This document shows positions 1 through 16,682 of a DNA stretch of 16,682 nucleotides, in pieces. The position numbers were made by a program, and so were the translations under genes. The notes beneath the pieces were generated by a model that saw only the letters and a list, made by a program, of their open reading frames with translations, did not search any database and was not told the origin of the DNA. The stretch spans positions 1 to 16,682 of IMG/VR virus record IMGVR_UViG_2695420653_000007; one strand, 5' to 3'. The number at the start of each line of letters is the position of its first letter. Positions within the stretch are counted from its first letter, which is position 1. The DNA is from a virus. Lineage: Duplodnaviria; Heunggongvirae; Uroviricota; Caudoviricetes.

Positions 1-1248
1 ATGGCACTGAATATTCCATTCAGAAATGCGTACTATCGTTTTGCATCCAGTTACTCATTTCTCTTTTTTATTTCCTGGTCGCTGTGGTGGTCGTTATACG
101 CTATTTGGCTGAAAGGACATCTAGGGTTGACAGGGACGGAATTAGGTACACTTTATTCGGTCAACCAGTTTACCAGCATTCTATTTATGATGTTCTACGG
201 CATCGTTCAGGATAAACTCGGTCTGAAGAAACCGCTCATCTGGTGTATGAGTTTCATCCTGGTCTTGACCGGACCGTTTATGATTTACGTTTATGAACCG
301 TTACTGCAAAGCAATTTTTCTGTAGGTCTAATTCTGGGGGCGCTCTTTTTTGGCCTGGGGTATCTGGCGGGATGCGGTTTGCTTGACAGCTTCACCGAAA
401 AAATGGCGCGAAATTTTCATTTCGAATATGGAACAGCGCGCGCCTGGGGATCTTTTGGCTATGCTATTGGCGCGTTCTTTGCCGGCATATTTTTTAGTAT
501 CAGTCCCCATATCAACTTCTGGTTGGTCTCGCTATTTGGCGCTGTATTTATGATGATCAACATGTGTTTTAAAGATAAGGATCACCAGTGCGTAGCGGCG
601 GATGCGGGAGGGGTAAAAAAAGAGGATTTTATCGCAGTTTTCAAGGATCGAAACTTCTGGGTTTTCGTCATATTTATTGTGGGGACGTGGTCTTTCTATA
701 ACATTTTTGATCAACAACTTTTTCCTGTCTTTTATGCAGGTTTATTCGAATCACACGATGTAGGAACGCGCCTGTATGGTTATCTCAACTCATTCCAGGT
801 GGTACTCGAAGCGCTATGCATGGCGATTATTCCTTTCTTTGTGAATCGGGTAGGGCCAAAAAATGCATTACTTATCGGTGTTGTGATTATGGCGTTGCGT
901 ATCCTTTCCTGCGCGCTGTTCGTTAACCCCTGGATTATTTCATTAGTGAAGCTGTTACATGCTATTGAGGTTCCACTTTGTGTCATATCCGTCTTCAAAT
1001 ACAGCGTGGCAAATTTTGATAAGCGCCTGTCGTCGACGATCTTTCTGATTGGTTTTCAAATTGCCAGTTCGCTTGGGATTGTGCTGCTTTCAACGCCGAC
1101 TGGGATACTCTTTGACCACGCAGGCTACCAGACAGTTTTCTTCGCAATTTCGGGTATTGTCTGCCTGATGTTGCTATTTGGCATTTTCTTCCTGAGTAAA
1201 AAACGCGAGCAAATAGTTATGGAAACGCCTGTACCTTCAGCAATATAG
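1..1248 (+). CDS. MFS transporter, LacY-like oligosaccharide:H+ symporter family (415 aa); probable chromosomal flank of the prophage
   Basis: Full-length ORF in track; strongly hydrophobic multi-helix protein; from memory it aligns along its length with E. coli LacY (DKLGLKKPLIW vs LacY DKLGLRKYLLW; YVYEPLLQSN vs FIFGPLLQYN). Window begins exactly at its ATG, so upstream signals are not visible. Confidence 0.8.
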   Translation: MALNIPFRNAYYRFASSYSFLFFISWSLWWSLYAIWLKGHLGLTGTELGTLYSVNQFTSILFMMFYGIVQDKLGLKKPLIWCMSFILVLTGPFMIYVYEPLLQSNFSVGLILGALFFGLGYLAGCGLLDSFTEKMARNFHFEYGTARAWGSFGYAIGAFFAGIFFSISPHINFWLVSLFGAVFMMINMCFKDKDHQCVAADAGGVKKEDFIAVFKDRNFWVFVIFIVGTWSFYNIFDQQLFPVFYAGLFESHDVGTRLYGYLNSFQVVLEALCMAIIPFFVNRVGPKNALLIGVVIMALRILSCALFVNPWIISLVKLLHAIEVPLCVISVFKYSVANFDKRLSSTIFLIGFQIASSLGIVLLSTPTGILFDHAGYQTVFFAISGIVCLMLLFGIFFLSKKREQIVMETPVPSAI

Positions 1249-1386
1249 ACGTAAACTTTTCCGGTTGTTGTCGATATCTCCCTATCCCTCAACCGGAAAA
1301 TAATAATACTAAAGTGCTTAGCCCTGCTAATAATCACCTAATCCAAACGCCTCATTCATGTTCTGGTACAGTCGCTCAAATGTACT

Positions 1387-1563
1387 TCAGATGCGCGGTT
1401 CGCTGATTTCCAAGACATTGTCGTCATTCAGCGACCTGTCCCGTGTATCACGGTCCTGCGAATTCATCAAGGAATGCATTGCGGAGTGAAGTATCGAGTC
1501 ACGCCATATTTCGCTATCAGGATTCTGTGTGATGGTTACATCGCCCGGCCCAGGGCTGTTTAG
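1387..1563 (-). pseudogene. Possible degraded C-terminal remnant of a tyrosine integrase (no start codon, about 58 codons)
   Basis: Minus-strand frame reads ...DSILHSAMHSLMNSQDRDTRDRSLNDDNVLEISEPRI*, which loosely resembles my recollection of the lambda Int C-terminus (HLLGHKSDTMASQYRDDRGREWDKIEIK), with the catalytic Tyr position replaced by Asp. It sits immediately downstream of xis on the same strand, where int is expected. Weak similarity; could be chance. Confidence 0.25.
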
Positions 1564-1776
1564 TCATCAGCGCTTTCTGACAGTGCTGAGATTTCAACCT
1601 GTTGCAGTAAAAATGAGTAGATATAAGGCAAGTGTGCTGCCAAACCTATCTTTTACGGGGTGAAGGTAGATTTCGTTTGAAGGGTATCTGGTGTCCCCTG
1701 CAGACATCTACTTGAAGCGGCAGGGGATTGATTGGAATGGTGTTTTTTAGATGTGAAAAAAATTTTACCCGCTATT

Positions 1777-1977
1777 TTACCCATTGGCGCGGCTTAAGAG
1801 CTTATTTTTGAATTCACAATGGTCACGATATAACCATCTTGCTCGCCCGTGGATAACTTTGGCTTTAGGCAGGTCCCCGGACTTAATCCGGTCATAGATG
1901 AAGGTTTTACCGAAGCCAGTATCGGCCATGATGAATTTCAAATCAACCAGTGAATCAGGCTGTAGTTCGTGTTGCAT
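1777..1977 (-). CDS. xis: Excisionase-like small DNA-binding protein (AlpA/Xis HTH family), 66 aa
   Basis: Track ORF; short basic protein with pattern LVDLKFIMADTGFGKTFIYDRIKSGDLPKAKVIHGRARWLYRDHCEF typical of AlpA/Xis-type HTH excisionases; GGAG about 10 nt upstream of ATG; last gene of the leftward operon, the usual xis position. Confidence 0.7.
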   Translation of the reverse strand: MQHELQPDSLVDLKFIMADTGFGKTFIYDRIKSGDLPKAKVIHGRARWLYRDHCEFKNKLLSRANG

Positions 1978-2022
1978 GAGTGCTATCTCCGAATAGGGAA
2001 TCGAACCTGCAAATCAGGCAAT

Positions 2023-2043
2023 AAAAAAACCGCATTGATGCGG
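2023..2043 (-). terminator. Intrinsic terminator on minus strand (5-bp GC stem CCGCA/TGCGG, 4-nt loop, T7 run)
   Basis: Minus strand reads CCGCA-TCAA-TGCGG-TTTTTTT; lies between the 114-aa gene and xis. Confidence 0.55.
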
Positions 2044-2102
2044 CGATGGTAGGTCTGGATATCTTGAGAAATGAACTGGCCTCATCGAGTGTGAGGCTGT
2101 GG

Positions 2103-2447
2103 TTAGTCCTTGCGTAGCTCGCTAATTCTTCTGTAAGTCTCTGGTGCTTTGTTTCCGTGTATCTTCATTTCAGACTTCAACAGAGCAACGAGTGAATCCC
2201 ATTCGTTGAGGATTCCTTTGAATGCCGGAACGCGCTTTGCAACCTTGTCGAATGAATCTCTGATTTCTGGAATCTGCTCAACAAGTGCAACGCATCGCCG
2301 GAAATCGGCTGCGTCATGTGGAGCGCCGAAGTGATGACCATAGATATTCTTTTTCAGTCCACATGCGATTGAGGCAAGAGTTGCGCTACTGATGCCGACA
2401 TCGCCAGTCGATTGCCATTTCAAAACCTTCATAGCCAAATCTGACAT
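2103..2447 (-). CDS. Hypothetical prophage protein (114 aa)
   Basis: Track ORF; GGAG 8 nt upstream of ATG; flanked by hairpin terminators on both sides. No family recognised. Confidence 0.6.
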   Translation of the reverse strand: MSDLAMKVLKWQSTGDVGISSATLASIACGLKKNIYGHHFGAPHDAADFRRCVALVEQIPEIRDSFDKVAKRVPAFKGILNEWDSLVALLKSEMKIHGNKAPETYRRISELRKD

Positions 2448-2460
2448 TTCTTGTCTCCAT

Positions 2461-2485
2461 AAAACAAAACTCGCCGTAGCGAGTT
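2461..2485 (-). terminator. Intrinsic terminator A on minus strand (stem AACTCGC/GCGAGTT, loop of 4, then TTTTGTTTT), abutting the RBS of the 114-aa gene
   Basis: Perfect 7-bp inverted repeat followed on the minus strand by a T-rich run; directly seen. Confidence 0.5.
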
Positions 2486-2488
2486 CAG

Positions 2489-2516
2489 ATAAAAGAAAAC
2501 CCGCACTCGGCGGGTT
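2489..2516 (-). terminator. Intrinsic terminator B on minus strand (stem AACCCGC/GCGGGTT, loop of 5, then TTTTCTTTTAT), in tandem with terminator A
   Basis: Perfect 7-bp GC-rich inverted repeat followed on the minus strand by a T-rich tract. Confidence 0.5.
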
Positions 2517-2795
2517 CGCATTCGTTCAAATTGCGTTTACTTCTTGGCGTTCTGTTCATCCATATCGATATACCATGGGTTGCTTCCCTTGGGCATGTTT
2601 AACGACTGCTCGCGATAGTATCTGATGCGCTCCATGAAATACTCGCGTGAGTGCTCAGGTTGCTCTCATGATACCTGCTCAGTGATAACAGGTATGTTAA
2701 GGCGCTCTCTGTACTCCATGCCTGATGCTGCAAGGTCAACGTTTACCTTGTTCTGTTTTTCTTTCGATTTCTCGGCGATGTTATGCCTGACATTG

Positions 2796-3038
2796 TCAAC
2801 CCGCCTCCTTCTGAACATAACGGTTATAAATCAGTCCCTGAGGGCCATAAGGAAGCGGGATGTGCAACTCCTCTGGTTCAGAAACTATCCATTCTCCGGC
2901 CATCTCCGCTGGAGAGGTAATGATAAGTTGTTTGCTAATAAAAGGACCACTCCTCTCAACAACAAGCTTACCATCTTCATTAATAAAAGCTTGGATGTCA
3001 GGTGTGCTTCCACACTTGGTGATGCAGCGTTTGAACAT
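2796..3038 (-). CDS. Hypothetical small protein (about 80 aa, MFKRCITKCGSTPD...), moron-like unit with its own promoter
   Basis: Track ORF 2796..3080, but the upstream ATGs overlap the putative promoter; ATG at 3038 is preceded by a G-rich SD (GGGGGGA). AT-rich region with extended -10 immediately upstream. Confidence 0.5.
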   Translation of the reverse strand: MFKRCITKCGSTPDIQAFINEDGKLVVERSGPFISKQLIITSPAEMAGEWIVSEPEELHIPLPYGPQGLIYNRYVQKEAG

Positions 3039-3068
3039 TTTGTGTCCCCCCATTTTATGTACTGGGTA

Positions 3069-3077
3069 ATTATAACA
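3069..3077 (-). promoter_or_regulatory. Putative extended -10 promoter element (TGtTATAAT on minus strand) in AT-rich intergenic region 3039..3164
   Basis: Minus strand reads TGTTATAAT (plus attataaca at 3069..3077), a perfect TATAAT with upstream TG; -35 not convincing. Confidence 0.35.
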
Positions 3078-3164
3078 CATTGAAATATAGTAATATTTGA
3101 CGTAGATTTCTTTTGATCTATAAGCGATTTTTTAATGCTTTTAAGTTATAAATACTTGTTTTCA

Positions 3165-4091
3165 TCACCCATCTTGCTGCGGTGCTACTATTGAAAAGTG
3201 CTCACACCCTTTATCCCAAATAGTTTTGATAGTTGTCCAACTGACTGGAACCTTGATTTCGATTCTCCCGCTACAGTCACAAGTTTCGCAATCATCATCA
3301 CCAAAGCATTCCGGGCAGCTTATAAACGTAGTTTCTGAAAATTCACCGGATAGCACACCCTTAGCGCCGTTCTCGGCTGTTAGTCTCTTCGGCACCATGA
3401 CCCAACCATCCGGAATTACCGGAGAGTTGCCCGATAGTGCATTCTGCTCCAGTGATGCTTTTACAAACCACGCTGCCTGAACTATAACGCCATGAATCCA
3501 GCGCAAATCAGCATCGCGATCTTTCTTTTTCATCTTTTCGCCACTTAAGGCCTTGCTTATGTGGCTGCGTACCAGGTCTTCATGTAATTCCTTCGCCTCC
3601 TCAATGGTGAAACCACCAGGCAGAAGAGCCGGAGTTACCGGAGAGCTGGTTGACGCTTCCGGGATTTCCCGAAAATTATTGGTTGACGAATTCTTGCTTT
3701 CCCGAAAGTTTCCGGACTGAAGCATGGCGGTGCGGCAGGCGTTCCATATTTCGGCAGCAATATCGCGCTCGCTATCGGTTAATTTGTACGTGGAAACATA
3801 GCCAGAGAGCATTTCTACGTTTTCCGGAGTTGCTTCTTCCGGCACTACCGGCGCTGGCGGGGCGGCAAATAGATATCCGCCAAAGTCAGGAAGCTCTCCA
3901 ATGGCCTGTACGAACTTTTGTTTGCCTACGTCAACTCCTAATGGGTAATGAGCTATAATCTTTGCCACCGGCTCTGCTTCCAGCGATACCAGTGCAATCC
4001 GTGCCACTTCCATTTGTTCGCCACGAGTAAGTCCGTTATCAAGCGGATTTTTAATGAATAATTTGATACGTTCTTTGGTCATAGCGCTCAT
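3165..4091 (-). CDS. Hypothetical prophage early-region protein (308 aa) with C-terminal Cys cluster (CPECFGDDDCETCDCSG)
   Basis: Track ORF; start ATG lies 1 nt after the stop of the upstream Ea22-like gene. No confident family assignment. Confidence 0.65.
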   Translation of the reverse strand: MSAMTKERIKLFIKNPLDNGLTRGEQMEVARIALVSLEAEPVAKIIAHYPLGVDVGKQKFVQAIGELPDFGGYLFAAPPAPVVPEEATPENVEMLSGYVSTYKLTDSERDIAAEIWNACRTAMLQSGNFRESKNSSTNNFREIPEASTSSPVTPALLPGGFTIEEAKELHEDLVRSHISKALSGEKMKKKDRDADLRWIHGVIVQAAWFVKASLEQNALSGNSPVIPDGWVMVPKRLTAENGAKGVLSGEFSETTFISCPECFGDDDCETCDCSGRIEIKVPVSWTTIKTIWDKGCEHFSIVAPQQDG

Positions 4092-4092
4092 A

Positions 4093-4911
4093 TCACTCTC
4101 CTTTGATGCGAATGCCAGCGTCAGACATCATATGCAGATACTCAACTGCATCCTGAACCCATTGACCGCCAATCCCGTAATAGCGATGCGTAATGATGTC
4201 GATAGTTACTAACGGATCTTGTTCGATTAACTTCCGCAGAAACTCTTCCAGGTCACCAGTGCAGTGCTTGATGACAGGAGTTTTCCCAGGATGGCGAACA
4301 ACAAGAAACTGATTTCCGACTTCACGGACTTCGTTGCTTTCCAGTTCTGCAATGCGCTTCTCTGCGGCTTCCAGCTTCTCGCGCATATCGTCAACGTACT
4401 CGACCAGAGAACCGCCAGCAGGAATTTCGCACTCCTCGACCAGTTGGAAGTAGATATCAGCTGCGGCCCGTGTGTTGCTATGCCTAGCGTCGCCCATCTC
4501 ACCTTCACGAAGAGCATCGCGTTCGGCGGTAAGATTGGCTATTTTGCTGTCTTTGCCTTCCAGCTCAACGCGCAGCTTCCCTACCGTTAGCGCAATATCC
4601 TCGTTCTCCTGGTCGCGTGATTTGATGTATTGCTGGTTTCTTTCCCGTTCATCCAGTAATGCCAGCACGATAGCTGGATTGGCTGCGGCGATGAATTCAG
4701 CATTGGCCTGCTGTTCCATTTGGAAATCTTCATCGAAACCGCTTTCAGGATGCGCTCCTTCAATTCTGCAAATGGGAAGATATCCAACAACGTCACGATG
4801 AATTAGCGCATCATCACAATCAAATCGGCTCTCTCCATATTCGAGCGACCACACACCACACGTTGCTTTCTCTGCCTTTTCACGCAGTGCCTGATAGTCA
4901 ATTTTGCTCAC
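4093..4911 (-). CDS. ead/Ea22-like family protein (272 aa)
   Basis: N-terminus MSKIDYQALREKAEKAT... and central ...ANAEFIAAANPAIVLALLDE... match my recollection of lambda Ea22-like prophage proteins; followed by a coiled-coil-like region. Confidence 0.6.
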   Translation of the reverse strand: MSKIDYQALREKAEKATCGVWSLEYGESRFDCDDALIHRDVVGYLPICRIEGAHPESGFDEDFQMEQQANAEFIAAANPAIVLALLDERERNQQYIKSRDQENEDIALTVGKLRVELEGKDSKIANLTAERDALREGEMGDARHSNTRAAADIYFQLVEECEIPAGGSLVEYVDDMREKLEAAEKRIAELESNEVREVGNQFLVVRHPGKTPVIKHCTGDLEEFLRKLIEQDPLVTIDIITHRYYGIGGQWVQDAVEYLHMMSDAGIRIKGE

Positions 4912-5393
4912 TGGTTGCCCTCCTTCATAAAAATAATCCAGTGGGTCTTGTCACCCTTTCCTGTTCGTTGACCGATAACAGGCTTTCTGTCTGTCAGTGC
5001 CAATATTTGGCGAACAGGTATTTGCGTTTCATTCCATTTAAAAATCAGAACACCATATGGCCACAACACACGAAAGGCTTCTTTAAATCCCTGCCGCAAA
5101 TCATCACGCCAGGTATCTTTATTCAGCCGTCCATATTTCTTTCCCATCCAGGCGTTATCACCAACACGCTCAAGATGCGGAGGGTCGAATACAACAACCG
5201 GAAACGATGCGTCTGCAAATGGTAATGCACGAAAATCTGCTATCAGGTCAGGGCTAATTATCAGCCGTCGGCCATCACACAATATGTGATCTTCCTTTCT
5301 GATATCGCTAAATATCGCCCGGTCGTCCTTCTTATCGAACCAGAACATGCGACTGCCACAGCACATGTCGAGGATTGCTGCATGTCCAGTCAC
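4908..5393 (-). CDS. Small putative SAM-dependent methyltransferase (161 aa), GTG start overlapping upstream stop
   Basis: Motif I-like ILDMCCGSRMF near the N-terminus and motif IV-like VVFDPPH about 60 residues later, an arrangement seen in amino-methyltransferases (N6A/N4C DNA or RsmD-like). GTGA overlap with the upstream gene. Confidence 0.65.
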   Translation of the reverse strand: MTGHAAILDMCCGSRMFWFDKKDDRAIFSDIRKEDHILCDGRRLIISPDLIADFRALPFADASFPVVVFDPPHLERVGDNAWMGKKYGRLNKDTWRDDLRQGFKEAFRVLWPYGVLIFKWNETQIPVRQILALTDRKPVIGQRTGKGDKTHWIIFMKEGNQ

Positions 5394-6070
5394 TGGTTGC
5401 CTCCTTTGCGAAGCTGGGCGGCGAATCTCTCAGCATCAACAGCGCTTCCGCAATAGGCGGCGCGAGTCATGGAATCCAATTCGTTGCGGTTTTTTCTGAC
5501 GTATTCCTTCTGGCTTTCAGCAAACAACTCTACCCCCTGCGCCCGTACTTCAGCCAGGAATGCGTCGGTGGCTGGGGTTTCGATATTAGGCAGAAGCGCA
5601 TAATCGCAAATCGTATCGATCGCAGGATCACAACAGTCATCCTCGTTGCGTGGTCGTTCGCCAACCTTCGTTGACGATTGCATGATGATTCCCCAGCAAA
5701 TACTATCGACCTCTTCGCTCCATCCATCGCAAGCATCACCGCGATAGTCGTCGATTGCAGCCTCAGCCGATTCGATAGCTTCCTCAGCAGTTTTGTGCCA
5801 TTCAAAATTATGCTCAGAGCCATATGAGAAATATGAATGTCCCGCCTTCATCACCGCACTCTCCGCTGCCAGCGCCGCGCACTTGGCATCAATGTTATCA
5901 ATCGTGATTCCAGCAGAACGACACTCCCGCAACGCCGTTTCTAGTTTTGATTCAAGTTCACCGAACTTACGGACAAGATATTCAGCGTTTGTTTCGTTAA
6001 CCTTTAAATCTCGTGGGATGTATTTACCTTTCAGAAATCCATCCATCTCAATTAGTGACATTTGTTTCAT
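5390..6070 (-). CDS. Hypothetical acidic prophage protein (226 aa)
   Basis: Track ORF; translationally coupled at both ends (ATGA overlap with the 54-aa ORF upstream, GTGA with the methyltransferase downstream). Confidence 0.65.
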
Positions 6071-6231
6071 TTCTTCCCACTCCGCAACATCGCATTCAGA
6101 TATTTGTTTTGATTCACTGATGGAAAAGAATTTCTCTTAAGCAACTCCTCTCTCGATGGCATTGGCTTTACGCGTTGGCGAATAATCATTTCTGCCGGAA
6201 GAATGCCGGGATTGTATGCAAGTCCTCTCAT
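6067..6231 (-). CDS. Small hypothetical protein (54 aa, [54 protein letters not shown]), below the track size cutoff
   Basis: Found by manual translation; its ATG overlaps the stop of the upstream gene and its TGA overlaps the ATG of the downstream gene (ATGA at both ends), filling an otherwise empty 160-bp gap. Confidence 0.4.
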
Positions 6232-6518
6232 GATTTACTCTCCACGAACTGGTCAATAGCCATGCTAAGTGACATACCTAAAGCTTCGATATGCTGCTGA
6301 ATATCCTGTAGCGTCTGCGCCTGAGATAACAGGATTTCACGGTTGCATAACTCTTTAACCAGATGCTCAAACTTGCTGTAATAACCGATACGACTTAGTG
6401 TTTCTTTCCCTGCATTCTCGCCTTCTTTGATAATGCCTCTTTCACTAAGAATCATGTCGTGTTTGGTTCCGGTAATAACGTATTTTCCGAGGTCGATGTT
6501 TAGCTTCATTGTTTTCAT
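6228..6518 (-). CDS. Hypothetical prophage protein (96 aa, [14 protein letters not shown]...)
   Basis: Track ORF 6228..6668 trimmed to the ATG at 6518, which is preceded by GAGGAA and does not overlap the upstream gene ending at 6529. Confidence 0.6.
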
Positions 6519-6528
6519 TGTTAATTCC

Positions 6529-6822
6529 TCAGTCATTACTGATAGCGCCATAGCGTGAGCGGTAATTACGCAGGCGCGGGTCAATTTCAGGGAAGTGGGT
6601 ATATGTGGCTTTGCGGAATGGTCGGATTGATGTCTGGTAAATTCGCTCGCGTTCTTCTTTCTCTGCAAGCCATATACAGTGGCGAAATTCCTTTTCCTCT
6701 TTCGTTTCCTGCGGTAGCGACATTATCCGGTCGTAGTTTTTCCTGAATTTATCCAGCACCTCCGATACGGAATTGCCGGAACAGCGGCGCGCGTCGTCCG
6801 CACCATACAGAGGCGCTGGCAT
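6529..6822 (-). CDS. Hypothetical prophage protein (97 aa)
   Basis: Track ORF; AAGGA 7 nt upstream of ATG; located immediately downstream of ssb. Confidence 0.6.
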   Translation of the reverse strand: MPAPLYGADDARRCSGNSVSEVLDKFRKNYDRIMSLPQETKEEKEFRHCIWLAEKEERERIYQTSIRPFRKATYTHFPEIDPRLRNYRSRYGAISND

Positions 6823-6845
6823 AATTAAATCCTTATTTTTCTAAA

Positions 6846-7229
6846 TCAGAATGGGATGGAATCGTCGTATACAGGAGTGTTCTGCTGGTTACTACTTTGC
6901 TGCTGCGGGCCATTTCCTGAAGCTGCAAATCCAATCTTTGCATTCAGTAATTCAAGAGTGATTGATTGACCATTTTGCCCCTGATAAACATCAACCCTGA
7001 TATTTTCTCCGGTAATTTCCACAATGCCACCTTCAACAAGAACACTACGGTAGTAATCCGCTTGCGCCCCCGGCTTGGCAAATACAACGGCGCTGTAGTT
7101 TGTCCATTCTTTCTTTTTTGTCTGGCGATCGTAATACTGAACGCCAGCACGGATGTTGAATCCGATATTTTCCCCGGCCTGAAACTCTCTTGCGGGCTTG
7201 TTTAGTCTTACTGTAATCGAATGTGCCAT
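6846..7229 (-). CDS. ssb: Single-stranded DNA-binding protein (phage SSB, about 127 aa)
   Basis: C-terminal acidic tail ...PVYDDSIPF (E. coli SSB ends DDDIPF); Gly/Gln/Asn-rich linker before the tail; start ATG overlaps the erf stop (TAATG). Confidence 0.8.
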   Translation of the reverse strand: MAHSITVRLNKPAREFQAGENIGFNIRAGVQYYDRQTKKKEWTNYSAVVFAKPGAQADYYRSVLVEGGIVEITGENIRVDVYQGQNGQSITLELLNAKIGFAASGNGPQQQSSNQQNTPVYDDSIPF

Positions 7230-7834
7230 TAAGCAGTTGCCCCTTCTAATTCGCCTCGTCTGATGTTGTAAACGTCCTGCGCTTTGTGCTGCTCCGGCGT
7301 CCCTTCGAGCATCTTCCACGCTTTGGCGAACGCCTGTTTAAGCTCTTCTACGGTGTTTTTCTGCATTGCTGCGTCAGTGAATGCTTTTAGAACCTGTTCA
7401 GGTGTAGGTGATGGTTTTGATTGCTTTGCTGCTGCGTTCTGCTGATGTTTATGCTCGTCGGTATCTGCATCTTTCGCATCATCAATGCCGAACAAACCAT
7501 TGAGGCAATACTTGCGTGCATAAGAGCTTGTAGCCCCCGTAACTTGTGCAGAATCCATTCCTTTCTTGCTTTCTTCCTCTCGTGCTAGTGCGGTTGCCGT
7601 ATGACTGTTTTCGCCATCGGTAATAGTTGCCGTGGCTTTCACATAATACCGATCACCAATCAACACAACTTCATCGCTGATTGATAAAAACAGGCCATTC
7701 AGTAACGGCTTAACGCCTTCAAGAATGTCTTCGCAGCTTCTGTATTTATATTTACCGAATGAGTTGTACTGATTCTTTGGCGCGTTCAGATTCTCCTGAA
7801 TAGCTGCCAGTCTTGCGTAAAATTCTTTGCTCAT
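7229..7834 (-). CDS. erf: Erf-family single-strand annealing recombinase (201 aa)
   Basis: From MSKEFYARLAAIQENLNAPKNQYNSFGKYKYRSCEDILEGVKPLL... onward it matches, as I recall it, Salmonella phage P22 Erf almost residue for residue; track ORF trimmed to the ATG at 7834. Confidence 0.9.
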   Translation of the reverse strand: MSKEFYARLAAIQENLNAPKNQYNSFGKYKYRSCEDILEGVKPLLNGLFLSISDEVVLIGDRYYVKATATITDGENSHTATALAREEESKKGMDSAQVTGATSSYARKYCLNGLFGIDDAKDADTDEHKHQQNAAAKQSKPSPTPEQVLKAFTDAAMQKNTVEELKQAFAKAWKMLEGTPEQHKAQDVYNIRRGELEGATA

Positions 7835-7844
7835 ATGATTGTTC

Positions 7845-8015
7845 TCAGAATGGACATGGCCCAAGGAAATAACGCTGATTTAATACTTCGACTCGGGACA
7901 AATTAAGGCATACCCGCATTCCTTCGCGGTCGCCATTATGGCGATACCAGAGAGCTTTCTGCGTGTACATGCGTCTCTGTAACTTGCTCTCCTTCACTGT
8001 GGTTGCAAGTGACAT
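7845..8015 (-). CDS. Small protein (56 aa, MSLATTVKESKLQRRMYTQKALWYRHNGDREGMRVCLNLSRVEVLNQRYFLGPCPF) in the arf position just upstream of erf
   Basis: Manual translation; strong SD (AAGGAG, 6-nt spacer) before ATG; stop lies 10 nt before the erf ATG. Positionally equivalent to P22 arf but identity not confirmed. Confidence 0.45.
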   Translation of the reverse strand: MSLATTVKESKLQRRMYTQKALWYRHNGDREGMRVCLNLSRVEVLNQRYFLGPCPF

Positions 8016-8094
8016 GAATATCTCCTTCGTTACCGATTAATTCTTTCATCTGACGAATGAATTCTTCGTCTGACCAGTTATCTGTAAAACTCAT
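7936..8094 (-). CDS. Alternative small ORF (52 aa, MSFTDNWSDEEFIRQMKELIGNEGD...) translationally coupled to kil; overlaps the arf-position ORF in another frame
   Basis: ATG overlaps the kil stop (ATGA). Overlaps 7845..8015 by 80 nt; unclear which of the two (or both) is expressed. Confidence 0.3.
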   Translation of the reverse strand: MSFTDNWSDEEFIRQMKELIGNEGDIHVTCNHSEGEQVTETHVHAESSLVSP

Positions 8095-8243
8095 TTCCTG
8101 CGATACCATGGAAGGTTGATAGCTGATTTCATCGCTTTATTTGCTTCAAGCCACATTTTGGAATCACCAATAAATCTGGCTATTACTGCTTTGTTCTGTG
8201 CAGCACGAAGCATCTGGTGATTAATGGCTATTTCATTGCGCAT
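8091..8243 (-). CDS. kil: Kil-like host-killing/cell-division inhibitor peptide (50 aa)
   Basis: Manual translation MRNEIAINHQMLRAAQNKAVIARFIGDSKMWLEANKAMKSAINLPWYRRK; the IARFIGDSKMWLEA segment resembles lambda Kil (ATFIGDEKMFREA, from memory); sits directly after cIII as in lambda/P22; GAGG upstream. Confidence 0.55.
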   Translation of the reverse strand: MRNEIAINHQMLRAAQNKAVIARFIGDSKMWLEANKAMKSAINLPWYRRK

Positions 8244-8359
8244 AATAAGACCTCAACTCTTTTCCATCCGTCACGTAATTTACGGGTGATTCGTTCAAGT
8301 AAAGATTCATTTAGTTGGAAGGCACCCATGCGAGCGCCTACCGCGATTGCGTAAATCAT
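8228..8359 (-). CDS. cIII: CIII protein, FtsH inhibitor (43 aa)
   Basis: Manual translation MIYAIAVGARMGAFQLNESLLERITRKLRDGWKRVEVLLCAMK; the core ESLLERITRKLRDGWKR is identical to the lambda cIII central helix; AAGGA 7 nt upstream. Confidence 0.8.
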   Translation of the reverse strand: MIYAIAVGARMGAFQLNESLLERITRKLRDGWKRVEVLLCAMK

Positions 8360-8383
8360 GGGTGGTTCCTTATGTTGGTTTTA

Positions 8384-9352
8384 TTAGTAGGTTATTTTTG
8401 TTGCGAATACTTCGCCTTTTACGATGGCTGTTATGATATTTTTAGCAACATCTTCTGATGCGCCAACCTTGATAAGGTCAGCAAGTATTTTGTTATTTAC
8501 TTCTTTCCGGTGAGCTTTATCCTTTGCTCTACGCTCTTCTTCGTCCTTGATTCTTTTTTCTTCTGCTATTCTGGCTTGCTCTTTTGCTTCAGCATCGCGA
8601 CGGATTTGTTCAGCCTCCTCCTGTGCTTTTCGGCGTTCTGCTTCAATTGCCGCCTGCTTTTCTCTTTCAGCTCGTTCTGCTGCCTCTTTTGCTTCGCGCT
8701 GTGCTCGTTGCTCGGCTTCAATGCGTTCACGCTCTGCACGTTCCGCTGCGGCCTTAGCTTCTGCTTCTCGCCTTGCTGCTGCTTCAATTTCGGCTTTTGC
8801 CTTTGCTTCGGCTTCAGCTCTGGCTTTCGCTTCAGCTTCTCTTTTTAAGCGTTCTTCATGCTCTCGCTTTTCCTGCTCCGCTTTGAGTCTTGCCTCTTCT
8901 CTTTGGCGGTCAAATTCGCGATCCATCAAAATAGCTATTTCATGGTCAGACTCAATTTGCTTTGCGAGAGCTTCAGCTGCTGCCTTAGCTTCTTCTTCGG
9001 CTTTAATCCGCGCCTGTTCTTCCTCATAATCAGTAAGAGGCTGGCGCGCCTTGGCTTTCAGCTCATCAAGGCGATCACGCACTGTCTTGCGGTTAGCATC
9101 AATTAGCTTTGGAATTTCCTTCAGTTCAGCAACAAGGTCTTTGCCAAGACCATCGAGATATGTTTTCGTCTGCGAAACTTTATACGCCAGAGAAGCGATC
9201 TCCTTTCTGCCCTTTGCCGTTGTGATATCAGGCACAAAGGACATAACTTCACGTTCAACCTTTTGAAGGATTTCTTCAATCTGGTCGGCAGACTGAAATA
9301 CAGTCATTGCATTTGCTTTTTCAATAACAACTAAATCTGTTACTTCACTCAT
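8384..9352 (-). CDS. Hypothetical phage protein (322 aa) with long Ala/Glu/Lys/Arg-rich charged coiled-coil (TolA-like low complexity)
   Basis: Track ORF trimmed to ATG at 9352 (MSEVTDLVVIEK...) preceded by GGAGG; about 150 residues of EAKAKAEAEA-type repeats encoded by GCTTC/GCTGC-rich DNA. Confidence 0.7.
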   Translation of the reverse strand: MSEVTDLVVIEKANAMTVFQSADQIEEILQKVEREVMSFVPDITTAKGRKEIASLAYKVSQTKTYLDGLGKDLVAELKEIPKLIDANRKTVRDRLDELKAKARQPLTDYEEEQARIKAEEEAKAAAEALAKQIESDHEIAILMDREFDRQREEARLKAEQEKREHEERLKREAEAKARAEAEAKAKAEIEAAARREAEAKAAAERAERERIEAEQRAQREAKEAAERAEREKQAAIEAERRKAQEEAEQIRRDAEAKEQARIAEEKRIKDEEERRAKDKAHRKEVNNKILADLIKVGASEDVAKNIITAIVKGEVFATKITY

Positions 9353-9363
9353 ATATCCTCCAT

Positions 9364-9393
9364 AAAAAAAATTGCCCTCACATTGGAGGGCAA
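9364..9393 (-). terminator. Strong intrinsic terminator on minus strand (8-bp stem TTGCCCTC/GAGGGCAA, 6-nt loop, T8 run), tL-like
   Basis: Perfect 8-bp inverted repeat followed on the minus strand by eight T; the T-run abuts the RBS of the 322-aa gene. Confidence 0.65.
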
Positions 9394-9486
9394 AGAAGAT
9401 TTCCAATAATCAGAACAAGTCGGCTCCTGTTTAGTTACGAGCGACATTGCTCCGTGTATTCACTCGTTGGAATGAATACACAGTGC

Positions 9487-9675
9487 TTATTCGTCATGCA
9501 TTTCAGGTAATTCTTCGTATTCGACGCCCCATACGAGTTTACACCAAGTGACTCGCTCATATCTTTTACAAAAATCAGACCACATAACTTGTGTTCCATC
9601 ATGGTTTGTTATTACTTCTGTAATATCACCAACACTAACAAAACTGGTATTAGAAGCAGTTATTTTTACTTTCAT
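9487..9675 (-). CDS. Hypothetical small protein (62 aa), AT-rich accessory gene
   Basis: Track ORF; ATG overlaps the stop of the upstream 98-aa gene (TAATG); followed by a 9-bp-stem hairpin at 9454..9481. Confidence 0.5.
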   Translation of the reverse strand: MKVKITASNTSFVSVGDITEVITNHDGTQVMWSDFCKRYERVTWCKLVWGVEYEELPEMHDE

Positions 9676-9971
9676 TACTTATCCCCAAGAGCTTTTCTTA
9701 TTGCTGCGAGACCTTTATTAACAGCTCCATACCATTCTGGATATGTTGTCGTTGTTCTATTTTTGGTTTGCTTAAGTAATAACTGAAGTGCTTCGAGAAG
9801 GTCAGGTGCTGCCGCTATTAGATTGGCATCTTCAATGCATTGAACTTCCTCACAGATTGCAATATACGAACGCCAGCCTGCGCCATTTTCAAGTGAGTCT
9901 GCCTGGATGATTTTAATCTCATCCCCATCCATCATTATTTCCCACTTACCTTCAGTACCTTTAAATCCCAT
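9675..9971 (-). CDS. Hypothetical acidic protein (98 aa), AT-rich accessory gene
   Basis: Track ORF; AGAGG 7 nt upstream of ATG; coupled to the 62-aa ORF. Confidence 0.55.
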   Translation of the reverse strand: MGFKGTEGKWEIMMDGDEIKIIQADSLENGAGWRSYIAICEEVQCIEDANLIAAAPDLLEALQLLLKQTKNRTTTTYPEWYGAVNKGLAAIRKALGDK

Positions 9972-10023
9972 GTTAGCCTCTGTTGTTTATGCCAAAAATA
10001 AAGGACGGTTATGCGGCCTGAAA

Positions 10024-10446
10024 TTACTTAACCAATGATGCTGCATATTCAATTAGGAATAACTTAGGTGCAAGCCAAATCTTCAACCATTCGAAATTGA
10101 AGGCAATAATTAAAACACCCATAATTGAGCCAAATATAGGAACAAATACAGTGCATATATCGTAATAAACCGAAGATATAAAATGTCCATCATTTGGACG
10201 TCCATCGAAAGACGTCCATCTCTCGCCATTATTTCTTGCCGTTCTTGCAAAACTAGGAAGTTTAATTGCTGCAATTAAAAGCAACAATCCAGCCACTTGG
10301 AAAAGTGCGCTATGGACAAAACTCCATATTAGCAACTGATGAACAACATCAGGAATCTGTGCCTGGCTAAATGAAACAGCCGCATCTATTCCATTGCTGG
10401 CTTTTTGCAGTAGTTCTACGAGAATCTTGTTGGCTTGTTCTTCCAT
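10024..10446 (-). CDS. Hypothetical membrane protein (140 aa, about 2 TM segments) immediately downstream of N; SieB-position superinfection-exclusion candidate
   Basis: Track ORF; two long hydrophobic stretches; its SD (GAGGTG) overlaps the N stop codon; position matches sieB in lambda/P22 but no sequence identity established. Confidence 0.6.
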   Translation of the reverse strand: MEEQANKILVELLQKASNGIDAAVSFSQAQIPDVVHQLLIWSFVHSALFQVAGLLLLIAAIKLPSFARTARNNGERWTSFDGRPNDGHFISSVYYDICTVFVPIFGSIMGVLIIAFNFEWLKIWLAPKLFLIEYAASLVK

Positions 10447-10454
10447 ATATCACC

Positions 10455-10754
10455 TCAAATAAGTGGTTTGCTGCCTAATTTCATTTTCTGGCGACCAACA
10501 CAAGTCACCCCCATTTCACTGCGTGGCTTGCGGTAGTAAATATGATTCTGTTTACGCTCGACTTCTTCTGCCTTCTTGCAGCGAAGGCTTCCGAGTGATG
10601 CTGCTTTATCTGCTCTGACGCAACCAGAGAGCTTTAGCGCAATTTTTCGCGCCAGTCGCTGTTCTTGCATTGCCTGCTCACGTTGAGCCTGTCTGCGTGC
10701 TCTGCGGCGATTTCTGGCGTTATCGTCAGCCAGATATGTAATGACTACTGCCAT
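10455..10754 (-). CDS. N: Antitermination protein N (99 aa)
   Basis: Arginine-rich motif near N-terminus (NARNRRRARRQAQREQ); C-terminus YYRKPRSEMGVTCVGRQKMKLGSKPLI closely resembles lambda N C-terminus (WYSKPGERGITCSGRQKIKGKSIPLI, from memory); GGAGG 6 nt upstream; nutL in leader. Confidence 0.85.
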   Translation of the reverse strand: MAVVITYLADDNARNRRRARRQAQREQAMQEQRLARKIALKLSGCVRADKAASLGSLRCKKAEEVERKQNHIYYRKPRSEMGVTCVGRQKMKLGSKPLI

Positions 10755-10861
10755 GTTGACCTCCGATGATTGACTTTGGCGGTGACGCGCCGGGTGCTTA
10801 TCTTCCGGTTGCCGTCGTGCAGCTGCACTTCACGTCACCCCAAAGCCAACTACTCTTTGGT

Positions 10862-10902
10862 TCCCGCATTTCGGCGGGACAATCCCATCAATGTTAAAGA
10901 GC
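10862..10902 (-). promoter_or_regulatory. nutL: boxA (GCTCTTTAACAT, 10891..10902) and boxB hairpin (UCCCGC-CGAAAU-GCGGGA, 10862..10879) on the leftward transcript
   Basis: Same boxA core and identical 18-nt boxB as the site after cro (nutR); correct order boxA then boxB in the N leader. Confidence 0.6.
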
Positions 10903-10948
10903 CTGCCAATCTGTTCCGTTTGGCTTCCAGCGTCCTGCTGATGGCTAA

Positions 10949-11035
10949 AGAATACTGTAGGTATTTTATTGTGTAAATACCCAAGGTATTTATTTTTGGT
11001 GAAATAATGATAAGCAAATGAATACAAAGGATATT
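10949..11035 (-). promoter_or_regulatory. pL/OL region: operators AATACTGTAGGTATT (10951..10965), AATACCCAAGGTATT (10976..10990), AATACAAAGGATATT (11021..11035); putative pL -10 TATTCT and -35 TTTACA on minus strand
   Basis: Three 15-bp sites with inverted half-sites AATAC/GTATT, the same consensus as at OR; -10 overlaps OL1 and -35 overlaps OL2 with a 17-bp spacer, as at lambda pL. Confidence 0.55.
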
Positions 11036-11121
11036 TATTTTTTCGGTGTCTGCTTGTTCAGTGCTTTTTATGCGGGATATGTGAAGTGGATCCCGATAGC
11101 TATTGCTGCCGGGATTATGGG

Positions 11122-11490
11122 TTAGTCAGCGAAGGTTAAGACGAGAATTACCTTAATGATGTCTGCTACAACAGACACGGCCATAGATAAACCAAAGACA
11201 ATCCAAGCCATAGAGATGTCTTCACTACCATCGTATAGAGTTCCGTAATCACTGGTGTAAGGCGTAAATGTCGCGCCTTGATACAATAGGTATAAGCTTG
11301 ATCCATAGAGGATAAATGCAGATATCCCTTGTATTGCTATGATCACCAGAATCATGAAACGAGCTGATCTATGCGCCCAAGCCTGGCTTATTTTTTCTGA
11401 TAGAGATTTCGCAATAAAAGCATGCGCTAAGCCGTAAATTGTCGAGATTGCCAACATCCCAAAAAAGCTTGCTATAGCGGTTCCAACCAT
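11122..11490 (-). CDS. Small integral membrane protein (about 122 aa, 3 predicted TM helices) co-transcribed with cI; rex-position accessory gene
   Basis: Track ORF 11122..11511 trimmed to ATG at 11490 (AAGGGG 7 nt upstream), which lies 18 nt downstream of the cI stop; three long hydrophobic segments; no family recognised. Confidence 0.65.
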   Translation of the reverse strand: MVGTAIASFFGMLAISTIYGLAHAFIAKSLSEKISQAWAHRSARFMILVIIAIQGISAFILYGSSLYLLYQGATFTPYTSDYGTLYDGSEDISMAWIVFGLSMAVSVVADIIKVILVLTFAD

Positions 11491-11507
11491 AAGCGCCCCT
11501 TGCGTGA

Positions 11508-12224
11508 TCAAACCAGCCTTAGTTTTGTCTCAATTGCAACGCCTATAATCTTGCAGTTTCCATTGATTGGCACGAGAGGCCATGCAGGGTTAAGTCCCTT
11601 GAGGTATTTATTTCCGCCGTCGATTATCAGCTTCTTGAATGTTGCTTCGTTAGAGTCAGAAAGTTTTGCTATGACCAAGCTGCCGTTGATCGCCTCCCTT
11701 CCGGTATCGAAAAGAACGAATGTTCCCTCTGGAATGCTTAACCCAACCGGTGCCGTCATTGAATCACCTTCCACTTTAAGCCAAAACGCATTACCTTGAA
11801 TATGCGCGTCAGACTCAAGCCAAACATCTATGTCTTTAATGGTGTATGGTTCGCATGCTTCACACCACGAGCCAGCCTGGATACTGCTTAACACCGGATA
11901 CCTCTTTCCTGCTCTGTATTCCCCTGCATACCTTACGTTGGCATCGCTCTTAAGGCTTTCTGCCTGTTCTGCAACCTTGGCAGCAATTGACTGGCTAAAA
12001 TCAGCAATTGAGACTTGCAACAGTCGTGCAAAACCAGATGCAACCTCAACGTTTAGCGCGTTTCTGCCATTAAGATAATGCCCTACCGCTCCTTGGGTGA
12101 TACCAAGTTCATCAGCAATTGAGTATTGGGTTATTCCCAACTCTTTCTTTTTTGACTCATACAAAGCCTTAAGCCGCTTAGCGTCTTCGAGCTGTTCTGT
12201 CGTCAGTGATTTCTTATTTTCCAT
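11508..12224 (-). CDS. cI: CI repressor (238 aa; N-terminal HTH, C-terminal LexA-like S24 autopeptidase domain)
   Basis: N-terminus LTTEQLEDAKRLKALYESKKKELGITQ parallels lambda cI ([27 protein letters not shown]); C-terminal FWLKVEGDSMTAP and FKKL motifs (catalytic Ser/Lys); no SD before ATG, consistent with a leaderless pRM transcript. Confidence 0.9.
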   Translation of the reverse strand: MENKKSLTTEQLEDAKRLKALYESKKKELGITQYSIADELGITQGAVGHYLNGRNALNVEVASGFARLLQVSIADFSQSIAAKVAEQAESLKSDANVRYAGEYRAGKRYPVLSSIQAGSWCEACEPYTIKDIDVWLESDAHIQGNAFWLKVEGDSMTAPVGLSIPEGTFVLFDTGREAINGSLVIAKLSDSNEATFKKLIIDGGNKYLKGLNPAWPLVPINGNCKIIGVAIETKLRLV

Positions 12225-12230
12225 AGCTTA

Positions 12231-12301
12231 ATTCTAATAGCTAAGGTACTTAAACTAAAAATACCCTGAGTATTGATTGCTTTGAATACCTGTAGTATTC
12301 T
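12231..12301. promoter_or_regulatory. OR/pRM/pR genetic switch: OR3 AATAGCTAAGGTACT (12236..12250), OR2 AATACCCTGAGTATT (12260..12274), OR1 AATACCTGTAGTATT (12285..12299); pR -35 TTGATT (12273..12278) and -10 TATTCT (12296..12301); pRM -10 TAGAAT on minus (12231..12236)
   Basis: Three evenly spaced (24-25 bp) 15-bp sites sharing the AATACnnnnnGTATT consensus with OL; promoter hexamers overlap the operators as in lambda; pRM -10 is 6 nt from the cI ATG. Confidence 0.6.
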
Positions 12302-12330
12302 TTGTTCATGGTTAATAACGGAGTGTGCAT

Positions 12331-12525
12331 ATGATTCGAATGACACTTGCCGATTACGCCAAAATCCATGGACAGGCTAAAGCAGCCAGTGACTTTGGTG
12401 TAATCCAGTGCGCTATCAGCAAGGCCATTCTGGCAGGCCGTAACATTATGGTTACGGTAAAGCCTGATGGCAGTGTGATTGGAGAGGAAGTTCGTCCTTT
12501 CCCAAGCAACAAGAAAAACAAATAG
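12331..12525 (+). CDS. cro: Cro repressor (64 aa)
   Basis: [64 protein letters not shown] parallels lambda Cro (...[57 protein letters not shown]); GGAG 7 nt before ATG at 12331. Confidence 0.85.
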
Positions 12526-12531
12526 TAACAC

Positions 12532-12577
12532 CGCTCTTTAACAGTCATGGTCCTCATTCCCGCCGAAATGCGGGAAT
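12532..12577 (+). promoter_or_regulatory. nutR: boxA CGCTCTTTAACA (12532..12543) and boxB hairpin AUUCCCGC-CGAAAU-GCGGGAAU (12556..12577)
   Basis: Begins 7 nt after the cro stop; boxA close to the CGCTCTTA consensus; boxB identical to that in nutL. Confidence 0.6.
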
Positions 12578-12582
12578 ACAAC

Positions 12583-12617
12583 GCGCATCAGTTGGTGCGC
12601 ATAACTTCTTATTTGTT
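12583..12617 (+). terminator. tR1-like hairpin (GCGCAUC-AGUU-GGUGCGC) followed by U-rich tract, between nutR and cII
   Basis: 7-bp stem (one G-U pair) and AUAACUUCUUAUUUGUU downstream; position matches lambda tR1. Confidence 0.35.
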
Positions 12618-12633
12618 AAGGAAATACTTACAT

Positions 12634-12912
12634 ATGCAACTTACAAGTACTCGCAAGAAAGCGAATGCAATTACAAGCAACATCCTAAATCGAATTGCTG
12701 TACGTGGTCAGCGAAAGGTTGCTGATGCATTAGGGATCAATGAATCGCAAATTTCGCGATGGAAAGACAGCTTCATCCCAAAAATGGGAATGCTTCTGGC
12801 TGTTCTTGAATGGGGTGTTGAAGACGAGGAGTTGGCGGAACTGGCTAAGAAAGTAGCCAGAATGCTGACAAAAGAAAAAGCCCCGAAGAACGGCGAATTC
12901 TTCGAGGCCTGA
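12634..12912 (+). CDS. cII: CII transcriptional activator (92 aa)
   Basis: ...GINESQISRWKDSFIPKMGMLLAVLEWGVEDEELAELAKKVARMLT matches lambda cII (...GVDKSQISRWKRDWIPKFSMLLAVLEWGVVDDDMARLARQVAAILT); ATG at 12634 preceded by AAGGAAA; track ORF starts further upstream but that region contains nutR. Confidence 0.85.
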   Translation: MQLTSTRKKANAITSNILNRIAVRGQRKVADALGINESQISRWKDSFIPKMGMLLAVLEWGVEDEELAELAKKVARMLTKEKAPKNGEFFEA

Positions 12913-12946
12913 TGTAGAAAGACTGGATCAATCCACAGGAGTAATT

Positions 12947-13591
12947 ATGACATACGAAAATGACAAATTCCAGGTTCTGAAGAGCATGAAGGTGCCAGAT
13001 GATTTTAAATCAAATGGCTTTGTTTATGTGCTTTCGAATGAGTGCATGCCGGGAATTTATAAGATTGGGATGACTAAGCATTCACCAGAAGTTAGGGCTA
13101 AAGAAATTTCAGCCTCTACTGGCGTTCCTAAGCCATTTAAGGTGATAGCAGCCTTTCATTCAAATAATCCCGCATCAGATGAAAAACTTATTCATAAAGC
13201 CTTTGCAAAAGAGAGGCTTAGTGATAATCGAGAGTTTTTCAAGCTTGAAGATAATGATCTTTATGAATCTCTAAATGAAATAAGGGCGCTGGTTGGCCCT
13301 GAAAGAAATGGCGAGACGGCAGAATACGCAATTTACGACTCATTCATTTCTTTTCGCCATGAAAATGAGCTTGATCTTAATGAGGAGCTTATAGAGCAAG
13401 GTCTGGGTAGTGTAGTTGGTCATCTTCCTGCGATGAAAAATTTCCTTATTCGCGCCGGAATTGATTACGCGAAGCAACTGATAAGCAAATATAACTCATC
13501 GATAGTTATTAATACAGATGGCAGTGTGGTGATGGTTAAGTCTCTTGAAGCCCAATGCTTTGATGCGGAGGTTGGAAATGAGCCTTGCTGA
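12947..13591 (+). CDS. T5orf172 (GIY-YIG-like, MUG113-type) domain protein (214 aa), AT-rich insertion between cII and O
   Basis: N-terminal region GFVYVLSNECMPGIYKIGMTKHSPEVRAKEI ... EKLIHKAFAKERLSDNREFFKLE fits the remembered T5orf172 signature (G-VY-V, KIG-T, R--E, H--F, REFF); AGGAG 7 nt upstream; visibly more AT-rich than cII and O. Confidence 0.65.
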   Translation: MTYENDKFQVLKSMKVPDDFKSNGFVYVLSNECMPGIYKIGMTKHSPEVRAKEISASTGVPKPFKVIAAFHSNNPASDEKLIHKAFAKERLSDNREFFKLEDNDLYESLNEIRALVGPERNGETAEYAIYDSFISFRHENELDLNEELIEQGLGSVVGHLPAMKNFLIRAGIDYAKQLISKYNSSIVINTDGSVVMVKSLEAQCFDAEVGNEPC

Positions 13592-14420
13592 AGTATTTTA
13601 CCTGCCGAAGAGTGAACCTGTTGAACAGGAGCGAAGAGTGGCTGATATCGATGATGGTTACACCAGATTCGCTAACGAGCTGCTGGAAGCTATCGCAAGT
13701 GCCGATTTAACCGCTCGCCAGTTGAAAGTTATGCTGGCCTACGTCCGGAAAACATATGGATTCAATAAGAAAACAGATCGAATAGCCGATGAGCAAATTG
13801 CTCAGTTAACAGGACTGTCAAGGCAGAATGTTAACAAGGCTAAAAAAGAACTGATTTCAATGAATTGCCTGTTTATGGATGGAAATCAAATCGGTGTAAA
13901 CAGTGAGGTATCTGCGTGGCAATTCAGCAAGTGTCTCCAAGTTAGCAACTTTGTCTCGAAGTTAGAGACAAAAAATGTCTCCAAATTAGAGACACTCAAT
14001 GTCTCGAAGTTAGAGACACACAAAAGACATTCTTTAAAGACAAAAGAAAATATTAATAAACCCCCTATATCCCCCAAAAAAGTTTCTCAGAAGTTCGACC
14101 CGCTAGAAACAGAGTTGCCTGATTGGTTATCAGCAGAAACATGGTTGTCGTGGGTTACCTATCGCAAGGAGATAGGCAAGTCGATCAAGTCTAAGCAAAG
14201 TGTCACTCAGGCTATCAACGTTCTAAGCAGAAGTCTGGAGAAGGGATATACACCTGAAGAAATTATAAACCAGAGCATCGCCAGTGGTTGGCAGGGGATT
14301 TTTGAGCCCAAGACTCCAAAGGGGAAACCTCAACCGAGGCCGCAGCATCGAGCTATGCAGGAAAACTTTGCCACCAAAGATTACGGACAAACTGAAATGC
14401 CTTCATGGGCGCAGGAGTGA
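13578..14420 (+). CDS. O: Replication initiator O (Phage_rep_O N-terminal domain; contains ori iterons)
   Basis: ERRVADIDDGYTRFANELLEAIASADLTARQLKVMLAYVRKTYGFNKKTDRIAD parallels lambda O (ERNVADLDDGYARLSNMLLEAYSGADLTKRQFKVLLAILRKTYGWNKPMDRITD); GGAGG 7 nt before ATG at 13578; iterons inside coding sequence. Confidence 0.85.
   Translation: MSLAEVFYLPKSEPVEQERRVADIDDGYTRFANELLEAIASADLTARQLKVMLAYVRKTYGFNKKTDRIADEQIAQLTGLSRQNVNKAKKELISMNCLFMDGNQIGVNSEVSAWQFSKCLQVSNFVSKLETKNVSKLETLNVSKLETHKRHSLKTKENINKPPISPKKVSQKFDPLETELPDWLSAETWLSWVTYRKEIGKSIKSKQSVTQAINVLSRSLEKGYTPEEIINQSIASGWQGIFEPKTPKGKPQPRPQHRAMQENFATKDYGQTEMPSWAQE
13932..14060. repeat. Origin of replication: four 19-bp palindromic iterons (TGTCTCnnnnnnnGAGACA type) at about 13932, 13952, 13977 and 14000, followed by AT-rich tract
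   Basis: TGTCTCGAAGTTAGAGACA occurs twice exactly (13952..13970, 14000..14018), with variants TGTCTCCAAATTAGAGACA and TGTCTCCAAGTTAGCAAC; they encode the repetitive SKLET peptide in O; A/T-rich 14019..14060. Confidence 0.7.
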
Positions 14421-14422
14421 AC

Positions 14423-15268
14423 ATGACGCTGGATGAAAAGATCTCCCAACTGGAGAAAAAACTTGCAGAATTGAGTTCTCCGCCAATTGCTATCGAGCAT
14501 ACATCTGTAGAAATTGGCACTGGCATCTGTGAAAAACATGGTGAGTTTGAGCAGCGTAACCGTTACTCGACTGGGCCAATTAAGTTTGCCTCAAGACCTA
14601 GCGAATGCCCGGAATGCATGAGAGATGAGCTTATTCGGCTACAGGCAGAGAAGATTAAAATCGACGAGGAATCACGTAAGCGCAATGTCGAGTTTCTGTT
14701 GAATAATCTTGATATTCCTGAACGATTCAAGGGTTGCACACTACAGAACTACGAGCCAGTCAACGACGATGCAAAGAGAGTGCTCAGGGTGTGTCAGGCA
14801 TACGCCAGCAAATGGCCTGAGAGGTTACAGAAAGGCGGTGGGCTGGTTATGTGTGGAAAGCCTGGTACTGGAAAGAATCATCTTGCACTGGCTATCGCCC
14901 GGCACGCAATTACGGAACATCAAAGCTCAGCTATTTTCACAACGGCGCTGAAAATTGCCAGAGAATATAAATCAACATGGTCTAAAAACTCCACCCGCAC
15001 AGAGGATGAAGTGATCCGACAGTTCACTAAACCTGACCTGCTAATTATCGATGAGGTTGGTGTGCAGTTTGGAAGCGAGGCGGAAAAGATGATCATGTTC
15101 GAAATCATCAACACCCGCTACGAGTGCATGAAGCCAACGATCCTGATTAGCAACCAGAGCAAAGATGAACTGTCTGCATTCATTGGTGAGCGTGTTATTG
15201 ACAGGATGAATGATGGCGGCGGGTGCACTCTTGCGTTTACATGGGATAGTTACAGGAGCAGATCGTGA
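14423..15268 (+). CDS. DnaC-like helicase loader (IstB/DnaC AAA+ ATPase) with N-terminal Cys-rich zinc-ribbon-like motif
   Basis: Walker A GKPGTGKNHLALAIA and Walker B LLIIDEVG; CxxH...CPEC near the N-terminus; AGGAG 7 nt before ATG at 14423, just after the O stop. Confidence 0.85.
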   Translation: MTLDEKISQLEKKLAELSSPPIAIEHTSVEIGTGICEKHGEFEQRNRYSTGPIKFASRPSECPECMRDELIRLQAEKIKIDEESRKRNVEFLLNNLDIPERFKGCTLQNYEPVNDDAKRVLRVCQAYASKWPERLQKGGGLVMCGKPGTGKNHLALAIARHAITEHQSSAIFTTALKIAREYKSTWSKNSTRTEDEVIRQFTKPDLLIIDEVGVQFGSEAEKMIMFEIINTRYECMKPTILISNQSKDELSAFIGERVIDRMNDGGGCTLAFTWDSYRSRS

Positions 15269-15555
15269 CTGGAAAAGAAATCATCCTGGAATATCTGAAA
15301 ACTCATGAACAATTCTCCCCACATGAATTAGCACTGATCACCGGAATACCAAATAACAGAATCGCTCAAGCAGCAAGGCATATGGTGAAACAAGGACATT
15401 TGAGTGTTGTTGAGCGTAAGTGGAAGACGGTTATTTATGCAAAACGCAAAGTGAAGAAGGAGCCAATTAAAAGAAATCCAGATGGTACGGGGTGGGGATG
15501 TGCAAATCCAATGACGGCGTTTATTAATAGGGCGCTTATGGAGGTAAGGCAATGA
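15265..15555 (+). CDS. Hypothetical nin-region protein (96 aa), possible winged-helix DNA-binding protein; GTG start
   Basis: Track ORF; GTG overlaps the stop of the DnaC-like gene (GTGA); AGGAG upstream. Confidence 0.55.
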   Translation: MTGKEIILEYLKTHEQFSPHELALITGIPNNRIAQAARHMVKQGHLSVVERKWKTVIYAKRKVKKEPIKRNPDGTGWGCANPMTAFINRALMEVRQ

Positions 15556-15635
15556 CCATCTACATCACTGAGCTAATAACAGGCCTGCTGGTAATCGCAG
15601 GCCTTTTTATTTGGGGGAGAGTAAATCGTGGCTGA
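15552..15635 (+). CDS. Tiny hydrophobic peptide (27 aa, MTIYITELITGLLVIAGLFIWGRVNRG), possible small membrane protein
   Basis: Manual translation; ATG overlaps the stop of the upstream gene (ATGA); single hydrophobic helix. Below track cutoff; speculative. Confidence 0.3.
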   Translation: MTIYITELITGLLVIAGLFIWGRVNRG

Positions 15636-15834
15636 GTTTATGCTCGTCGCATTCAAATGCGTTGGCGTTGGATGGATTCTTCTGACGTTTTTTATTGTTC
15701 TGCATAGCTACATTCGTCTTGTGAATGACGGTAAAGACCCATGGTATACGTTGTTTGGCGCTGCATTTGTCTGGGTGATTATCGGTGTTATGCCTGTTGT
15801 CGTAGCAAAAATGGCGTGGCGTTTTGTGAGTTGA
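15628..15834 (+). CDS. Small membrane protein (68 aa, 2 TM), GTG start
   Basis: Track ORF; GGGGGAGAG upstream of GTG; two hydrophobic helices. Confidence 0.5.
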   Translation: MAEFMLVAFKCVGVGWILLTFFIVLHSYIRLVNDGKDPWYTLFGAAFVWVIIGVMPVVVAKMAWRFVS

Positions 15835-15851
15835 ACTGAGGGTAAGTATCG

Positions 15852-16181
15852 ATGGACGAATCAAGAAAGCAGTTTGAAGAATGGTTTGAAAACAAATATC
15901 ACGTTTCAAGTGACGTGATGAAGATTATGCACATCAAGGTCGAGATTGCATGGGAGGCATGGCAGGCATCGCGAGCAGCTATTGAACTGGATATCGACTG
16001 GCCCGAATCGAATGACGACTTTTGGAAAGATGGTGAAGAAGGTGCTTATGCGATGGGTTATGAGGATGGGAGAGACAAAACGGTAATTGCAGTAATGAAA
16101 GCTATCAGATCCGCTGGAATTAAAGAGAAGAATTTCGATGAAGCAAATATACATGCTTCGCAACGAAGCAATCAGAAATAA
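15852..16181 (+). CDS. Hypothetical nin-region protein (109 aa)
   Basis: Track ORF; GAGGGTAAG upstream of ATG. Confidence 0.6.
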   Translation: MDESRKQFEEWFENKYHVSSDVMKIMHIKVEIAWEAWQASRAAIELDIDWPESNDDFWKDGEEGAYAMGYEDGRDKTVIAVMKAIRSAGIKEKNFDEANIHASQRSNQK

Positions 16182-16584
16182 CGCCATAGACGCAATACTC
16201 TCACTTCCCATCGACGACAAGTCACCCCACGAAGTCCACCTTAAAGAACCCAAACGCAGCAAAGCGCAGAATGACCGTATGTGGCCGATGCTGAACGATG
16301 TTTCGCGTCAGGTGCTATGGCATGGTCAACGGCTGGCACCGGAAGACTGGAAAGACCTGTTCACTGCCCTGTGGCTTAAGACCAAAAAACTGGAGCAACG
16401 AAGTGTTCCTGGTATCGACGGTGGCGTTGTCATGCTTGGCGTGCGTACCAGCAAAATGCGAAAGGCCAGCATGACTGAGCTTATCGAAATCATGTTCTGG
16501 TTCGGCTCAGAGCGCAACGTGCGGTGGAGTGATGACTCCCGGCGAGAGTATGAATGGTCACAACGAAAAGGGAAGGCTGCATGA
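16138..16584 (+). CDS. ninB: NinB (Orf-family recombination mediator)
   Basis: QNDRMWPMLNDVSRQVLWHGQRLAPEDWKDLF parallels lambda NinB (QNRKLWACLGDVSRQVEWHGRWLDAESWKCVF); start could alternatively be the ATG 15 nt downstream. Confidence 0.85.
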   Translation: MKQIYMLRNEAIRNNAIDAILSLPIDDKSPHEVHLKEPKRSKAQNDRMWPMLNDVSRQVLWHGQRLAPEDWKDLFTALWLKTKKLEQRSVPGIDGGVVMLGVRTSKMRKASMTELIEIMFWFGSERNVRWSDDSRREYEWSQRKGKAA

Positions 16585-16682
16585 CTATCAAATCAAATAC
16601 GCCAGCACACGACAAGGACTGCTGGCAAACGCCGCTTTGGCTTTTTGATGCACTGGATATTGAGTTTGGATTCTGGCTGGAT
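16581..16682 (+). CDS. Phage Dam-family DNA N6-adenine methyltransferase, 5' fragment (continues beyond window)
   Basis: N-terminus MTIKSNTPAHDKDCWQTPLWLFDALDIEFGFWLD matches the remembered start of phage Dam-family enzymes (W-x-TP-x-LF ... F-x-LD); ATG overlaps the ninB stop. Confidence 0.65.
   Translation, partial: MTIKSNTPAHDKDCWQTPLWLFDALDIEFGFWLD

Follow-up and report, generated by a model that had tools for sequence, protein, structure and literature searches.

Genetic organization of the locus

The 16,682-nt stretch of DNA analyzed here, referred to below as the window, covers the early region of an E. coli lambdoid prophage with mosaic structure; the left end of the window is host DNA encoding an oligosaccharide/sucrose MFS transporter (positions 1..1248, plus strand). 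Along the minus strand, a torI-type excisionase (xis) gene and a gene for a 114-aa protein flank the cassette under study on one side, while Ea22-like, anti-RecBCD, SSB and Rad52-type early-left genes lie beyond it on the other. The cassette is located at the xis-proximal end of the early-left transcription unit, with which it shares its orientation, and is composed of an upstream non-coding region, a gene for an 80-aa protein, the remains of a second gene and two terminator hairpins (Table 1). Two ORFs on the plus strand run antisense to the cassette, at positions 2625..3083 (152 aa) and 2392..2625 (77 aa); these have no PHROG match, are absent from the PGAP annotation and were dismissed as shadow ORFs.

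Table 1. Features of the cassette and of its xis-proximal neighbors in the window
Feature	Coordinates	Strand	Details
torI-type excisionase (xis) gene	1777..1977	minus	
114-aa gene	2103..2447	minus	between torI-type gene and cassette
Intrinsic terminator T2 (predicted)	2458..2486	minus	hairpin 2486..2467, 8 pairs plus T-run, -11.9 kcal/mol
Intrinsic terminator T1 (predicted)	2488..2517	minus	hairpin 2517..2497, 8 pairs plus T-run, -12.0 kcal/mol
DNA polymerase III theta/phage P1 Hot-like pseudogene	2537..2818	minus	PF06440
TGA replacing Arg CGA	2666..2668	minus	codon 51 of 93-codon frame, equivalent to Arg43 of 85-aa relatives
16-codon ORF with original theta SD and start	2743..2810	minus	SD AAGGAGG 2810..2804; original ATG 2793..2791
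1-nt deletion in theta codon 4	2784..2785	minus	
80-aa protein gene	2796..3038	minus	PGAP CDS; WP_000476264.1; phrog_9613
G-run Shine-Dalgarno of 80-aa gene	3046..3051	minus	six G
Predicted transcription start	3060..3063	minus	6-9 nt downstream of -10 hexamer
Extended -10 TGTGtTATAAT (putative promoter)	3069..3079	minus	without recognizable -35
Conserved box AATCTACGTCA	3098..3108	minus	about -46..-36 relative to predicted transcription start
Operator-like inverted repeat TAGAT-N8-ATCTA	3103..3120	minus	upstream of promoter; putative protein-binding site

A small prophage gene family under purifying selection

The first-pass annotation of this DNA had favored the ATG at position 3038, with its G-rich Shine-Dalgarno (SD) sequence, as the start of the 80-aa ORF. 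This choice agrees with the PGAP call, with the starts of divergent homologues, which align to this ATG as MF in five of six cases and as ML in the sixth, and with those copies in which the G-run contains seven residues, where an upstream ATG falls out of frame while the 80-aa ORF is left unharmed; ATG 3038 is, therefore, the true start of the gene. The G-run itself differs between copies, comprising 6 G, 7 G or GGGGAG.

The encoded protein is a member of phrog_9613 (E=2.6e-50), to which no function is assigned in that resource, and it has no match in Pfam or NCBIfam. PADLOC profiles returned no match to the protein or its neighbors at E<=0.1, on which basis membership of an anti-phage defense system was rejected. 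The family to which it belongs, consisting of prophage proteins of 74-80 aa from E. coli and Pectobacterium, is very small and previously uncharacterized: 12 clusters were retrieved among 5.8 billion proteins and 11 matches among 1.84 billion representatives, which came from E. coli, Pectobacterium carotovorum and a small number of unassigned contigs, and no member was encountered among the GTDB species representatives. Homologues from Pectobacterium and other contigs are 74-79 aa in length and share the conserved core M-F-x-x-C ... A-F-x-N-E-D-G-x-L-V-V-E-R ... P-x-E-M-A-G-E-W ... Y-G-P-Q-G-L-I-Y. Based on an AlphaFold2 prediction from seven sequences (pLDDT 83, pTM 0.74), which is all-beta with six strands, the 80-aa protein models as a small beta-barrel-like protein.

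Comparison of the family members yielded dN/dS ratios of 0.14-0.6 for the 80-aa gene, synonymous sites in divergent pairs being saturated or nearly so (pS 0.67-0.93), and of the 38 copies in which the full unit was available, 37 retain an intact ORF. Judged by these substitution patterns, the 80-aa ORF is genuinely a gene and is subject to purifying selection.

The downstream tail is a degenerate theta/Hot-like gene

The approximately 280 bp downstream of the 80-aa gene had been described as structured non-coding sequence which contained no ORF above 32 codons and which could represent either a small RNA or a decayed gene. The statement regarding ORFs does not hold, as a 50-codon ATG ORF (2818..2666) and a 46-codon TTG ORF (2739..2599) cross the region, and it is the decayed gene that the evidence bears out. 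When positions 2818..2537 are read in a single frame, a 93-codon theta-like ORF interrupted by one TGA is obtained, the translation of which is MFRRRRVDNVRHNIAEKSKEKQNKVNVDLAASGMEYRERLNIPVITEQVS*EQPEHSREYFMERIRYYREQSLNMPKGSNPWYIDMDEQNAKK*. With the stop read as Arg, this product matches PF06440 with 100.9 bits against a cutoff of 34.6 (E=3.1e-29) and the structure of the phage P1 Hot protein (PDB 1se7) with E=2.7e-29; PHROG 1105 and NCBIfam PRK10969 are likewise matched, and identity to P1 Hot is approximately 70% over residues 13-83 or 13-85. In the RefSeq/PGAP annotation of complete E. coli genomes which carry the region at 98-100% identity, 2818..2537 is labeled “DNA polymerase III subunit theta” and recorded as a pseudogene with an internal stop. 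Hot is described, in PMC2528190 and in PMC7556043 (the latter citing Chikova and Schaaper 2005, 2007), as a protein expressed in P1 lysogens which substitutes for theta and stabilizes the epsilon proofreading subunit.

Intact relatives of the pseudogene specify proteins of 85 aa with the N-terminus MSGHNIAEKS and are often encountered in the nin region of lambdoid prophages from E. coli, Klebsiella, Citrobacter and Salmonella, whereas the copy in the window occupies an early-left, xis-proximal position. These relatives constitute the intact longer ORF in homologous prophages which the first-pass annotation had itself named as an outcome that would speak against its reading. P1 Hot and the intact relatives are uninterrupted, unlike the window copy, which carries a frameshift after codon 3 in addition to the in-frame TGA and in which no continuous theta ORF of approximately 76-85 codons with its own start is present. 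At the frameshift, the intact genes L009 and L012 read ATGTCAGGTCATAAC, specifying MSGHN, as opposed to ATGTCAGGC-ATAAC in the window. As a consequence of this deletion in codon 4, the original SD and ATG are out of the theta frame and open the 16-codon ORF, whose preceding AAGGAGG had been correctly recognized as a strong SD. The theta frame can now be entered only from the ATG at 2818, which lacks an SD and lies within the 80-aa gene. Decay would have begun with the codon-4 deletion, uncoupling SD and ATG from the gene, and the change of CGA to TGA would subsequently have truncated the frame that remained.

The copies fetched with the full unit (n=38, corresponding to 24 distinct DNA sequences) allowed these lesions to be followed. 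The codon-4 deletion is common to all 39 sampled copies that are readable at the site. Most copies also carry TGA, CGA being kept in L007, L008, L037 and L049, and among the 90 complete E. coli genomes with the region, 72 show no difference across the 61 nt around the TGA. Further lesions have arisen independently, namely a GAG to TAG change in the codon after the TGA (L018 and L056), a 1-nt deletion of C near the 3' end (L007, L008 and L049), a 2-nt deletion (L044 and L092), an ATG to AGG change at the original start (L006) and an 11-nt deletion of the SD in P0122, a protein record matching an 840-nt hit (H56). The theta frame is open in one of the 38 copies, L037, where all 93 codons can be read from the upstream ATG, and the codon-4 deletion alone may thus not be fully inactivating. 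Considering these independent additional lesions, and a theta frame open in 1/38 copies against an intact 80-aa ORF in 37/38, the lesion pattern is that of a gene released from selection and not that of recoding.

Two other explanations of the tail were weighed against decay. According to one, the 280 bp would constitute a structured small RNA or a cis-regulatory RNA, for which the best Rfam match, a weak similarity to rsmX, can be adduced; this match, however, scores 24.2 bits, where the gathering score is 56 (E=0.052), and falls mostly over the terminators, and the scan of the tail against Rfam produced nothing near a gathering score. The predicted fold does not merit the term “structured”, since its minimum free energy of -67 kcal/mol compares with -59.9 +/- 4.8 kcal/mol for shuffled sequences (z=-1.49), 14 of 200 of which fold as well. 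Furthermore, the entire stretch aligns codon by codon to theta/Hot genes, and frameshifts and deletions are scattered through it in sister copies. An RNA role for the tail is consequently regarded as very improbable, and the candidate small RNA or riboswitch was rejected. Equally hard to credit is the proposal that theta remains functional, whether through read-through of the TGA, through a -1 shift from the 16-codon ORF or as an active 50-aa N-terminal modulator of epsilon. It may be argued in its favor that no other allele is as common as the TGA form, which has also reached another context (the nin region in L016), that the frame of the 16-codon ORF stands at -1 relative to that of theta, with the A-rich run AAAGAAAAAC inside this ORF, and that Hot, as noted above, is reported to replace theta in P1 lysogens. 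Against this stand the independent lesions listed above, which include a TAG beside the TGA, 1-nt and 2-nt deletions and loss of the SD, as well as the absence of a canonical X XXY YYZ slippery heptamer and of a SECIS match. Truncation after residue 50 would presumably also remove the third helix of the theta/Hot fold. P0001, an apparent revertant with Trp at the stop, was discarded as a gene-calling artifact that probably stems from a TGA=Trp code: the contig sequence reads TGA at this position, and translation of the gene does not reproduce the query.

The cassette contains no small RNA and is largely ordinary. Recognition of the tail as an already annotated pseudogene removes a false lead, and illustrates how a decayed gene can mimic the combination of an SD, a mini-ORF and a structured tail.

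Tandem terminators shared with theta remnants of Gifsy prophages

The two tandem intrinsic terminators that had been reported at the end of the cassette were recovered as predicted hairpins of approximately -12 kcal/mol each. T1 is also located 3' of the theta remnant in Gifsy-2, while T2 is common to Gifsy-1 and Gifsy-2; in many Stx and lambdoid phages, T2 additionally precedes genes of the phrog_1229 type. The occurrence of T1-T2 after the theta remnants of Gifsy-1 and Gifsy-2 indicates that the tandem terminators travel with the theta cassette, of which they would represent the native 3' end. The Gifsy elements resemble the window in possessing the same T1-T2 and the same theta 3' end (86% identity) and in having undergone theta decay in a prophage. 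They differ in the cause of the decay, an internal deletion in the Gifsy copy, which is moreover situated upstream of dinI in the nin region and has no 80-aa gene before it. Such repeated decay of prophage theta/Hot homologues, in the E. coli lineage, Gifsy-1 and Gifsy-2, bears on the question of whether they confer a benefit on prophage or host.

Conserved promoter elements upstream of the 80-aa gene

A perfect extended -10 element had been noted on the minus strand within an AT-rich region, and both observations were reproduced: TGTTATAAT is present at 3077..3069 as the sole motif of this type in the window, and positions 3000..3224, with a GC content of 0.31-0.33, form the only strongly AT-rich gap of the neighborhood. 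By itself, the element is within chance expectation (one match against 0.64 expected per window, and at least one in 91 of 200 shuffles), and it was not reported by a two-hexamer promoter scan because it lacks a -35 hexamer. Its significance derives instead from conservation across species.

Every divergent relative examined possesses a non-coding gap of 126-600 bp upstream of the gene and, although synonymous sites are randomized, two blocks persist within these gaps. One of these, TGTGnTAT(a/g)AT, ends approximately 30 nt before the ATG and takes the form TGTGTTATGAT, TGTGGTATGAT, TGTGATATATT or TGTGTTATGCT in relatives with saturated synonymous sites. The other is the box, (A)ATCTACGTC, the core of which (CTACGTC) is invariant across seven aligned relatives, and which is kept as AATCTACGTC 19-20 nt upstream of TGTGnTAT in all four distant relatives checked; measured from its 3' end to the TG of the extended -10, the distance is 20 nt, or 19 nt in L024. 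The spacing among the box, the TGTG extension, the TATAAT-like hexamer and the ATG is constant across relatives. When the combined pattern box-N18-20-TGTGnTATnAT was used to scan IMG/VR, 34 loci were retrieved, 29 of which correspond to the cassette and five to one unrelated contig family, which indicates that the promoter architecture is specific to the 80-aa gene family. In this family the promoter elements, that is the extended -10 and the spaced box, are better conserved than the coding sequence, and its members are on this account candidates for regulated, lysogen-expressed accessory genes.

The window harbors a single exact copy of the box, inside aTAGATcaaaagaaATCTAcgtca, and further matches in the window with up to two mismatches are not above chance. 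Pectobacterium-type relatives (L021-L023, L026 and L027), on the other hand, carry two copies of the box in direct repeat, at a period of 21 nt, and before them a TAGATT that is inverted to AATCTA. The resulting arrangement, TAGATT-N6-AATCTA, parallels the operator-like inverted repeat of the window. It is proposed that the box and the inverted repeat form the site for a regulator, which the box probably binds, and the presence of such an element upstream of the promoter suggests that expression is regulated and not constitutive. We know of no E. coli regulator whose consensus site convincingly matches the box. A divergent plus-strand promoter overlying the box (TTGAAA-17-TAGATT by scan, TTGACG-16-TATAAG by eye) was also considered and set aside, as it is not conserved in the Pectobacterium-type relatives.

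A composite accessory cassette with moron-like architecture

Morons, which were defined for HK97 and HK022 and of which bor and lom of lambda are examples, are promoter-gene-terminator units located between conserved genes (reviewed in PMC7067206). The cassette described here displays, at the level of sequence, a promoter of its own (3079..3069, at fixed spacing in relatives with 45-70% protein identity), terminators of its own (T1 and T2, both within the window) and independent insertion, its relatives being located near xis/int or in the nin region. With lambdoid morons it shares a sigma-70-type promoter element, a short accessory gene, intrinsic terminators and assortment independent of its neighbors. 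It departs from them in being composite in this lineage, where a second, dead gene separates the payload gene from the terminators, and in having a promoter with a conserved upstream box, which suggests regulation over constitutive expression. As regards base composition, the GC content of the coding part is 0.44-0.50 versus 0.45-0.53 in the flanks, and the promoter gap alone is AT-rich (0.31-0.33). The conserved extended -10 and box spacing, the hairpins adjacent to the gene and the differing contexts support the interpretation of an autonomous, probably regulated promoter-gene-terminator unit, i.e., a moron. The promoter-gene-terminator moron put forward in the first-pass annotation accordingly survives as far as its architecture is concerned, which is recovered in four relatives (45-52% protein identity), but not with respect to its structured non-coding tail. 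Overall, we consider it quite probable that the region is a composite accessory cassette made up of an extended -10 promoter with the 80-aa gene, a dead theta/Hot-like gene and tandem terminators.

Of 5426 complete E. coli genomes, 88-90 (~1.6%) carry the cassette, which was not encountered in any record of the isolated-phage collection. E. coli strains 1223 and PM7 are examples of lysogens that contain it, and in E. coli IAI1, which also does, an IS3 element lies immediately behind the pseudogene. The upstream neighbor of the cassette varies by genome, being DUF550, DUF551, Ea22-like or DnaJ-like, and its contexts comprise the xis-proximal position (the window and Pectobacterium), the nin region (L015/L094 and L024) and a site beside an oppositely oriented gene (L022). 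A hairpin with a T-run directly follows the gene of the 80-aa family in L021, L026 and L027, and a weaker hairpin does so in L024.

The origin of the composite may be approached through L094, in which the small protein is approximately 70% identical to that of the window and is also followed by a theta-like gene. The latter has retained its MSGH start but displays an in-frame loss of EQPEH and a divergent, shortened C-terminus, giving a total of 64 aa, and it is separated from the gene for the small protein by a spacer containing a TATAAT-bearing leader of the kind that precedes intact nin-region theta genes (L009 and L012). The 3'-terminal codons of the 80-aa ORF (YNRYVQKEAG) align to this theta leader in the lineage of the window. 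Together with the L094 arrangement, this alignment suggests a deletion by which the moron gene became joined to a theta cassette, theta and T1-T2 thereby taking the place of the moron's own terminator.

A more ambitious view of the same adjacency, which is seen in two lineages (the window type and L094), is that the 80-aa protein and the theta/Hot-like protein once formed a functional two-gene cassette under a regulator-controlled promoter, the small protein, which selection still maintains, acting on the host replisome or proofreading complex or being induced by a host signal via the box. Given that the theta partner is degenerate in both lineages and that the Pectobacterium-type relatives have no theta, we regard this as a decidedly long shot. 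Somewhat less remote, though still unlikely, is the possibility that the unit has no independent promoter and is transcribed with the N-antiterminated early-left operon, the upstream block serving some other purpose, such as a recombination boundary or a protein-binding site that has no part in initiation. The cassette is indeed oriented in the same manner as the flanking early-left genes, no terminator separates it from the upstream 308-aa gene, the -10 motif is of a kind expected at the chance frequency given above and L092, a 94% relative, has CG in place of the TG dinucleotide before TATAAT. What this explanation does not readily accommodate is the preservation of the hexamer, the TGTG and the box at fixed distances from each other and from the ATG, despite saturated synonymous sites and unrelated contexts.

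Under the favored reading, that of a regulated moron fused to a decayed theta cassette, the 80-aa gene would be driven by a sigma-70 extended -10 promoter without a -35 element. A repressed prophage would produce a transcript of approximately 0.6 kb, comprising the 80-aa coding sequence and the untranslated theta remnant and ending at T1/T2, which would now terminate this composite transcript and may additionally keep transcription from the moron promoter out of the 114-aa gene and xis/torI. In the lytic cycle, the entire unit would be expected to be traversed by antiterminated early-left transcription.

Degenerate theta-like genes and their recombination

In addition to the lineage represented by the window, an adjacent gene pair was observed in the relative locus L094, in which a theta-like gene comes after a gene related to the 80-aa gene at 70% identity; genes of the 80-aa and theta types therefore stand next to each other in two lineages. 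The theta-like gene of L094 retains an intact MSGH start, but the conserved EQPEH motif is missing from it and its reading frame stops prematurely, after 64 aa. The theta partner is degenerate in both lineages which possess the gene pair.

The relative locus L016 harbors a recombinant in a nin region, in which the 80-aa gene contributes its final 25 codons, fused to the N-terminus of a 55-aa ORF (MHFRVTGEWNGE...). The theta copy which follows this fusion ORF carries the frameshift and TGA of the window type, and its 3′ end now derives from an intact theta gene of the nin type. As the recombinant carries a frameshifted, TGA-containing theta gene, it is the dead allele which is being moved around by recombination. 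In E. coli IAI1, the IS3-family element ISSen4 is located directly 3′ of the theta pseudogene, and a search of 420 nt beginning at the theta start did not recover the tandem terminators T1 and T2.

A metagenome protein record (P0001, locus L006) reads Trp at the site of the theta TGA, where the contig DNA itself has TGA, evidently owing to a gene caller's use of a code in which TGA specifies Trp, and represents a caution for inferring "intact" variants from protein databases.

Prophage Gifsy-2 also contains what is left of a theta/Hot-like gene, which is not annotated there; an internal deletion joins the N-terminal NIAAKSQEDRDKV to the C-terminal ...EQNTKK*. Tandem T1-T2 terminators as in the window stand 3′ of this remnant, and the LexA-box promoter of dinI is located just downstream of it. 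The same stretch is covered in Gifsy-1 (hit H116), at the level of a DNA match only.

Among intact nin-region theta genes, a TATAAT located approximately 35 nt 5′ of the ATG is conserved and may constitute a promoter of their own. The window counterpart of this TATAAT in the alignment is TTTATAAC, which has become the coding sequence for residues IYN in the 80-aa protein.

Start codon and upstream region of the 80-aa gene

The G-run of the Shine-Dalgarno sequence comprises six G, seven G or GGGGAG, depending on the copy (L051, L054, and L062). In copies with seven G, the upstream ATG at 3053, which is otherwise in frame, falls out of frame, as does the longer 94-aa reading from 3080, which again favors 3038 as the start.

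The conserved operator-like sequence is not known to fit any E. coli regulator consensus. The string AATCTACGTC-N19-TGTGTTATGAT is common to five metagenome-derived viral contigs (L031, L033, L041, L046, and L061), the surrounding sequence being unrelated; in these contigs, no ORF of at least 40 aa begins within 70 nt downstream of the string, which is probably a chance match inside one phage lineage.

The upstream 308-aa Ea22-like gene (phrog_60) of the window bears a Cys-rich CPECFGDDDCETCDCSG motif at its end. In some genomes, the neighbor occupying this position bears the name "molecular chaperone DnaJ" or DUF550/DUF551, and such differences among genomes illustrate the variability of the upstream slot.

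Coordinates of the features discussed
Feature	Location	Strand	Sequence
Conserved operator-like sequence	window 3098..3120	minus	TAGAT-N8-ATCTACGTCA
Operator-like sequence, Pectobacterium prophages	L021 about 3900..3945		direct repeats of AATCTACGTC, 21-nt period
Shine-Dalgarno G-run	window 3046..3051
Ea22-like gene	window 3165..4091	minus
Sequence aligned to TATAAT	window 2823..2830	minus	TTTATAAC
TATAAT, intact theta genes	L009 about 2965..2975; L012 about 1070..1080		TATAAT
Relative of 80-aa gene	L094 1501..1740
Theta-like gene	L094 1802..1996
nin-region recombinant	L016 3001..3400
Region with theta pseudogene and ISSen4, E. coli IAI1	L028 (NC_011741.1) 2235..3346
Theta/Hot-like remnant, Gifsy-2	L029 (NC_010393.1) 1440..1600

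Follow-up and report, generated by a model that had tools for sequence, protein, structure and literature searches.

A putative stand-alone methyltransferase cassette in the predicted ea region of an HK620/P22-like prophage

Gene content and packing of the block

The window is a stretch of 16,682 nucleotides of viral DNA (Caudoviricetes; IMG/VR record IMGVR_UViG_2695420653_000007). Between an SSB-like gene and a gene for a 308-aa protein, the region at positions 4093-6822 carries six consecutive ORFs on the minus strand, all of which are present as the original prediction described them (Table 1). The 96-aa ORF is counted from its ATG; the longest ORF, from TTG, is 146 aa.

Table 1. Positions of the genes and junction features of the block and of its neighbors in the window.
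Feature	Position	Strand	Evidence and remarks
erf, ssDNA-annealing recombinase	7229..7834	-	PF04404 ERF 2.2e-44; phrog_155; upstream neighbor in the same operon
127-aa SSB-like gene	6846..7229	-	phrog_44 single-strand DNA binding protein 2.9e-27; abc1 position by P22 gene order
abc2, anti-RecBCD (predicted from homology), 97 aa	6529..6822	-	PF11043 5.6e-63, full length; phrog_656
DUF5405 protein, 96 aa	6228..6518	-	PF17399 4.3e-5; phrog_154 9.8e-33
DUF2737 protein, 54 aa	6067..6231	-	PF10930 3.4e-32; location as in HK620 and P22
226-aa acidic mosaic protein, hkaH / HK97 gp37 / EaE-like	5390..6070	-	phrog_614 3.4e-51
Duplicated junction, upstream copy, AGGAGGCAACCAGTGA: Shine-Dalgarno, methyltransferase GTG start, TGA stop of the 226-aa gene	5390..5405	-	Alignment with the HK620 hkaH/hkaG junction
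161-aa stand-alone class I SAM-dependent amino-methyltransferase (putative), DMCCGS ... DPPH, GTG start, cassette	4908..5393	-	
Duplicated junction, downstream copy, AGGAGGGCAACCAGTGA: Shine-Dalgarno, Ea22-like GTG start, methyltransferase TGA stop	4908..4924	-	Same alignment
Ead/Ea22-like protein, 272 aa, GTG start	4093..4911	-	PF13935 4e-30; counterpart of HK620 hkaG and P22 eaD
308-aa protein, next gene of the operon	3165..4091	-	phrog_60 7e-43; TGAtATG junction with the 272-aa gene
First part of another methyltransferase gene, of the phage Dam family and unrelated to the 161-aa gene	16581..16682	+	PF05869 9.1e-8 over 34 residues; cut by the window end

Overlapping stop and start codons had been proposed throughout the block, and four of its junctions are indeed 4-nt overlaps, reading ATGA from the 96-aa to the 54-aa gene and from the latter to the 226-aa gene, and GTGA on both sides of the methyltransferase gene, where ATGA had been claimed for the Ea22-like side. 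The fifth junction, between abc2 and the 96-aa gene, is however a gap (TGA, 10 nt, ATG), and the GAGG motif falls within it. Further upstream, erf and the SSB-like gene overlap by TAATG. Both GTG starts, those of the 161-aa and 272-aa genes, are preceded 6 nt upstream by AGGAGG. The tight packing is thus real, yet it is normal for phage operons.

The distal part of an early-left operon

The operon extends from an N-like gene through kil, erf, ssb, and abc2 to an excisionase gene, with 4093-6822 as its distal part; the N-like gene, kil, and the TorI-type excisionase gene all lie in the window on the same strand as the block. HK620 is collinear gene for gene (hkaJ-hkaI-hkaH-hkaG), with the order int ... 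hkaG, hkaH, hkaI, hkaJ=abc2, ssb, and P22 is collinear across the abc2-to-eaD region, with the order eaD ... eaE, orf56, abc2, abc1, erf, kil. No minus-strand promoter-like or terminator-like sites were found inside 4093-6822 in a scan of positions 3000-8500, across which the counts of such matches were at or below shuffle expectation. Judged from sequence and gene order, the early-left operon belongs to an E. coli prophage of the lambdoid, HK620/P22-like kind, and the block forms the operon's distal accessory "ea" section. The original prediction of a translationally coupled accessory operon therefore stands as to co-directional and tightly coupled genes, but not as to a self-standing unit. 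By analogy with lambda and P22, infection or induction would give rise to a single long antiterminated transcript from PL that includes the block, which would be silent in the lysogen, and the 4-nt overlaps would let ribosomes move from gene to gene.

The window shares with the ea regions of HK620 and P22 (abc2, orf56, eaE, eaF, and eaD in the latter) the gene order, the strand, abc2, an hkaH/EaE-like gene followed by an Ead/Ea22-like gene, and the 4-nt overlaps, and with HK620 also the same TorI-type excisionase end. Unlike either phage, it carries a DUF5405 gene following abc2, as do Sf6 and HK446, and a methyltransferase cassette that separates the hkaH-like from the Ea22-like gene; in addition, the SSB-like gene stands where P22 has abc1. 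The region is an ordinary, textbook mosaic accessory block.

Abc2 and the other accessory genes

P22 Abc2 is known from experiments to bind RecBCD and to redirect it. The 97-aa protein is 93% identical to P22 Abc2, the PF11043 match spans residues 1-97 of 97, and the gene lies after the recombinase/ssb genes as in P22 and HK620. By homology, it is Abc2 itself, with predicted binding to RecC, so that the product of the first gene of the block would bind and redirect RecBCD. The original prediction had located the block where P22 carries abc1/abc2; this holds for abc2, but Abc1 is absent. The 96-aa DUF5405 protein was considered as Abc1 and rejected, as its comparison with P22 Abc1 gives an E-value of 2.9; its homologues are found in Sf6, HK446, ES18, and P2-like phages.

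The 54-aa DUF2737 protein shares position and family annotation with HK620 hkaI, and it has the same position after abc2 as P22 orf56, a likeness that is positional only. The 226-aa protein (pI 4.65) is nearly identical to HK620 hkaH over residues 1-60 and has a weak local match to P22 EaE. The 272-aa protein had been called Ea22-like, and it matches PF13935 (Ead_Ea22) well above threshold (105.6 bits against a cutoff of 27), together with a local match to P22 EaD (4e-17). Lambda Ea22 is linked to the lysis-lysogeny decision and is not known for a role in defence. None of the DUF5405, DUF2737, 226-aa, and Ea22-like proteins matched a defence or counter-defence model in Pfam, PHROG, NCBIfam, or PADLOC. 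The proposal that the whole block is likely anti-defence, for which a homology check of the 226-, 97-, 96-, and 54-aa proteins had been suggested, is thus supported by homology for Abc2 but not for the other proteins.

Fold and motifs of the 161-aa protein

The structure model of the 161-aa protein has the seven-stranded Rossmann-like fold of class I SAM-dependent methyltransferases. Motif I (DMCCGS, residues 9-14) precedes motif IV (DPPH, residues 70-73), as originally predicted. In 45 family members, D30, R32, P48, D70, P71, P72, H73, W95, E105, R108, L110, K119, W120, and P138 are invariant, all of them present in the window protein, and L8, D9, C12, and G13 are nearly invariant; with strands 7-10 and 26-30 present in the model, this gives the glycine motif I and the acidic residue after strand 2. 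DPPH directly follows the strand at 64-69, in the place of the (D/N/S)PP(Y/F/W) motif IV. Histidine at the fourth position of this motif is atypical. The catalytic core takes up all 161 residues, so that a target-recognition domain is lacking, again in agreement with the original prediction. The N-terminal extensions of relatives were considered as hidden recognition domains and rejected, being mutually unalignable and lacking Pfam domains; overextended gene calls or unrelated fusions probably account for them.

No Pfam model passes threshold in the window protein, and NCBIfam gives no usable match. Among the 45 family members, Methyltransf_11 and Methyltransf_25 matches occur in 44 and 42, respectively. 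PF01555 (N6_N4_Mtase) does not match the window protein and reaches only sub-threshold scores in 18 of 45 relatives (best 9.7e-4); in the beta class of PF01555, motif IV comes before motif I, the reverse of the order found here. The phage Dam family (PF05869) also gives no match to the 161-aa protein. Full-length matches were obtained with REBASE-style PADLOC models, where a match does not mean that any family member has been characterised, and with PHROG 954, annotated "DNA methyltransferase".

Searched as a single sequence against PDB chains, the protein gives nothing meaningful (best hit a metallo-beta-lactamase, E 0.21). The only significant match of the family profile is PH0226 (7.8e-5), followed around DPPH by the non-significant RsmD-like HI0767 (E 0.37), Trm11 (0.7), and an rRNA m4,2C synthase (1.5), with no DNA methylases. 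The top structural neighbors (Foldseek) are generic Methyltransf_11-type proteins together with the RNA enzymes Trm11, TrmN, RsmC, and Bud23, with M.TaqI only at rank 29. The median pI of the family is only 8.4; isoelectric points were uninformative.

Insertion as a cassette

In the alignment with HK620, the single hkaH/hkaG junction corresponds to the left half of the 226-aa/methyltransferase junction joined to the right half of the methyltransferase/Ea22-like junction. By this sequence comparison, the 161-aa gene is a self-contained cassette placed exactly at the hkaH-like/Ea22-like junction, where it arrived together with a copy of the Shine-Dalgarno/GTGA linker. The gene is dispensable, being missing from close relatives such as HK620, and in the one O157:H7 genome inspected, the methyltransferase copy is a pseudogene with an internal stop. 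Neighboring genes are fragmented in some related prophages.

Family distribution and genomic neighborhoods

The PHROG 954 family occurs in temperate phages of many phyla, with 46-62% identity across three aligned homologues from Streptococcus, Gordonia, and Porphyromonas phages, and recognisable relatives (35-38%) exist in haloarchaeal viruses. It counts roughly 7,800 homologues, forms nearly 2,000 clusters at 50% identity, and is carried by about 16% of complete E. coli genomes; the window copy shares 98% identity with a cluster of 271 member sequences on 116 contigs.

In temperate phages, the gene is located in early recombination or replication modules. A C5 DNA methylase (PF00145) is the immediate upstream neighbor in Gordonia phage Bosnia and in a metagenome contig and the immediate downstream neighbor in Klebsiella aerogenes prophages, and a PF01555 methylase is found one gene upstream in another lineage. 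The 673-aa protein encoded next to the gene in one contig has no relation to these C5 methylases. The Klebsiella prophages carry the small core as a fusion with a module of approximately 85 aa (phrog_16025). In Citrobacter phage phiNP, this module comes after a PF05869 Dam domain, at the same position before a C5 methylase; the small core thus takes the slot of a Dam-family domain. Other DNA methylases are adjacent in roughly half of about a dozen contexts, but not in this window, and no universal partner gene was seen in the neighborhoods inspected. Literature searches found no experimental study of this methyltransferase family, its DPPH motif included, and nothing under the HK620 ea-gene names; the accessory-gene screen of Silas et al. 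mentions Abc1 and Abc2 but not this methylase.

Within the window, the neighbors of the methyltransferase are ea genes. PADLOC matched no restriction nuclease model to any of the 17 larger window ORFs, which bears out the predicted lack of a partner nuclease and gives no sign of a Type II restriction-modification pair. The second, Dam-family methyltransferase that had been predicted from 16581 was also recovered; its PF05869 match covers the Dam N-terminus above the curated cutoff, and the gene sits in the nin region after ninB (NinB 16138-16584).

Comparison with known enzymes

The small phage Dam family (PF05869), to which Haemophilus phage HP1 Dam presumably belongs, resembles the 161-aa family in being very small, stand-alone, and phage-borne, with a (D/N)PPx motif, no separate recognition domain, and an early or nin-region location. 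The two cores are interchangeable before the C5 methylase in one two-gene arrangement. They differ in that there is no sequence match between them and that GATC specificity is proven for PF05869 (PMC12435837), while the 161-aa family has a candidate activity only. A member of the Dam family, PamA from an S. aureus prophage (141 aa, NPPY), was shown to methylate GATC in DNA and sets a precedent for tiny phage DNA methyltransferases (PMC12435837).

The non-specific adenine enzymes M.EcoGII (349 aa, beta class) and Hia5/Hin1523 (alpha class) are likewise prophage-borne orphans, but they are twice as large, contain a recognition region at the center, and have their motifs in another order. In the lysogen, M.EcoGII is silent; it is thought to protect phage DNA broadly (PMC5778455). 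For the 161-aa enzyme, a relaxed specificity like that of M.EcoGII/Hia5 is conjecture only. Trm11, TrmN, RsmC, and RsmD, which act on RNA (N2-guanine and related), share the Rossmann core and DPPx after strand 4 and are among the better structural or profile matches; these enzymes, however, have RNA-binding domains or partner subunits (THUMP, Trm112), whereas the 161-aa protein has none and lies in phage DNA-metabolism modules.

Substrate and role of the methyltransferase

The REBASE-style and PHROG 954 models, the DNA-methylase neighbors, and the sharing of a slot with Dam together point to DNA as the most likely substrate, with restriction evasion as the probable role. The protein is a minimal SAM-dependent enzyme of the amino-methylating type, to judge by its invariant DPPH after strand 4, and it would act on exocyclic amino groups of bases (N6-adenine or N4-cytosine) while the phage DNA replicates; the methylated progeny DNA would then resist restriction in the next host. 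Lacking a recognition domain, the enzyme may have a short or relaxed sequence specificity. The best joint explanation, which we hold to be fairly probable, is an ea block of the early-left operon with abc2 first and an inserted DNA-methylating anti-restriction cassette.

Against DNA as the substrate, the structural neighbors do not single out DNA enzymes, the profile matches around DPPH include none, the window protein passes no Pfam threshold, the median family pI is only 8.4, the histidine in motif IV is atypical, other DNA methylases adjoin the gene in roughly half of the contexts and not here, and the identity of 46-62% across phyla would also fit a universally conserved non-DNA target. 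It is possible, though doubtful, that the core of approximately 150 residues is a minimal amino-methyltransferase that needs no recognition domain, having either little or no DNA sequence preference, as with M.EcoGII or Hia5 but in less than half their length, or a universally conserved host RNA or protein target; relaxed DNA methylation and a conserved RNA or protein target would each explain its level of identity and its haloarchaeal relatives. The methylation of host or phage RNA (m2G, m6A, or m4C on tRNA or rRNA), by which translation would be altered or RNA-directed defence evaded, is unlikely, as the protein lacks THUMP, PUA, and other RNA-binding domains and the extensions of relatives are not conserved, the matches to RNA enzymes are all weak and generic, the recurrent adjacency and slot-sharing are with DNA methylases and not with RNA enzymes, and the REBASE-style models for DNA methyltransferases match along its entire length. 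We regard the methylation of a protein (at a glutamine or lysine nitrogen) or of a small molecule, with DPPH used as in PrmC-type or EFM5-type enzymes, as very unlikely, since the similarities to these enzymes come from the Rossmann core that all of them have, the gene associates in genomes with DNA-modifying genes, and the model has no substrate-binding lid or extra domain.

A DNA methyltransferase could also act in regulation or replication (expression timing, packaging, or marking new DNA as self) instead of in protection from restriction. The enzyme is an orphan with no nuclease in the window, the gene lies among recombination/replication genes in many phages, the prophage already has a second, Dam-family methylase, and prophage orphan methylases such as PamA can shift host gene expression (PMC12435837). 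We give this little credence, however, because nothing here points to a regulatory target and a dispensable cassette, absent in HK620 and decayed in the O157 genome, suits an accessory trait better than a core regulator. That pseudogene and the fragmented neighboring genes in related prophages could likewise suggest a decaying, non-functional passenger, but for this prophage the idea is scarcely credible: the window copy is full length and keeps every family-invariant residue, it has a strong Shine-Dalgarno sequence and intact overlaps with both neighbors, and it is 98% identical to the large cluster described above.

Implications

The 161-aa protein is a fresh member of a widespread phage methyltransferase family, and abc2 is the one gene of established function in the block. 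For the window itself, little changes, as abc2 is already well studied. The cassette is a clean case of lambdoid gene gain by duplication of a 16-17-nt Shine-Dalgarno/GTGA linker, which leaves translational coupling undisturbed. If the protein is a DNA methylase free of a recognition domain, the family would provide a tool enzyme of very small size and a widespread means of escaping restriction; if its target is RNA or protein, it would represent a novel type of phage host-takeover function.

Prophage layout

The window holds an HK620/P22-type prophage of E. coli, the minus strand of which carries a TorI-type excisionase, small accessory genes, abc2, ssb-like, erf and kil genes, and an N-like antiterminator. 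At window 1-1977, the prophage borders a LacY-family (csc-type) sugar transporter gene of host origin, which forms the left end and whose counterpart in related genomes is the csc-locus 'oligosaccharide MFS transporter'. The excisionase end resembles that of HK620 in its TorI-type gene, but no integrase is present in the interval from this gene to the host flank, the place of int in P22.

Features of the prophage and of comparison loci from other genomes (positions are those of the window or of the named locus)
Feature	Position	Strand	Remarks
TorI-type excisionase gene	1777-1977	-	
DNA polymerase III theta-like gene	about 2538-2819	-	by comparison with E. coli PI6
ORF, 152 aa	2625-3083	+	overlies theta-like gene
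Ead/Ea22-like protein, 272 aa	4093-4911	-	local match to P22 EaD
Methyltransferase, 161 aa	4908-5393	-	
Acidic mosaic protein, 226 aa	5390-6070	-	pI 4.65
DUF2737 protein, 54 aa	6067-6231	-	family annotation and position of HK620 hkaI; position of P22 orf56
DUF5405 protein, 96 aa	6228-6518	-	
Abc2, 97 aa	6529-6822	-	PF11043, 5.6e-63, full length; 93% identical to P22 Abc2
Protein of 322-340 aa	8384-9406	-	between kil and N-like region
LexA-type repressor gene		-	
T5orf172/MUG113-domain protein, 214 aa	12947-13591	+	just upstream of replication O gene, same strand
O-type replication gene, DnaC/IstB-type ATPase gene, ninB		+	rightward
Loci with the ~85-aa module	L016 5001-7708; L014 1820-4421; L015 2498-4725		
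Methyltransferase pseudogene, E. coli O157 180-PT54	L010 6012-6485		internal stop; degraded prophage

Several further genes were characterized outside the block. In the comparison, the theta-like gene has an internal stop and a pseudogene annotation, and the plus-strand ORF lying over it, without a Pfam or PHROG match, is probably a shadow ORF. The 322-340-aa protein has a long charged KAEAEA-type repeat, probably a coiled coil, and its PHROG matches are only to function-unknown families. The T5orf172/MUG113 protein, a possible defence moron of the prophage, has PADLOC matches to the candidate defence family PDC-S57 (4.4e-29) and to a portion of PD-Lambda-1.

The early-left block

The block consists of six leftward genes, from abc2 to the Ea22-like gene (4093-6822). 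The gene order abc2, DUF2737, hkaH-like, Ea22-like is the same in HK620 and P22, and the block is therefore the well-known, highly mosaic 'ea' region. The 226-aa protein is itself a mosaic, with residues 1-60 almost identical to HK620 hkaH and a short stretch resembling P22 EaE. No relative in the phage collection covers more than 48% of the 2.7 kb, and none of the E. coli genomes reaches 80% of the surrounding 5 kb, which is typical mosaicism. The DUF5405 protein is common to Sf6, HK446, ES18, and P2-like phages; in the latter, its homologue is a small ORF adjoining the true replication gene A, and the name 'replication initiation protein' given to the family by PHROG and RefSeq looks unsupported here. 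It was also considered as Abc1 and rejected, being unrelated to P22 Abc1.

The junctions between all block genes were measured by script. The abc2 and 96-aa genes are separated by a 10-nt gap with GAGG inside, while the next four junctions are 4-nt overlaps (ATGA, ATGA, GTGA, and GTGA, in order), with AGGAGG lying 6 nt upstream of each of the two GTG starts. The Ea22-like/308-aa gene junction is TGAtATG, and that of erf and the ssb-like gene is TAATG. When 3000-8500 was scanned for consensus patterns, no minus-strand site resembling a promoter or terminator turned up inside the block, and the matches across this interval were no more numerous than in shuffled sequence. Given these junctions and the lack of such internal sites, the genes look like one translationally coupled stretch, part of a longer transcript. 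By analogy with lambda and P22 biology, this transcript would start at the early-left promoter and depend on the N-like protein.

The original prediction had described a real layout accurately, apart from giving the fifth junction as ATGA and counting the first, a gap, among the overlaps. Its interpretation as a likely anti-defence operon holds in part: this is an ordinary accessory region of the early-left type with abc2 itself among its genes, and an anti-defence role is supported by homology for Abc2 but not for the other block genes. In one screen (bioRxiv 10.1101/2023.04.06.535777), Abc1 triggered abortive infection from P4; it is absent here.

The methyltransferase family and its insertion

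The 161-aa protein has no above-threshold match in Pfam or NCBIfam; it matches PHROG 954 'DNA methyltransferase' (8.7e-87) and, at full length, two REBASE-style PADLOC models, MTase_II (8.8e-73) and orphan MTase (1.7e-49). The Rossmann fold expected of it is present. The family comprises 7,778 proteins at E <= 1e-5 (90% clusters), or 1,992 clusters at 50% identity, with members in 255 phage records, including those of Streptococcus, Vibrio, Acinetobacter, Porphyromonas, Listeria, Gordonia, Enterococcus, Lactobacillus, and Staphylococcus. Homologues from a Gordonia, a Porphyromonas, and a Streptococcus phage are 62%, 56%, and 46% identical to the window protein, respectively, and haloarchaeal viruses hold relatives at 35-38%. 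Fourteen positions are invariant across 45 diverse members, among them D30 and D70-P71-P72-H73, and the N-terminal extensions of many database entries show neither mutual alignment nor a known domain. The protein is intact and orphan, lacks a recognition domain, and belongs to a widespread phage family; an incomplete literature search found no experimental test of any member, so such work may exist.

HK620 has a single hkaH/hkaG junction, which was aligned with both window junctions flanking the methyltransferase gene (METHYLTRANSFERASE). Its sequence is that of the upstream flank at the first window junction followed by the downstream flank at the second. Positions 5390-5405 and 4908-4924 each carry a copy of the segment AGGAGG(G)CAACCAGTGA. 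This match and the doubled segment show that the 486-bp gene went in precisely where a stop and a start codon overlap and brought another copy of the linker with it, as a cassette that kept coupling on both sides. In other E. coli prophages, the same gene stands beside different neighbours (DUF2737, DUF977, and YdaT). At least 80% of it is present in 855 of 5,426 complete E. coli genomes; the 180-PT54 copy is a pseudogene, and further O157:H7 genomes carry one that is 92.6% identical.

Substrate of the methyltransferase

Fold and profile comparison does not decide the substrate, for which genomic context is more telling. The better structural matches whose substrates are known are RNA amino-methyltransferases (Trm11, TrmN, RsmC, and Bud23), and around DPPH the profile-to-PDB search yielded RsmD-like and Trm11 proteins, all non-significant. 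On the DNA side, M.TaqI appears at Foldseek rank 29, and 18 of the 45 members match the DNA methylase family PF01555 weakly. In the contexts examined, the gene is always part of an early module for recombination or replication in a temperate phage. Of about a dozen independent contexts, roughly half have a further DNA methylase as direct neighbour or one gene away. The immediate upstream neighbour is a PF00145 gene in Gordonia phage Bosnia and a metagenome contig, and a further lineage has a PF01555 gene one gene upstream.

In Klebsiella aerogenes prophages, a PF00145 gene follows directly downstream with a 4-nt overlap, and the small core is fused to a ~85-aa C-terminal module (phrog_16025, also the C-terminal end of phrog_111). 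The same module ends the PF05869 Dam protein of Citrobacter phage phiNP, directly before a C5 methylase, as well as PAPS-reductase-like proteins of ST64B-type phages (from tblastn annotations only), and Klebsiella phage 5 LV-2017 has it as a separately annotated gene of 85 aa. At the three loci inspected, what comes directly after the module is a large, overlapping PF00145 C5 DNA methylase, and the module may be an adaptor to this enzyme. Since the module is shared and holds the same place before the C5 methylase, the small core stands in for a Dam-family domain in a conserved two-gene DNA-modification unit. PamA, a 141-aa protein of the same Dam family as the phiNP protein, was shown to methylate GATC (PMC12435837), so small size alone is no argument against DNA specificity. 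M.EcoGII, a prophage-borne non-specific adenine methylase, differs as a beta-class enzyme of 349 aa with an unrelated architecture (PMC5778455). DNA is therefore considered the probable substrate, taking protection of phage DNA from restriction and regulatory methylation together, while RNA is an unlikely one and a protein or small molecule would be more surprising still. The question is one for the whole family, namely, what is targeted by a 150-residue amino-methyltransferase that is 46-62% identical in aligned phages of three other phyla.

Follow-up and report, generated by a model that had tools for sequence, protein, structure and literature searches.

Immediately downstream of gene N, the stretch of DNA analysed here (16,682 nucleotides in full, hereafter the window) carries an AT-rich block of three small genes, encoding proteins of 140, 98 and 62 aa, which ends in a hairpin and an intrinsic terminator. 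The first-pass annotation described these elements as one three-gene block, possibly an exclusion module or a toxin-antitoxin-like pair. This raises the question whether the three genes, the hairpin and the terminator belong together, or whether they are separate elements that share a location. The window is a P22-like (Lederbergvirus-type) E. coli prophage, and the block lies within its early-left (pL) operon. The results presented below favor, with a probability of about 60%, the reading that the block is a variable accessory slot of a lambdoid pL operon, in which two independent cassettes are inserted at short conserved junctions and are followed by the tL2a/PreS locus.

Gene content and expression signals of the block

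The features of the region are listed in Table 1. All sequence features that had been described for the block were found again, and at the same positions. The GC contents of the 140-, 98- and 62-aa ORFs are 0.381, 0.411 and 0.349, respectively, versus 0.493 for N, 0.458 for the coiled-coil gene downstream and 0.451 for the whole window, in agreement with the previous description of the three ORFs as more AT-rich than N and the gene beyond.

Table 1. Positions of genes and signals in and around the block
Feature	Position	Strand	Remarks
Candidate early-left promoter pL	10949..10977	-	TTTACA, 17-nt spacer, TATTCT; consensus scan
Candidate nutL boxB-like hairpin	10862..10879	-	TCCCGC-CGAAAT-GCGGGA, read off the sequence
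N	10455..10754	-	99 aa
140-aa ORF (cassette A)	10024..10446	-	predicted two-TM protein, PHROG 3054
Boundary intergenic sequence	9972..10023	-	conserved; degenerate terminator-like hairpin
98-aa ORF (cassette B, gene 1)	9675..9971	-	predicted XkdD/Y8K6, PHROG 1273
62-aa ORF (cassette B, gene 2)	9487..9675	-	PHROG 10407
Hairpin	9454..9481	-	directly 5' of the PreS-like sRNA
Putative PreS/LPR1 sRNA homologue	9364..9451	-	~88 nt; terminator tL2a is its 3' end
Intrinsic terminator, putative tL2a	9364..9393	-	8-bp stem, T8; terminator scan
322-aa coiled-coil gene, outside the block	8384..9352	-	Sf6 gp33 family

The three small ORFs are real genes, because each of them gives a full-length PHROG match (E = 2e-52, 3e-31 and 2e-45 for the 140-, 98- and 62-aa ORFs, respectively), their diverged homologues show many synonymous codon differences, and no ORF matching any phage family is present in the alternative frames or on the plus strand of the block; coding in those frames was rejected on this ground. 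It is extremely improbable that any of them is a non-functional remnant or arose by chance in an AT-rich spacer: although all three are without assigned function, and the 62-aa ORF is unannotated in some RefSeq genomes, homologues at 42-73% identity with abundant synonymous substitutions occur in different genera and in virulent phages, and the Shine-Dalgarno sequences are well placed.

The N gene belongs to PHROG 271 (E=5e-36) and is syntenic with N of CUS-3, HF4s and Sf6; its match to Pfam N_peptide (E=5e-4) falls under the gathering score. Between cI and the terminator, a consensus scan of the minus strand detected a single promoter-like site. This site is flanked by operator-like palindromes (AAATACC..GGTATTT, read off the sequence), and its position suggests that it is pL; similarly, the boxB-like hairpin would be nutL, judging from its location between this promoter and N. 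No promoter-like site was detected on the coding strand of positions 9400-10900, and the terminator scan called no terminator in the block upstream of position 9393, both within the limits of consensus scans, which leave room for weak internal promoters in AT-rich DNA and for Rho-dependent termination. A moron would have its own promoter and terminator; the block has no internal promoter-like site, and its terminator is part of the conserved backbone (see below). As to translation, the sequence TGAGGTGATATATG contains a Shine-Dalgarno motif, GAGGTGA, that overlaps the N stop codon and is located 8 nt upstream of the start of the 140-aa ORF, and the 98- and 62-aa ORFs overlap in TAATG; both of these arrangements had been noticed before.

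Together these signals suggest the following scheme. Transcription starting at pL (~10977-10949) would pass nutL and N and, since no recognisable terminator is present between pL and tL2a, would continue through the 140-, 98- and 62-aa ORFs. At tL2a (9393-9364) the transcript would stop before N acts and would read through after N acts, and the 3' end formed there would yield a PreS-like sRNA. The 140-aa ORF would be translated from the Shine-Dalgarno sequence over the N stop codon, and the 62-aa ORF by coupling to the 98-aa ORF. Because pL is the only promoter-like site and no terminator precedes tL2a, the three proteins would be made together with N at the onset of lytic growth and not in a repressed lysogen. 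With low confidence, each of them is probably a stand-alone, non-essential accessory.

The hairpin and the terminator

The hairpin at 9481..9454 (GUGUAUUCAUUC-CAAC-GAGUGAAUACAC) contains nine perfect pairs, or 12 pairs with one G-U when extended, and the terminator stem-loop at 9393..9372 has eight pairs, five of them G-C, followed by T8 down to position 9364. Thus, the 9-bp stem and the strong terminator are present as originally described, and folding of the RNA of positions 9355-9500 gave a z of -5.4 compared with shuffled sequences. They do not belong to the block, however. The hairpin is 100% identical to that of lambda, and the adjoining region 9364..9451 is identical to lambda PreS/LPR1 at 84 of 88 positions (95%) without gaps, including the whole unpaired body; the three to four substitutions are confined to the loop and the stem base of the terminator and to its T-run. 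In 327 phage records, the ~135 nt that surround this region show 95-99% conservation. The homologous element of Sf6 is annotated as 'tL2A, homology to lambda', and in phage 434 a terminator is annotated at the same place. Moreover, the window element shares with tL2a/PreS a GC-rich hairpin and a poly-U 3' end, its presence in the pL operon and its position just upstream of the gene in the ea10 slot. By sequence, the hairpin and terminator are therefore identified as the conserved tL2a/PreS sRNA locus, which in lambda occupies the ral-ea10 spacer, and what was taken for the end of the block is better described as a pan-lambdoid element.

PreS/LPR1 is an Hfq-dependent sRNA of lambda whose 3' end is tL2a; it appears 10 min after induction, is absent in lysogens, and regulates dnaN, boosting host DnaN during lytic growth (bioRxiv 10.1101/2024.10.31.621285). 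A search of positions 9300-11000 against Rfam gave no match at gathering score and one chance-level match at E<=1. PreS evidently is without an entry in Rfam 15.

The three protein families and their association

The 140-aa protein matches PHROG 3054 over residues 1-140 (E=2.3e-52) and differs at one residue from gp34 of Shigella phage Sf6. It is accordingly predicted to be the orthologue of Sf6 gene 34, a two-TM inner-membrane protein. The earlier call of two TM segments agrees with the presence of hydrophobic segments at residues ~43-63 and ~96-116, and two such segments are found in 32/32 aligned family members, whose charge distribution is ambiguous as to topology by the positive-inside rule. 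The homologues form more than 480 clusters, and a Pfam domain is found in none of them. AF2 predicts an all-helical structure (pLDDT 76), for which Foldseek gave no match in the PDB at E<=0.001. Mean pairwise identity within the family is 81% at the N-terminus and 88% at the C-terminus, versus 17% in the centre. The N-terminal 46 codons contain 23 synonymous and 10 non-synonymous differences, and the C-terminal 21 codons contain 13 and 3, respectively; this excess of synonymous differences indicates that the termini are under purifying selection at the protein level. We tentatively suggest that the termini serve a common function and that the hypervariable TM hairpin and loop confer specificity. 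A holin function was rejected: the protein has no Pfam holin match, and it also seems implausible that a lysis protein would be expressed as early as N, which is an argument rather than a test.

In lambda, the place of the 140-aa ORF is that of sieB. Homology of the 140-aa protein to SieB was rejected, as no Pfam match to SieB (PF14163) was obtained at E<=1 and hhalign comparison of the 32-sequence family profile with lambda SieB gave a probability of 0.3%. A function akin to that of SieB, SieA or Rex, i.e. superinfection exclusion acting in the lysogen and expressed from the prophage, by the 140-aa protein alone or together with the pair, would fit this position and also the small size, the two TM segments and the hypervariable centre of the protein, as expected of an arms-race determinant; in addition, members of the gp34 family are located in the moron-rich region between the lysis and terminase genes of Serratia and Kluyvera prophages. 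The 140-aa ORF is located, however, on the pL strand only 8 nt past N and has no promoter-like site of its own in the consensus scan, whereas in lambda sieB and the pL transcript are on opposite strands, and PADLOC gave no match. Exclusion in the lysogen is thus quite improbable. With low confidence, we propose that a gp34-type protein would most likely act early to exclude superinfecting phages, or would modulate an envelope-based function of the host.

The 98-aa protein is acidic and soluble and matches PHROG 1273 (E=2.6e-31), and nearly all its close homologues carry the precomputed annotation PF27050 (Phage_P22_Y8K6). On the basis of these two lines, the annotation of the homologues and PHROG 1273, the 98-aa ORF is predicted to be a member of the XkdD/Y8K6 family (PF27050). 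It contains the invariant helical motif LIAAAPDLLEAL of this family and the C-terminal motif AI(S/R)KALG; the C-terminus AISKALGEE, whose coding region includes the Shine-Dalgarno sequence of the next gene, is nearly invariant among Y8K6 proteins. The AF2 model (pLDDT 73.5) consists of a small beta N-terminal part and a helical hairpin, for which Foldseek found no match in the PDB at E<=0.001 and only unnamed relatives in the viral BFVD library.

The 62-aa protein is likewise acidic and matches PHROG 10407 over residues 1-62 (E=1.5e-45). Its family is small, with only 21 clusters at 90% identity. A profile search of 1.84 billion representatives found 14, about 10 of which are genuine small relatives, none of them fused to a known domain; the long matches P0265 and P0269 were discarded as low-complexity repeats. 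The protein resembles the C-terminal part of a 119-aa protein of RB49-like (T4-like) phages, with a best identity of 59%, and 53% for RB49 itself. Compared with its Salmonella homologue, the 62-aa ORF differs synonymously at 15 codons and non-synonymously at 17. Homologues of the 98- and 62-aa families are present in virulent Vequintavirinae and Krischvirus phages, among them a full-length 98-aa homologue in the virulent Klebsiella phage KB57 (KB57_029). Both families are shared with virulent phages. We guess, with low confidence, that the products of the two genes most likely act by binding host factors and inhibiting them, in counter-defence or host takeover.

Neither Ral nor SieB is among the three proteins, and no known toxin, antitoxin or defence protein is either. 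Scans of all three against Pfam, NCBIfam and PADLOC gave no significant match, and searching the PDB with profiles of the three families was likewise without result. In particular, no match to Ral (PF11058) was obtained in Pfam, PHROGs or NCBIfam, as was anticipated in the first-pass annotation; the Ral genes of sister prophages are ORFs of their own. Foldseek with the 98- and 140-aa models, a check of the kind proposed earlier, returned no informative match either. Literature searches on Y8K6, xkdD and Sf6 gp34 returned nothing relevant, and peptide strings of the three ORFs were absent from the literature searched and from the supplements of one phage accessory-gene screen.

Do the three genes form a unit? 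The exact trio is absent from all 5,426 complete E. coli genomes and from all 50,697 phage records searched. Positions 9440-10023 were matched in 2,163 E. coli genomes, most of which match the flanks only (9972..10023 and ~9440-9486), and the 98+62 pair is present in only 60. In these 60 genomes the pair is preceded by a gene for a 156-aa soluble protein, by Nmad5, or, in about seven, by a variant allele of the gp34 family. The membrane gene and the pair therefore assort independently, contrary to the idea of a three-gene module, and co-occurrence in other prophages, which had been put forward as a check, shows the pair mostly behind unrelated genes.

The two cassettes also have distinct borders. 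The junction between N and the next gene, TTGAGGTGAKATATG, is conserved regardless of the N allele or the downstream cassette. The boundary between the cassettes (9972..10023) contains a degenerate terminator-like hairpin, GGCCG..CGTCC followed by TTTATTTTT, whose stem has one mismatch in the window (read off the sequence). In Sf6, CUS-3 and lambda this boundary sequence directly adjoins the hairpin region, so that the 98+62 cassette of the window represents a clean insertion, which separates gene 34 from the hairpin.

Y8K6 genes are always located in the slot between N and the terminator, and both their upstream and their coupled downstream neighbours vary. The downstream partner is a 62-aa ORF in the window and in Salmonella, a 52-aa ORF in phages mEp043 and APC_JM3.2, a 69/70-aa ORF (loci L027-L030), a DUF551 ORF (L035-L037) or an uncalled 41-aa ORF (L031), amounting to at least five unrelated small-ORF families; in every arrangement examined the small ORF overlaps the Y8K6 stop codon by 1-4 nt, or more as called. 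The Y8K6 allele of mEp043 is 96% identical to that of the window and is nevertheless coupled to the unrelated 52-aa ORF. Conversely, homologues of the 62-aa protein elsewhere lie beside unrelated genes or are fused, as in RB49-like phages, and in virulent phages the loci of KB57_029 (Y8K6) and of RB49p076 and P0138 (62-aa homologues) have other neighbours.

These data bear directly on the proposal that the 98- and 62-aa proteins form a toxin-antitoxin-like or abortive-infection pair. The genes are small, AT-rich and translationally coupled, and the coupling is kept between E. coli and Salmonella at ~70% identity. Coupling to at least five unrelated small-ORF families argues against such a pair, though, as do the single occurrence of each family in virulent phages and the ~21 clusters of the 62-aa family versus at least 147 of Y8K6, which implies that most Y8K6 genes have no 62-aa partner. 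Nothing resembling a toxin or antitoxin family or fold was found in Pfam, NCBIfam, PADLOC, the PDB or Foldseek searches, nor was any defence model matched; and the pair has no promoter of its own in the consensus scan, while pL is repressed in lysogens. We therefore consider a toxin-antitoxin or abortive-infection function very unlikely.

A genuine two-component cassette, in which Y8K6 is a conserved 'carrier' or adaptor and the coupled small ORF, of which the 62-aa ORF is one type, a swappable effector, would account for the overlap seen in every arrangement examined and for the near invariance of AISKALGEE with its downstream Shine-Dalgarno sequence. Indeed, the retained 98/62 coupling and the near-universal presence of a small ORF coupled to Y8K6 could reflect a real two-gene logic and not a mere junction. 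On the other hand, there is no co-variation, as the same Y8K6 allele (96%) accompanies either a 62-aa or a 52-aa ORF, and its C-terminal half recurs beside a 69/70-aa ORF; the loci in virulent phages have other neighbours, and a conserved recombination and translation junction explains the pattern equally well. The two-component cassette is accordingly doubtful. We are similarly hesitant about two bolder views, which even jointly are unlikely to hold: the gp34 family as an undescribed class of membrane determinants, with a common activity in the invariant termini and allele-specific recognition by the hypervariable TM hairpin and loop, which could act in early superinfection exclusion or neutralise a membrane-based abortive-infection system, or Y8K6 as a 'docking' gene at whose 3' end small effectors could be exchanged between temperate and virulent phages.

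If the preferred reading, an accessory slot with two independent cassettes, is true, the block represents typical lambdoid mosaicism and not a new system, in a place that is already well known as variable in lambda-like prophages. It would, in addition, correct the annotation 'terminator + hairpin' to a copy of lambda PreS, a conserved sRNA, document short conserved junctions for cassette swapping, including exchange with virulent phages, and draw attention to three early-gene families, widespread yet uncharacterised, that could be entered in screens for counter-defence or exclusion, even though envelope or counter-defence roles for these proteins are a guess.

Comparison with known loci

The order cI, N, slot, terminator and coiled-coil gene is the same in Sf6, CUS-3, HF4s, lambda and 434; in the relatives cIII, kil and erf come next, and an ERF-family ORF is present in the window. 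This gene-order comparison supports the earlier placement of the block in the lambdoid N-cIII interval, the home of lambda sieB and ral. The view of this interval as a hotspot for exclusion and anti-restriction genes also agrees with the relatives, in which validated genes of this kind, for Ral, SieB and a Nun-like protein, lie within it, and one for a true Gad1 (E=6.5e-68) just beyond the terminator. In the window, the gene beyond the terminator occupies the slot of lambda ea10 and encodes an E/A/K-rich, 'TolA-like' protein of 322 aa (PHROG 1376, E=2e-109), for which identity with Gad1 was rejected. Ral, Gad1 and Abc2 of sister prophages resemble the products of the block in being small early proteins from the same operon and hotspot, yet none of the three ORFs matches these families. 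An abc2 homologue is located further along in the window.

T4 Imm, HK97 gp15 and P22 SieA are early or moron-encoded small membrane exclusion proteins. Like the 140-aa protein, they are small phage inner-membrane proteins that are dispensable and variable among relatives; the analogy is functional, with no similarity in sequence or fold detected.

Compared with lambda (N-sieB-ral-tL2a(PreS)-ea10), the block takes the same position, directly past N and ahead of cIII/kil, the ~135-nt spacer with hairpin and terminator is 95-99% identical, and the interval likewise would contain accessory genes that are non-essential and under the control of pL. The genes themselves are entirely different, however, the block having no homologue of Ral or SieB, and, unlike in lambda, N and the gene after it are too close together to accommodate a tL1-type terminator. 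The gene upstream of PreS is ral in lambda and the 62-aa ORF in the window, and Hfq binding, lytic expression and dnaN regulation are known for lambda PreS. Sf6 and CUS-3 are without the Y8K6 + 62-aa cassette, unlike the window, and have ral between N and gene 34 (Sf6 also gene 36); in Sf6, with the order 37(N)-36-35(ral)-34-tL2A-33, as in CUS-3, the slot is closed by the same terminator and gp33-type coiled-coil gene as in the window.

Early-left gene order and the elements that bound the block

The window is a P22-like (Lederbergvirus-type) E. coli prophage. Its early-left region runs in the order cI, a small TM ORF, a pL-like promoter with operators, N, three small ORFs, a hairpin and terminator, and a gene for a 322-aa coiled-coil protein (Table). 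Homologues of Erf, SSB and Abc2 lie further along, and in the relatives the stretch from the coiled-coil gene to erf has annotated cIII and kil genes. A common early-left backbone is annotated in Sf6, CUS-3, HF4s, lambda and 434.

Table. Features of the early-left region
Feature	Coordinates	Strand	Remarks
cI	11508..12224		early-left region, followed by the small TM ORF
multi-TM ORF, 122-129 aa	11122-11511	minus	directly after cI; probable true start near 11493
pL-like promoter and operators	~10977-10949		upstream of N
N	10455..10754	minus	99 aa; ORF list
140-aa ORF	10024..10446	minus	ORF list
98-aa ORF	9675..9971	minus	ORF list
62-aa ORF	9487..9675	minus	ORF list
hairpin	9481..9454	minus	12-bp; directly upstream of the PreS-like sRNA; identical to lambda's
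terminator	stem-loop 9393..9372, T8 down to 9364	minus	terminator scan
322-aa E/A/K-rich coiled-coil protein	8384-9352	minus	Sf6 gp33 family, PHROG 1376

The sequence features that the first-pass annotation had described for the three-gene block were recovered. The ORFs are AT-rich (GC 0.381, 0.411 and 0.349 for the 140-, 98- and 62-aa ORFs, against 0.493 for N and 0.458 for the next gene), a Shine-Dalgarno sequence, GAGGTGA within ...ATTTGAGGTGATATATG..., lies over the N stop, the 140-aa protein contains two hydrophobic stretches consistent with two TM helices, the 98- and 62-aa ORFs overlap at TAATG, and both hairpin and terminator are present.

Judged by sequence comparison, the hairpin and terminator are backbone elements. 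The spacer 9353-9486 (~135 nt) recurs at 95-99% identity in 327 phage records, including lambda (between ral and ea10), 434, HK022, Sf6 and Stx phages, and the RNA fold of the hairpin-terminator spacer is far more stable than that of shuffled sequences (z = -5.4). The terminator is annotated in Sf6 as tL2A by homology to lambda. In lambda this locus encodes the Hfq-dependent sRNA LPR1/PreS, of ~88 nt processed to ~68 nt, whose 3' end is tL2a; PreS is made from 10 min post induction and not in lysogens, activates dnaN translation and is conserved in >2,500 genomes (bioRxiv 10.1101/2024.10.31.621285). Region 9451..9364 is identical to lambda PreS at 84 of 88 positions, the differences all falling in the terminator loop, stem base or T-run.

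A LacY/CscB-type host permease gene (1-1248) adjoins the prophage end. Between it and the Ead/Ea22-region genes (window 1-3165) no integrase-sized ORF with a family match was found, and ORFs 2625-3083 (plus) and 3165-4091 (minus) gave no Pfam match; this prophage end may be rearranged. A 161-aa ORF (4908-5393, minus) matches phage DNA methyltransferase families (PHROG 954, E=9e-87; no Pfam match) and could be an anti-restriction methylase within the same operon.

The 140-aa ORF and the Sf6 gene 34 family

The 140-aa ORF is a single residue apart from Sf6 gene 34, and its match to PHROG 3054 spans the full length (E=2e-52). This gp34 family comprises >480 clusters across Enterobacteriaceae; every one is named hypothetical, and Pfam domains are absent throughout. 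When 32 diverse members are aligned, the first 46 residues have a mean pairwise identity of 81% and the last 24 one of 88%, against 17% for the central TM1-loop-TM2 part, in which the loop varies from 8 to 44 residues. Since codon differences from a Serratia homologue are largely synonymous (23 synonymous and 10 non-synonymous at the N-terminus, 13 and 3 at the C-terminus), the termini are conserved at the protein level and not by DNA homogenisation. The AF2 model is all-helical; the TM helices are predicted confidently, the termini less so. SieB was rejected as an identity for this ORF (no Pfam match; hhalign probability 0.3%).

In Serratia odorifera (L020 3001-3381) and Kluyvera (L021 3001-3426), members lie not after N but in the stretch that separates the lysis cassette from the terminase genes. 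This indicates that the family is a mobile cassette of both early and late transcription units. The gp34 arrangement, a hypervariable centre flanked by invariant termini, is worth experiments; it is not yet evidence for a new system.

The coupled 98-aa and 62-aa ORFs

The 98-aa ORF matches PHROG 1273 (E=3e-31), and its homologues belong to Pfam PF27050 'Phage_P22_Y8K6' (RefSeq 'XkdD/Y8K6 family phage-associated protein'). Members share a variable N-terminal half, an invariant LIAAAPDLLEAL helix and, after a further variable stretch, a conserved AISKALGEE end; the AF2 model places a small beta unit ahead of a helical hairpin. The 62-aa ORF matches PHROG 10407 (E=1.5e-45), a tiny family with 21 clusters at 90% identity and, out of 1.84 billion representatives, ~10 genuine ones. 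A distant 58-aa homologue of the 62-aa protein adjoins an unrelated gene. Both proteins are acidic (pI ~4.8). RB49-like T4-type phages have a hypothetical protein of 119-144 aa (PHROG 16117) that carries the 62-aa domain as its C-terminal half, and it is this half to which the window protein is 53-59% identical (RB49p076 of phage RB49, L016 2312-2671, and related Krischvirus); this likeness indicates that temperate and virulent coliphages have exchanged genes.

The proposal that the three genes form a unit was not borne out: at ≥80% coverage the trio occurs in 0 of 5,426 complete E. coli genomes and 0 of 50,697 phage records. The 98+62 pair is present in 60 E. coli genomes, where the gene ahead of it encodes an unrelated soluble protein of 156 aa or an Nmad5 protein; in Salmonella a pentapeptide-repeat protein precedes it, and in ~7 genomes the pair accompanies a different gp34-family allele (149 or 121 aa). 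The 98+62 cassette sits between ...AACAACAGA and GCACTGTGTATTC... as a clean insertion relative to Sf6, CUS-3 and lambda. The junction TTGAGGTGAKATATG between N and the next gene is kept whatever flanks either side. Such junctions are the short 'boundary sequences' (bsq4, bsq5) annotated in Sf6 and CUS-3.

In CUS-3 and lambda a terminator-like hairpin (GGCCG-CATAGT-CGGCC plus TTTATTTTT) lies after gene 34 or ral. The window copy (9996-10022, minus) carries a stem mismatch (GGCCG...CGTCC) and is absent from the terminator-scan calls, so this hairpin may be weaker here.

The reading of the pair as toxin-antitoxin-like is also disfavoured, because the coupled partner of Y8K6 differs between phages and both families also occur apart in virulent phages; Klebsiella phage KB57, for example, has a full-length Y8K6 homologue alone. 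The partner is an unrelated 52-aa ORF in mEp043 and APC_JM3.2, whose Y8K6 is 96% identical to the window's, a 69/70-aa ORF in comparison loci L027-L030, a DUF551 protein in L035-L037 and an uncalled 41-aa ORF in L031. Y8K6 alleles do not co-vary with partner family, and neither the 98-aa nor the 62-aa protein is hit by any toxin, antitoxin or defence model. ORFs coupled to the Y8K6 stop are often unannotated, as is the 41-aa ORF in Salmonella (L031 2295-2420, TGATG overlap); the 62-aa ORF itself is unannotated in several RefSeq E. coli genomes (L025, L026 ~2501-2689). The recurrent layout of Y8K6 with a variable coupled small ORF likewise merits experiments, and is not yet evidence for a new system.

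Expression, likely roles and comparison with known systems

The block consists of two cassettes that occupy a conserved slot; the 140-aa ORF is linked translationally to N, and the 62-aa ORF to the 98-aa ORF. The only promoter-like site upstream is pL, and the scan called no terminator before tL2a. The three proteins would be made with N from the first pL transcript, which would end at tL2a, or read through once N acts; the 3' end at tL2a would yield a PreS-like sRNA. In a repressed lysogen all three would be silent. Based on location in an interval that elsewhere includes Ral, SieB, Nun-like and Gad1 genes, on sharing with virulent phages and on the hypervariable membrane hairpin, our guess is that gp34 acts on the envelope, in early exclusion or something akin to it, and that the two small acidic proteins inhibit host factors.

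The multi-TM ORF after cI matches PHROG 6534 (E=4e-79), overlaps the cI stop as listed and occupies the rexB / 434-hex / Sf6-gene-38 position. Given this position it is, unlike the block, probably co-transcribed with the repressor in lysogens, and is therefore the better candidate for prophage-expressed exclusion or defence.

The 322-aa coiled-coil family routinely goes by the annotation 'cell envelope biogenesis protein TolA'. This name looks like a compositional artefact, since the TolA model scores 10 bits against a cut-off of 59; in phage HF4s the protein is annotated as an antitoxin similar to phi80 Agt. In a sister prophage (E. coli CP146665.1, L028 2633-3607) the Gabija anti-defence gene Gad1 directly follows tL2a/PreS (PF25705, E=6.5e-68); the 322-aa protein is unrelated to Gad1.

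The position after tL2a/PreS is occupied by Gad1 in CP146665.1, by the TolA-like gene in the window and by ea10 in lambda. All three block proteins belong to existing uncharacterised families, and the architecture is a classic lambdoid mosaic with an already known terminator and sRNA; what is particular to the window is the combination of cassettes.

What the first reader, a model, noticed from the sequence alone, without database searches (positions are those of the whole stretch)
10781..10839. Palindromic structure in the N leader, possible RNase III site
Between nutL and the N RBS lies a perfect 12-bp palindrome GTGCAGCTGCAC (10817..10828) nested within a longer inverted repeat GGTGACG...CGTCACC (10781..10787 and 10833..10839). 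Lambda has an RNase III processing site in the same position that controls N translation.
Basis: partly seen in the sequence, partly recalled or inferred. Interest (0 to 1): 0.35.

Follow-up and report, generated by a model that had tools for sequence, protein, structure and literature searches.

The report
Lambda-type RNase III hairpin before N
The palindrome sits at the tip of a 20-base-pair RNA hairpin lying between the N-utilisation site (nutL) and the start of the antiterminator gene N; this hairpin is the sequence-level counterpart of the RNase III-cut hairpin phage lambda uses to tune N synthesis, so it is a real but essentially known regulatory element.

Summary
The reported sequences are at the stated coordinates, but the description is too narrow. 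A perfect 12-bp palindrome is expected about 4 times by chance in this window, and 4 are found. The 7-nt repeat is the core of a 20-bp helix with one bulged G (minus-strand RNA, 10850-10831 paired with 10789-10769). The helix is capped by two small hairpins, and the palindrome is the first of them.

The window is an HK620/phage-21-type immunity region with N on the minus strand. The helix lies between nutL and the N Shine-Dalgarno sequence and ends 4 nt before it.

Lambda's own N leader folds into the same helix with the same sequence at its centre: GGCUUUGGGG...CACC-purine-CCAAAG. I found 156 copies with 43 distinct stems, in front of unrelated N proteins. All keep the single bulge. The upper stem covaries strongly: 97% of cells are paired, against 30-44% in slid controls. 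The apical insert ranges from 38 to 250 nt.

Helix length clusters at 20-22 bp with the bulge central, which fits RNase III substrate geometry. Cleavage itself is inferred by homology and was not shown here.

Verdict: a new member of a known kind, of modest interest. The palindrome hairpin is only weakly supported.

The parts
10949..10977 (-). pL promoter (-35 TTTACA, -10 TATTCT), overlapping operators OL1/OL2. The transcript start is inferred at A10942.
   Evidence: Consensus scan. The HK620 annotation of pL/OL1-3 was transferred by 98.6% identity. The start AUCAGCAGGACGC is shared with the lambda and phage 21 pL transcripts.
10894..10902 (-). nutL boxA (GCUCUUUAA)
   Evidence: Read directly from the sequence. 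It lies inside the HK620-annotated nutL. The same boxA is annotated in phage 21.
10862..10879 (-). nutL boxB stem-loop (UCCCGC-CGAAAU-GCGGGA)
   Evidence: Predicted hairpin in the leader fold, inside the HK620-annotated nutL.
10855..10860 (-). Upstream CCAAAG. It can pair locally with CUUUGG (10845-10840) as an alternative to the long helix. After a cut at 10840^10839 this would be a 3'-terminal hairpin on the nutL fragment.
   Evidence: 6-bp hairpin, -4.2 kcal/mol. Equivalents are UCAAAG/CUUUGG in lambda, CCAAAC/GUUUGG in Stx2a and ENT47670 (compensatory) and CCAGAAC/GUUUUGG in phage 21. Its function is inferred.
10831..10850 (-). 5' strand of the long helix (GUUGGCUUUGG-GGUGACGUG). It occupies the position of lambda nutL boxC.
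   Evidence: Folds, homology to lambda +81..+96 and covariation.
10817..10828 (-).
   Evidence: Part of the MFE structure. Stx2a has UUGC-UGCU-GCAA (compensatory), phage 21 has UUGCAGCUACAA (weakened), and other leader types replace it. RNAalifold prefers an alternative GCUG/CGGC pairing. Weakly supported.
10790..10808 (-). Apical hairpin 2, CCGG-AAGAUAAGCAC-CCGG, with a conserved loop and a covarying stem
   Evidence: MFE structure. Stems are UCGAG/CUCGA (phage 21), CCAG/CUGG (Stx2a), CUGCG/CGCAG (L141), UCGCG/CGCGA (L244) and GCCGG/CCGGC (many others), with loop (A/G)AGAU(A/C)AGCA.
10769..10789 (-). 3' strand of the long helix (CGCGUCACC-G-CCAAAGUCAAU), with bulged G at 10780
   Evidence: Folds. 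Homology to lambda +187..+203, where A195 is bulged at the same place. All 156 family copies have a 1-nt bulge.
10839..10840 (-). Predicted RNase III cut in the 5' strand (GGCUUUGG^GG)
   Evidence: Homology to the lambda site near +88/+89. That position is from my memory of Steege 1987 and Kameyama 1991 and was not verified with a tool. With the 3'-strand cut it leaves a 2-nt 3' overhang plus the bulged base.
10777..10778 (-). Predicted RNase III cut in the 3' strand (CC^AAAG)
   Evidence: Homology to the lambda site near +197/+198, from memory and unverified. The flanking invariant U-U-U/A-A-A pairs would avoid the G-C antideterminants of the proximal box (rules from PMC3867540).
10760..10764 (-). 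N Shine-Dalgarno GGAGG, 4 nt after the helix base and 5 nt before the AUG
   Evidence: Read directly from the sequence. In the family the helix base lies 3-5 nt before the SD in most members.
10455..10754 (-). N antiterminator gene (99 aa, arginine-rich N terminus)
   Evidence: ORF list. Annotated as N in 95-98% identical phages. Weak Pfam N_peptide match, 21 bits, below the cut-off.

Best explanation
The element is the ortholog of the RNase III-sensitive hairpin of the phage lambda N leader, in an HK620/phage-21-type immunity region.

On the leftward pL transcript (minus strand, start about 10942) the order is:
- nutL boxA (10902-10894)
- boxB (10879-10862)
- a 20-bp helix with a central bulged G (10850-10831 paired with 10789-10769)
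- 4 nt later, the N Shine-Dalgarno sequence and AUG

Shown here: the helix exists, is thermodynamically exceptional, is homologous in sequence to lambda's, and is maintained by compensatory evolution in front of many different N genes.

Inferred from lambda: the helix holds the N-Nus-RNA polymerase complex assembled on nutL next to the N ribosome-binding site, so that N represses its own translation. Host RNase III cuts both strands near the centre of the helix, predicted at 10840^10839 and 10778^10777. The cut severs nutL from the N coding RNA and so raises N translation when RNase III is abundant, as in fast growth.

The apical part, including the palindrome, is a tolerated variable insert rather than the target.
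For: Position and context:
- N, nutL, pL, OL and cI were identified by 96-99% identity to annotated HK620, HF4s and others, and 82% identity to phage 21.

Structure:
- 20-bp helix in both the 101-nt and 211-nt folds, z = -3.9 and -3.0.

Homology:
- Lambda's leader folds into GGCUUUGGGGUGUGUG/CACACACC-A-CCAAAGCU at the same place, with a bulge at the same position.
- Phage 21, Sf6/HK633, Cronobacter ENT47670 and an Stx2a phage, all retrieved through the protein rather than the motif, carry it too.

Covariation:
- 156 copies with 43 distinct stems.
- 97.2% of cells paired, against 30-44% when partners are slid.
- 9 pairs with double changes, covering 106 cells.
- Covariation score 0.439 against 0.158 in shuffles (0 of 500 reach it).
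- Frequent G-C/G-U exchanges fit an RNA of the minus strand. The minus strand folds 5 kcal/mol better than the plus strand.

RNase III geometry:
- Helix length peaks at 20-22 bp, with the bulge central (lower 11-12 bp, upper 9-11 bp).
- The idealised E. coli RNase III substrate is 22 bp cut at its centre, with about 11 bp needed on each side (PMC3867540).

Literature:
- RNase III processes the lambda N leader and positively regulates N mRNA.
- N bound at NUTL represses N translation, and the intervening leader is highly structured (PMC9032294, PMC5371410, PMC5725501, PMC8708148).
Against: - No cleavage data exist for this phage, and none could be produced here.
- The exact lambda cut sites are from my memory. 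The primary papers are not in the held library.
- The invariance of the lower stem is partly an artefact of how relatives were retrieved, since the search patterns contained GGCTTTGGG. The 3' arm was chosen by complementarity, which inflates the paired fraction somewhat.
- The conservation pattern (a helix conserved under a free apical insert) fits a purely architectural role as well as a cleavage site.
- The upper stem is G-C rich, and no formal test of proximal- or distal-box rules was possible.
Confidence: 0.78

Rival explanations
1. The helix is only an architectural bridge or ribosome-access modulator. It brings nutL-bound N and Nus factors next to the N ribosome-binding site, or hinders the ribosome itself. 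RNase III cleavage plays no significant part in this phage.
For: - The helix base lies 4 nt from the SD, and boxB lies 11 nt from the other side of the base.
- Apical inserts of 38-250 nt are tolerated as long as the stem pairs.
- PMC5725501 notes that the structured leader may compact the nutL-RBS loop.
- rnc70 results in lambda show that binding without cleavage can regulate (PMC8708148).
Against: - In lambda the homologous helix is cleaved, and cleavage is what relieves repression (cited literature).
- The window keeps lambda's sequence at the centre of the helix.
- The 20-22 bp length with a central bulge fits RNase III.
Confidence: 0.12
2. The 12-bp palindrome GTGCAGCTGCAC acts at the DNA level. 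It would be a protein-binding site, a restriction site (it contains CAGCTG) or a recombination site.
For: It is a perfect palindrome.
Against: - Four such palindromes occur in the window against 4.2 expected.
- It is absent or broken in phage 21, in leader types B, C and D, and in L036, L178 and L021, in front of the same N gene.
- The surrounding conservation is RNA-type pairing with G-U wobbles.
Confidence: 0.02
3. The hairpin is a transcription terminator or pause signal in the pL operon, on which N acts.
For: It is a stable G+C-rich hairpin just downstream of nutL.
Against: - No U-run follows the 3' arm; the next bases are CAUCGGAGG.
- The terminator scan finds nothing on the minus strand. 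The single plus-strand hit is at chance level.
- A terminator directly before N's own start codon would block synthesis of the N needed to overcome it.
Confidence: 0.03
4. RNase III excises the capped upper stem (about 62 nt, 10839-10778) as a discrete RNA with a function of its own, either in trans or as a protein-binding decoy. Its effect on N translation would then be secondary.
For: - Hairpin 2 keeps a conserved loop, (A/G)AGAU(A/C)AGCA, over covarying stems.
- In many relatives the two apical loops are mutually complementary (GCUGAU/AUCAGC, and ACUGAU/AUCAGU in L246).
- In some relatives the apical domain is tRNA-like (Rfam tRNA 35.2 bits).
Against: - Apical domains are swapped wholesale among phages with the same N.
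- The window's version is the shortest and looks degenerate: loop complementarity is only 3 bp.
- There is no evidence that the product is stable.
Confidence: 0.05

Closest known systems
RNase III-sensitive hairpin of the phage lambda N leader (Steege et al. 1987; Kameyama et al. 1991; Wilson et al. 2002)
   Same: - Same order on the pL transcript: nutL, hairpin, N ribosome-binding site.
- Same central sequence, GGCUUUGGGG...CACC-purine-CCAAAG, with the unpaired purine at the same place.
- Same preceding CAAAG.
- Helix base a few nt before the SD.
   Different: - Upper-stem sequence is GGUGACGUG/CGCGUCACC against GGUGUGUG/CACACACC.
- The lower stem is 11 bp instead of 8.
- The apical cap is 41 nt with two small hairpins, instead of about 90 nt.
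- boxB and the N arginine-rich motif are of a different specificity class.
- Cleavage and rnc dependence have not been demonstrated for this phage.
Leader-trailer helix of E. coli rrn operons (boxB-boxA-boxC, followed by the RNase III processing stalk around 16S rRNA)
   Same: A Nus/boxA antitermination signal is followed by a conserved G/U-rich 5' strand (boxC). This strand pairs with a distant 3' strand into a long helix that RNase III cuts. Structure matters more than sequence, and covariation is seen (PMC10250234; PMC8632103).
   Different: - The rrn loop is the 1.5-kb 16S rRNA, and the helix is 25-40 bp.
- Its purpose is rRNA maturation, not translational control of a downstream gene.
- No sequence homology was tested beyond the G/U-rich motif.
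Other RNase III-controlled phage and host 5' leaders (lambda cIII, T7 early sites such as R1.1, rnc and pnp leaders, adhE)
   Same: A hairpin of about 20 bp with a bulge or internal loop lies in an untranslated region, and its cleavage changes translation or stability (PMC5371410; PMC3867540).
   Different: - These sites are not homologous in sequence.
- Several are cut on one strand only, or act by unmasking the RBS directly.
- Here the SD itself is not paired in the main helix.

Membership tests
Lambda-type N-leader RNase III hairpin | Located on the pL transcript between nutL (boxA/boxB) and the N ribosome-binding site | tested here: met
   boxA 10902-10894, boxB 10879-10862, helix 10850-10769, SD 10764-10760, AUG 10754.
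Lambda-type N-leader RNase III hairpin | Long, stable double-stranded stem of about two helical turns | tested here: met
   20 bp plus one bulge. The 101-nt segment folds at -42.2 kcal/mol, z = -3.9. The family mode is 20-22 bp.
Lambda-type N-leader RNase III hairpin | Sequence homology to the lambda helix at its centre (GGCUUUGGGG / CACC-R-CCAAAG, with an unpaired purine) | tested here: met
   Direct comparison of the lambda fold with the window fold, and alignment A1.
Lambda-type N-leader RNase III hairpin | Pairing maintained in evolution (compensatory changes) | tested here: met
   The count of structure pairs on 43 distinct stems gives 97.2% paired, 9 pairs with double changes and 0 of 500 shuffles reaching the score. 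Caveat: retrieval was biased for the lower stem.
Lambda-type N-leader RNase III hairpin | Cleaved by E. coli RNase III on both strands, leaving 2-nt 3' overhangs | not testable with these tools
   Only predicted by homology, at 10840^10839 and 10778^10777. The lambda positions are from memory.
Lambda-type N-leader RNase III hairpin | N expression depends on rnc and on N/NUTL autoregulation | not testable with these tools
   Needs N'-lacZ fusions in rnc+ and rnc- hosts.
Generic E. coli RNase III substrate | No G-C antideterminant pairs at proximal-box positions 2 and 4 next to the cut | tested here: inconclusive
   If the cut is CC^AAAG, the lower-side proximal box is A-U, A-U, A-U, G-C, which fits the rule in PMC3867540. 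Both the cut site and the box numbering are assumed, and the upper side is G-C rich.
Intrinsic terminator | G+C-rich hairpin followed directly by a U-run on the transcribed strand | tested here: not met
   The 3' arm is followed by CAUCGGAGG. There is no minus-strand hit in the terminator scan.
tRNA-like element (as in some relatives' apical domains) | D-arm and T-arm between the two strands of the upper stem; a match to the tRNA covariance model | tested here: not met
   The window has no ARAGORN gene and no Rfam match in 10300-11300 at E <= 10. L213 does match RF00005 at 35.2 bits.
Any curated Rfam family | Covariance-model match | tested here: not met
   Only three chance-level hits, to sau-41, ST7-AS1_2 and SCARNA7, all far below their gathering scores.

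The most novel reading that the evidence does not exclude
The N-leader helix could be a conserved docking frame for exchangeable RNA cassettes. RNase III would then release the capped upper stem as a separate RNA. In some phages that cap is a tRNA-like molecule, whose acceptor stem is the upper stem and which is followed by an unpaired purine plus CCA. In others it is a pair of hairpins with complementary loops. In the window it is a minimal 62-nt version that keeps the conserved hairpin-2 loop.

In parallel, the upstream CCAAAG/CUUUGG pairing would cap the nutL fragment with a protective 3' hairpin after cleavage. The single cut would then create three functional RNAs.
Probability: 0.1. Interest if true: 0.6.

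Novelty: new member of a known kind. Interest (0 to 1): 0.3.

Why it matters
- It places a well-studied lambda control point in the HK620/phage-21/Stx-phage lineage. In lambda, RNase III cleavage of the N leader links N synthesis, and with it the lysis-lysogeny choice, to host growth state.
- The element is unannotated in about 10% of complete E. coli genomes (521 of 5426).
- The comparative data give the element a clear definition: an invariant centre, a central bulged purine, a covarying upper stem and a free apical insert. No Rfam family covers it yet.
- The data also show that 'boxC' of nutL is best read as one strand of this helix.
- For Shiga-toxin phages, which share the element, it marks a host-dependent step upstream of all delayed-early expression.

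Tried and rejected
- Rfam scan of the region: nothing real.
- ARAGORN on the window and on ten relatives: nothing.
- Terminator and promoter scan: only pL, plus a chance-level plus-strand hit.
- The CUS-3 'bsq5 boundary sequence' annotation is simply the whole cI-N intergenic region and is uninformative.
- I could not read the primary lambda papers (Wilson 2002, Wilson 1997, Zhang and Nicholson 1997) or reviews (Court 2007 and 2013, Casjens 2015). Searches for 'N leader' returned nothing useful. The lambda cut sites therefore rest on memory.
- The 14-base pattern scan gave mostly chance hits, about 25 real among 121. The genome scan gave about 30 chance hits in unrelated phyla. Both were filtered by requiring the 3' arm.
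- I first labelled two leader types (E and F) as 'phage-21-like'. Folding the real phage 21 leader showed that it carries the long helix, so that label was wrong.
- RNAalifold on the short-cap subgroup did not recover the palindrome hairpin and chose GCUG/CGGC instead. I therefore do not claim the palindrome hairpin as established.
- DNA-level palindrome function was rejected on chance frequency and lack of conservation.

Full report
**Context**

The window is a lambdoid immunity region. N is a 99-aa ORF on the minus strand (10455-10754). A cI-like repressor lies at 11508-12224 (minus strand), with cro and cII on the plus strand.

The stretch 10400-11200 is 96-99% identical to Escherichia phages HF4s, HZ41, HK620, HK630 and many Stx phages. 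It is 82% identical to phage 21.

I transferred the HK620 annotation to the window (window coordinate = locus coordinate + 9962). This places nutL at 10862-10903, pL at 10942-10977 and OL1-3 at 10950-11013. The consensus scan finds the same pL, TTTACA-17-TATTCT. The transcript start AUCAGCAGGACGC is shared with lambda and phage 21, which puts +1 at A10942. The finding therefore lies in the 188-nt N leader, and the relevant strand is the minus strand.

**The observation**

Two points need correcting.

- The palindrome alone is unremarkable. The window holds 4 perfect 12-bp palindromes against 4.2 expected.
- The inverted repeat is much longer than 7 nt. As RNA, the minus strand forms a 20-bp helix. 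GUUGGCUUUGG-GGUGACGUG (10850-10831) pairs with CGCGUCACC-G-CCAAAGUCAAU (10789-10769), with G10780 bulged.

The helix is capped by a 41-nt junction with two hairpins. These are GUGC-AGCU-GCAC (the palindrome, 10828-10817) and CCGG-AAGAUAAGCAC-CCGG (10808-10790).

The 101-nt segment folds at -42.2 kcal/mol (z = -3.9), and the same helix appears in the fold of the full leader. The helix base is 4 nt from the SD GGAGG (10764-10760), and the AUG is at 10754. The plus strand folds 5 kcal/mol less well because three pairs are G-U.

**Homology to lambda**

The lambda N leader (NC_001416 35582-35345) folds with GGCUUUGGGGUGUGUG (+81..+96) paired to CACACACC-A-CCAAAGCU (+187..+203), with A195 bulged.

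The central 12 nt of the 5' strand and the CACC-purine-CCAAAG of the 3' strand are the same as in the window. So is the bulge position. The preceding CAAAG is also shared. This is homology of sequence, not just of position.

**Family survey**

Eighty IMG/VR loci encode an N at least 94% identical to the window's, yet they carry at least seven different leaders.

- The lower stem is kept.
- The upper stem GGUGACG/CGUCACC is replaced in some by AUUGGAUG/CAUCCAAU or GGUGUGGUG/CACCACACC.
- The cap is exchanged, and in those types the palindrome is gone.

Pattern scans of viral and bacterial genome collections gave 156 copies. Every copy has exactly one unpaired base between the lower and upper stem.

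On the 45-column stem alignment A1:

| Measure | Observed | Control |
|---|---|---|
| Cells paired | 97.2% | 30-44% when the 3' partner is slid |
| Pairs with changes on both sides | 9 | shuffled mean 7.1; 25/500 shuffles reach 9 |
| Cells with changes on both sides | 106 | 27.5 (shuffled mean) |
| Covariation score | 0.439 | 0.158 in shuffles (0 of 500 reach it) |

There are two caveats. The lower stem was fixed by the search pattern. The 3' arm was chosen as the best complement.

To offset this, I retrieved leaders through the protein only. All of them carry the helix, with small differences:

- Phage 21 has GGUUUUGG, giving a U-G pair.
- Sf6 and HK633 have a lambda-type N and a cap of about 200 nt.
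- Cronobacter phage ENT47670 has a P22-type boxB and GGGUUUGG, giving one G-G mismatch.
- An Stx2a phage has a C-A 1x1 loop in place of the bulge.

**Fit to RNase III**

Across 48 distinct stems, total helix length peaks at 20-22 bp. The unpaired base is central, with 11-12 bp below it and 9-11 bp above.

The review PMC3867540 describes the ideal E. coli RNase III substrate as 22 bp, cut at its centre, with about 11 bp needed to reach each distal box. It states that A-U pairs are preferred, and G-C pairs inhibitory, at proximal-box positions 2 and 4.

From memory, lambda is cut near +88/+89 and +197/+198. The corresponding window sites are 10840^10839 and 10778^10777. These sites give the expected 3' stagger, and they place the invariant UUU/AAA pairs in the lower proximal box. 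This step rests on recalled data and assumed numbering, so I list it as inconclusive.

**Mechanism**

The literature held in the library supports four points:

- RNase III processes the lambda N leader (Steege 1987, cited in PMC5371410).
- RNase III positively regulates N mRNA (Kameyama 1991, cited in PMC9032294).
- N with Nus factors at NUTL represses N translation, and the intervening leader is highly structured (PMC5725501).
- The binding-only rnc70 allele affects N regulation (PMC8708148).

By homology I propose the same circuit here. The helix juxtaposes the nutL complex and the N ribosome-binding site. RNase III cleavage disconnects them and raises N synthesis.

The helix, its homology and its evolutionary maintenance are shown. 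Cleavage and its regulatory consequence are inferred.

**The palindrome itself**

It forms the first cap hairpin in the MFE structure. The evidence for it is mixed:

- Stx2a has UUGC-UGCU-GCAA, a compensatory G-C to U-A change.
- Types B, C and D have GCGC/GCGC, GAGC/GCUC and GUGC/GCGC at the equivalent place.
- Phage 21 weakens it (UUGCAGCUACAA).
- Several type-A variants mutate it without compensation.
- RNAalifold prefers an alternative GCUG/CGGC pairing.

It is at best a minor structural feature.

Hairpin 2 is much better supported. It has five different stems around a conserved loop, (A/G)AGAU(A/C)AGCA.

**Relation to boxC**

Nut sites are described as boxA, boxB and boxC (PMC2724277). 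In rrn operons boxC is the conserved part of the 5' strand of the leader-trailer helix, which is the RNase III site (PMC10250234). As I recall it, lambda's nutL boxC is GGUGUGUG, which is the 5' strand of the upper stem. The window equivalent is GGUGACGUG. The covariation shows that pairing, not sequence, is selected there.

**Rivals**

- A purely architectural role cannot be separated from cleavage with these tools.
- A DNA-level role for the palindrome fails on chance frequency and lack of conservation.
- A terminator fails for lack of a U-run.
- A trans-acting excised RNA is possible but unsupported for the window's minimal cap.

**Novelty**

No Rfam family matches. The element is unannotated in the 521 of 5426 complete E. 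coli genomes that carry the window-type nutL and hairpin.

Even so, it is the same device as in lambda, known for decades. I rate it a new member of a known kind, with modest interest. The side observations on the cap are the most novel material: tRNA-like caps, complementary loops and an alternative upstream hairpin.

Noticed in passing
L213 473-599 (-); also L192 3672-3867, L277 5910-6106, L219 6957-7154: In some relatives the cap of the N-leader helix is tRNA-like. L213 matches Rfam tRNA (RF00005) at 35.2 bits, above the gathering score of 29, with a 69-nt insert in place of the anticodon arm. Its acceptor stem is the upper stem of the helix. L192, L277 and L219 carry a canonical T-arm, GCUGGUUCGAUUCCAGC. 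ARAGORN calls none of them. In every family member the upper stem is followed by an unpaired purine and then CCA, like a discriminator base plus CCA.
   Followed up: partly
window 10855-10860 with 10840-10845 (minus strand); lambda +72..+88; phage 21 L002; L363, L364: An upstream CCAAAG can pair with the CUUUGG of the 5' arm, in competition with the long helix. The pairing shows a compensatory change in Stx2a and ENT47670 (CCAAAC/GUUUGG), at the cost of a G-G mismatch in the long helix. Phage 21 has CCAGAAC/GUUUUGG. After an RNase III cut this would be a 3'-terminal hairpin on the nutL fragment.
   Followed up: partly
L061, L110, L171, L210, L233, L245, L246, L276, L298, L300 and other caps of the hairpin: Many caps begin with hairpin UGCGC-AGGCUGAU-GCGC(A) and end with GCCGG-AGAUCAGCA-CCGGC. 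The two loops are complementary (GCUGAU/AUCAGC), and L246 has ACUGAU/AUCAGU. This suggests a loop-loop contact. The window's cap looks like a shortened, degenerate version, with only 3 complementary bases.
   Followed up: partly
L003, L004, L106, L125 (about 210 nt upstream of N): In these loci a segment of about 210 nt is inserted between the helix 3' arm (CCAAAGTCAAT) and CATCGGAGG. It carries a second boxA/boxB-like element (CCCCGUCUAAUUGGCGGGG), a mini-ORF ATG-TGA and a 12-bp hairpin. It is flanked by CCAAAGT repeats, giving what looks like tandem nut modules in one leader.
   Followed up: no
L019, L022, L039, L040, L151 (between hairpin and N); L226 3453-3790 (inside the cap): Small ORFs are inserted into the leader. 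A hydrophobic peptide of about 39 aa (MLDIMTNPILGGLVTTFAICFGF...) with its own SD lies between the helix and N. In L226, a 250-nt cap contains an ORF of about 65 aa.
   Followed up: no
L068, L047, L055, L162 (3' side of the cap): These loci show a pentanucleotide (GTCAC)n tandem expansion of about 17 copies (in L068) and poly-C tracts abutting the 3' arm. They look like slippage-prone sequence inside the leader, or possibly an assembly artefact.
   Followed up: no
window 10455-10754 versus HK620 and phage 21 N: N is mosaic. Residues 1-64 match HK620-type N at 97%, while residues 37-99 match phage 21 N at 95%. The junction lies inside the gene. boxB differs from that of phage 21.
   Followed up: partly
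L213 2396-2560 (-); L192 5997-6054 (+): There is a weak GcvB-like Rfam hit (21 bits, E = 0.31) with a terminator, in a prophage about 1.9 kb from N. There is also a Lambda_thermo (cIII thermoregulator) match at 40 bits, below the gathering score of 50, in L192.
   Followed up: no
window 11122-11511 (-) and 10024-10446 (-): The ORFs flanking the N region have no Pfam match. One is a 129-aa hydrophobic protein between cI and pL (the hkaS position). The other is a 140-aa membrane-like protein downstream of N. They may be superinfection-exclusion or moron genes.
   Followed up: no

Follow-up and report, generated by a model that had tools for sequence, protein, structure and literature searches.

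Two hairpins of the same sequence flank the immunity region in a 16,682-nt stretch of viral DNA (the whole stretch is called the window here). The question raised by this locus is whether they are the boxB elements of nutL and nutR sites and whether, together with the arginine-rich motif (ARM) of the N protein encoded nearby, they make up a recognition pair distinct from those of known phages. The first-pass annotation of the window had proposed both, describing the hairpin as different from the boxB of lambda and P22.

Sequence, position and orientation of the nut sites

The 18-nt core UCCCGCCGAAAUGCGGGA (equal to TCCCGCCGAAATGCGGGA) is present in two exact copies, at 10862-10879 (-) and 12558-12575 (+), as had been claimed. 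A third copy of TCCCGCCGAAATGCGGGA was looked for in the whole window at up to two mismatches and none was found; 0 of 200 dinucleotide shuffles contained a match. A pattern search of the window located boxA GCTCTTTAACA at 10892-10902 (-) and 12533-12543 (+). The boxA GCUCUUUAACA, which agrees with the rrn-type consensus, stands 5' of each 18-nt core with a gap of 12-15 nt (12 at nutL, 14 at nutR). The extended strings are GCTCTTTAACAT for nutL and CGCTCTTTAACA for nutR, with boxA as originally written. Both hairpins are in the sense of their transcripts, which run divergently from pL and pR.

The nutL site is composed of boxA GGCUCUUUAACA (10892..10903, -), the spacer UUGAUGGGAUUG (10880..10891, -), which is homologous to the nutL spacer of phage 21, and the boxB hairpin UCCCGC / C-GAAA-U / GCGGGA (10862..10879, -), identified by pattern search and fold prediction. 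It lies 46-115 nt 3' of a pL-like promoter (TTTACA-17-TATTCT; 10949..10977, -), the start of the nutL-N transcript, which was found by a consensus scan and coincides with the mapped pL of phage HK620. The nutR site starts 7 nt past the cro stop codon and is composed of boxA CGCUCUUUAACA (12532..12543, +), a spacer read from the sequence (12544..12555, +), and the boxB hairpin AUUCCCGC / C-GAAA-U / GCGGGAAU (12556..12577, +), in which an 8-bp stem includes the 18-nt core.

The boxA of a nut site follows the consensus CGCUCUU(U)A and lies 5' of boxB across a short spacer, and both GGCUCUUUAACA and CGCUCUUUAACA do so. The placement is also that of nut sites, with one in the pL transcript before N and the other in the pR transcript just past cro. 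The cro gene (12331..12525, +; Pfam Cro, E = 3.6e-26, and HK620 annotation) heads the pR operon and is followed by nutR as in lambda, and a cI-type repressor gene with HTH and S24 peptidase domains (11508..12224, -; domain search and HK620 annotation) lies between the two nut sites. HK620 features were mapped onto the window with the relation window position = L001 coordinate + 10062. A difference from HK620 is that the window carries an additional GIY-YIG/T5orf172 ORF past cII.

Predicted fold and loop register of boxB

The minimum-free-energy fold has a 6-bp stem at nutL and an 8-bp stem at nutR, both carrying the 6-nt loop CGAAAU that had been noticed at first. The 21-nt hairpins gave z-scores of -3.3 to -3.8, and none of 200 shuffles folded as well. 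The predicted probability of the hexaloop register was 0.988. The nutL boxB is unchanged in 80 close relatives, and the CGAAAU loop is constant across all 12 distinct boxB variants (12/12).

The predicted hairpin was compared with the described types of boxB. Its loop contains GAAA, and the GNRA or GNRA-like fold expected of a nut boxB loop is predicted for it by analogy with phage 21. In the lambda/P22 type, a stem of 5 bp is closed by U-A and carries a pentaloop (GAARA or GACAA), whereas the window hairpin has a stem of 6-8 bp and a 6-nt loop. The phage 21 (phi21) type, whose 6-7 bp stem carries a hexaloop with pyrimidine ends, has the same geometry as the window boxB. The first-pass description of lambda and P22 boxB (5-bp stems, pentaloops) was correct but left out phage 21 (6-7 bp stem, hexaloop), and the view that the hairpin is unusual was not borne out. 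A search of positions 10400-13000 with Rfam covariance models (E <= 1) gave no match to a nut/boxB family or another relevant family.

In phi21 boxB, the CUAACC hexaloop folds as a GNRA-like UAAC loop above a closing C-C pair (PMC12550061), and the NMR structure of the phi21 N-boxB complex is cited in that paper as 1NYB (Cilley & Williamson 2003). By analogy, the most likely structure of the 6-nt loop in the window is a canonical GAAA tetraloop (GNRA) that stacks on C·U as a non-canonical closing pair. Closing pairs of three kinds, U-A, U·G and C·U, are seen among GAAA-core boxBs.

The same bases could also be arranged as a lambda-like pentaloop, with a C7-G13 pair, a bulged C6 and GAAAU as a GNRA-like loop with an extra U, so that the element would be a disguised lambda-type boxB. 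Such a register is sterically possible, there are GNRA pentaloops that have an insertion behind position four (PMC12550061), and the equilibrium could shift upon protein binding. A covariation test gave equal counts for the C6-G13 (hexaloop) and C7-G13 (bulged C and GAAAU) registers because C6, C7 and G13 never vary in the comparative data. However, nearest-neighbour energies were -9.7 kcal/mol for the hexaloop and -6.3 kcal/mol for the pentaloop register, a difference of 3.4 kcal/mol, and C7-G13 pairing had a predicted probability of 0.006. In addition, the phi21 boxB, which is the closest homologous site, has a solved structure, a hexaloop closed by a Y·Y pair. We consider the pentaloop improbable, and the nearest-neighbour energies and the analogy with phi21 favour the hexaloop register. 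A GAAA tetraloop fold would be presented in either register, and the functional difference would thus be small.

N protein and its arginine-rich motif

The N antitermination protein gene (99 aa; 10455..10754, -) begins 107 nt 3' of the nutL boxB. Its product matched phrog_271, 'anti-termination protein N-like', at E = 5e-36, and its C-terminus matched the RNA polymerase (RNAP)-binding end of lambda N in PDB 6GOV at E = 6.5e-4; the Pfam N_peptide score was 21 bits, under the gathering cut-off of 27.9 bits. Codons 10-28 (10671..10727, -) encode the ARM DDNARNRRRARRQAQREQA, the predicted boxB binder, which is homologous codon for codon to the phi21 ARM.

Residues 1-33 carry the HK620-type ARM DDNARNRRRARRQAQREQ, and residues 1-64 are 97% identical to HK620 N. 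Past codon 33, the gene has 97% DNA identity to phage 21 N; at the protein level, residues 37-99 share 95% identity with phage 21 N. By sequence comparison, N is a recombinant with an HK620-type ARM in front of a phage 21-like remainder. HK620 N itself is 90 aa long with a different C-terminal third, whereas the window N shares a phage 21-like tail with CUS-3 and IME10.

Identity with HK620

Over the annotated 42 and 46 nt, nutL and nutR of the window match the 'putative nutL/nutR' of HK620 (AF335538) with 100% identity, and both boxA elements fall inside these annotations. The immunity region of HK620 (AF335538 / NC_002730) with cI, cro and cII is shared at 98.5% identity, and the layout is the same (pL-nutL-N and pR-cro-nutR-cII). 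The same ARM and nut sites are also present in HK630, HK140, mEpX2, mEp213, CUS-3, IME10, N7, ECP1 and others, and about 10% of complete E. coli genomes contain the nutL-ARM module. The nut sites have been annotated in the HK620 GenBank record, as putative, since 2001. The feature is real but unsurprising; it is already catalogued and not new. Novelty had been tied beforehand to the absence of the pair from known phages, and HK620, with the same ARM and identical nut sites, removes this basis. A full-text literature search found no biochemical characterisation of the HK620-type ARM/boxB pair.

Co-inheritance of ARM and boxB

We analyzed the 156 loci in which both ARM and boxB were readable (HK620 class, 93; P22, 33; phi21, 27; lambda, 3). 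The ARM class predicted the boxB class in 156/156 loci with no cross-pairs, and the HK620 and phi21 types did not mix in 120 loci, while the central and C-terminal modules of N shuffle freely among the four ARM classes. The window carries the features of the HK620 class, namely the ARM core NARNRRRARR and the boxB (U/G)CCCGC-CGAAAU-GCGGG(A/G) at both nutL and nutR. Since each ARM class has one boxB class without cross-pairs, this co-inheritance suggests that the HK620-type ARM and boxB form a distinct cognate pair. The proposal of a distinct N-boxB pair thus holds for the 1:1 co-segregation and for the difference from the catalogued lambda, P22 and phi21 pairs but not for novelty, the pair being identical to that of HK620.

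Comparison with phage 21 gave identities of 83% for boxA and spacer, 39% for boxB, 46% for codons 1-33 and, as described above, 97% past codon 33. The low identity is confined to boxB and codons 1-33, which indicates that boxB and ARM were exchanged or diverged together. In a group of diverged relatives (L213 group), the flanks are 75-88% identical and the ARM and loop are unaltered; the stem differs by U-A to U·G, G-C to G·U and G-C to A-U replacements. One locus (L290) has a C/C mismatch within the nutR stem, and another (L041) has the same N with no nut site detectable within 4 kb.

When the 44-aa ARM module was used as a protein query, only 12 copies came back, truncated or frameshifted and all with the same ARM, which gave no ARM variation. 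A viral-contig scan with GCTCTTTAN{8,30}CGAAAT gave mostly chance matches but also L156/L213, the first diverged relative. In a genome-contig scan for the 16-mer CCCGCCGAAATGCGGG, the matches listed included only chance ones in unrelated taxa and gave no host-range information.

The hairpins could in principle be transcription terminators, attenuators, or RNA-stability or processing hairpins instead of N-binding sites, as they are GC-rich and stable and lie in 5' leader or intercistronic RNA, and the nutR/tR1 region of lambda doubles as a Rho entry site (PMC3526286). Neither hairpin, however, has a U-tract behind it, for which reason we reject this reading; both were absent from the terminator scan, they always lie 12-17 nt 3' of boxA, and they co-vary with the N ARM class, not with the flanking genes. 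The probability left to it is negligible. Equally little credence is given to inverted 18-mers acting as DNA-level palindromic protein sites, such as repressor sites, or being chance repeats, although the core forms an imperfect palindrome in the DNA: OL1-3 and OR1-3 have been annotated at other positions with unrelated sequences, the same boxB accompanies several immunity regions (HK620-type, CUS-3/P22-c2-type and L213-type) yet one ARM only, the asymmetric CGAAAT loop is kept in the transcript sense at both sites and thus points to an RNA-level constraint, and the shuffles exclude a chance repeat.

Comparison with other N-boxB systems

The window boxB (UCCCGC-C GAAA U-GCGGGA) resembles that of phi21 (UCACCU-C UAAC C-GGGUGA) in having a 6-7 bp stem and a 6-nt loop with C as the first base and AA at positions 3-4. 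The boxA, spacer and leader of phi21 are homologous to those of the window, as is the ARM codon by codon, with the framework residues A, R, A, R and R common to both. The stem sequences are unrelated, the loop is CGAAAU (GAAA core, C·U closing) in the window and CUAACC (UAAC core, C·C closing) in phi21, and the ARMs are NARNRRRARRQAQ and TAKSRYKARRAEL, respectively. The window has CGAAAU with NARNRRRARRQAQREQ in place of the phi21-type combination of CUAACC with TAKSRYKARRAELIAERR.

Lambda N-boxB (GCCCU-GAARA-AGGGC, ARM MDAQTRRRERRAEKQAQW) shares with the window a GNRA-type loop sequence, the ARM pattern A-x-x-RRR-x-RR, a homologous C-terminal RNAP-binding end of N, and the boxA-spacer-boxB layout past pL and past cro. 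The lambda boxB differs in its 5-bp stem, U-A closing pair and pentaloop with one extruded purine, and its boxA is CGCUCUUA compared with the rrn-like GCUCUUUAACA of the window. In NMR structures, Trp18 of lambda N stacks on the boxB loop; this position is Ala in the window N.

The P22 boxB-right (CCGC-C-GACAA-C-GCGG) has a pyrimidine/pyrimidine apposition (C/C) at the loop-closing position (PMC6023938), similar to the C·U predicted for the window, but it differs in its GACAA pentaloop with an extruded C and in its ARM, NAKTRRHERRRKLAIERD. The boxBs of the Salmonella phage SI8 type and the Stx2a_F349 type (CGGCU-GAAA-AGCCG, UCGCU-GAAA-AGCGA and UGGCU-GAAA-GGCCA) have a true GAAA loop core as in the window, and their ARMs have the related pattern AA[SG]RRR[AE]RRA. 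These hairpins, in contrast, have 5-bp stems with U-A or U·G closing and plain tetraloops without a Y·Y mismatch, and the corresponding N proteins belong to the H-19B-like lineage of 90-127 aa.

Proposed function and significance

The hairpins are very probably the nutL and nutR boxBs of an HK620-immunity-type lambdoid E. coli prophage, serving N-dependent antitermination with a GAAA/C·U loop. The nascent pL and pR RNAs would each present boxA and, after a spacer of 12-15 nt, the boxB hairpin, with boxA GCUCUUUAACA as the expected NusB/NusE binding element. We infer that the N-terminal arginine-rich helix (residues ~10-28, DDNARNRRRARRQAQREQA) would bind boxB at the loop and on the 5' side of its stem, while the central and C-terminal parts of N would engage NusA and RNA polymerase, making the elongation complex resistant to downstream terminators. 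The loop architecture would be that of phage 21 boxB, with a GNRA-type fold, a non-canonical closing pair and a 6-7 bp stem.

The HK620-type ARM/boxB could also be a genuinely orthogonal pair, with a plain GAAA tetraloop that has neither an extruded base nor a Trp stack. This is a possibility that we hold tentatively and consider rather unlikely. What would set such a pair apart from the GAAA boxBs closed by U-A or U·G (SI8/F349), and from lambda boxB, is the C·U closing mismatch together with the CCCGC stem, both of them invariant.

As a discovery, the feature matters little, being annotated in HK620 and present in about one in ten complete E. coli genomes. Exchangeable ARM/boxB specificity modules are a textbook principle of lambdoid phages. 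A by-product of the analysis is a natural swap table of 156 loci, in which four ARM classes on shuffled N scaffolds are each strictly tied to one boxB class. If the HK620-type pair were orthogonal, the closing mismatch would be a specificity determinant, and the pair would provide an extra peptide-RNA tethering tag.

Identical hairpins at the two nut sites

The window (16.7 kb) holds exactly two copies of the 18-mer TCCCGCCGAAATGCGGGA, one on the minus strand at 10862-10879 (nutL) and one on the plus strand at 12558-12575 (nutR), where the first-pass annotation had placed an identical core. No further copy with up to two mismatches was detected in the window, and 200 dinucleotide-preserving shuffles gave no match. 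Each copy is preceded, 5' on its own strand, by the boxA string GCTCTTTAACA (10892-10902(-) and 12533-12543(+)), and the extended nut strings annotated previously, GCTCTTTAACAT and CGCTCTTTAACA, match the window sequence. RNA folding gave a stem of 6 bp at nutL and 8 bp at nutR, both with the proposed 6-nt loop CGAAAU, and the 21-nt hairpins outfolded 200 of 200 shuffles. The exact double occurrence, the boxA and the predicted fold therefore confirm the observation, and the hairpin pair is a real feature of the window.

Conformation of the six-base loop

Nearest-neighbour energies favoured a hexaloop on a 6-bp stem (-9.7 kcal/mol), and the hairpin is indeed unlike the lambda and P22 pentaloops. 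Alternatively, C7 could pair with G13 of the 18-nt core, with C6 bulged out and GAAAU forming a pentaloop. C6, C7 and G13 are the same in every sequence compared, so comparative data do not discriminate between the registers; however, the C7-G13 register reached only -6.3 kcal/mol, and its pair probability was 0.006, compared with 0.988 for the hexaloop register. For the hexaloop, the homologous phage 21 (phi21) site, which has the same geometry, is the best guide to conformation: its CUAACC loop is solved as a GNRA-like fold closed by a C-C pair (PMC12550061), and the closing position of P22 boxB-right is likewise a C/C apposition (PMC6023938). By this likeness, C-GAAA-U is most likely a canonical GAAA tetraloop over a C·U mismatch. 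In both registers, the arginine-rich motif (ARM) of N is predicted to meet a GNRA fold formed by GAAA.

True GAAA-tetraloop boxBs, closed by U-A or U·G and with the same loop core, occur in Salmonella phage SI8 (~3347-3360 and ~736-749) and Stx2a_F349 (~3388-3402 and downstream of cro), paired with the ARM form AA[SG]RRR[AE]RRA. With the C·U-closed boxB of the window added, these make up a series of GAAA boxBs whose main difference is the closing pair.

Operators were ruled out, as the annotated OL and OR lie at other positions, the loop is asymmetric and reads in the direction of transcription at nutL and nutR alike, and the boxB accompanies several different immunity regions but one ARM only. 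Intrinsic terminators were also ruled out, since no U-tract follows the hairpins and they were absent from the terminator scan. The hairpins matched no Rfam family.

Conservation within the HK620-type class

The loop CGAAAU and stem CCCGC/GCGGG were invariant in ~190 sites of the HK620-type class, apart from three listed exceptions. In the L213 group of related loci, whose flanks are just 75-88% identical to the window, the bottom pair is changed from U-A to U·G at both nut sites; L241 nutR has one G-C to G·U change, and L290 nutR combines a compensatory G-C to A-U replacement with a C/C mismatch. The concerted change in the L213-L243 group (GCGGGA to GCGGGG) suggests gene conversion between the sites or a shared constraint. 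Over 12 distinct boxB sequences, 88.5% of cells were paired, compared with 32-62% when the 3' partners were slid by 1-3 columns, and three pairs were changed on both sides. ARM variants were rare single substitutions (A13T, R20H, A19D and Q22V/A), and the boxB was unchanged in every case.

Relationship to the HK620 immunity region

Over the 2.5 kb surrounding the hairpins, the window shares 98.5% identity with the immunity region of HK620, and also with that of phages HK630, HK140, mEpX2 and several Stx phages. The HK620 record (AF335538) annotates N, nutL, pL, OL1-3, cI, OR1-3, pR, cro, nutR, tR1 and cII. Its nut features, labelled 'putative N-utilization leftward' and 'putative N-utilization rightward', are 100% identical to the window and fall at 10862-10903 and 12532-12577, the exact bounds of the hairpin finding. 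The window's nut/boxB feature is thus already known, and the novelty suggested for the ARM and boxB was not upheld. A pL-like promoter (10977-10949, minus strand) is present, and ORFs for a cI-type repressor, Cro and CII lie between and around the nut sites. Of 5426 complete E. coli genomes, 526 carry the nutL-ARM module, with coverage of at least 80% in 413 of them, and it is present in >540 IMG/VR contigs. No paper characterizing the HK620-type pair was found in the literature searched, which did not include the HK620 genome paper; a paper on the phage ε34 genome notes more generally that, where N termini diverge, a new boxB specificity is implied (PMC2629481).

Two other genes were observed in this region. 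A 214-aa ORF with T5orf172/MUG113 domains (12947-13591, plus strand), whose match in E. coli prophages is named GIY-YIG nuclease family protein in RefSeq, lies between cII and the replication genes, whereas HK620 carries the small hkaW there instead. A 129-aa homologue of HK620 hkaS (phrog_6534; 11122-11511, minus strand), between cI and OL where lambda has rexAB, may be a prophage-expressed exclusion gene.

The N gene

A 99-aa ORF (10455-10754, minus strand), 107 nt downstream of nutL, matched phrog_271 'anti-termination protein N-like' (E = 5e-36), and its last 38 residues resemble the part of lambda N that contacts RNAP at its C-terminal end in 6GOV, a structure of the antitermination complex; with Pfam N_peptide it scored 21 bits, below the cut-off of 27.9. 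By tblastn, residues 1-64 matched HK620, HK630, mEp213, HK140 and ECP1 at 95-98%, residues 37-99 were 95% identical to phage 21 N, and full-length matches of 97% were found in CUS-3, IME10 and vB_EcoP-611R6. The window N is a recombinant. A sharp joint was observed at ~codon 33/34 (10656-10754(-) vs 10455-10655(-)), with DNA identity to phage 21 of 46% upstream and 97% downstream.

Co-segregation of ARM and boxB

The catalogue of ARM-boxB pairs read from named phages comprised lambda, Sf6 and HK544 (ARM MDAQTRRRERRAEKQAQW; boxB GCCCU-GAARA-AGGGC); the P22 type in SH2026Stx1 and ENT47670 (NAKTRRHERRRKLAIERD; GCGCU-GACAA-AGCGC and CCGC-C-GACAA-C-GCGG), whose peptide and RNA are confirmed (PMC11480772); phi21, mEp235, PA28 and VT1-Sakai (TAKSRYKARRAELIAERR; UCUCAAC-CUAACC-GUUGAGA and UCACCU-CUAACC-GGGUGA); the H-19B type of P27 (NSRSRRRERLKAK; the P22 boxB); the SI8 type (AAGRRRERRAALQ; CGGCU-GAAA-AGCCG and UCGCU-GAAA-AGCGA); and the F349 type (AASRRRARRANLQ; UGGCU-GAAA-GGCCA and UCGCU-GAAA-AGCGA).

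ARM and boxB classes were assigned independently in 80 IMG/VR loci with close N relatives, 79 found via a diverged relative and the named phages, counting only loci with both readable. The classes agreed at every such locus (HK620-type 93, P22-type 33, phi21-type 27, lambda-type 3), with no cross-pairs, and the central and C-terminal modules of N were common to different ARM classes. As comparative evidence, this argues strongly that the CGAAAU hairpin would be the cognate partner of the HK620-type ARM. Judged from sequence, the earlier proposal of a distinct N-boxB pair would hold with respect to co-segregation, but the pair is already annotated in HK620.

IMGVR_UViG_3300013343_000002 (~1716-3300) carries two tandem N genes on one strand, the first with a P22 ARM preceded by boxA and GCGCUGACAAAGCGC, and the second with an HK620 ARM and UCCCGCCGAAAUGCGGGA ahead of it with no recognisable boxA; the phage may carry a dual antitermination specificity, or the arrangement may be an intermediate of recombination. 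IMGVR_UViG_2731957842_000007 has an HK620-type N with neither boxA nor a CCGAAATG hairpin within 4 kb upstream; this prophage has probably undergone rearrangement or is defective. In Stx phage P27, the boxB upstream of the H-19B-type N (~3322-3336) is identical to that of P22 nutL (GCGCUGACAAAGCGC), and no canonical boxA was found there by pattern search.

DNA alignment with phage 21 from nutL through N gave identities of 83% for boxA and spacer, 39% for boxB, 72% for the leader, 46% for N codons 1-33 and 97% thereafter. The ARMs can be aligned codon for codon (A-R-N-R-R-R-A-R-R-Q-A in the window and A-K-S-R-Y-K-A-R-R-A-E in phage 21). Identity is lowest at boxB and codons 1-33; boxB and the ARM are thus the two places at which nut-N cassettes that are homologous elsewhere diverge, and the boxB travels with the ARM.

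Follow-up and report, generated by a model that had tools for sequence, protein, structure and literature searches.

A probable HK620-type immunity region with a lambda-like switch in a lambdoid prophage

The described phage closest to the element analyzed here is HK620, which was reportedly described by Clark et al. in 2001 (J Mol Biol 311:657; PMID 11518522). The HK620 sequence is deposited as GenBank AF335538 (NC_002730), and the record labels its control features putative. In the literature that could be reached, which did not include the 2001 paper, we found no experimental study of the HK620 switch (operators, immunity or Cro) and no binding, footprinting, transcription-start or immunity experiments on the exact element analyzed here. 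The same immunity type is carried by HK630, HK140, mEpX2, HZ41, HF4s, vB_EcoP-611R6 and some Stx2c phages, and mEpX2 was reported as a separate immunity group that has been combined with lambda and HK022 in triple lysogens (PMC3442831). A resemblance at the level of the operators is also found in Salmonella phage epsilon34, for which putative operators, WTACRAWWTGTAT, have been described (PMC2629481). The epsilon34 record annotates two OR sites only (OR1, ATACGATGTGTAT; OR2, ATACAATTTGTAT), and its Cro is of the all-alpha helix-turn-helix (HTH) type, in contrast to the lambda-fold Cro found here.

Identity of the immunity region

We analyzed a stretch of 16.7 kb of DNA (the window) and conclude, with a probability of roughly 0.9, that a lambdoid prophage has its immunity region in the interval 10949-12301, that this region is of the HK620 immunity type (imm-HK620), and that it holds a lambda-like switch (Table 1). 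The region is 98.5% identical to HK620 (AF335538) over ~2.4 kb, and OL1, OL2, OR1-3, pL, pR, nutL and nutR are equal to the corresponding HK620 features base for base. Cro is 100% identical to HK620 Cro, and CI is identical to HK620 CI at 237 of 238 residues, the one change (residue 66, Ala from GCA here and Thr from ACA in the HK620 record) lying outside helices 2-3. Identity to mEpX2 is 98.9%. Assignment to the lambda immunity group does not fit these sequences: compared with the lambda operator consensus, TATCACCGC(N)GCGGTGATA, the half-site rAATACy has A2, A5 and C6 in common but differs at positions 1, 3, 4 and 8, and five of the ten residues of CI helix 3 are unlike those of lambda (QGAVGHYLNG here, QSGVGALFNG in lambda). 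The genome around the region is a mosaic unlike that of HK620: its recombination module is of the Erf type, one more ORF is inserted between cII and O, and the loader is DnaC-type.

A preliminary description of this interval had proposed a distinct immunity specificity and suggested a comparison with known immunity groups. The helix and the operators are indeed unlike those of lambda, but the operators are exactly those of HK620, and because operators and promoters together match the HK620 group exactly, the annotation stands while the novelty falls. The imm-HK620 switch was already known, as the HK620 region has carried its GenBank annotation since 2001. The type is common in E. coli: roughly 2.7% of complete genomes of this species contain it, as do some Stx phages.

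The layout of the region is that of a lambdoid CI/Cro switch. The repressor gene and cro diverge from a multipartite operator over pR and pRM, with three sites spread within the 106-bp cI-cro intergenic region across the -35 and -10 of pR and the -10 of pRM, and an OL cluster (OL1 and OL2) lies over pL, upstream of a gene encoding an N-type antiterminator (PHROG 271 match, 5e-36). The tripartite OR, the 17-bp sites of odd symmetry, the position of OL over a pL that drives N, and the RecA-cleavage motifs are all common to lambda. The start of cro, preceded by GGAG, falls outside the interval 10949-12301.

CI gave a full-length match to the lambda repressor (PDB 3bdn, E = 2.9e-52), is 43% identical to lambda CI, and contains Pfam domains HTH_3 (8e-10) and Peptidase_S24 (5e-24). 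Its Ala-Gly cleavage site is retained in QAG (116-118), and its Ser/Lys dyad in GDSM (153-156) and FKKL (196-199), respectively. CI combines an HTH domain with a LexA-like S24 autopeptidase domain, as lambdoid repressors do. That the CI N-terminus resembles that of lambda CI while the recognition helix differs had been pointed out before, with the quotation of QYSIADELGITQGAVGHYLNG from the cI ORF, and our comparison agrees on both points. Cro belongs to the lambda Cro family, which has a mixed alpha/beta fold (PF09048, E = 3.6e-26; 91.3 bits, well above the Pfam gathering cut-off, 32.7), matches lambda Cro in the PDB with E = 4.7e-19, is 63% identical to lambda Cro, and has the helix QCAISKAI compared with QSAINKAI in lambda. 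Downstream of cI, where lambda has rexAB, lies a small membrane-protein gene similar to hkaS, the product of which matched PHROG 6534 ('unknown function') but gave no Pfam or PADLOC match. A search of the whole window for Rfam RNA families was negative.

Table 1. Coordinates of control features and genes in the window
Feature	Position	Strand	Sequence or product	Context
nutL	10862..10903	-		N-utilization site of the pL operon; identical to HK620 nutL
pL	10949..10977	-	-35 TTTACA (10977-10972), 17-nt spacer, -10 TATTCT (10954-10949)	from consensus scan; within identical HK620 pL; drives N
OL1	10950..10966		GAATACTGTAGGTATTT; perfect core 10951-10965	over pL spacer and -10; equal to HK620 OL1
OL2	10975..10991		AAATACCCAAGGTATTT; perfect core 10976-10990	over pL -35; 25 bp centre-to-centre from OL1; equal to HK620 OL2
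Probable weak third OL operator	11020..11036		GAATACAAAGGATATTT; core 11021-11035, 1 mismatch	45 bp beyond OL2
hkaS-like gene	11122..11490	-	122 aa, three hydrophobic segments (hydropathy)	98.6% identical to HK620 hkaS
cI	11508..12224	-	238 aa; lambda-type HTH N-terminal domain and S24 peptidase C-terminal domain	
Putative pRM -10	12231..12236	-	TAGAAT	6 nt upstream of cI ATG
OR3	12235..12251		TAATAGCTAAGGTACTT; core 12236-12250, AATAGCTAAGGTACT, 2 mismatches	over pRM; equal to HK620 OR3
OR2	12259..12275		AAATACCCTGAGTATTG; perfect core 12260-12274	over pR -35; equal to HK620 OR2
pR	12273..12301	+	-35 TTGATT (12273-12278), 17-nt spacer, -10 TATTCT (12296-12301)	read from sequence; within identical HK620 pR; drives cro
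OR1	12284..12300		GAATACCTGTAGTATTC; perfect core 12285-12299	over pR spacer and -10; equal to HK620 OR1
cro	12331..12525	+	64 aa; lambda Cro family	recognition helix QCAISKAI, position listed as 12320-12323
nutR	12532..12577	+		identical to HK620 nutR

Operators and the third site at OL

Six 15-bp operators, all of one consensus and all over -10 or -35 elements, had been proposed for this region. A pattern search of the window for AATACNNNNNGTATT (AATAC-N5-GTATT) with at most one mismatch returned five sites, four of them perfect, compared with 0.45 expected from 200 shuffles, none of which gave five, and all five were confined to the two control regions flanking cI (OL or OR). OR3, the sixth site, departs from the pattern at two positions (two mismatches). 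Rather than as 15-bp sites, the operators are better seen as 17 bp long and built, like those of lambda, around a central base pair. Their half-site is (r)AATAC(y), with a pyrimidine at position 7 and no conservation at position 1. OL1, OL2 and OR1-3 do overlap promoter elements, whereas the third OL site overlaps none. Relative to the cI start codon, OR3, OR2 and OR1 are centred at -19, -43 and -68, compared with -19, -42 and -66 in lambda, so that OR2 stands 1 bp more distant from the start of cI than its lambda counterpart. Cro has Gln-H1, Ala-H3 and Lys-H6, for which the published Cro 'evolutionary code' predicts A at both +2 and +5 and C at +6 (PMC6649833), and in the 17-bp numbering the half-site AATAC agrees with this prediction.

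Variation among copies of the region largely spares the same half-sites. In 63-64 near-identical copies, half-site positions were variable at 2 of 60, compared with 51 of 268 other non-coding positions (p = 9e-4). Of the positions in the central 5 bp of the operators, 9 of 30 were variable; OL1 half-sites were almost invariant, and OL2 varied solely in its central bases (63 copies). We also compared 17 diverged lineages, which represent about ten genera of Enterobacterales and were drawn from IMG/VR contigs, Lelliottia, Scandinavium, Kluyvera, Pectobacterium, Pantoea, Lonsdalea, Serratia, Phytobacter and Tatumella, and excluded the 54%-identity 'relatives' returned by a genome scan, which were lambda itself. 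When named phages were searched at the protein level for this diverged CI type (76% identical), HK620 itself remained the closest match. The 17 lineages keep the CI helix [TS]QGAV[GA]HYLNG, each has two or three OR sites whose offsets are unchanged, and the Cro helix Q[CT]AISKA is kept in all but Tatumella, from which no Cro was recovered, while spacers and central bases differ freely. OR3 is the weakest OR site (1-2 mismatches) in the relatives where it was detected, and in two of them (L071 and L076) no OR3 site was found within two mismatches.

At OL, we lean toward the palindrome at 11021-11035 as the OL3 of the HK620 type, about 4.3 helical turns past OL2, in which case the GenBank record would have labeled this operator as the terminator tIMM and placed the name 'OL3' on a non-matching sequence. 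The palindrome is among only five sites in the window with one mismatch or fewer, and no half-site position in it varies among 63 near-identical copies. Kluyvera (L088) and Phytobacter (L095), which lack hkaS in this context, have perfect sites at exactly this -45 spacing, and L065, L066 and Serratia (L094) have two-mismatch sites there; the Pantoea relatives have a third site at -21 (21 bp). Alternatively, OL could consist of two operators only, with 11021-11035 forming the stem of a terminator of the cI operon, or being a sequence that arose by chance or marks a boundary, rather than a site for CI. This arrangement would agree with the placement of tIMM over the palindrome, and of OL3 elsewhere, in the HK620 record; it would also fit the distance of 45 bp from OL2, unlike the 20 bp of lambda, the lack of a good site at -45 in the L068-type, Lelliottia, Pantoea and Pectobacterium relatives, and the conservation of an A-rich motif, AAAAATAAATA, at this position even where the palindrome is degenerate. 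However, the hairpin is AT-rich and unremarkable against shuffles (z = -0.64), no U-run follows it on the cI-sense strand, and the invariant half-sites and the matching sites at -45 and -21 in relatives also argue against a two-operator OL, which we consider possible but doubtful.

The two HK620 labels were also assessed as features in their own right. We rejected tIMM as a convincing intrinsic terminator because its hairpin, folded on both strands, did not exceed shuffled sequences in stability (z about -0.65); it was also absent from the output of the terminator scan. The annotated OL3 (10997-11013, TGGTGAAATAATGATAA in the window) was rejected as well; it is off-consensus, is absent from the 25 best PWM scores, and has no counterpart in the window lineage, although L068-type relatives carry a lone AATAC half-site at its spacing. 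As a third OL operator, 11021-11035 has better support than the annotated OL3.

Leaderless expression of cI and operator specificity

The lambda cI mRNA made from pRM is the classic leaderless message. A leaderless pRM transcript had also been proposed for the cI gene analyzed here, on the basis of an ATG that lacks a Shine-Dalgarno (SD) sequence and lies 6 nt from TAGAAT, and both features were confirmed: the cI-sense strand reads ...CTATTAGAATTAAGCTATG (TAGAAT, 6 nt, ATG), and no SD-like motif (GGAG, AGGA or GAGG) occurs in the last 20 nt before the ATG. The segment from the -10 to the start codon is TAGAAT-TAAGCT-ATG here and TAGATT-TAACGT-ATG in lambda, where the pRM -10 also sits 6 nt before an SD-less ATG. 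A -10 hexamer ~6-7 nt before a start codon without an SD is the sequence signature of leaderless expression, and it implies a putative pRM transcript that would start at A 12224. The arrangement is kept in all 17 diverged lineages, each of which has a TA[GCA][AT]AT hexamer 5-7 nt before an SD-less ATG.

It could be argued that TAGAAT is fortuitous and that cI is expressed from longer transcripts, initiated at pRE or another upstream promoter, by means of a non-canonical initiation signal. The pRM -35 (TTTAGT) is poor, although promoters that depend on activation are expected to have such a -35, and pRM was not among the promoters called by the scan; pR, with a consensus score of 8/12, was also missed because that score falls under the threshold. 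Expression from such longer transcripts nevertheless seems very unlikely, as the CI N-terminus aligns residue for residue with that of lambda CI, the -10/ATG segment is almost the same as that of lambda, and all 17 lineages retain the hexamer joined to the OR3 half-site even though the intervening bases differ. Least probable of all is that the specificity is not distinct and that CI cross-reacts with another named group such as epsilon34, since, although the putative epsilon34 operators have the core ATAC-N5-GTAT and its repressor helix TKGAVSHWLNG resembles TQGAVGHYLNG, the epsilon34 sites deviate at one or two of the outer AA/TT positions, Lys stands in its helix in place of the Gln found here (which in lambda reads operator position 2), and its Cro and the rest of its repressor N-terminal domain are of different families.

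Proposed operation of the switch and its distribution

We infer CI and Cro binding, pRM activation, the transcription start and bistability from homology and comparative conservation. CI dimers would bind the 17-bp sites through the half-site (r)AATAC(y), and occupancy of OR1 with OR2, and of OL1 with OL2, would shut pR and pL. From OR2, CI would activate the weak pRM. The pRM transcript would begin at the A of the cI ATG and thus be leaderless, and it would probably run on into hkaS. The degenerate OR3 over pRM may serve in negative autoregulation or in repression by Cro, which, having the lambda fold, is predicted to act on the same sites as CI. Because the cleavage site (Ala-Gly) and the Ser/Lys dyad of CI are intact, induction would proceed via RecA.

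For the element itself, the imm-HK620 type predicts which phages a lysogen would exclude and that the prophage would be SOS-inducible, and its importance beyond correct annotation is small. Across many genera of Enterobacterales, a single CI/Cro/operator specificity is found in which helices and half-sites are co-conserved, and these lineages lend themselves to clean comparisons, both of lambda-type protein-DNA recognition and of leaderless cI expression. If 11021-11035 is functional, OL3-OR3 contact in a long-range CI loop would take place with a geometry unlike that of lambda, and the relatives would form a natural series in which to test the limits that operator spacing sets on looping and on pRM autorepression.

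Operators, promoters and proteins of the immunity region

Allowing up to one mismatch, AATACNNNNNGTATT matches the 16,682-bp window at five places (0.45 expected), a number reached in none of 200 shuffles, and all five are confined to the two non-coding stretches that, within the interval 10949-12301, flank the block of cI and the small hkaS-like gene. When window 17-mers were scored with a position-weight matrix derived from the four mismatch-free sites, these five and a sixth site, OR3, fell within the eight top-scoring. Based on the shuffle expectation and this ranking, we consider the shared-consensus operators proposed in the preliminary description to be real rather than chance matches. 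Among 63-64 near-identical copies, variation is seen at 2 of the 60 half-site positions (ten in each of six sites), compared with 51 of 268 other non-coding positions (Fisher p = 9e-4) and 9 of 30 central positions, a footprint that is supportive rather than decisive because the copies are not independent. Two more palindromes lie 41 bp apart inside hkaS (GATACAATAGGTATA and GATATCCCTTGTATT); since about seven chance matches with two mismatches are expected across the window, they may be meaningless.

Features of the immunity region and neighbouring sequence
Feature	Position	Strand	Remarks
OL1	10951-10965		N side
OL2	10976-10990		N side
Equivalent of HK620 OL3	10997-11013		TGGTGAAATAATGATAA
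Palindrome annotated as tIMM in HK620	11010-11040
Probable third OL site	11021-11035		N side; one mismatch to core
A-rich motif	about 11036-11046	cI-sense	AAAAATAAAT(A); outer edge of distal OL site
Hairpin	about 11090-11115	-	AUCCCGGCAGCAAUAGCUAUCGGGAU; directly past hkaS stop codon
hkaS-like gene	11122-11490	-	122 aa, three hydrophobic segments; directly downstream of cI
hkaS-internal palindromes	11280-11294, 11321-11335		two mismatches to core
cI	11508-12224	-	238 aa
cI codon 66	12027-12029		GCA
OR3	12236-12250		adjoins cI start; two mismatches
OR2	12260-12274		between cI and cro
OR1	12285-12299		between cI and cro
cro	from 12331		GGAG precedes start
214-aa ORF	12947-13591	+	between cII and O-like replication gene

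Measured from the A of the cI ATG in both the window and the annotated lambda region, the OR centres lie at -19, -43 and -68, compared with -19, -42 and -66 in lambda. OL1 and OL2 overlap pL (TTTACA-17-TATTCT, from a consensus scan), and OR1 and OR2 overlap pR (TTGATT-17-TATTCT, read from the sequence and in agreement with the pR feature of coliphage HK620). No SD-like motif was found in the 20 nt upstream of the cI ATG, and the sequence running from the -10 hexamer through the start codon reads TAGAAT-TAAGCT-ATG, compared with TAGATT-TAACGT-ATG in lambda. These measurements bear out the lambda-like arrangement first described, with a cI ATG that lacks an SD and lies 6 nt from its -10.

CI matches full-length lambda repressor (PDB 3bdn; E = 2.9e-52, 43% identity) and contains the Pfam domains HTH_3 and Peptidase_S24, the autocleavage domain retaining the Ala-Gly site and Ser/Lys motifs. 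Helix 3 reads QGAVGHYLNG, whereas that of lambda reads QSGVGALFNG, in agreement with the earlier proposal of a lambda-like N-terminal framework carrying a different recognition helix. Cro is a member of the lambda Cro family (PF09048, 91 bits), 63% identical to lambda Cro itself, with the helix QCAISKAI instead of QSAINKAI. In the lambda repressor-operator structure, Gln44 reads A2, Asn55 and Lys4 read the C6:G pair, and Ser45 reads position 4. We take the residues reading the shared bases (Gln44; Asn55 and Lys4) to be conserved in the window CI; in place of Ser45 it has Gly, and the lambda and window operators differ at position 4. In the published Cro "evolutionary code" (PMC6649833), A at +2 goes with Gln-H1, A at +5 with Ala-H3 and G at -6 with Lys-H6. 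For a 17-mer numbered around a central base pair, the half-site A2, A5, C6 is exactly what this code predicts.

Sequence features, protein families, geometry and conservation are established, and from them we infer binding, activation, transcription start and bistability: the region most likely works like the lambda switch. CI bound at OR1/OR2 and OL1/OL2 would repress pR and pL, while CI at OR2 would activate pRM, whose transcript would start at the cI AUG and probably run on into hkaS. Autorepression would act via OR3, perhaps with the distal OL site, Cro would use the same sites as CI, and prophage induction would occur via RecA-stimulated autocleavage.

Diverged relatives

We compared CI proteins 63-87% identical to that of the window, from 17 lineages of IMG/VR contigs and prophages (Lelliottia, Scandinavium, Kluyvera, Pectobacterium, Pantoea, Lonsdalea, Serratia, Phytobacter and Tatumella). 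The CI helix [TS]QGAV[GA]HYLNG and AATAC-N5-GTATT sites at about -67 and -43 are kept in 17 of 17 lineages, and the Cro helix Q[CT]AISKA in all except Tatumella, from which no Cro was recovered. Where a site near -19 is detected, it is the weakest of the OR sites (1-2 mismatches); at loci L071 and L076, no site within two mismatches was found there. A TA[GCA][AT]AT hexamer lies 5-7 nt upstream of an SD-less ATG, and 93% of half-sites have a pyrimidine at position 7, which the search pattern did not include. Spacers, central bases and much of the remaining protein sequence diverge.

Putative operators of Salmonella phage epsilon34 (EU570103, 32760-32831; ATACAATTTGTAT and ATACGATGTGTAT) have the core ATAC-N5-GTAT in common with the window. 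The epsilon34 repressor helix, TKGAVSHWLNG, resembles TQGAVGHYLNG of the window, as does the helix TRGAVCHYETG of its Cro, which has an unrelated fold. These likenesses hint that the helix-to-half-site pairing may be reusable across repressor lineages.

In a scan of genome contigs, loci L097-L114, L116 and L117 were found to code for a protein with 53-55% identity to the query CI; they lie on low-coverage contigs of about 20 unrelated species assemblies, among them Enterococcus, Shewanella, Capnocytophaga, Bradyrhizobium and Citrobacter youngae. We take these proteins to be lambda CI; the single one translated, from L112, is the lambda protein with Thr66 (cI857), which suggests that public assemblies are contaminated with commercial lambda DNA.

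The HK620 immunity type

HK620, HK630, HK140, mEpX2, HZ41, HF4s, vB_EcoP-611R6 and several Stx phages have immunity regions 98-99% identical to that of the window. The HK620 record (AF335538) annotates pL, OL1-3, tIMM, hkaS, cI, OR1-3, pR, cro, nutL and nutR; mapped on the window, OL1, OL2, OR1, OR2, OR3, pL, pR, nutL and nutR are base-for-base identical, Cro is identical and CI differs by one residue. The same region, at at least 95% identity, occurs in 146 of 5,426 complete E. coli genomes, and IMG/VR holds hundreds of matches, with a relative encoded by 585 stretches. The mEpX2 immunity group is described as separate from those of lambda, HK022, phi80 and other mEp phages, and triple lysogens combined mEpX2 with lambda and HK022 (PMC3442831). 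The preliminary description had suggested a distinct specificity, specifying that operators matching a known group would leave only the annotation. Because they do match one, the annotation stands and the novelty falls: the reading is correct and well supported, and the element is already known.

The sole CI difference is Ala66 in the window versus Thr66 (ACA) in HK620, the same residue and codon change, GCA to ACA, as the lambda temperature-sensitive allele cI A66T (PMC3010116). The window CI is encoded identically at 62 loci of its near-identical lineage, among 63 of the 80 IMG/VR loci kept, indicating that Ala66 is wild type. Thr66 is probably a mutation of the sequenced HK620, which we take to have been a ts clear-plaque mutant.

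Elsewhere, the window consists of a mosaic lambdoid early region (Erf-type annealing protein, N, cII, O-like initiator and DnaC-type loader), of which the best single phage record covers at most 39%. The hkaS-like gene, which occupies the position of lambda rexAB, falls in PHROG 6534 (unknown function), had no match in Pfam and PADLOC searches, and accompanies this type of switch in E. coli; in Kluyvera, Phytobacter and Pantoea relatives, the space between cI and OL is not large enough for a gene. Between cII and O, HK620 has only the 48-aa hkaW, whereas the window has a 214-aa ORF. Over its N-terminal ~100 residues this ORF matches PDC-S57 (E = 4e-29) and PD-Lambda-1 (E = 1e-11), candidate defence families of PADLOC, and it is possibly a defence moron.

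A probable third OL site

OL3 of the HK620 record lies in a sequence unlike the operator consensus, and the palindrome at 11010-11040 is annotated there as the terminator tIMM. The tIMM hairpin is AT-rich, with stability not above that of shuffles (z = -0.64); no U-run accompanies it on the cI-sense strand, and a terminator scan did not detect it. The palindrome is one mismatch from the operator core, with half-sites invariant in 63 copies. Kluyvera and Phytobacter prophages, which lack hkaS, have perfect sites exactly 45 bp beyond OL2, the distance seen in the window; L065, L066 and Serratia have two-mismatch sites at that distance, and in Pantoea prophages the third site is instead 21 bp away. 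The weak hairpin, the near-consensus invariant half-sites and the sites in relatives lead us to favour the OL3 first proposed over that of the HK620 record. The site does not match lambda OL spacing and overlaps no promoter, and it is missing from some lineages; we consider it more likely than not to be a real, weak operator.

The A-rich motif is kept in nearly all lineages (L065, L066 and L088-L095 equivalents), even in those with a degenerate palindrome and unrelated upstream sequence; it possibly marks a module boundary, or else binds a protein or forms bent DNA. The hairpin following hkaS is stable (96-nt fold, z = -2.6), with no U-run after it; it is not a canonical intrinsic terminator.

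As an instance of a known immunity type, the region is of low interest, with the exception of this small correction to OL3.

What the first reader, a model, noticed from the sequence alone, without database searches (positions are those of the whole stretch)
11036..11511. Uncharacterised 3-TM membrane protein co-transcribed with cI at the rex locus position
A 122-aa protein with three hydrophobic helices starts 18 nt after the cI stop, its SD lying within the last cI codons. It would therefore be expressed from pRM in the lysogen, exactly where lambda carries rexA-rexB and other lambdoids carry exclusion or abortive-infection genes. It is a single small membrane protein, not a RexA/RexB pair and not the large BstA type, and I recognise no family. 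That makes it a candidate for an undescribed lysogen-expressed exclusion or defence effector.
Basis: partly seen in the sequence, partly recalled or inferred. Interest (0 to 1): 0.72.

Follow-up and report, generated by a model that had tools for sequence, protein, structure and literature searches.

The report
HkaS: orphan membrane protein beside cI
The small three-helix membrane protein gene just after the prophage repressor is real and conserved, but it is the long-annotated, never-studied hkaS gene of coliphage HK620, and its likely role in excluding other phages is untested.

Summary
A 122-codon ORF (window 11122-11490, minus strand) starts 17 nt after the cI stop codon. It encodes a confidently modelled protein with three transmembrane helices.

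It is not an unrecognised ORF. It is hkaS of phage HK620 (GenBank 2001, product "unknown"; 97.5% identical) and phrog_6534 (function unknown).

The gene is real. It is intact in 80/80 related viral contigs, while the antisense 35-aa ORF overlapping its 3' end is frameshifted in 21/80. Its length is conserved down to 52% identity. It shares the synonymous divergence of cI but changes 3-5 times faster at the protein level.

The family is a true orphan. A profile search of 1.84 billion proteins found only itself, and no fold match or defence-database hit turned up. It is unrelated to RexB, SieA, HK97 gp15 and 434 Hex.

It always travels inside the OL-hkaS-cI-OR-cro immunity cassette. This is a known slot for accessory genes (rexAB, hex, stk, bstA).

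The function is inferred only. The most likely role is superinfection exclusion at the inner membrane in the lysogen. Rivals are abortive infection, control of repressor or lysogen stability, and a benefit to the host. The finding is a reasonable experimental candidate, of moderate interest.

The parts
11122..11490 (-). hkaS coding sequence: 122 aa with three transmembrane helices. Predicted topology is N-terminus out and C-terminus in, with a basic cytoplasmic loop (residues 25-45) and an acidic, Tyr/Gly-rich periplasmic loop (residues 71-92).
   Evidence: ORF and translation. 97.5% identical to HK620 HkaS. Full-length match to phrog_6534, E 2.9e-79. AF2 mean pLDDT 89.5. Charge distribution. 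Intact in 80/80 loci.
11491..11507 (-). 17-nt cI-hkaS spacer carrying the hkaS Shine-Dalgarno sequence AAGGGG (11501-11496), 5 nt before the ATG.
   Evidence: Read from the sequence. The spacer is 17-20 nt, with AAGGA/AAAGGA in the divergent lineages.
11508..12224 (-). cI repressor (238 aa, HTH_3 + Peptidase_S24), the first gene of the immunity operon.
   Evidence: Pfam E 5e-24 and 8e-10. 99.6% identical to HK620 cI.
12231..12236 (-). Candidate pRM -10 hexamer TAGAAT, 6 nt upstream of the cI ATG. This implies a leaderless or nearly leaderless cI mRNA, as in lambda. Read by eye and inferred.
   Evidence: Sequence. The consensus scan did not report it because the -35 is weak. Its position relative to OR2/OR3 mirrors lambda (established knowledge).
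12236..12299 (.). OR3 (12236-12250), OR2 (12260-12274) and OR1 (12285-12299), with operator consensus AATACnnnnnGTATT.
   Evidence: Pattern search. HK620 annotation.
11090..11115 (-). Stem-loop (7+3 bp) starting 7 nt after the hkaS stop codon, with no U-tract. Each divergent lineage has a hairpin at this place with a different sequence. It is a candidate 3'-end or stability element of the cI-hkaS transcript.
   Evidence: RNA fold. Hairpins read in loci L004, L008 and L010. No canonical intrinsic terminator was found.
11021..11035 (.). Third left operator (AATACAAAGGATATT, 1 mismatch), 45 bp from OL2. It has the same spacing in all four lineages. cI bound here would sit at the distal end of the cI-hkaS transcript.
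   Evidence: The HK620 record labels this place 'tIMM'.
10949..10990 (-). OL1 (10951-10965), OL2 (10976-10990) and pL (TTTACA-17-TATTCT). This is the left boundary of the immunity cassette.
12331..12525 (+). cro, the right boundary of the block that always travels with hkaS.
   Evidence: Pfam Cro E 3.6e-26. Present at >=95% identity in 79/80 loci.

Best explanation
What is shown, or read from the sequence: this is hkaS, the single accessory gene of the HK620/mEpX2-type immunity cassette. It is the second and last cistron after cI on the same strand, with its own ribosome-binding site and no terminator or promoter signal in between. It encodes a 122-aa integral inner-membrane protein with three helices. 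Predicted topology is N-terminus periplasmic, a basic amphipathic loop in the cytoplasm, a roughly 20-residue acidic Tyr/Gly-rich beta-hairpin loop in the periplasm, and C-terminus cytoplasmic. It is dispensable for the phage, under purifying selection, evolves faster than cI, and has no detectable relatives.

What is inferred: it is made in the lysogen from the pRM transcript. The most likely role is superinfection exclusion at the cytoplasmic membrane. In this model HkaS sits in the inner membrane and hinders genome entry by incoming phages, either by occluding a host inner-membrane component that they use or by binding their ejection or tape-measure conduit. This is how P22 SieA, HK97 gp15, T4 Imm and lactococcal Sie2009 work, without HkaS being related to any of them.

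Confidence in the identity and anatomy is about 0.95. The confidence given below is for the exclusion-by-entry-block mechanism.
For: Identity:
- 97.5-99% identical to HkaS of HK620, HK630, mEpX2 and HK140.
- Full-length match to phrog_6534.

Real gene:
- 80/80 intact copies, against 59/80 for the overlapping antisense ORF.
- 122 aa conserved down to 52% identity in Salmonella, Enterobacter, Klebsiella aerogenes and Hafnia.
- pS equals that of cI (0.46-0.81), while pN is 3.4-4.6 times higher.

Operon:
- Spacer of 17-20 nt with a conserved Shine-Dalgarno sequence in all lineages.
- No terminator-like or promoter-like site on the gene's strand between cI and hkaS.
- A hairpin and a conserved third operator lie just downstream.

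Membrane protein:
- AF2 mean pLDDT 89.5 with three long helices.
- Positive-inside charge pattern.

Accessory gene:
- The closest cI relative (Serratia OS31, 71% identical) has an empty slot.
- Phage BHUENT3 has other cargo in the slot.
- The viable phage HF4s carries a 1-nt deletion in hkaS.

Precedent:
- pRM-operon cargo excludes other phages in lambda (rexAB), 434 (hex) and 933W (stk) (PMC3564112), and in BTP1 (bstA) (PMC7067206).
- Small prophage inner-membrane proteins that act alone are, where studied, DNA-entry blockers: SieA, HK97 gp15, Tuc2009 and TP-J34 (PMC10461980).
- A repressor-adjacent transmembrane protein in E. coli LF82 prophage Perceval is transcribed 81-fold above the prophage background in the lysogen (PMC9928086).
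- The periplasmic loop is the least conserved segment (mean pairwise identity 0.52, 4/22 invariant). The cytoplasmic loop and C-terminal tail are the most conserved. This fits a variable outward-facing surface.
Against: - No experiment or transcript data exist for hkaS. The literature searches returned nothing on its function.
- It has no sequence or fold similarity to any known exclusion protein.
- hkaS travels with the immunity cassette in phages of different virion types: P22-like HK620 and HF4s, lambda-like mEpX2, HK630 and HK140, and Stx2c phages. It is therefore not matched to one injection apparatus, unlike sieA, which sits next to the ejection-protein genes.
- Conserved polar residues inside the helices (Q54, D110, K113) and a conserved cytoplasmic motif (KISQAWxHRxARF) fit a channel or a cytoplasmic partner equally well.
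- The difference in conservation between segments is modest (0.52 against 0.67).
Confidence: 0.3

Rival explanations
1. Abortive-infection effector. HkaS is a latent membrane-permeabilising protein, like RexB or a holin. It is held inactive in the lysogen and opens on a signal from an infecting phage. This collapses the membrane potential and kills the cell before progeny are made.
For: - It occupies the slot of lambda rexAB and 933W stk, both abortive systems (PMC3564112).
- Its size and predicted topology (3 transmembrane helices, N-out/C-in, 122 aa) resemble class I holins such as lambda S105 (own knowledge; topology).
- The helices contain invariant polar or charged residues: Q54, D110 and K113.
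Against: - There is no sensor partner: hkaS is the only ORF between cI and OL.
- hhalign probability against RexB is 0.7%.
- No holin family appeared in Pfam or PHROGs at E<=1.
- The protein ends in TFAD just after helix 3, so it lacks the basic cytoplasmic tail typical of holins.
Confidence: 0.15
2. Modulator of the lysis-lysogeny switch. HkaS acts on cI itself or on prophage induction. Possible routes are tethering or shielding the repressor from RecA-stimulated cleavage, or acting on a membrane protease such as FtsH. The effect would be to tune lysogen stability rather than to fight other phages.
For: - 434 Hex sits directly after a cI that is 52% identical to this one. Hex stabilises lysogens by preventing RecA-mediated repressor autocleavage (PMC3564112).
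- Lambda RexB is a membrane protein that interacts with CI in two-hybrid assays (10.1101/2021.04.19.439022).
- hkaS has stayed linked to one cI family through saturating synonymous divergence.
- Its most conserved parts face the cytoplasm.
Against: - HkaS is unrelated to Hex (probability 0.1%) and to RexB.
- The linkage is also explained simply by position: the gene is trapped between OL and OR, which must match cI.
- The OS31 repressor (71% identical) does without it.
- HkaS evolves 3-5 times faster than its supposed partner cI.
Confidence: 0.15
3. Lysogenic-conversion factor that benefits the host and has nothing to do with phages. Examples would be envelope stress, ion or small-molecule tolerance, or colonisation, in the manner of lambda bor/lom or the membrane morons seen in prophage transcriptomes.
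For: - It is a constitutively placed, lysogen-expressed membrane protein.
- It is carried by 146 of 5426 complete E. coli genomes and on at least 1000 contigs.
- Many lysogen-expressed morons remain of unknown function (PMC9928086, PMC7067206).
Against: - The family is confined to one immunity cassette and has no chromosomal or plasmid relatives among 1.84 billion proteins. This is unusual for a generally useful host function.
- Its fast protein evolution fits conflict better than housekeeping.
Confidence: 0.2
4. Toxin-antitoxin-like pair formed with the convergent 35-aa hydrophobic ORF (11018-11125, + strand) or with an antisense RNA from that strand.
For: - The small ORF overlaps the hkaS stop codon by 4 nt and is hydrophobic.
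- It is annotated as a CDS in phage HF4s.
- A TGnAATAAT extended -10-like element precedes it (read by eye).
Against: - The small ORF is frameshifted in 21/80 near-identical loci.
- It is absent or truncated to 3-9 codons in the Salmonella (L004) and L008 lineages. The Hafnia-type loci carry only an unrelated 31-41-aa ORF.
- No promoter was found by the scan, and there is no Rfam hit.
Confidence: 0.03

Closest known systems
HkaS of coliphage HK620 (AAK28867; AF335538, Clark et al. 2001) = phrog_6534
   Same: It is the same gene: 97.5% identical over 120 of 122 residues, with the same place between cI and OL. The profile match is full length.
   Different: Nothing of substance differs. The family has never been characterised: 'unknown' in GenBank, 'hypothetical protein' in RefSeq and every other source read.
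Lambda RexB (with RexA), the cargo of the lambda pRM operon
   Same: Same slot, same strand, an inner-membrane protein, expected to be co-transcribed with cI.
   Different: No homology (hhalign probability 0.7%). HkaS has 3 helices rather than 4 and no RexA-like partner. RexB has its own promoter, pLIT; none was detected here.
Phage 434 Hex (heterologous exclusion and repressor protection), PMC3564112
   Same: The gene directly follows a related cI (52% identity) and was shown to lie on the pRM transcript. It is the best-studied neighbour of this immunity type.
   Different: The protein is unrelated (probability 0.1%). Hex has one N-terminal hydrophobic segment and an otherwise polar body, so it is not a polytopic membrane protein.
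P22 SieA, HK97 gp15, T4 Imm and lactococcal Sie2009: small prophage or phage inner-membrane proteins that block DNA entry (PMC10461980)
   Same: Small, act alone, located in the inner membrane, expressed in the lysogen. This is the functional class I think HkaS most likely belongs to.
   Different: No sequence relationship (SieA probability 0.3%, gp15 0.2%). They sit at different genomic locations: sieA lies next to the ejection-protein gene 16, and gp15 lies among the tail genes. hkaS is not tied to a virion type. T4 Imm and Sie2009 were not compared directly.
Repressor-adjacent pair LF82_153/LF82_152 of E. coli LF82 prophage Perceval (PMC9928086)
   Same: A membrane protein encoded downstream of the repressor on the same strand. 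RNA-seq shows it transcribed in the lysogen at 81 times the prophage background.
   Different: Unrelated (probability 0.2%). It is 168 aa, preceded by a 340-aa partner, and its function is also unknown.

Membership tests
HkaS / phrog_6534 | Full-length sequence match to the family profile and to HK620 HkaS | tested here: met
   phrog_6534 E 2.9e-79, residues 1-122 against profile 1-122/122. 97.5% identical to AAK28867.
HkaS / phrog_6534 | Position immediately downstream of an HK620-type S24 repressor and upstream of OL | tested here: met
   Window. All 9 divergent loci. 79/80 IMG/VR loci, the remaining one being cut by the contig end.
Immunity-operon (pRM) accessory gene / moron | Same strand as cI, between cI and OL, with no terminator or promoter in between | tested here: met
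   17-nt spacer. The scan finds no minus-strand terminator or promoter between 11490 and 12224.
Immunity-operon (pRM) accessory gene / moron | Dispensable for the phage life cycle; the slot is variable among related phages | tested here: met
   Empty slot in Serratia phage OS31. Other cargo in BHUENT3, 434, Sf101 and lambda. Frameshifted copy in the viable phage HF4s.
Immunity-operon (pRM) accessory gene / moron | Transcribed in the lysogen together with cI | not testable with these tools
   No RNA data for this cassette were found. Shown only for analogues: 434 hex (PMC3564112), BTP1 bstA (PMC7067206) and LF82_152 (PMC9928086).
Lambda RexAB | Sequence homology to RexB | tested here: not met
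   hhalign probability 0.7%. No hit in the profile search of 1.84 billion proteins apart from its own family.
Lambda RexAB | Two-gene system with a RexA-like partner | tested here: not met
   hkaS is the only ORF on the cI strand between cI and OL.
Lambda RexAB | Four transmembrane segments with both termini cytoplasmic (10.1101/2021.04.19.439022) | tested here: not met
   Three helices. The charge pattern gives N-out/C-in.
P22 SieA-type exclusion proteins | Sequence homology | tested here: not met
   hhalign probability 0.3%.
P22 SieA-type exclusion proteins | Inner-membrane location | tested here: inconclusive
   Predicted only; no fractionation data.
P22 SieA-type exclusion proteins | Blocks DNA injection by superinfecting phage | not testable with these tools
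   Requires plating, potassium-efflux and DNA-entry assays.
HK97 gp15 | Sequence homology | tested here: not met
   hhalign probability 0.2%.
434 Hex | Sequence homology | tested here: not met
   hhalign probability 0.1%.
Known or candidate defence systems in PADLOC-DB 2.0 (BstA not checked by name) | Match to any defence-protein model | tested here: not met
   0 families at E<=1.
Class I holins (lambda S105-like) | Match to a holin family, and a basic cytoplasmic C-terminal tail | tested here: not met
   No holin family in Pfam or PHROGs. The C-terminus is ...LVLTFAD with no tail. Only the three-helix N-out/C-in topology is shared.

The most novel reading that the evidence does not exclude
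HkaS founds a new, sequence-orphan family of single-protein, lysogen-expressed anti-phage effectors. It would be a 122-aa three-helix inner-membrane protein that on its own excludes or aborts heteroimmune phages, hard-wired into one repressor cassette of enterobacterial lambdoid and P22-like phages.
Probability: 0.4. Interest if true: 0.55.

Novelty: new member of a known kind. Interest (0 to 1): 0.35.

Why it matters
The cI-to-OL slot of lambdoid prophages has repeatedly yielded exclusion or defence genes: rexAB, hex, stk and bstA. hkaS is the cargo of a common immunity type, present in about 2.7% of complete E. coli genomes and in the model phages HK620 and mEpX2, yet it has never been tested.

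It is small, acts without a partner gene and has no relatives. A phenotype would therefore define a new minimal membrane-based exclusion protein and give an easy genetic handle, through escape mutants, on how phages cross the inner membrane. If instead it tunes repressor stability, it would extend the Hex/RexB theme that immunity-operon cargo feeds back on the switch.

It does not overturn any current view, and the concept is well established.

Tried and rejected
1. Remote homology. These searches gave nothing beyond the gene's own family or noise:
- Pfam gave only sub-threshold hits: Cation_ATPase_C at 19 bits against a cut-off of 27, and TssN at 13 bits.
- NCBIfam and PADLOC gave no hits.
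- The word-indexed search of 5.8 billion proteins found 12 clusters, all of its own family.
- The full HMMER profile search of 1.84 billion representatives found 2 hits, both its own family.
- PDB sequences gave 0 hits.

2. Fold searches with a confident model:
- BFVD best E 0.17.
- PDB Foldseek best E 0.33.
- The afdb50 library was unavailable.

3. Direct profile comparisons with RexB, Hex, SieA, HK97 gp15 and LF82_152 all gave probabilities below 1%.

4. Cleavable signal peptide in helix 1. The A-H-A motif at residues 21-23 is not conserved in other lineages, and there is no basic n-region. Rejected.

5. Antisense 35-aa ORF as a partner gene or type I toxin. It is not conserved and is often frameshifted. 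Rejected.

6. Two operator-like sites inside hkaS (11280-11294 and 11321-11335, 2 mismatches each). They are not conserved at the nucleotide level in the other lineages, so they are chance matches.

7. Recombinational origin for the faster divergence of hkaS. pS is the same in cI and hkaS, so the two genes share a history. Rejected.

8. Equal length (340 aa) of window ORF 8384-9406 and LF82_153. The proteins are unrelated, so this is coincidence.

9. Literature searches for hkaS, mEpX2, WP_000233125 and HK620 lysogen RNA-seq found no functional data.
Full report
**1. What is in the sequence**

The window holds the early region of an E. coli lambdoid prophage. On the minus strand, cI occupies 11508-12224. 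It is 238 aa with HTH_3 and Peptidase_S24 domains. Its TGA stop is followed by the 17-nt spacer TCACGCAAGGGGCGCTT and then an ATG at 11490. This ATG opens a 122-codon frame that ends at 11122. The finding's left coordinate (11036) overshoots the stop codon by 86 nt.

The operators fit the consensus AATACnnnnnGTATT:
- OL1: 10951-10965
- OL2: 10976-10990
- a third left site: 11021-11035
- OR3: 12236-12250
- OR2: 12260-12274
- OR1: 12285-12299

N lies at 10455-10754 and cro at 12331-12525. The gene therefore sits exactly where lambda has rexA-rexB.

**2. Identity**

Megablast and tblastn against phage records show that the whole OL-to-OR block is 98.7-99.1% identical to the immunity region of HK620, HK630, HK140, mEpX2 and HF4s, of two phi-series podoviruses, and of two Stx2c phages.

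In the HK620 record (AF335538) the ORF is named hkaS with product "unknown". It matches phrog_6534 (function unknown) end to end at E 2.9e-79. RefSeq and every other source name it "hypothetical protein". So the ORF is not new. Only its function is unknown, and the literature searches found nothing on it.

**3. It is a real gene under selection**

- In 80 IMG/VR loci (35 nucleotide alleles, 21 protein variants), all 80 copies are intact 122-codon ORFs placed 17-19 nt after cI.
- As an internal control, the 35-codon ORF on the opposite strand that overlaps the hkaS stop (11018-11125) is frameshifted in 21 of the same 80 loci. It is also absent from the divergent lineages.
- Homologues of exactly 122 aa exist at 83%, 61%, 55% and 52% identity in Hafnia, Salmonella/Enterobacter and Klebsiella aerogenes prophages.
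- In every one of these loci the gene follows an S24 repressor by 17-20 nt, has a conserved Shine-Dalgarno sequence, and precedes OL and N.
- Synonymous divergence is the same in cI and hkaS: pS is 0.46-0.50 against the Hafnia-type locus and 0.78-0.81 (saturated) against the others. The two genes therefore share a history.
- Non-synonymous divergence is 3.4-4.6 times higher in hkaS: pN is 0.089-0.32 against 0.022-0.079 in cI, giving pN/pS of 0.19-0.41.
- The gene is thus constrained, but much less so than the repressor.

**4. It is an orphan**

- An exhaustive HMMER profile search of 1.84 billion representative proteins returned only the family's own 50% cluster and one 44-aa fragment.
- Pfam, NCBIfam, PADLOC and PDB sequences gave nothing meaningful.
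- Direct profile comparisons with lambda RexB, 434 Hex, P22 SieA, HK97 gp15 and the repressor-adjacent membrane protein of LF82 prophage Perceval all gave probabilities below 1%.

**5. The protein**

By the positive-inside rule:
- the loop at residues 25-45 carries 4-6 Lys/Arg and is cytoplasmic;
- the loop at residues 71-92 is acidic, rich in Tyr and Gly, and periplasmic;
- the topology is therefore N-terminus out and C-terminus in.

The invariant residues cluster in three places:
- the cytoplasmic motif KISQAW-H-R/K-x-ARF;
- the YLLY..TF stretch at the outer end of helix 2;
- Q54, D110 and K113 inside the helices, together with the C-terminal ILVLTFAD.

The periplasmic loop is the most variable segment (mean pairwise identity 0.52, 4/22 invariant). 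The cytoplasmic loop has mean identity 0.67 with 10/21 invariant.

**6. The cassette and the slot**

Across the 80 loci, the block OL - hkaS - cI - OR - cro is constant (79-80/80 at >=95% identity). The flanks are mosaic: this N allele occurs in 44/80, the ORF after N in 2/80, and the T5orf172 gene after cII in 5/80. Some loci are short, so these flank counts are lower bounds. The strict linkage of hkaS to this cI family may be no more than a consequence of being trapped between operators that must match the repressor.

The slot itself varies among related repressors:

| Phage or prophage | Cargo after the repressor | Source |
|---|---|---|
| Serratia phage OS31 (cI 71% identical) | none | |
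| Enterobacter phage BHUENT3 (65%) | two other ORFs | |
| 434 and Sf101 (about 52%) | hex | |
| lambda | rexAB | |
| E. coli LF82 prophage Perceval | a 340-aa and a 168-aa membrane pair | |

Phage HF4s, a viable isolate, carries a 1-nt deletion in an A6 run of hkaS. This may be a real mutation or a sequencing error. Either way, hkaS behaves as a dispensable accessory gene.

**7. Expression (inferred)**

No terminator-like or promoter-like element lies between cI and hkaS on their strand. A TAGAAT -10 hexamer lies 6 nt before the cI ATG, with OR3 in the promoter spacer and OR2 next to the weak -35. This is the lambda pRM arrangement, read by eye. A 7+3-bp hairpin without a U-tract begins 7 nt after the hkaS stop. 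Each divergent lineage has a different hairpin at the same place.

The third left operator lies 86 nt downstream of the hkaS stop. It is conserved at a fixed 45-bp distance from OL2 in all four lineages. This is the place the HK620 record labels tIMM.

Co-transcription from pRM has been shown for the analogous genes hex (PMC3564112) and bstA (PMC7067206). The repressor-adjacent membrane protein of LF82 Perceval is transcribed at 81 times the prophage background in the lysogen (PMC9928086). None of this is direct evidence for hkaS.

**8. Mechanism**

Nothing here tests function, so what follows is inference.

The published precedents for this slot are exclusion or abortive-infection genes. Where small prophage inner-membrane proteins that act alone have been studied, they block DNA entry (SieA, HK97 gp15, Tuc2009, TP-J34; PMC10461980). 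The variable periplasmic loop and fast protein evolution fit an outward-facing conflict surface. I therefore put superinfection exclusion by blocking genome entry first, at about 0.3.

Three points count against it. hkaS is not tied to any virion type. It has conserved intramembrane polar residues. Its best-conserved face is cytoplasmic.

The rivals are:
- a RexB-like or holin-like abortive effector (0.15);
- a Hex/RexB-like modulator of repressor stability (0.15);
- a host-benefit conversion factor (0.2);
- a toxin-antitoxin pairing with the antisense ORF (0.03), largely excluded.

**9. Verdict**

HkaS is a new and still uncharacterised member of a known kind, namely immunity-operon accessory genes of lambdoid prophages. 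It is notable for being a strict sequence orphan and for sitting in two laboratory phages where the decisive experiments are easy. Interest is moderate.

Noticed in passing
window 11018-11125 (+): A 35-aa hydrophobic ORF convergent with hkaS, overlapping its stop codon by 4 nt. It is annotated as a CDS in phage HF4s (HF4s_0039). It is frameshifted in 21/80 near-identical loci and truncated or absent in the other lineages, so it is almost certainly not a gene.
   Followed up: yes
window 11021-11035: An operator-like palindrome (AATACAAAGGATATT) 45 bp from OL2, conserved at the same spacing in the E. coli, Salmonella, L008 and Hafnia-type lineages. The HK620 GenBank record places OL3 at the equivalent of 10997-11013, which does not fit the consensus, and calls the equivalent of 11010-11040, which contains this site, the terminator tIMM. 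This site is probably the real third left operator. With cI bound, it could act as a roadblock at the end of the cI-hkaS transcript.
   Followed up: partly
window 12947-13591 (+): A 214-aa protein with a T5orf172/MUG113 domain, inserted between cII and the replication gene O. It matches the PADLOC candidate PDC-S57 (E 4e-29) and the T5orf172 domain of PD-Lambda-1. It is present in only 5 of 80 related loci, so it is a possible defence or homing-nuclease-like moron.
   Followed up: partly
window 1-3200: The window starts with a LacY-family oligosaccharide MFS transporter (1-1248, E 2.6e-193). In matching E. coli genomes this is followed by genes annotated as DNA polymerase III theta and TorI (excisionase-like). 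No integrase was identified in the window, though not every ORF was searched. The left prophage boundary was not mapped.
   Followed up: partly
window 10024-10446 (-) and 8384-9406 (-): Two pL-operon ORFs of unknown function: 140 aa (phrog_3054) directly after N, and 340 aa (phrog_1376/21365). The 140-aa gene occurs in only 2 of 80 loci that share the immunity cassette, so it is another variable cargo position.
   Followed up: partly
L002 (phage HF4s) 1863-2096, equivalent to window ~11385-11391: HF4s has a 1-nt deletion in the A6 run of hkaS (GAAAAAA to GAAAAA), which splits the ORF. This is either a natural null allele or a homopolymer sequencing error.
   Followed up: yes
L017 (Enterobacter phage BHUENT3) 2170-2886: This phage has a repressor with the same C-terminal domain but a different DNA-binding domain. 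Its slot holds two other unknown ORFs: a 127-aa protein with two CxxC pairs (phrog_4293), and a 109-aa coiled-coil protein with a C-terminal membrane anchor (phrog_6136). Neither matches PADLOC.
   Followed up: partly
L100 (E. coli LF82, prophage Perceval) 1133-2683: A repressor-adjacent pair, LF82_153 (340 aa) and LF82_152 (168-aa membrane protein). Published RNA-seq (PMC9928086) shows the membrane protein at 81 times the prophage background in the lysogen. It is unrelated to HkaS and uncharacterised, so it is another candidate in the same slot.
   Followed up: partly
window 11280-11294 and 11321-11335: Two 2-mismatch matches to the operator consensus inside hkaS (about 0.16 expected by chance in 369 nt). 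They fall on conserved peptide motifs but are not conserved at the nucleotide level in the other lineages, so they are chance matches.
   Followed up: yes

Follow-up and report, generated by a model that had tools for sequence, protein, structure and literature searches.

A GIY-YIG nuclease gene between cII and O of lambdoid phages: a candidate homing-endonuclease-like cassette

In lambda and in phage N7, cII is followed directly by the replication initiator gene O, and an earlier interpretation of the DNA analysed here, made from its letters alone (the sequence-only reading), took this order as the rule for lambdoid phages; in other prophages, other genes fill the slot. The DNA in question (16,682 nucleotides, referred to as the window) comes from a mosaic HK620/P22-like lambdoid phage or prophage and covers its early region, and here the slot is filled by an intact ORF encoding a 214-aa protein with a nuclease domain. 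What does this gene encode, how did it come to lie beside the initiator gene, and what might it do there? A cI-like repressor gene lies at 11508..12224 on the minus strand and is followed by cro at 12325..12525. Next come, on the plus strand, cII (12634..12912; PF05269, E 3.6e-42, over aa 30-120 of a long ORF), for which ATG 12634 is the probable start, CII being 92-98 aa long in related prophages in RefSeq; an intergenic leader (12913..12946, where 12913 is the first base past the cII stop); the nuclease ORF (12947..13591), recognised by its matches to PF13455 and PF10544; and O (13578..14420; PF04492, E 3.4e-36). After O comes a DnaC/IstB-like loader gene (14405..15268), assigned by a profile match. 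The Shine-Dalgarno (SD) sequence of the nuclease ORF is AGGAG at 12937-12941, with the ATG 5 nt further on, and that of O is GGAGG at 13566-13570, ahead of ATG 13578. If O starts at this ATG, the 14-nt overlap between the two genes that had been proposed holds, and RefSeq has the same overlap in four prophages. Placement of the gene in the pR operon was also borne out, no promoter of its own being detected: a search of the plus strand between pR and the nuclease gene found no sigma-70-like promoter. A scan of the whole window against Rfam gave no match at the gathering threshold.

The nuclease domain occupies approximately aa 22-114. Both Pfam MUG113 (PF13455; E 1.8e-16, aa 38-111, 60.9 bits against a cut-off of 22.3) and Pfam T5orf172 (PF10544; E 2.3e-15, aa 24-112, 57.4 bits against a cut-off of 20) match far above their gathering scores, so that the T5orf172, GIY-YIG-like relationship suggested from the letters alone stands, as does the description of a 214-aa ORF with a T5orf172-type N-terminus and approximately 100 unmatched C-terminal residues. 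The accompanying statement that T5orf172 has no settled function is outdated, since this is a subfamily of the GIY-YIG nucleases with two members shown to be nucleases, Odn (PMC8263062) and SNIPE (PMC13190303), whose activity needs a conserved Glu. In an alignment of 39 homologues (33-98% identity), Y27, Y38, R50, H83, R95 and E96 are invariant, as are the motifs VY27V, IY38KIG, R50 and R95-E96-F-F, and several hydrophobic and glycine positions are conserved in the C-terminal half. Catalytic roles were mapped onto the motif residues by their position in the motifs and by reference to E180 of Odn (PMC8263062) and E414 of SNIPE (PMC13190303). The AlphaFold2 model of the 214-aa protein is confident (pLDDT 86.9, pTM 0.71) and matches GIY-YIG nucleases in its alpha/beta fold. 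Aligning the family with the catalytic domain of I-TevI by hhalign was uninformative (probability <1%), and the family profile found no relative among PDB sequences. From its domain and motifs the gene product is predicted to be an active endonuclease of the T5orf172 subfamily of GIY-YIG nucleases. An identical protein in E. coli genomes is already named “GIY-YIG nuclease family protein” by PGAP; the copy in phage Bas106 is annotated “hypothetical protein” and can now be re-annotated. Two further sets of relatives were observed. Residues 1-172 match positions 275-439 of phrog_8430 (439 positions, function unknown), and therefore some phage relatives have an extra N-terminal region of approximately 270 aa before the nuclease module. 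Homologues of the nuclease domain only, 35-40% identical over aa 18-120, are found in Rhizobium, other Alphaproteobacteria and metagenome-assembled genomes (L027-L036).

The remainder of the protein, aa 115-214, forms a family-specific acidic domain. Modelled alone it has a confident fold (pLDDT 80.6), for which neither a fold match nor a profile match was found; it has no Pfam match at E<=10, no similarity to O by BLASTP (E 57), and only two true relatives among 1.84 billion representative proteins. It is acidic throughout the family (net charge -2 to -12, mean -7.5), and the pI of the whole protein is approximately 4.5-5. Profile and fold searches of the 214-aa protein found no DNA-binding domain. 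Both halves are alike in being under purifying selection, with dN/dS of 0.06-0.13 as estimated from intermediate, unsaturated pairs, leaving out the E. coli alleles, which have too few substitutions, and distant pairs, whose synonymous sites are saturated. Each of the 18 copies examined is intact, and no decayed copy was seen in the 5,426 complete E. coli genomes searched. The sequence P0032, considered as a possible decayed copy fused to O, was rejected as it lies in a metagenome contig with many fragmented genes and is probably an assembly error.

Comparison with empty sites shows that the gene is part of a larger unit, a cassette of 670 bp (12953..13622, plus strand). N7 and two E. coli prophages align with the window as far as 12952, the alignment resuming at 13623, with flanks that are 97-100% identical, and each of the three holds 42 bp in place of the 670 bp of the window. 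Those 42 bp, which do not differ between lambda and N7, form the start of O. Through its left border the cassette captures the SD and ATGACA that are used to start O in empty-site phages, and at its right end it carries an O start of its own (13566..13622, plus strand), consisting of the GGAGG SD, ATG 13578 and 15 new codons, MSLAEVFYLPKSEPV, and overlapped by the last 14 nt of the nuclease gene. This O leader is homologous to that of lambda type but has diverged from it. Two parts of the sequence-only reading change as a result. The gene does have an AGGAG sequence, as was said, but this is not simply its own strong SD, the same SD and ATG serving O in phages without the gene; and “inserted between cII and O” is right relative to the canonical arrangement, but the event is a replacement, in which the first 15 codons of O were changed as well. 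Judged from these alignments, the cassette is a discrete, sharply bounded unit that replaces the lambda-type 5′ end of O. The metagenomic contig L041 holds a second allele, approximately 82% identical, whose O leader has diverged along with it; the junction with O falls at the same point, and the first 100 nt of O beyond it are 96% identical. Neither direct nor inverted repeats flank the cassette. Insertion of a transposon or IS type was rejected, there being neither terminal inverted repeats nor a target-site duplication.

The left border falls at the end of a conserved junction (12913..12952, plus strand) consisting of the leader, the SD AGGAG and ATGACA, which aligns with lambda and N7 and in empty-site phages is the leader and start of O. 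This 40-nt junction occurs in 459 of the 5,426 complete E. coli genomes ahead of various genes, encoding a replication protein, a DUF2740 family protein or hypothetical proteins, and because it precedes different genes we regard it as a shared module-exchange junction. The junction sequence, ACTGGATCAATYCACAGGAGTAATTATG, is largely kept ahead of the relatives found in other genera. Its minus strand also holds the start of oop. An oop antisense RNA unit is apparently present on the minus strand at 12878..12972, with a probable terminator hairpin (12878..12910, minus strand; 14 pairs and then a T run) inside the 3′ end of cII, at a position matching lambda oop, and with the -10 of the oop promoter pO (CATAAT with an upstream TG, minus strand) overlapping ATG 12947. 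In lambda and N7 the oop -35 is TTGAGT, within the first codons of O, and the cassette swaps it for TGGAAT (3/6 matches). Production of oop RNA may therefore be lower in carriers, and that of CII higher in consequence, and loss of the -35 could shift cII levels and the lysis-lysogeny decision. Another promoter-like site on the minus strand, at the right end of the cassette (13624..13595; TCACAA-type -35 TCAACA, 18-nt spacer, TAAAAT), points back into the nuclease gene; promoter-like sites in the region are no commoner than in shuffled sequence, and this one is at chance level.

The lower GC content of the gene relative to its neighbours, claimed previously, is real and modest. The nuclease gene has a GC content of 40.0% (35% at third codon positions, GC3), compared with 45.5% (GC3 44%) for cII, 43.8% (GC3 46%) for O, and 44-47% (GC3 44-50%) for neighbouring genes overall; the cassette lies in the lowest 6% of 670-bp windows.

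The gene is rare. It is found in 19 of the 5,426 complete E. coli genomes, and the cassette-type O leader is found in exactly the same 19. A further 28 E. coli genomes have the same O allele from 13623 onwards without the cassette, so that carriers make up 19 of 47. Among 50,697 phage records only Bas106 carries the gene; N7 has a near-identical empty site, and mEpX1 is also without it. O in the gene-less N7, mEpX1 and 28 prophages is 96-99% identical, and the gene is not essential for replication, since the empty-site phages are viable isolates; the alternative that it might be an essential replication component is thereby set aside. Carriers share one O allele; on the left, their cI/cro/cII genes come in at least five different sets, and the left border of homology varies between 12524 and 12922. 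Within O, the SNPs at 13760 and 13904 are found in all four combinations with cassette presence, and recombination has therefore taken place within approximately 140 bp of the cassette. In the eight sequences compared, SNPs from 13760 on are shuffled between carriers and non-carriers, and 13633 alone tracks the cassette, yet is shared by one empty site.

Beyond E. coli, relatives with 36-83% identity are present in Klebsiella, Pantoea, Pectobacterium, Enterobacter, Mixta, Dryocola and metagenomes, the whole family amounting to approximately 40 clusters in 5.8 billion. In all 16 of the non-E. coli contexts examined, the gene lies directly upstream of a replication initiator gene and downstream of cII or YdaT, and the adjoining initiators fall into at least four types by their N-termini. 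The Klebsiella homologue, approximately 62% identical in its C-terminal half, is beside an O with an unrelated N-terminus.

We favour, tentatively and with a little less than even confidence, the reading that this is a free-standing, homing-endonuclease-like nuclease cassette, whose nuclease activity, target site and homing we infer from sequence comparison. The nuclease gene would be transcribed early from pR, borrowing the ribosome binding site and ATG that otherwise start O, and translation would be passed to O via the overlapping start that the cassette supplies. When a carrier meets a cassette-less lambdoid genome, whether that of a co-infecting phage or of a prophage already in the cell, the nuclease would cut that genome near the conserved oop/pO/O-start junction, and recombinational repair from the carrier would copy the cassette in, sometimes with linked sequence of the replication module. 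The carrier itself would be immune, the 42 bp to the right of ATGACA having been replaced. These 42 bp would make a suitable homing target, being very conserved and adjoining an essential gene. Homing is favoured because of the nuclease domain, the exact borders, the patchy presence in near-identical backgrounds, the lower GC, the replacement in carriers of a lambdoid-conserved sequence beside an essential gene, and the second allele at the same site; the varied left flanks, the recombination nearby, the relationships of the family and fold, and the lack of transposon-type repeats also argue for it. Of the traits of homing endonuclease genes (HEGs), the cassette thus shows the polymorphism with exact borders and the altered site in an essential gene, and lacks an attached DNA-binding module. 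The main evidence against homing is this lack of a recognisable DNA-binding domain, together with the acidity of the protein. In addition, the intact copies and strong purifying selection fit a useful gene better than the cycles of gain and decay of an HEG, the recurrence of the same slot beside four unrelated initiator types could equally mean a functional tie to replication, and the signal of co-conversion of the flanks appears weak. Passive spread through homologous recombination at the conserved junction could also account for the distribution, as it would yield the same pattern of presence and absence.

The nearest precedents for homing come from other phages. The Seg and Mob nuclease genes of T4 are intergenic, and their products cut endonuclease-less relatives near the insertion point, while sequence differences shield the carrier and neighbouring markers are converted along with the insertion (“marker exclusion”; summarised in PMC10448857). 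The cassette gene shares the genomic signature of these GIY-YIG and HNH genes, although cleavage and homing are demonstrated for the T4 proteins and only proposed for the cassette gene; moreover, Seg proteins are classical GIY-YIG nucleases with basic C-terminal DNA-binding modules, in contrast to the T5orf172 domain and acidic C-terminus of the cassette protein. Phage T5orf172 genes have themselves been treated as HEGs that lie near essential phage genes (Barth, Dunham & Seed 2023, PMC10448857), on a genomic signature that the cassette matches in several features. Those of ICP1, T5-like and VpaJT-like phages have the same Pfam nuclease domain as the lambdoid gene and likewise lie beside an essential conserved gene, fall at a genetic exchange boundary, and are present in some close relatives and absent from others. 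They carry a zinc finger (CapR, DUF723, DUF4397) or RepA_N at the opposite end from the nuclease (87% of T5orf172 HEGs have zinc-finger DNA-binding domains; PMC10448857) and are often frameshifted, whereas the cassette family has an acidic, unmatched C-terminus and no decayed copies, and is found in temperate lambdoid phages, always in one slot.

Some of the features that sit badly with homing would be accommodated if the gene were instead a domesticated conflict nuclease, not self-mobilising, that is expressed early in the lytic cycle and cuts the DNA of a competitor, whether a lambdoid phage, a satellite, a plasmid or the host, a reading we regard as possible though rather doubtful. A role against competing phages or host defences, suggested in the sequence-only reading, is one option, and selfish homing accounts for the population pattern no less well. 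Its target would be chosen via a protein partner or by localisation and not by a DNA-reading domain of its own, as in Odn or SNIPE, the two T5orf172 nucleases for which roles in conflict have been shown experimentally (PMC8263062, PMC13190303). The strong purifying selection without decayed copies, the accessory and rare occurrence of the gene, and an acidic C-terminal domain suited to protein binding are consistent with such a role, as are the matches of the nuclease domain to the PADLOC defence models PDC-S57 (E 4.4e-29) and PD-Lambda-1 (E 1.4e-11). However, only the nuclease domain matches these models: the PDC-S57 match covers aa 21-113 and model positions 3-94 of 212, falling short of a full-length match, and that to PD-Lambda-1 aligns only model positions approximately 354-450, the protein being without a TM segment or DUF4041. 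SNIPE (PD-lambda-1) is a bacterial protein of approximately 490 aa with an N-terminal TM segment, DUF4041 and a C-terminal nuclease domain (PMC13190303), as against 214 aa and no DUF4041 here; the nuclease domains of SNIPE and PDC-S57 are homologous to that of the cassette protein, but both are host-side defence genes and the cassette gene is a phage gene of the pR operon. Odn of ICP1 (PMC8263062) is likewise a T5orf172 nuclease with activity dependent on the conserved Glu and with a functional link to a replication module, but it reads origin iterons via a RepA_N domain copied from the initiator of its target, and the C-terminal half of the cassette protein is unlike O and is not an initiator-like DNA-binding domain. 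An Odn-like architecture was accordingly rejected, there being no RepA_N or Phage_rep_O match in addition to the E of 57 against O. The conflict reading also leaves the strict slot beside the initiator gene unexplained.

That slot could reflect an accessory function in replication, in which a structure-specific or origin-proximal nuclease, co-translated with O, would be recruited to O or the replisome by its acidic C-terminal domain, and might process replication intermediates or aid the switch to rolling-circle replication. We consider this unlikely. The gene is dispensable, N7, mEpX1 and the 28 prophages without it having an O that is nearly the same, and it is very rare among lambdoids; furthermore, the C-terminal half of the Klebsiella homologue is well conserved even though the N-terminus of the adjacent O is unrelated. 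Slx1, a structure-specific GIY-YIG endonuclease (PDB 6seh, 7cq2), is 11-13% identical to the cassette protein in sequence, and differs in being eukaryotic and in having a RING/PHD finger where the cassette protein has its acidic domain.

It is also conceivable, though on balance improbable, that the nuclease is guided by a partner, with the acidic domain docking on the co-translated initiator or another origin-bound protein, so that cleavage would take place at initiator-bound origins. The cuts could fall in the origins of competing lambdoid replicons, or in that of the phage itself, where they would trigger a switch in the mode of replication. A partner-guided nuclease would explain both the missing DNA-reading domain and the fixed position upstream of four unrelated initiator types.

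Two readings survive poorly. Anti-phage defence by the prophage, with expression in the lysogen as for PDC-S57 or SNIPE, takes its support from the two PADLOC matches, but we hold it to be very improbable because the gene lies downstream of cro and cII in the cI-repressed pR operon, with no sigma-70-like promoter detected on the plus strand from pR to the gene; again, it is only the nuclease domain that matches the defence models, and the gene is also present in Bas106, which was isolated as a virulent phage. Scarcely credible is a non-catalytic DNA-binding or regulatory protein, as the historic annotation “T5orf172 DNA-binding domain” and the UniProt names still reading “DNA-binding” in BFVD would have it, given that Y27, Y38, R50 and E96 are invariant in the 39 homologues, the fold matches GIY-YIG nucleases and the protein is acidic.

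The domain and its nuclease character are already published, as is the interpretation of phage T5orf172 genes as HEGs, and RefSeq uses the label GIY-YIG nuclease. The family, the anatomy of the cassette between cII and O, the acidic C-terminal domain and the strict linkage to initiators appear to be undescribed, and a full-text literature search on GIY-YIG, lambdoid phages and homing endonucleases returned nothing relevant. Lambdoid mosaicism is usually ascribed to passive recombination at conserved junctions. Should the homing reading be true, the cassette would give a clean and tractable example of a selfish nuclease gene among temperate lambdoids, and active cutting at the border of cII and O would be part of the reason that this junction is a hot spot of module exchange. 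Natural pairs of carrier and empty site exist, with Bas106, a cultured phage of the BASEL collection, on one side and N7 or mEpX1 on the other, and make the proposal directly testable. Should homing be wrong, the acidic domain and the strict initiator linkage would point to an undescribed partner-guided nuclease.

Several smaller observations concern the surrounding operon. Four origin iterons, TGTCTCSAARTTAGAGACA, of 17-24 nt and spaced 20-24 nt apart, lie inside O at 13929..14023; they translate to the VSKLET repeats of O, precede an A-rich stretch, and constitute a lambda-type ori of the ordinary kind within O. Just downstream of the cassette region, O or the loader gene is broken by IS elements (ISKpn26, IS3 family and IS2) in three E. 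coli prophages (L013, 7758-8738; L015, 7645-8858; L017, 6108-7336), and these prophages are probably replication-defective. Other free-standing genes of endonuclease type are found in the nin region of related prophages, encoding a NUMOD4-motif HNH endonuclease and an HNH endonuclease between ninB and dam (L013, 11515-12024; L018, 10475-10984; L016, 9732-10259), and HEG-like genes therefore recur in the early right operons of these lambdoids.
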